Positions 1 to 20,000 of a stretch of 20,000 bases of DNA are shown one piece after another. Each line of letters begins with the position of its first letter. Within the stretch, counting starts at the first letter, position 1. Source of the DNA: Mayamaea pseudoterrestris (Eukaryota); NCBI GenBank assembly GCA_027923505.1, contig BROI01000024.1, forward strand, positions 421,194 to 441,193, in the 5' to 3' direction. The notes under the pieces were generated by a model. It searched no databases and was not told the origin of the DNA. It was given only the letters and a program-made list of their open reading frames with translations. The translations under genes and the position numbers were made by a program.

Positions 1-829
1 CAACAAGAACTACCGCAACAATCCTTCATTGCTACTGCAAACCGAAAATGGCTGTATTACCATCATTGACGTTGGCAAAACCTTTCGGGAAGGCGCGCTG
101 CGCTGGTTTCCGCGCTACCAGATTGGATCCATTGACTCCATTGTCTTGACGCACGAGCACATGGACGCCGCCGGAGGTTTGGATGACGTGCGGGGATTTC
201 AACAATATGCAATAATTAATGACAAAGAGTCGCAACAGCGGCGAACCAAGGTGGTCCCCATGCCGCTGCACCTTTCGCAACATTGCTACAATGACTTGCA
301 GCAGCGGTTTCCCTGGCTCTTGCCGCAACCAGCGTCAACGATAGATGCTGCTGCTGCTTCTAGCGACGAAAGCAAGCCAGTCGTTCAACGACACGTGGCA
401 ACCTTCCAAGTCGAAACCTTTGAAGCGTTCCAACCATTTTTGACGAATGACGGTCAATTGGAAATAACGCCACTACCCGTCATGCACGGCGAAGACCTAA
501 TTTCCTACGGCTTTAGCTTCACCATTGGCACGTTGAACGTTGTCTACTTGAGCGACATTTCCCGCATGCTTCCTTCAACCCTCGACTACATTTTAGACAA
601 GCCAACGGACATTTTGATTGTGGACGCGCTGCACGAGGCGGAGTCCAACGCCGTGCACTACACGCTGCACGAGGCGCTGGCATTGGTTGCAACGATACAG
701 CCAAAGCAAACGTACTTTGTGGGAATGAGCTGCGATAGCTTTCTGCCGCATGACGACATGAACAAAATGCTTGCTGGAAAATATGGCAACGTTGCGTTTG
801 CGCATGATGGCTTGGAAATATTGGCATGA
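1..829 (+). CDS. Metallo-beta-lactamase-fold hydrolase (PhnP-like), copy 1; 5' end lies outside the window
   Basis: IIDVGKTF, LTHEHMDAAGGLDD (HxHxD-type motif), PLPVMHG, YLSDIS, VHYTL and AHDGL motifs. Translation is identical to the C-terminal part of 12150..13325. Confidence 0.9.
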   Translation, partial: NKNYRNNPSLLLQTENGCITIIDVGKTFREGALRWFPRYQIGSIDSIVLTHEHMDAAGGLDDVRGFQQYAIINDKESQQRRTKVVPMPLHLSQHCYNDLQQRFPWLLPQPASTIDAAAASSDESKPVVQRHVATFQVETFEAFQPFLTNDGQLEITPLPVMHGEDLISYGFSFTIGTLNVVYLSDISRMLPSTLDYILDKPTDILIVDALHEAESNAVHYTLHEALALVATIQPKQTYFVGMSCDSFLPHDDMNKMLAGKYGNVAFAHDGLEILA

Positions 830-910
830 CACTAACGATAATAGAGGTTCTACTGTAGATTTAATCTTTGTACATTGTTTAGTAGAAGATCTCTTTTACA
901 TTCACCTCAT

Positions 911-1717
911 TCATTGCCGTTGCTTGGAGCGAAACTCGTCAAAATTCTGTTTCGCTCCCGTCTGAAAACTCGTTACGGCAAAGTTCACCACCGCCTGGTT
1001 AACAACGTTGGACGCCGCCCTGATGGTTGGTTCCGGCAGTAGGCGCAGCGGCAGCGGCAAGACTCCCTTGGTTGCAAAGGCAATGGCTCCAAACACTCCC
1101 CTGCCGTTGCTGCTTGGTTTCATTTGACCAAACACTTGAATGGAAACATTGAGCGACGCGGGCGTGACGGTCAACCCCGGCAATCCCAACACTTGCACGT
1201 TTGGGTTGTAGTCGACGCTCTGCAGCGAAAAAATGGGGTCTCCCGTAACGCGGCTCACGAGCGTCTTCATTTCCACGTCCACGGTCGGAGACAGTTGAAT
1301 CGTGAAAAACTGCAGCGTCATGACTTGGAGGCGAAAAATGTGGCGGTCAATTTGCGACAAGAGTTTGGGGTCCCAAATGCTGCGCGCCAAGCCGACCGTG
1401 TCGTTGAGCCAGTGGCGAATGGTGTGCCGATCGTCCCGTTCGACGAGTAACGTTTGAAGGTTGGCGGTTGCTCCAAACTCGATGTGACCAGTGGATTTAT
1501 CGAGCTTGAAGTATGGTCCTTTGCGACTCAATAACTCGCGGCGGCGGTTTTCCGAAACAGGAGTCTGTCTTTGGGTTGCTTGTAGTTTTGAAAAGGAAAA
1601 GCGATGATGATTACGTTGTATCGTCGTTTGTCGTTGCAAGTCAAAGGCGCTCGATGCTCCAAGCGTGAATAACACGCCGGCTGCAGCTGCAAGCAGCTTT
1701 GGTGCATTCATCCTCAT
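911..1717 (-). CDS. Probable plastid-targeted protein, DUF1997-like, copy 1
   Basis: 268-aa ORF with a hydrophobic signal peptide ending ASSA|F, then a Ser/Thr/Arg-rich transit-like stretch. Segments 'FRLQVMTLQFFTIQLSPTVDVEM' and 'LPLPLRLLPEPTIRAASNVV' resemble DUF1997 proteins (recognised by eye, not searched). Confidence 0.65.
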   Translation of the reverse strand: MRMNAPKLLAAAAGVLFTLGASSAFDLQRQTTIQRNHHRFSFSKLQATQRQTPVSENRRRELLSRKGPYFKLDKSTGHIEFGATANLQTLLVERDDRHTIRHWLNDTVGLARSIWDPKLLSQIDRHIFRLQVMTLQFFTIQLSPTVDVEMKTLVSRVTGDPIFSLQSVDYNPNVQVLGLPGLTVTPASLNVSIQVFGQMKPSSNGRGVFGAIAFATKGVLPLPLRLLPEPTIRAASNVVNQAVVNFAVTSFQTGAKQNFDEFRSKQRQ

Positions 1718-1861
1718 TTTGTATCGAGTCTTTCGTGAGCCTTGGCGTTACAGTCTACTTGGAGGATGATGAGAGACGAAGTGCATGGAAAGGGAACAGC
1801 AAGGATGTGATGGTTTGCGGATTGTTCGACGCGAACGAGAGGTGCTGAGTCATGAGAACTA

Positions 1862-2116
1862 GATGACAAGGCCAAGCTCGAGGCTGCCATTGAGGACACC
1901 ATCAAGTGGGTCGATGGTAATTTGACGGCTGAGAAAGAGGAATTCGAGGAGAAGCAGAAGAGTCTTGAGGCCATTGCCACGCCCATTTTGCAGTCGATGG
2001 CTGGTGGTGCTGGCGGCATGCCGGACATGAGTGGCATGGGTGGCATGCCTGGTGCTGGCGGCGCTCCGCCTGCGGCTGACCCGGCGAGTGGACCAACCAT
2101 TGAGGAGATTGATTAA
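1862..2116 (+). pseudogene. HSP70: 5'-truncated C-terminal fragment of cytosolic HSP70 (last 84 aa)
   Basis: Reads [84 protein letters not shown], i.e. lid helices, GGMP repeats and EEID. It starts exactly at the duplication breakpoint, has an in-frame TGA at 1853-1855, and no other HSP70 sequence occurs upstream in the window. Confidence 0.9.
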
Positions 2117-2259
2117 AAGAATAATAATGCATTCGTACTAATTTTATCAAATTATTGTTATTACTTTCTTTCTTGATGTTAGCAAGTGATATGTAATGTA
2201 TAATCTCGTCTTGTGGAACGAGGATAGTAATAATGATCATCCGGCAAGCCTTGTGCTTG

Positions 2260-2400
2260 ATACACTACACTCTCCCCTGCAGCAGAAAGCAAGCTTGAAA
2301 GTCGTTATTAAGTCTGCTGCCTCGCACTGAATACACTATAATCTCCATTGTAGCAGAAGCAAGCTCAAGAGTCGTTATCAGGTGTGCTGCCTCGCTCATA
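2260..2400. repeat. Two imperfect tandem copies of a ~71-bp unit
   Basis: ATACACTA...AGCAGAA(A)GCAAGCT...GTCGTTAT...TGCTGCCTCGC begins at 2260 and again at 2331. Confidence 0.75.
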
Positions 2401-2798
2401 CTGCAAGCTAAATCTTAGAAGTGAAATGTCCGATTCCTACAAAAAGCTATATTATGGAGCCGGCGACACTACCATCAAGACTTACCGACCACAAATATAT
2501 GGGGTGCTTGTTACTTCCGTTTATTTAGTGCTATCTAGGCCATCAGAGGCCGTCATCCAAAATCAAACTTGGAAAAGCCACTCATGGAGCAATCGATTGT
2601 CAGCTTCCCAGACATGTGTGATATCTGCAGCTGCCGAAAGCGTACATCTCCGCCAAAACCCTTTAACGGCGATTTCGGACAATAGGGTATAATGAAGACT
2701 CCGTAACGCAACATTCCATCGTTAATTCTTGGCCCAAGAATTTTGTTAAGGACAAATCGCGTACAATAACAAGTCTGTCACCAGGGATCCATTACATC

Positions 2799-5700
2799 TC
2801 ACCTCCAACTCTCGTCTGTCTTGCTTCCTGATGCGTCTGACAGTTTCGAGTCGGATCGCTCCCGCTGTAAAACATGAATGCTCAGGTCGCTAAACATTGG
2901 CGAAACGTCGTCAACCACCTTAAACAGTCGAGGCAGGTTGATGGGCTTGCTTTCCATGACATCCAGACCCGCATCCTTAAACTTCATCAGTTCGCTTCTT
3001 TCAAAGTCATCGACGTACGTAGCCGTCAACGCGCAGATAGGTTGACGCGCCCCGGGACGCATTTTATCCTCCCACTCTCTCAATTGCTTCGTCGCCTCGA
3101 AGCCATTCATGACCGGCATGTCGATATCCATAAATGCAATATCATAAATAGATTGCTTCAGTTTATCCACGCCCTCGGCACCGTTCGAAGCGGTGTCAAC
3201 GAAAAAGTCTGCGTTTTCGAAAGCGCGCTTGACCATTTTTCTCGTAACTCCACTATCATCAATGACTAAAATCTTCCGTTTGAGGCCTGTATGTCTCCAG
3301 CCGTCAAGTCCGCTGTTCATACAGTGATAGCGGAGCTGGCGTAGAATCATTAAGGAAGCTTCAGCGTATTGGGTGAGGATTACTTGGTGTTGCATCGGAT
3401 CCTCTTCTTGCTCAATCATATCCATGGCCGTGCCCTTTAACTCTTCTAACTGTTGCTCGAACTGAGGGAACATGGTAATACGCGCTTTTACTTTGTTCTT
3501 CCGCTCCTTTTCCTTGTCCAAATTCGATTCGACGGACTCTCCCTGGCCCAGCTGGTTCGTAGATCGGACCATGCCGCCACCATGATCGCTGTCGTCGTTC
3601 GAAGTAGAGCCCAAACCATGATCCGGTTCAGATTGGGACGATTGCTCCTGTTCATGCCCATCTTCATTTATGTGATCTGTATTATCGACATCTTCAATTA
3701 TAAATTTTGCAGGTGGATCAGCAAGTAGGCCTTGAAAGGACGCCCAAGTGTTCCAGTCGGCGTTCGCCTGTAATTTATCGAGGTCAAGCCCAACGGAGCC
3801 CTTGAGGCTTGGCAGTAGGTTCGGTAGCTCGTCACGAATCTCCCCCGCCACCTCACTATCAAGAGCAGCCAACAAATCTCCGCGAAGCTTCAGATTTATG
3901 TAACCATCGCTTCCTCGATCACCCTCGCCGCCATCGGGATCATAAAAATACTTCTGGAGCGCAGTCAACTCATCTTCATCGAACGGAATTCTACTCAGCC
4001 AGCCGAGAAGTCGGAAATAGGCATTTTGCGATGGGGAACCATGTATGTCGTTGATCATCGCCACAAAGTCTGGCGTAAGAAACCTTCTATCCTGGCTATT
4101 TGCACCTAGAGCGGCGGAAAGGTCGAGATCAAAGCCGTCATTCCGAGCGCCCTGGTTTTTCGCAAGTCGGTTGTTTTCCATCCATTGCAGTATCGTTTTC
4201 ATTTGTTCGTCCTTTCGAATACGAAAGCATACTTCATTTGGTTCATCTTGAAGCGAGGGGTCAAGTGCACCAATCGCAACCATCGGCGGTCCAGCAGCAA
4301 AGCCACGAACTCGTTTCATTGGAACCCATCTGTTTGAAATTATACCCGTGGCGATATGGCACTGCGCCGCTTGTCCGAGACAGCAATTGTCAAGATCGAG
4401 CTCCTCAAGGCGAGGATGTTGCGCAAGCGTGTAAGCAAGGGCAATCGCGCCAGATATTCGAAGAATGTTGCCGGAAAGACCGAGATAAGTGATCGACTCA
4501 CACCCGATAAGACTCCTCATCAGACTCGTTATTCCACGGCTTCCAATCTGGTTGAAGCTAAGGTTAAGTCGCGAAAGCGCCGTCATACTTTGAAGGGAGG
4601 CGGCGACGAGTTGACATCCTTGGTCACCAATTGCATTCTTATCCAAGGAGAGGCTTCTAAGCTCGTGCTGTAGCAGCTTGTTCATTATTGTTTCAACGCC
4701 ACCAGCACCGATTGAATTTGACGAAAGCTTCAAATCCACTAGAGGACTTTTAGTGCGCTTCGAAATAATCTTCGTTAACTGGGTAGTACCATCGTCACCG
4801 AGATTGTTATTTGACATGTCTAATCGATCGAGAAATTCCATGGGAACGAACTTTTGTCTGCTTTCAAGGAACCGCACCAAGACGCCAGCTCCGCTCGTAC
4901 CGAATTTATTTGAGGATAAGTTAAGCTCCTGAATTTTACTCTTCGGTCCAAGACCGTCAAACAACCGACTGATAGCATCAGCCGTCATCGAACAATTCGC
5001 AAGATGTAGCACCTTCAGCTCATTCTGGTCTCGCTTGTCTGAAATGCCATTATCACCAGGCTTTTTAATCTTGGTTTTTCGTTTTGACGTCGACAAAAAA
5101 TCTTCATCGTCGTCATCATCGTCTGAGGAAGTCTCATCAGAGTCGTATCCAGTCTTTCTTGTAGTTGAATCCCTTGAGCGTTTCCTCCTTTGCTTCCGAA
5201 CTTCTTCAGAAGGTGACAAAGATGTACCTAGCTCCGCAGCGGACCGGACAGATACATAGTTGCCTGACAAGATAAGGCCGCGCAAGGGAGGCAAGCCTCG
5301 CCGTTTTCGCTTGGCAAGAGTTCGCGCAAGCGCTAACAATCCCTTCTCCTCAATTTTACAAAAGCTGATGTCCAACGTTTTCAAGCAAGAATGTTCGCTG
5401 TGGATAATTTCGGATAGCATCTCCATACCAGCGTTACCAATATATGTATACGAGAGATTAATGACAGATATTGGAGGCGGTGCAGATTGTGGTTGGGCCG
5501 GAATGTTAAATGATGGTCGCCGGTTGGGAGTGAGCTGGCCAGAGCGTCCCGTCGGCGTCGAGTTTGACCCAGGCGGACTCAGACTTTGTCGCTCGCTATC
5601 GAGCAGCAAATGCGCAAACGCGTCCTTCAGACTTATGCCGTTTTGTAAAGTAGCAATCATCAAAGGTGCCACTTTGTCCACAGCGAGTTTACCCGACAGC

Positions 5701-7361
5701 ACAAGCGTAATCATTTTTATTTCCTCGGGGTAAAGGCGCGTCAGTCCCATGTCAAGTCGAACACCTTCTCGCACAGACTGTATCATGGACCATGGGTCAA
5801 ACGTTTTCTTTTGAGCGCCAGTAACACTTTCCTTCAACGCCTGCTCCATTTGCGACTCAGCCGTGCCACTGCCCCCAAGAGGATTTCCGCCTGACGCAGC
5901 GATTCGAACCAAATTGATATCTTCTTGACTCATTCCGGAGGCTGACATGGATTCTAGAATCGACTGATACACTGCCAAGTCCTCCATCGATGTCATGCTT
6001 TCAAAATTCGGTGGCGGTGTGGGTTCTTCTTGGACATTCTGCTGTTCGGCTTCATTGGTCGTCGGTTTAGCACCCATCAGAAACGAAGCCTCGACTGCCT
6101 GCACTAATATAGCAGTTATCCTCGTTATTCGATTTATCCGCCTCGCTAGCTCTTCATCATGCACGTACGACTCCAGTAGTATTATCGCTGGTATTGGTTC
6201 GTGAACGTATTCCACCGCTCTCGACAATAGCCATATCCATTGGCCGCCGAGCTCCGGCACAGTCCGTCGCCGCAAGTAGACTGGGACACCGGATTGACCC
6301 TTGTCCCAAAAATGCGACTTTATAAATAAGAAACCAGGCAAGTCCTGTTCGTCTACATTGTCATACGCCGTAGTCATTAACAACGCTTCCGGAGGAAAGC
6401 CAGTGACAGTTCGTGTCGCCTCAAGAATAGTGCCTAGAAAACGGAGGTAAACGGTCAGAAACGAACAATATACGACAAGCCTAATGTGATTATTGCTTAC
6501 CATTTTGAGCAATTGTCAAGTAGTGCCCCTCGGGAAGCGACGCCAAAGGATTCTCGTTGGAAAAGCTCATCTCGTCAAAGGGTTGTTGGTGTTGGTGTTG
6601 AAGAAATTGCTGGAAATACTCGTGCGGAATTTGTTGCTGCATTCCACCATCTTGATGCATGACTCCATCTGTTGATTGCTGATATATGTTTTGAAACGGA
6701 GGCTGTGCTTGTCGATGGAATGGTGATACGCCACTCTTCTCTTCGGGTTGCGCAATTTGAAAATTAATTTGCCCCTGATGTAGCCCCATCACCTCATGAA
6801 GAAGATGCTGATCACCATTGGAAATTTCACCATTGCTACTCGACTGTTCCAGCTCGTTGATGAATTGCAACTGCTGATCATCCAGCTGCACCTGGTTTTG
6901 TTTTGTATTCGATGACCAGGGGCCCATTGGAATACCCTCGCGCTGAGCAGCTTCCAGCATGGCCGCGCGAGCGGCTTTCTCTGCCGCTTGCATCATCATT
7001 TTCCGAGACCCTCTCACTCTCTATCAATGTTTTGGAAGATCAAGAAAGTGACCAAAGAATAGATTTAGACTGCGCTCGGATATAAAGGTGCGTTCACCTT
7101 GACTACACTGCGCGAGTGGATTGCCGTCATCGTTGATCTGCAGCTGTCGCTCACCACGAGGAGTTGGATCCCGTATTTCCGAAAATGACCCGAAAGGTAA
7201 TCTGGTGGTCGTAAGAAACCCACTGTGAATGACGCCACAGCGGAACACTGATTTCCCATTGACGTGAACCGACCCGCAGCTCCGTACTTGTGATACGTTG
7301 AATGGCCTTCTGCAGTTCCAGCGAATTCTGGTCTTCCCAAAGAAATTCGCATTCGAGTCAT
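2799..7361 (-). CDS. Large RI-like leucine-rich-repeat protein with a C-terminal response-regulator receiver domain; predicted exons 7361-7098, 7020-6501, 6433-2799 (~1472 aa)
   Basis: Many LxxLxLxxNxI(G) repeats. The REC domain has ILVIDD...FMDIDMPVMNGFE...ALTA...SKP. Two frame-preserving introns join three ORFs: 7097-7021 (GTGAAC...TAG) and 6500-6434 (GTAAGC...CTGAC...CTAG). The exon 1 assignment is less certain. Confidence 0.8.
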
Positions 7362-7536
7362 TTTCGATCTGTATCGATTTAAAAGTACTATTACGTACAC
7401 TCCGCTTTACTTGTTTTAATTCGGTGCGACATGTCCACGACGCCGCGCGGCCATCACGACGTTTCGTCCACATTCCACATCTCCATCGATCGTTGATCCT
7501 TACATTAGCGACGGAAGTAAACCTTACTCACGAAAA

Positions 7537-7842
7537 ATGACAGAGGAAAACAAGGTATTTGTCAAGCTCGTTTCAGCGGAAGGCCAAGATTTCTTCGTCG
7601 ACCAAGAAGTGGCTACCACGGCGTCCAATACGATTCGATGCATGCTGGAAGGCTCGTTTCGCGAAGCGCAAGACAAGGTCATTCGCTTTCCCGACATTTC
7701 CAGCTACGTGCTTGAAAGAGTGATCAAGTACATGCATTACAAGGCTCAATATAGCAATTCAAATTCCCGTCTGCCGCAGTTTGTCATTGAGCCGGAGTGT
7801 GCGCTGGAGCTGCTGATTGCCGCAAAGTATTTGGATTGCTAA
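7537..7842 (+). CDS. ELOC: Elongin C
   Basis: 101 aa: FVKLVSAEGQDFFVD...SNTIRCMLEGSFREAQ...FPDISSYVLERVIKYMHYK...PQFVIEPECALELLIAAKYLDC*, the characteristic Elongin C sequence. Confidence 0.93.
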   Translation: MTEENKVFVKLVSAEGQDFFVDQEVATTASNTIRCMLEGSFREAQDKVIRFPDISSYVLERVIKYMHYKAQYSNSNSRLPQFVIEPECALELLIAAKYLDC

Positions 7843-7969
7843 GAGTTACGAAGACGAGGAAATTAAGCCGATTATCTGACAACGATATACATTTGTTTTA
7901 ATAACCTTTAACTATAGGCAATTGGCGAACTTTGGTGAATGATGCAACTTGTGACATGTTTCGTAGCAT

Positions 7970-9123
7970 TTACTCGTTGCCTTTACCTTTGCTTTTGCCG
8001 GCGAGATGTAGTCGAACCAGGTCAGCCGCAGAGGCATGATCGGATATTTTATAGTTCTCCAATAGCCATGGAGACTTCATCAGTATGGATGCGGGTATTC
8101 GCTTAGCTATGCACGCGAATTGAGGCGAAAAGGCAGTGAGTGAAGCGAATGAAATAGCATGGCAAATCGTTTCCACTATCCGTAAAACATACCAGGATGT
8201 TGCTGTAAGCAAGCACTTAACATTTCTGCGAGCCCAGACTCTGCATTCGCAGGAATAATTGACTTTGTACTCGTCTCTTCCACAGTGACCAACAACTCCA
8301 CCAAGGAACGACAGTCTTCCCATGGCGCTTCCAGAGTCAAGCACTGCACCAAGCAAAGCCCGAAACTCCACAAATCGCTCGACCGACCGTAGGCACGTCC
8401 TCGCAATCGTTCCGGCGCCATGAACTTGCTCGTTCCGAGCAGAGTCGTGTTGAGGCAGGAGGACGAAACATCCGACGCCAGTCCAAAGTCGGCCAGTTTC
8501 ACAACTCCTTTCGACGCATCAAGGAGAATGTTCGCCGGTTTCAAGTCGCGGTGTAAAATCTTGTGCGCATGTAGAGCACTCAAGCCATCCAATGTTTGAA
8601 ACGCTACTCCGGCAATCATGTCATGCGGCACACTGCTCGTTCTTCCAGAAATGTAGTCCTCCAACGAACCACCGTCCATGTACTCCACAATCATGGCAAC
8701 CTGCTCATGCTGCAGAAAGGCACCATGGAGTTGGATCAACGATGGCGACGTTTGCTGGAGTGACTGCTGCAGAGACACCAAGGCCTTGAGCTCCTTGACC
8801 AGCATGTCACTGTGACTCGCCATGTCGATCGAAAACGTTTTGACAGCCACAATGACGTCAATGTTCGATGAATCACTCGCAGTTTGCTTCCACGTCGCTC
8901 GATGCACCTTGGAAAAGGCTCCCTTGCCGAGTAGCTCGTGCAGCTCCACACAGTCGGGCAGTAGCTGGTTTCGCGAAATGGTGGCGCCATCGAAGCGAAG
9001 GTAGTCGGGACCAATGGAGATGTTATTTTGACGAAAGGTTGTCACGAGCTCATCCAGCTCATGGTCGGGTTGTTCAAACAGCTCCGCGTCAAGTGTTAAC
9101 CGAGGTCGTTGCTGCTTCTGCAT
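7970..9123 (-). CDS. MAP kinase kinase (STE7-like); exons 9123-8193 and 8106-7970 (~355 aa)
   Basis: LGKGAFSKV, VAVK, VEYMDGGSL, HRDLKPANIL, DFG, FMAPERL and SDLWSFGL motifs, plus an N-terminal KQQRPRLTL docking-like motif. Removing the GTATGT...ATAG intron (8192-8107) restores subdomain XI (HPAKRIPASILMKSPW). Confidence 0.85.
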
Positions 9124-9488
9124 GTTATGCTTGGTTGCTTGTCGTGCTGGCGAATGAGCGAATGAGCGATTTTTGATGCGTGATGAACGATGAGCAAGCA
9201 GCTTCCACGGCGAATGAGCGGAGCACTATTAGCGACTTTTGATAGTTTAATTGTCCCTTAACCAAGCTTTAGTGCAAATTGATCGGGTCGTTTCGTAACC
9301 TTGTGGCATTTGTGGCCGTTTTATCATTGGATGCGGCGGAGAAAGAAGTGATGCAACCCGTTGAGTACCGGTCCGACTCCTCTGCGTGACGCTTTCGCGG
9401 AACGAACAAAATGGCACTCGACGACCCGCGCTCATAATCACCATGGCCATATCTCGCTCCAACCAAACCTGAATAGCTCTCTGTTATC

Positions 9489-10769
9489 ATGCCGTGGTCC
9501 TTGTTCGCCAAGGATGAAGATGAAAAACCGGACGAAGGAAATGAGAAGCGGTATTTCCAAGACATGCAGGATGCACTCTTGATGCGACGGCCTGCCGCTT
9601 CGTCTTCCACTGATGTACTCGACAAGCAAGAAAAGGCGGTACTGCACAAACTGAATCAAGCAGCAGAATTGAAACGAGTCGGAAAAAGCAAGGAAGCACT
9701 AGCGCTTTATGAGACTGCATTGGACGAAGGTCTACAGCTTTGTCGGCGGCTCGACCATCAAACCAGTTTGAAGAATCGTCTCCGCATCGCCATGACGGAC
9801 GCGGAAAACATCAAGGCATCCATCACCAAGCAACCCAAACCAGCAATGAATGGAAAACTATCCGAGCTGCAGCAATCAATCATTGACGACTTTTACGTTG
9901 ATTCATCATCGCTGCAGTCAACCTCCTGGAGCGACATTGCCGGCCTCGAAGCAGTCAAACAGTCGCTTCAGGAAAATGTCATACTGCCACTGCTCCGCCC
10001 CGACCTGTTTCAAATGGGCCTTCGCAAGCCCCAAAATATACTACTGTATGGTCCGCCCGGCACGGGCAAGACCATGCTGGTGCGAGCGTGTGCGCTCGAG
10101 TCGCCATCGTGCCACTTGTTTGTGTGCGCCGCCTCGAGCTTGGTGTCCAAGTGGATGGGCGAGTCGGAAAAGATTGTCAAGTGCCTGTTTGAAACGGCGC
10201 GCAGCATGGAGCCGGCGTCAATATTGTTTATTGATGAATTGGATAGTGTGTTGGGCCGTCGCAAGTCGGAGGAGCATGAAGCGAGTCGGCGGTTAAAGAC
10301 GGAGTTTATGGTGCAGTTGGATGGCATCCAGCAAAAGCAACAGCAACAATCGCATGTCATTGTCATTGGGTGTACGAATTGTCCATTTGACGTGGATGAA
10401 GCTGTCATTCGGCGCTTTCCAAAAATGATTTACGTGCCTCTTCCAGACGCCAAGACGAGGCGAGCATTGATCAAGAAACTGCTCGGCAAGGCGGGAAAGC
10501 ATACGTTAACGAAAGCTGACATTGACTGGCTAGTGGAACAAACAAAAGGCTACTCTTGTTCCGATATTACAGCCTTGGCATCGGAAGCATCCTACGGTCC
10601 ACTGCGGTCACTGGGAGGTGTTGACGCGATTCGTAAGGTCAAGGCACAGGACATTCGTCCCATTGCAATTGAGGATTTTGAAAGCGCACTGAAGCAATCG
10701 ACGAGAAGCGTTTCTAACAAGCTGTTGAAGCAGTATAGTGACTGGAAGCGAGAGCATGCGTCAATGTGA
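9489..10769 (+). CDS. Meiotic-clade AAA+ ATPase (spastin/fidgetin/katanin/VPS4 family)
   Basis: WSDIAGLE, Walker A GPPGTGKT, pore loop SKWMGESEK, Walker B ILFIDE, SRRLKTEFMVQLDG, SRH TNCPFDVDEAVIRRF, GYSCSDI, and an MIT-like helical N-terminus. Confidence 0.92.
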   Translation: MPWSLFAKDEDEKPDEGNEKRYFQDMQDALLMRRPAASSSTDVLDKQEKAVLHKLNQAAELKRVGKSKEALALYETALDEGLQLCRRLDHQTSLKNRLRIAMTDAENIKASITKQPKPAMNGKLSELQQSIIDDFYVDSSSLQSTSWSDIAGLEAVKQSLQENVILPLLRPDLFQMGLRKPQNILLYGPPGTGKTMLVRACALESPSCHLFVCAASSLVSKWMGESEKIVKCLFETARSMEPASILFIDELDSVLGRRKSEEHEASRRLKTEFMVQLDGIQQKQQQQSHVIVIGCTNCPFDVDEAVIRRFPKMIYVPLPDAKTRRALIKKLLGKAGKHTLTKADIDWLVEQTKGYSCSDITALASEASYGPLRSLGGVDAIRKVKAQDIRPIAIEDFESALKQSTRSVSNKLLKQYSDWKREHASM

Positions 10770-11004
10770 TGGTTAAGTGCAAACTGCTATGTAATCAGGT
10801 TTTCGGCTAATCGTACGATGCCAGTCATTCTAAACACTTCCTACCATTTATACCGAATAGATGAAATGCGTTCAAACGATATAAGCTTAGCCAATGCACA
10901 CATAATTTAGCAATTAACTGTAGGTCCAGCGGAAACATAAATTTTACCGCACACACACAACACTTGCACCGACAAACAAACATTCAGTTGCTAATAGCTG
11001 CTCA

Positions 11005-11888
11005 TTAGCAATCTGTGAACCAGCACGACGTCCAGCTCTTTCGCTCCGGTTCCGGAAACAGATTGACGACGGGAGCCGCTGCCGCGCGACCATTGTGACT
11101 TCCGTTTGGTTCGTGCGGCTTATGCTTGTCCGTCTTGCGGCGGCGCTGCGAAGCCGTCACGGCAGGATTCACTCGCGAGTCTTGACTCGACGGAGTGACG
11201 CTAGCTGATGATTGTTGCGGCAGGACGATGGAACCATTTGCGAGAGCCATCTTGAGCGCCTCTGTCACTTTGGAGCCGCTGTGTTGCTGCAGCATGTCGG
11301 CAGCAGCCGATGGATCGGATACGAACTGATATCCCTGGTGTTCTTGTGACAATTTGAGCTGTAGAAAATAGAGAGAAGTGAGAATAAGCAAACAATTGCA
11401 TCTGCTGCTTCCAATCAGAGTCACAATGAGCAAATACCCACCTTCAAGTGCATTCCGATGCTGCCCAGCGGAGCAACTCCAGTCGCTAGAAAGTCAGAGT
11501 CATTTATAACAAGCTTGAAGAAGAGTCGATTCTTTAATTCATTGTCGAGTTTTTTACTTGACTTGGTATGCAATGTCACTGGCTGTATTCGTTCCAAGCT
11601 CGATCGAACGTCCATGCCAGTTTCCTCGTACAGTTCCCTCGCCGCTGCTGATCTGGCCGCCCACAAGAGTTGCGCGTCACGATCATTCGCAAATTTAACA
11701 GCTGCTTTTATGAATTCTTGCTCGTCCAAATGGCCGCCGGGAGTCTGAAAGTGAGGACCCTTGGAAAGCTTGCGCGTGCAGTGCAGCAGCAGCAAACCGT
11801 GCGTTTCGTGAATGACAAAAATAAAGCCGCGATAGTCCTTGCTCTTGTAATCGACCAAAATATTATTGGTGATATTTGATGGACTCAT
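11005..11888 (-). CDS. NUDIX hydrolase; exons 11888-11442 and 11358-11005 (~266 aa)
   Basis: PGGHLDEQE...AAARELYEETG Nudix box. A phase-0 intron at 11441-11359 (GTGGGT...pyrimidine tract...TACAG) joins MHLK to LKLSQEHQGYQF. Confidence 0.82.
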
Positions 11889-12149
11889 ATTCAAATGAGT
11901 GCTTTGTATTTGGTATGCTTGTTCACAGATTCCGTTGTTCAATTGCCATGGTCGACTTCGAAAGTGAAGAAGAAAGATCGGGGCTGCTTCGCTCAGTCGA
12001 ATATAGCGATGGGGTTAGGCTGTGACGTCATATTGTTCGCCGCAGCGTCCGTTTTTTCCTTTCCTCGACCATGATGATTGATGAACGCAATTACCGCTGC
12101 GTTGCTTTGCTCGAATTCGCGCTTGTAAATTCGTGCAGCAGCTTGAATC

Positions 12150-13325
12150 ATGGCATCCGCGTACCTGCGGTCACTCTTGTCAAGGCCTCTCGCAGTGCCG
12201 ATGCTATGGTACGCGTCAATGTCCATTTTCGACAAGCAGCCATCGGCATCAAAATCGGCTCGTTGCGAGGCAGAAGTAAACAAGAATAACAATGCTTCAA
12301 CGAAAGAAACCAAGCAGCAGCAGTTGCAAGCGCGACTCATATTCCTTGGAACAGGCTCCAGTACAGGCTGTCCCAGGCCCCTATGTACCATGCTCTTTCG
12401 CGGTGCCAGTCCCAGCCATGACCCCAAAGTGAAGGATTACTTTGACTGCACCGTTTCCAATCTAGCCGTTCCATTTCATGCCAACAACCCGGCAAACAAC
12501 AAGAACTACCGCAACAATCCTTCATTGCTACTGCAAACCGAAAATGGCTGTATTACCATCATTGACGTTGGCAAAACCTTTCGGGAAGGCGCGCTGCGCT
12601 GGTTTCCGCGCTACCAGATTGGATCCATTGACTCCATTGTCTTGACGCACGAGCACATGGACGCCGCCGGAGGTTTGGATGACGTGCGGGGATTTCAACA
12701 ATATGCAATAATTAATGACAAAGAGTCGCAACAGCGGCGAACCAAGGTGGTCCCCATGCCGCTGCACCTTTCGCAACATTGCTACAATGACTTGCAGCAG
12801 CGGTTTCCCTGGCTCTTGCCGCAACCAGCGTCAACGATAGATGCTGCTGCTGCTTCTAGCGACGAAAGCAAGCCAGTCGTTCAACGACACGTGGCAACCT
12901 TCCAAGTCGAAACCTTTGAAGCGTTCCAACCATTTTTGACGAATGACGGTCAATTGGAAATAACGCCACTACCCGTCATGCACGGCGAAGACCTAATTTC
13001 CTACGGCTTTAGCTTCACCATTGGCACGTTGAACGTTGTCTACTTGAGCGACATTTCCCGCATGCTTCCTTCAACCCTCGACTACATTTTAGACAAGCCA
13101 ACGGACATTTTGATTGTGGACGCGCTGCACGAGGCGGAGTCCAACGCCGTGCACTACACGCTGCACGAGGCGCTGGCATTGGTTGCAACGATACAGCCAA
13201 AGCAAACGTACTTTGTGGGAATGAGCTGCGATAGCTTTCTGCCGCATGACGACATGAACAAAATGCTTGCTGGAAAATATGGCAACGTTGCGTTTGCGCA
13301 TGATGGCTTGGAAATATTGGCATGA
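12150..13325 (+). CDS. Metallo-beta-lactamase-fold hydrolase (PhnP-like), complete copy 2
   Basis: 391 aa: LIFLGTGSSTGCP, NKNYRNNPSLLL, IDVGKTF, THEHMDAAGGLDD, MHG, YLSD and AHDGL. Confidence 0.92.
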   Translation: MASAYLRSLLSRPLAVPMLWYASMSIFDKQPSASKSARCEAEVNKNNNASTKETKQQQLQARLIFLGTGSSTGCPRPLCTMLFRGASPSHDPKVKDYFDCTVSNLAVPFHANNPANNKNYRNNPSLLLQTENGCITIIDVGKTFREGALRWFPRYQIGSIDSIVLTHEHMDAAGGLDDVRGFQQYAIINDKESQQRRTKVVPMPLHLSQHCYNDLQQRFPWLLPQPASTIDAAAASSDESKPVVQRHVATFQVETFEAFQPFLTNDGQLEITPLPVMHGEDLISYGFSFTIGTLNVVYLSDISRMLPSTLDYILDKPTDILIVDALHEAESNAVHYTLHEALALVATIQPKQTYFVGMSCDSFLPHDDMNKMLAGKYGNVAFAHDGLEILA

Positions 13326-14357
13326 CACTAACGATAATAGAGGTTCTACTGTAGATTTAATCTTTGTACATTGTTTAGTAGAAGATCTCTTTTACATTCA
13401 CCTCATTCATTGCCGTTGCTTGGAGCGAAACTCGTCAAAATTCTGTTTCGCTCCCGTCTGAAAACTCGTTACGGCAAAGTTCACCACCGCCTGGTTAACA
13501 ACGTTGGACGCCGCCCTGATGGTTGGTTCCGGCAGTAGGCGCAGCGGCAGCGGCAAGACTCCCTTGGTTGCAAAGGCAATGGCTCCAAACACTCCCCTGC
13601 CGTTGCTGCTTGGTTTCATTTGACCAAACACTTGAATGGAAACATTGAGCGACGCGGGCGTGACGGTCAACCCCGGCAATCCCAACACTTGCACGTTTGG
13701 GTTGTAGTCGACGCTCTGCAGCGAAAAAATGGGGTCTCCCGTAACGCGGCTCACGAGCGTCTTCATTTCCACGTCCACGGTCGGAGACAGTTGAATCGTG
13801 AAAAACTGCAGCGTCATGACTTGGAGGCGAAAAATGTGGCGGTCAATTTGCGACAAGAGTTTGGGGTCCCAAATGCTGCGCGCCAAGCCGACCGTGTCGT
13901 TGAGCCAGTGGCGAATGGTGTGCCGATCGTCCCGTTCGACGAGTAACGTTTGAAGGTTGGCGGTTGCTCCAAACTCGATGTGACCAGTGGATTTATCGAG
14001 CTTGAAGTATGGTCCTTTGCGACTCAATAACTCGCGGCGGCGGTTTTCCGAAACAGGAGTCTGTCTTTGGGTTGCTTGTAGTTTTGAAAAGGAAAAGCGA
14101 TGATGATTACGTTGTATCGTCGTTTGTCGTTGCAAGTCAAAGGCGCTCGATGCTCCAAGCGTGAATAACACGCCGGCTGCAGCTGCAAGCAGCTTTGGTG
14201 CATTCATCCTCATTTTGTATCGAGTCTTTCGTGAGCCTTGGCGTTACAGTCTACTTGGAGGATGATGAGAGACGAAGTGCATGGAAAGGGAACAGCAAGG
14301 ATGTGATGGTTTGCGGAATGTTCGACGCGAACGTGAGGTGCTGACTCATGAGAACTA
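12497..14357 (+). repeat. Direct repeat, copy 2 (matches 1..1861)
   Basis: Same sequence as 1..1861, but it continues into TTCTGCCTAGGGG and the satellite flank instead of HSP70. Confidence 0.97.
13407..14213 (-). CDS. Probable plastid-targeted DUF1997-like protein, copy 2
   Basis: Translation is identical to 911..1717. Confidence 0.65.
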   Translation of the reverse strand: MRMNAPKLLAAAAGVLFTLGASSAFDLQRQTTIQRNHHRFSFSKLQATQRQTPVSENRRRELLSRKGPYFKLDKSTGHIEFGATANLQTLLVERDDRHTIRHWLNDTVGLARSIWDPKLLSQIDRHIFRLQVMTLQFFTIQLSPTVDVEMKTLVSRVTGDPIFSLQSVDYNPNVQVLGLPGLTVTPASLNVSIQVFGQMKPSSNGRGVFGAIAFATKGVLPLPLRLLPEPTIRAASNVVNQAVVNFAVTSFQTGAKQNFDEFRSKQRQ

Positions 14358-14380
14358 TTCTGCCTAGGGGGCTCGGTTTA

Positions 14381-14410
14381 TGGTTGTGGTTGTGTTTGTG
14401 TTTGTGTTTG
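14381..14410. repeat. Short hexamer microsatellite (TGKTTG)x5
   Basis: tggttg tggttg tgtttg tgtttg tgtttg. Confidence 0.7.
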
Positions 14411-14605
14411 AATAGACTACTCTTTCGATAACAGTTTGTATTGAATGTACTGAATGTAGATGTAGAAGCACAGAAGCAGTAAAACTGATTACATTGCTGC
14501 AAGTGTATGTATGTAGGAGTAAGCAACCCTCAAAGAAGTTGTGCAAAAGGCTTGCTAGGAGGTGTAGTGGCTGGCAAGATACTACATAGATTTGTTGCCA
14601 AAAAG

Positions 14606-17600
14606 CTAGAGCCATGTGCATGCCCAAATCAAGCCAGAATGGTGCTAACATCCTTATTTTGGGTGGCTACAAGATGCCTTGCCTGGCTGGTCCTTTGGTA
14701 GACTGCTATGAGCTTGGTGACAACTTGTCACCAGTCTCAGCCAGCAGCTGCCATGCCTTTCAAACGCCTATACCTAGAGCCCTGTGCATGCCCAAATCAA
14801 GCCAGAATGGTGCTAACATCCTTATTTCAGGTGCGCTACAAGATGCCTTGCCTGGCTGGTCTGATAGTAGACTGCAATGGGATTGGTGACAACTTGTCAC
14901 CAGTCTCAGCCAGCAGCTGCTATGGCTTTCAAACACCCATTCCTAGAGCCATGTGCATGCCCAAATCGAACGTGTTAACATCCTCATTTCAGGTGCGCTA
15001 CAAGATGCCTTGCCTGGCTGGTCCCATGGTAGACTGCAATGGGATTGGTGACAACTTGTCACCAGTCTCAGCCAGCAGCTGCCATGTCTTTCAAATGCCC
15101 TACTTAGAGCCATGAGAATGCCCCAATTAAATCAGAATGGTGCTGACATCCTTATTTCGGGTGCGCAACAAGATGCCTTGCTTGGCTGGTGCCTTGGTAG
15201 ACTGCAATGGGATTGGTGATAACTGGTCACCAGTCTCAGCCAGCTTCTGCCATGCCTTTTAAACACTCAGATCTAGATCCATGTGTATGCCCAAACCAAG
15301 CCAGAATGCTGCAAACATCCTTATTTTAGTTGCGCTACATGATGCATTGCCTGGATGGTCTCTTAGTAGACTGCATTGGGATTGGTGACAACTTGTCACC
15401 AGTCTCAGCCAGCAGCTGCTATGCCTTTCGAACACCCATACCTAGAGCCATGTGCATGCCCAAATCAAGCCAGAATTGTGCTAACATCCTTATTTCAGGT
15501 GCGCTACAAGATGCCTTGCCTGGCTGGTCCTTTGGTAGACTGCTATGAGCTTGGTGACAACTTGTCATCCGTCTCAGCCAGCAGCTGCCATGCCTTTCAA
15601 ACGCCTATCCCTAGAGCCATGTGTTTGCCCAAATCAAGCCAGAATGGTGCTGAGATCCTAATCTCAGGTGCGCTTTAAGATGCATTGCCTAGATGGTCTC
15701 TTGGTAGACTGCAATGGGATTGGTGACAACAAGTCACCAGTCTCAGCCAGCACCTGCCATGCCCTTCAAATGCCCAATCAAGCCAGAATGATGCAAACAT
15801 CCTTTATTTTGGGCGCGCTACAAGTTGCCTTGCCTATCTGGTCCCTTGGTAGACTGCATGGGGATTGGTGACAACTAGTCACCAGTCTCAACCAGCAGCG
15901 GCAATGCCTTTCAAACACCCATATCTAGAGCCATGTGCATGCCCAAATCAAGCCAGAATGGTGCTAGCATCCTTATGTCAGGAGCACTACAAGATGCCTT
16001 GCCTGGCTGGTCCTTTGGTAGACTGCAATGAGCTTGGTGACAACTTGTCACCAGCCTCAGCCAGCAGTTGCTATGCCTTTCGAACACCCATACCTAGAGC
16101 CATGTGCATGCCCAAATCAAGCCAGAATGGTGCTAACATCCTTATTTCAGATGCGCTACAAGATGCCTTGCCTGGCCAGTCTCTTGGTAGACTGCAATGG
16201 GATTGTGATAACTTGTCACCAGTCTCAGCCAGCAGCTGGCATGCCTTTCAAATGCCCATACCTTGAGCCATGTGCATGCTCAATTTTACCAAGAATGGTG
16301 CTTACATCTTTTTTTCAGGTGCGCTACAAGATGCCTTGCCTGGCTGCTTCCTTGGTAGAATGCCATTGGATTGGTGATAACTTGTCACCAGTCTCAGCCA
16401 GCAGCTGCTATGCCTTTCGAACACCCATACCTAGAGCCATGTGCATGCCCAAATCAAGCCAGAATGGTGCTAACATCCTTATTTCAGATGCGCTACAAGA
16501 TGCCTTAACTGGATTGTCTCTTGGTAGACTGCATGGGGATTGGTGACAACTTCTCACCAGTCTCAGCCAGCAGCTGCTATGCCTTTCGAACACCCATACC
16601 TAGAGCCATGTGCATGCCCAAATCAAACCAGAATGGTGCTAACATCCTTATTTCAGGTGCGCTACAAGATGCCTTGCCTGGCTGGTCCCATGGTAGACTG
16701 CAATGGGATTGGTGACAACTTGTCACCAGTCTCAGCCAGCAGCTGCTATGCCTTTCGAACACCCATACCTAGAGCCATGTGCATGCCCAAATCAAGCCAG
16801 AATGGTGCTAACATCCTCATTTTGGGTGCGCAACAAGATGCCTTGCTTGGCTGGTCCCTTGGTAGACTGCAATGGGATTGGTAATAACTTGTCACCAGTC
16901 TCAGCCAGCTTCTGTCATGCCTTTCAAACACCCAGATATATGCCCAAATCAAGCCAGAATGCTGCAAACATCCTTATTTTAGTTGCGCTACAAGATGCAT
17001 TGCCTGGATGGTATCTTGGTAGACTGCATTGGAATTGGTGACAACTTGTCACCAGTCTCAGCCAGCAGCTGCTATGCCTTTCGAACACCCATACCTAGAG
17101 CCATGTGCATGCCCAAATCAAGCCAAAATGGTGCTAACATCCTTATTTTGGGTGCGCTACAAGATGCCTTGCCTGGCTGGTCCTTTGGTAGACTGCTATG
17201 AGCTTGGTGACAACTTGTCACCAGTCTCAGCCTAACACCGCGACGATTTCGCAGTCAACGTCTTACCTCCAAAAAGCTCCGATACAGGGTCCTTGGCCAC
17301 GGTCTGTACAGCTCTTGATGGAGATGGCTCGTCCGATCAATAATGACGTTGCGCACTTTCTTCATTCACATGTCACATACGACAGCTGCGGACTCGACAC
17401 AAGCTAATTAGGGTTCGGGCTCTTGACTTCGCCGCTCTGCGACTTGTCACAGCCAGCAGCTGCCATGCCTTTCAAACGCCTATACCTAGAGCCATGTGCA
17501 TGCCCAAATCAAGCCAGAATGGTGCTAACATCCTTATTTCAGGTGCGCTACAAGATGCCTTGCCTGGCTGGTCCTTTGGTAGACTGCAATGAGCTTAGTG

Positions 17601-19633
17601 ACAACTTGTCACCAGTCTCAGCCAGCAGCTGCCATGCCTTTCAAACACCCAGATCTAGATCCATGTGTATGCCCAAACCAAGCCAGAATGCTGCAAACAT
17701 CCTTATTTTAGGTGCGCTACATGATGCATTGCCTGGATGGTCTCTTGGTAGACTGCATTGGGATTGGTGACAACTTGTCACCAGTCTCAGCCAGCAGCTG
17801 CTATGCCTTTCGAACACCCATACCTAGAGCTATGTGCATGCCCAAATCAAGCCAGAATGGTGCTAACATCCTTTTTTCAGGTGCGCTACAAGATGCCTTG
17901 CCTGGCCGGTCATTGTAAGACTGCAATGGAAATGGTGATAACTTGTCACCAGTCTCAGCCAGCAGTTGCCATGCCTTTCAAGAGTCCATACTTAGATCCA
18001 TGTGTATGCCCAATTCAAGCCAGAATGGTGCTATCATCCTTATTTCAGGTGCGCTACAAGATGCCTTGCCTGGCTGGTCCGAAAGTAGACTGCAATGGGA
18101 TTGGTGACAACTTGTCACCAGTCTCAGCCAGCAGCTGCTATGCCTTTCAAACACCCATTCCTAGAGCCATGTGCATGCCCAAATTGAACGTGTTAACATC
18201 CTCATTTCAGGTGCGCTACAAGATGCCTTGCCTGGCTGGTCCCATGGTAGACTGCAATGGGATTGGTGACAACTTGTCACCAGTCTCAGCCAGCAGCTGC
18301 CATGTCTTTCAAATGCCCTACTTAGAGCCATGAGAATGCCCCAATTAAATCAGAATGGTGCTAACATCCTTATTTTGGGTGCGCAACAAGATGCCTTGCT
18401 TGGCTGGTGCCTTGGTAGACTGCAATGGGATTGGTGATAACTTGTCATTAGTCTCAGCCAGCTTCTGCCATGCCTTTTAAACACCCAGATCTAGATCCAT
18501 GTGTATGCCCAAACCAAGCCAGAATGCTGCAAGCATCCTTATATTAGGTGCGCTACATGATGCATTGCCTGGATGGTCTCTTGGTAGACTGCATTGGGAT
18601 TGGTGACAACTTGTCACCAGTCTCAGCCAGCAGCTGCTATGCCATCAAACACCCATACCTAGAGCCATGTGCATGCCCAAATCAAGCCAGAATGGTGCTA
18701 ACATCCTTATTTCAGGTGCGCTACTTGCCTGGCTGGTCCTTTGGTAGACTGCTATGAGCTTGGTGACAACTTGTCATCCGTCTCAGCCAGCAGCTGCCAT
18801 GCCTTTCAAACGCCTATCCCTAGAGCCATGTATTTGCCCAAATCAAGCCAGAATGATGCTGACATCCTAATCTCAGGTGCGCTATAAGATGCATTGCCTG
18901 GATGGTCTCTTGGTAGACTGCAATGGGATTGGTGACAACAAGTCACCAGTCTCAGCCAGCACCTGCCATGCCTTTCAAGAGTCCATACTTAGATCCATGT
19001 GTATGCCCAATTCAAGACAGAATAATGCTTACATCTATATTTCAGGTGCACCACAAGATGCCATGCCTGGCTTGTCCGTCGGTAGACTGCAATGTCATTG
19101 GTGACAACAAGTCACCGGTCTCAGCCAGCAGCTGCCATGCCTTTCAAACGCCCATACCTAGAGCCGCGTGTTTGCCGAAATCAAGCCAGAATGGTGCAAA
19201 CATCCTTATTTCCGGTGCGCTACAAGACGCATTGCCTGGATGGTCTCTTGGTAGACTGCATTGGGATTGGTGACAACTTGTCATCAGTCTCAGCCAGCAG
19301 CTGCTATGCCTTTCGAACACCCATACCTAGAGCCATGTGCATGCCCAAATCAAGCCACAATGGTGCTAACATCCATTTATCAGGTGCGCTATAAGATGCA
19401 TTGCCTGGATGGTCTCTTGGTAGACTGCAATGGGATTGTGACCACTTGTCACCAGTCTTAGCCAGCCGCTGCCATGCCTTTCAAACACCCATACCTTGAG
19501 CCATGTGCATGCCCAAATCAAGCCAGAATGGTGCTAGCATCCTTATGTCAGGTGCACTACAAGATGCCTTGCCTGACTGGTCCTTTGGTAGACTGCAATG
19601 TGATTGGTGACAACAAGTCACCAGTCTCAGTCA
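14606..19633. repeat. Tandem satellite array, 169-bp monomer, ~29 copies
   Basis: The CTAGAGCC anchor recurs at 14606, 14774, 14943, 15104, 15273, 15442, 15611 and onward, with a 169-bp period and occasional deletions. Most monomers carry TGGTGACAA-C-TTGTCACCA. Confidence 0.97.
17233..17449 (-). mobile_element. 217-bp insertion with 5-bp TSD; probable internally deleted solo LTR
   Basis: CAGCC is duplicated at 17228-17232 and 17450-17454, and the satellite resumes in register. On the minus strand the insert reads TGACA...TGTTA (TG...CA-like, with a short imperfect terminal inverted repeat). It is homologous to 19634..20000. Confidence 0.75.
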
Positions 19634-20000
19634 TGACAAGTCGCAGAGCGGCGAAGTCAAGAGCCCGAACCCTAATTAGCTTGTGTCGAGTCCGCAGCTG
19701 TCGTATGTGACATGTGAATGAAGAAAGTGCGCAACCGTCGTGTGGATGCGTTGTATGAATGGAACGACCAGTTACGACTGATGTAATGTGATTGAAAGAA
19801 ACGGATTGATCGGATGATCTTCCGAGTGAGCCGATGTAGCGATGTATGGCGATAAGCTCACAATATAGAACTACTAGTTTGCGACGAGAGTGCAGTCGTA
19901 TTCGTGTAGTGGCGAGCGCAGAAGACTATTCGATGAGCCATCTCCATCACAGGCTATGTACAGACCGTGGCCAAGGACCTGTATCCGGACTTTTGGAGGT
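19634..20000 (+). mobile_element. Longer copy of the same LTR-like element, opposite orientation, running off the window
   Basis: 19634-19735 is the exact reverse complement of 17348-17449. 19935-20000 matches the reverse complement of 17265-17330 with several indels. It begins TGACAAGTC immediately after satellite sequence ...GTCTCAGTCA. Confidence 0.78.

Follow-up and report, generated by a model that had tools for sequence, protein, structure and literature searches.

Background

A 169-bp satellite in a 20,000-nt stretch of diatom DNA, the whole of which is called the window here, is interrupted twice by one short repeat at nearly the same base of its monomer. This raises the question of whether an LTR-type element prefers a defined site in the satellite, or whether two unrelated landings came to lie close together by chance. 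In plants and animals, centromeres are shaped by LTR elements that home to tandem repeats; the only characterised diatom centromeres, to our knowledge, are those of Phaeodactylum, which are not known to contain a satellite. An initial annotation of the window had proposed that the repeat integrates at one position of the monomer, and knew of no such case in diatoms. The latter statement agrees with our literature search, which found no comparable satellite-associated LTR element in diatoms; a further search on insertion-position preference within monomers found nothing directly relevant. We report herein that the two insertions are related, yet separate events, that the repeat is probably of LTR origin, and that the near-identity of the two sites most likely reflects a real, non-exclusive preference for the best-conserved part of the monomer, beside a palindrome.

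Results

A 169-bp satellite in a single orientation

A period of 169 was reported by Tandem Repeats Finder at 14606-17232 (15.8 copies, 81% matches) and at 17446-19630 (13.0 copies, 83% matches). Overall, the satellite extends over 14606-19633, with two interruptions by one repeat family (Table 1). All 28 monomers extracted from the array have the same orientation, and their consensus, 169 nt in length, begins with the letters GTCTCAGCC. The G+C content of the array is 0.494 versus 0.492 in the rest of the window. The best-conserved 15-nt window of the monomer is centred on position 4, with a mean conservation of 0.97, and the summed contig depth peaks at the bins covering this conserved stretch (17197-17234) in all four public runs. 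A conserved palindrome, GGTGACAA-C-TTGTCACC, precedes the insertion site at a distance of 5 nt for insertion 1 and 11 nt for insertion 2, and the first 8 nt of the inserted element, TGACAAGT, are present in the minus strand of this palindrome. Moreover, the array contains internally duplicated blocks, 14903-15739 and 18121-18948, which match at 97-99% per monomer. An exact-string search with the satellite core gave no match. Derivation of the satellite from the element, or the reverse, was rejected, as a local alignment between the two scored 11, a value reached by 245 of 300 shuffles.

Elsewhere in the window, a copy of a DUF1997 gene ends about 290 bp before the start of the array, and the named best matches of the window's proteins come from the diatoms Fistulifera, Seminavis, Cylindrotheca, Pseudo-nitzschia, Fragilaria and Nitzschia, at 48-61% identity, which identifies the host as a diatom.

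Table 1. Parts of the satellite array, the two insertions and their target sites (positions in the window)
Feature	Position	Strand	Remark
Satellite array, left part	14606..17232	+	Abrupt start at monomer position 41
Conserved monomer palindrome GGTGACAA-C-TTGTCACC (8+8)	17206..17222	.	Adjoins insertion 1
Target-site duplication CAGCC, left copy	17228..17232	.	Monomer positions 5-9
Insertion 1, 217-nt short form of LTR-like repeat	17233..17449	-	5'-TGACAAG...GGTGTTA-3'
Target-site duplication CAGCC, right copy	17450..17454	.	Repeats left copy perfectly
Satellite array, right part	17455..19633	+	13 monomers
Putative insertion 2 target site AGTCA	19629..19633	.	Monomer positions 6-10
Insertion 2, long form of LTR-like repeat	19634..20000	+	367 nt up to window end

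Two related insertions, made separately

Insertion 1 entered the array cleanly: a short stretch of the target is duplicated, and the monomer register is otherwise intact. CAGCC, which occurs once in the monomer consensus, stands in two copies around the element, and the anchor spacing across the insertion is 222, that is, 217 plus 5. The duplication and the minus-strand placement given in the initial annotation were recovered. The flanking base is G at both ends of insertion 1 and of copies outside the window; in the window and the public-run contigs together, a G borders the element in three of four 5' flanks and in all three 3' flanks. With a G beside both ends, lengths of 5, 4 or 3 bp are all compatible with the duplication at insertion 1, and the two insertion sites may differ by 0 or 1 nt.

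Insertion 2 begins at 19634, directly after ...GTCTCAGTCA. By comparison with insertion 1, about 32 nt of it are expected to lie beyond the window end, as do its right end and the second copy of its duplication, so that the assignment of its target to positions 6-10 assumes a duplication of 5 bp. At monomer position 8, its flank carries a T where all 28 monomers carry a C, and its site is therefore certain only to about 2-3 nt. The earlier statement that insertion 2 lies 1 nt further along the monomer agrees with positions 6-10 against 5-9, but an offset of 0 can also be read.

When insertion 1 is reverse-complemented, its first 102 bases are identical to those of insertion 2 (102/102), while similarity near the 3' end is 84.5% over a 71-column alignment. 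Between these parts, insertion 2 has about 200 additional internal bases; where longer copies have about 190-200 nt, insertion 1 carries a 14-nt segment (17334-17347). Such a mosaic is not predicted by a simple ageing of two insertions. The family may thus be described as having a long form of about 400 nt and a 217-nt form lacking about 190 internal bases.

That the two insertions are independent follows from their position on opposite strands of a uniformly oriented array. They also differ in structure, the 28 other monomer junctions are without the element, and the monomers that most closely match the flanking ones sit at uninterrupted junctions; the two events assumed in the initial annotation are borne out in this respect. 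No further pieces of the element were detected in the window, giving two copies among 30 monomers and none in the other 14.6 kb.

Site preference and copies elsewhere

Both target sites fall inside the 15-nt stretch in which conservation of the monomer is highest. If insertion were uniform over 169 positions, the chance of landing within 1 nt would be 3/169 = 0.018, or 5/169 = 0.03 when a site uncertainty of 2-3 nt is allowed, both values referring to a coincidence of two events that was noticed after the fact. With two of two insertions within 1-3 nt (n = 2), these data weakly support targeting of a defined monomer site.

In public sequencing runs, the element was found with non-satellite flanks in X2 (record 12), X3 (records 19 and 20) and X1 (at least 6 plus 2 loose-end contigs), and the only contigs seen in X2 and X3 are of this kind. 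Among the contigs listed for X1, one leads from the element's 5' end, at base 17449, through six other letters into the satellite at monomer position 150, about 25-30 nt from the window site. The family thus also occurs at other sites and outside the satellite, and the proposed integration at a defined satellite site describes the two insertions in the window, but not the X1 junction or the copies with other flanks. For X1 and X5, flanks were read for the contigs listed, and those of most copies lie outside this set. Over the element, contig depths add up to about 10^4-10^5 in X1 and 10^3-10^4 in X5, and the depths of single satellite-variant contigs are 73-413 and 7-32, respectively. By this rough measure, which is not a copy number, the element is multi-copy in both runs. 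In X2 and X3 it is represented by about one contig path.

An element of the same kind might have no targeting at all: it would insert widely, its copies in the satellite would survive at no cost, and the two sites would be close by chance. The non-satellite flanks in three runs and the junction at another monomer position agree with such a view, and the satellite, which is very abundant in the runs (it has the highest summed depths), presents a large target. Moreover, the coincidence was noticed after the fact with n = 2, and its p, about 0.02-0.03, is modest. What this view leaves to chance, however, is that both events fell in the one 15-nt window where the monomer is best conserved, 1-3 nt apart and in opposite orientation. 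We consider the absence of targeting possible, if doubtful.

Class of the element

An LTR origin of the repeat is probable, LTR being the best available class. Both copies in the window begin with TG, and the terminal 5 nt form an inverted match at four of five positions (TGACA/TAACA). The TG...CA ends named in the initial annotation are correct for the 5' end, but the 3' end reads ...GGTGTTA, with a terminal TA, in all three cases seen (insertion 1, the X1 consensus and an X3 contig). A CA at the 3' end is normally needed by integrases, and ends other than CA exist in some LTR families.

The borders of the element are well marked and shared with copies elsewhere. Contigs of X2 and X3 equal insertion 1 at 17242-17333 and 17348-17450 with 0 differences and then diverge, and the terminal TAACACC is retained in their 3' loose ends. 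In X3 record 20, a contig of 1933 nt, the element's TG is immediately preceded by a purine run, GAGGGGAG, that resembles a polypurine tract. The 5 bases on either side of the X3 element (records 19 and 20) differ from each other, which would be expected if one side were internal sequence. On the other hand, one X3 contig passes straight across the 5' boundary of the element, which is unexpected if that genome contains two identical LTRs with different neighbours. Neither in X3 nor in the X1 consensus (6 contigs, agreement 0.68) does the sequence beyond the 3' end open with the TGG of a primer binding site, and no internal region, gag, pol or paired direct copies were seen in the window or in the flanks of public-run contigs (up to 30 nt of letters). 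Exact scans with stretches of 25 and 22 nt from the element gave 0 matches in metagenome, viral and prokaryote genome contigs.

Several other classes were rejected. For a DNA transposon or MITE with terminal inverted repeats, the first 40 nt were compared with the reverse complement of the last 40 nt, and the best local score, 7, was reached by 180 of 1000 shuffles. A SINE does not fit an element with 0 tRNA genes, no tRNA-, 5S- or 7SL-like head, and no A-rich or simple-repeat tail after its GGTGTTA end. Known RNA families gave only three Rfam matches, all far under their gathering scores, the best within the element reaching 20.8 bits against 65.

A short non-autonomous mobile element of some unknown or undescribed non-LTR class, making a duplication of 3-5 bp, could account for the TA end, and also for the fact that neither a primer binding site nor a pol gene nor paired copies were seen. 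The G at the borders would likewise permit a unit 1-2 nt longer with a duplication of 3-4 bp. Against this reading stand the lack of terminal inverted repeats and of any tRNA-, 5S- or 7SL-like head or tail, as well as the purine run before the 5' end in X3. Moreover, the length of 217-400 nt, the TG start and the terminal inverted match all suit an LTR. A non-LTR origin therefore appears unlikely to us.

Discussion

Our tentative first choice among the readings of this locus is that one short LTR-type repeat family integrated twice, independently, with a real but non-exclusive local preference. An integrase would have cut the satellite with a stagger of about 5 bp, once at monomer positions 5-9 and once, in a separate event, at 6-10. 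The cDNA ends, 5'-TG...TA-3', would have been joined at the cut, and repair would then have duplicated the target. Insertion 1 would now be a solo copy, produced by LTR-LTR recombination or by entry as a short non-autonomous unit, and insertion 2 could be solo as well, or else belong to a complete element as its 5' LTR. The preference itself may stem from the sequence or shape of the DNA, from a bound factor, or from the phase of nucleosomes on the 169-bp repeat.

A more specific version, which we hold to be improbable as it stands, is that of a diatom LTR family integrating in either orientation within a window of 1-2 nt, guided by the palindrome 5-11 nt before the site. The 5' terminus of the element copies a half-site of the palindrome, and the cDNA end could accordingly be linked to the satellite by spare integrase subunits or by a satellite-binding factor acting as a dimer. 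If this version were true, the family would be a position-specific satellite-targeting LTR element among the diatoms, where no satellite is known at the characterised centromeres of Phaeodactylum.

The same palindrome, 5 nt before the site of insertion 1 and 11 nt before that of insertion 2, would also suit a fragile site that breaks repeatedly and whose repair captures retroelement cDNA or other DNA, and the reuse of one spot in either orientation would be accounted for. Capture at breaks, however, leaves ragged ends and no duplication, whereas the duplication at insertion 1 is perfect and its ends are exact and recur in copies elsewhere, so that we regard repeated breakage as very unlikely. 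That a single insertion was multiplied afterwards by recombination in the array can hardly be credited at all, despite the duplicated blocks of the array, the high element depths in X1 and X5 that such copying could partly explain, and the same pattern in other species in the available part of a preprint (10.64898/2026.09.17.752431): the two copies lie on opposite strands of a satellite with one orientation and differ in length, flank variant and register, which contradicts array copying for insertions 1 and 2; further copies elsewhere in the genome may have arisen in this way.

Satellite-associated LTR elements are an already known kind, which the family favoured here, with its independent integrations and local preference, would join. 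If the preference for one spot is true, it would offer a simple system for how an integrase reads a repeated target, and a marker for those regions of this diatom's genome that are rich in satellite and may be centromeric. As two cases, and no full-length element, were seen, the locus is for now a good lead only.

Repeated use of one position of a tandem repeat unit is also found in R1 and R2, which insert in rDNA, and in TRAS and SART, which insert in telomeric repeats. These belong to the non-LTR class, cut with sequence-specific endonucleases and use almost no other target, whereas site use in the present family is non-exclusive. Among diatom LTR retrotransposons, the copia-like CoDi elements, such as Blackbeard of Phaeodactylum, share a diatom host and, at the level at which they can be compared, a short target duplication (TTCC at one Blackbeard insertion); unlike the present case, no satellite association or site preference was found in the accessible portion of that report (PMC2806351). 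In brown algae, the nearest studied stramenopile relatives, the centrophilic ECR (Ty3) and Copia elements are similarly LTR families tied to particular chromosomal regions, but the centromeres there are reported to be without satellite DNA, whereas the host sequence here is a satellite (10.64898/2025.12.07.692804, from the part available).

ATHILA and other centrophilic LTR elements come closer. According to the available text of the survey describing them (10.64898/2026.09.17.752431), satellite arrays are broken up by LTR elements and by solo LTRs, independent events are recognised by duplications that differ, as may be the case in our window, and copies are multiplied by array recombination. 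By its own statement that survey sampled few microbial eukaryotes, and the portion at hand includes no diatom; the element described here is known only as a repeat of 217-400 nt. Tal1, a Ty1/copia element of Arabidopsis lyrata, enters the tandem repeats of centromeres by way of CENH3 chromatin, and no fixed position within the monomer is reported in the accessible part of PMC11735389. Unlike Tal1 as portrayed there, the present element is known without a coding part and has copies outside the satellite as well, and its host is known as a satellite, not as a centromere. Nonetheless, what the two appear to have in common, on the evidence of that text, is an LTR-type element entering a tandem repeat of nucleosome length by fresh, independent integrations.

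Genes and satellite array of the window

The genes on the left side of the window are eukaryotic, and encode an LRR and receiver-domain protein, a protein kinase, a Vps4/spastin-like AAA ATPase, a metallo-beta-lactamase fold protein and a DUF1997 protein. The first of these has leucine-rich repeats followed by a C-terminal response-regulator receiver domain. A diatom host is borne out by the ATPase, whose named best relatives are from the raphid diatoms Fistulifera, Seminavis, Cylindrotheca, Pseudo-nitzschia, Fragilaria and Nitzschia (48-61% identity). The 3' part of the metallo-beta-lactamase-fold gene and the DUF1997 gene lie in a perfect direct duplication (3 more mismatches to ~1861), which may reflect either segmental duplication in the very recent past or an error of assembly; a short tandem repeat separates its first copy from the LRR gene. 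Coordinates are collected in the table.

Positions of the features discussed, in window coordinates
Feature	Position	Strand	Remarks
Insertion 1	17233-17449	-	217 nt, CAGCC on both sides
CAGCC duplication	17228-17232 and 17450-17454		directly adjoining insertion 1; once in monomer
Insertion 2	19634 to window end	+	367 nt, after ...GTCTCAGTCA
Element terminus, insertion 1	17442-17449		first 8 nt
Palindrome	17206-17222		matches terminus on minus strand
Terminus match beside insertion 2	19613-19619	+	7 nt
Period-169 array, left part	14606-17232		15.8 copies, 81% matches
Period-169 array, right part	17446-19630		13.0 copies, 83% matches
Five-monomer block	14903-15739 and 18121-18948		3,218 bp off; 97-99% identity per monomer
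Direct duplication	1-1821 and 12497-14317		1,821 bp, 12,496 bp apart
70-bp tandem repeat	2260-2395		1.9 copies, 81% matches
LRR/receiver ORF	2799-6512	-	1,237 aa, uninterrupted

A tandem 169-bp array, delimited with Tandem Repeats Finder, fills the right quarter of the window. Its left edge is abrupt, at monomer position 41, ~290 bp past the gene copy in the second duplication unit. Monomers were excised by the anchor motif GTCTCAGCC, the G of which is position 1 (n=28; consensus 169 nt). All 28 share a single orientation, with a mean pairwise identity of 0.85, and the G+C content of the array (0.494) matches that of the remaining sequence (0.492). Conservation along the monomer peaks in a 15-nt window centred at position 4 (mean conservation 0.97; minimum 0.84), and a palindrome, GGTGACAA-C-TTGTCACC, occupies positions 152-168, in the conserved stretch just before the insertion site. 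Recurrence of a five-monomer block, with a 7-nt deletion common to both copies, indicates a higher-order duplication inside the array.

Two related insertions at nearly one monomer position

The initial annotation described two copies of an LTR-like element interrupting the satellite at almost the same place, and this stands. The duplication bordering insertion 1 corresponds to monomer positions 5-9, and the anchor spacing across this insertion is 222, i.e., 217+5; a 5-bp duplication for insertion 2, whose right end is beyond the window, would correspond to positions 6-10. At their 5' ends (TGACAAG...), the minus-strand reading of insertion 1 and insertion 2 are identical at 102/102 bases; near the 3' end they align at 84.5% over 71 columns, and insertion 2 carries ~200 extra internal bases. 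The window holds no further pieces of the element. The mosaic likeness of the two copies suggests subfamilies, recombination or gene conversion among copies.

Contigs of four coded public sequencing runs (X1, X2, X3 and X5), aligned to 17064-17618, provided outside evidence on the element. The insertion-1 sequence type occurs at both ends in X2 and X3 contigs. While the annotated 5' TG was retained, the 3' terminus reads ...GGTGTTA in the window copy and in X1 and X3 contigs, that is, TA rather than the CA claimed. In the orientation of the element, the 5' neighboring base is G for insertion 1 and for both outside flanks listed from these runs, but A for insertion 2, and the 3' neighboring base is G in 3/3 ends seen. 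With a G on both sides, insertion 1 permits a duplication length of 5, 4 or 3 bp, and the two events would lie 0 or 1 nt apart. Beside insertion 2, window position 19631 is a T at monomer position 8, where 28/28 monomers have C, so that satellite sequence is certain only up to position 7 and the insertion site only to within ~2-3 nt. Either the target underwent a point change here, or the junction is something other than a simple 5-bp duplication.

Independence of the two events

The two insertions are independent events, as had been proposed. They lie on opposite strands of a satellite of uniform orientation, and are unlike in length and in flanking monomer variant (CTTGTCACC vs CAAGTCACC). 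The flanking monomers m17055 and m19455 are nearest to m15402 (0.964) and m15885 (0.923), respectively, both at uninterrupted junctions. Given these strands, lengths, variants and uninterrupted relatives, a single insertion multiplied by array expansion does not account for the pair. According to a preprint on satellite arrays, same-strand identical duplications mark copying, and differing duplications mark independent events (10.64898/2026.09.17.752431).

With uniform insertion along the monomer and n=2 events, the chance of the second falling <=1 nt away is 3/169 (0.018), or 5/169 (0.03) if 2 nt are allowed. Both insertions lie inside the monomer's most conserved 15-nt window. As a possible hint at the mechanism, the element begins with 8 nt, TGACAAGT, that equal one arm of the palindrome, a match reached by 1/704 mock termini drawn from insertion 2; the simple chance expectation of an 8-mer match, for either end and either strand, is ~0.01. 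Beside insertion 2, the variant CAAGTC yields a shorter match, and each match runs in the orientation of its insertion. The resemblance could be due to chance; if it is real, it would point to recognition of both the LTR end and the satellite by one factor or integrase subunit.

Class of the element

The element is probably of the LTR type, the best class among those tried, and for insertion 1 a solo LTR is the best, albeit unproven, class. X2 record 12 (a 1207-nt contig, depth 13) shows 0 differences over 17242-17333 and 17348-17450, with 191 nt between the two parts, which represents the long form; its flanks of 661 nt and 160 nt found no placement on satellite parts of the reference. X3 records 19 (249 nt) and 20 (1933 nt) likewise show 0 differences over both parts, beyond which they continue into non-satellite sequence. 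The terminal TAACACC is kept in both 3' loose ends listed (X1 and X3), and thus the unit ends in the same way away from the satellite. In X3, a purine run, GAGGGGAG, immediately precedes the element TG, in a polypurine-tract-like position, and the five bases on either side of the element differ from each other.

An LTR identity, as first suggested, is favored by the short duplication, the shared ends and the failure of other classes, but the TA end is at odds with the textbook definition, and a TGG-type primer binding site was absent after the 3' end in X3 and in the X1 consensus (6 contigs, agreement 0.68). Exact scans with two element stretches gave no match in metagenome, viral or prokaryote contigs. 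The other classes fail: three Rfam matches were all far under gathering scores; there were 0 tRNA genes; the element has no tail; and there was no terminal inverted repeat, 180/1000 shuffles reaching the score. Nor is the element akin to the satellite overall (245/300 shuffles reach the alignment score).

The satellite as a possible target

Over the element, contig depths add up to very high values in X1 (~10^4-10^5) and X5 (~10^3-10^4; sums, not copy numbers), but only to 13-40 in X2 and X3. Single satellite-variant contigs have depths of 73-413 in X1 and 7-32 in X5; high abundance of the element and of the satellite thus coincides by run. This joint abundance and the two independent insertions at one spot count for the satellite as a target. 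Exclusive use of the satellite is opposed by the X2 and X3 copies, which lie outside it, and by X1, where, among the contigs listed, at least six at the 3' end and at least two at the 5' end exit into other sequence. In at least one X1 contig, monomer position 150, which is ~25-30 nt from the insertion site in the window, is linked to element base 17449 with six other letters in between. Of the proposed integration at a defined satellite site, what stands is the pair of hits at one spot: a local insertion preference is possible, whereas the data do not support one defined site for the whole family.

Satellite and element are both present in the four runs, which are labelled as four different organisms. 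The X1/X5 and X2/X3 runs are orders of magnitude apart in summed element depth, despite the 0-difference matches in X2 and X3. The runs may represent closely related strains that differ by a recent element burst.

Comparison with known systems

The initial interpretation holds in part, but two events are insufficient to establish site-specific targeting by the element in the window; a local preference is possible. Literature searches gave no account of a satellite combined with LTR elements or centromeres in diatoms, nor of the satellite core as an exact string. Diatoms are missing from a survey of LTR elements in satellite arrays (10.64898/2026.09.17.752431), and the available portion of a report on diatom CoDi elements mentions no satellite link (PMC2806351). 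Satellite-associated and centrophilic LTR elements are already well described. Tal1 enters Arabidopsis centromeric repeats via CENH3 chromatin (PMC11735389), ATHILA and others break up satellite arrays (10.64898/2026.09.17.752431), and brown algae harbor centrophilic ECR and Copia elements without a centromeric satellite (10.64898/2025.12.07.692804).
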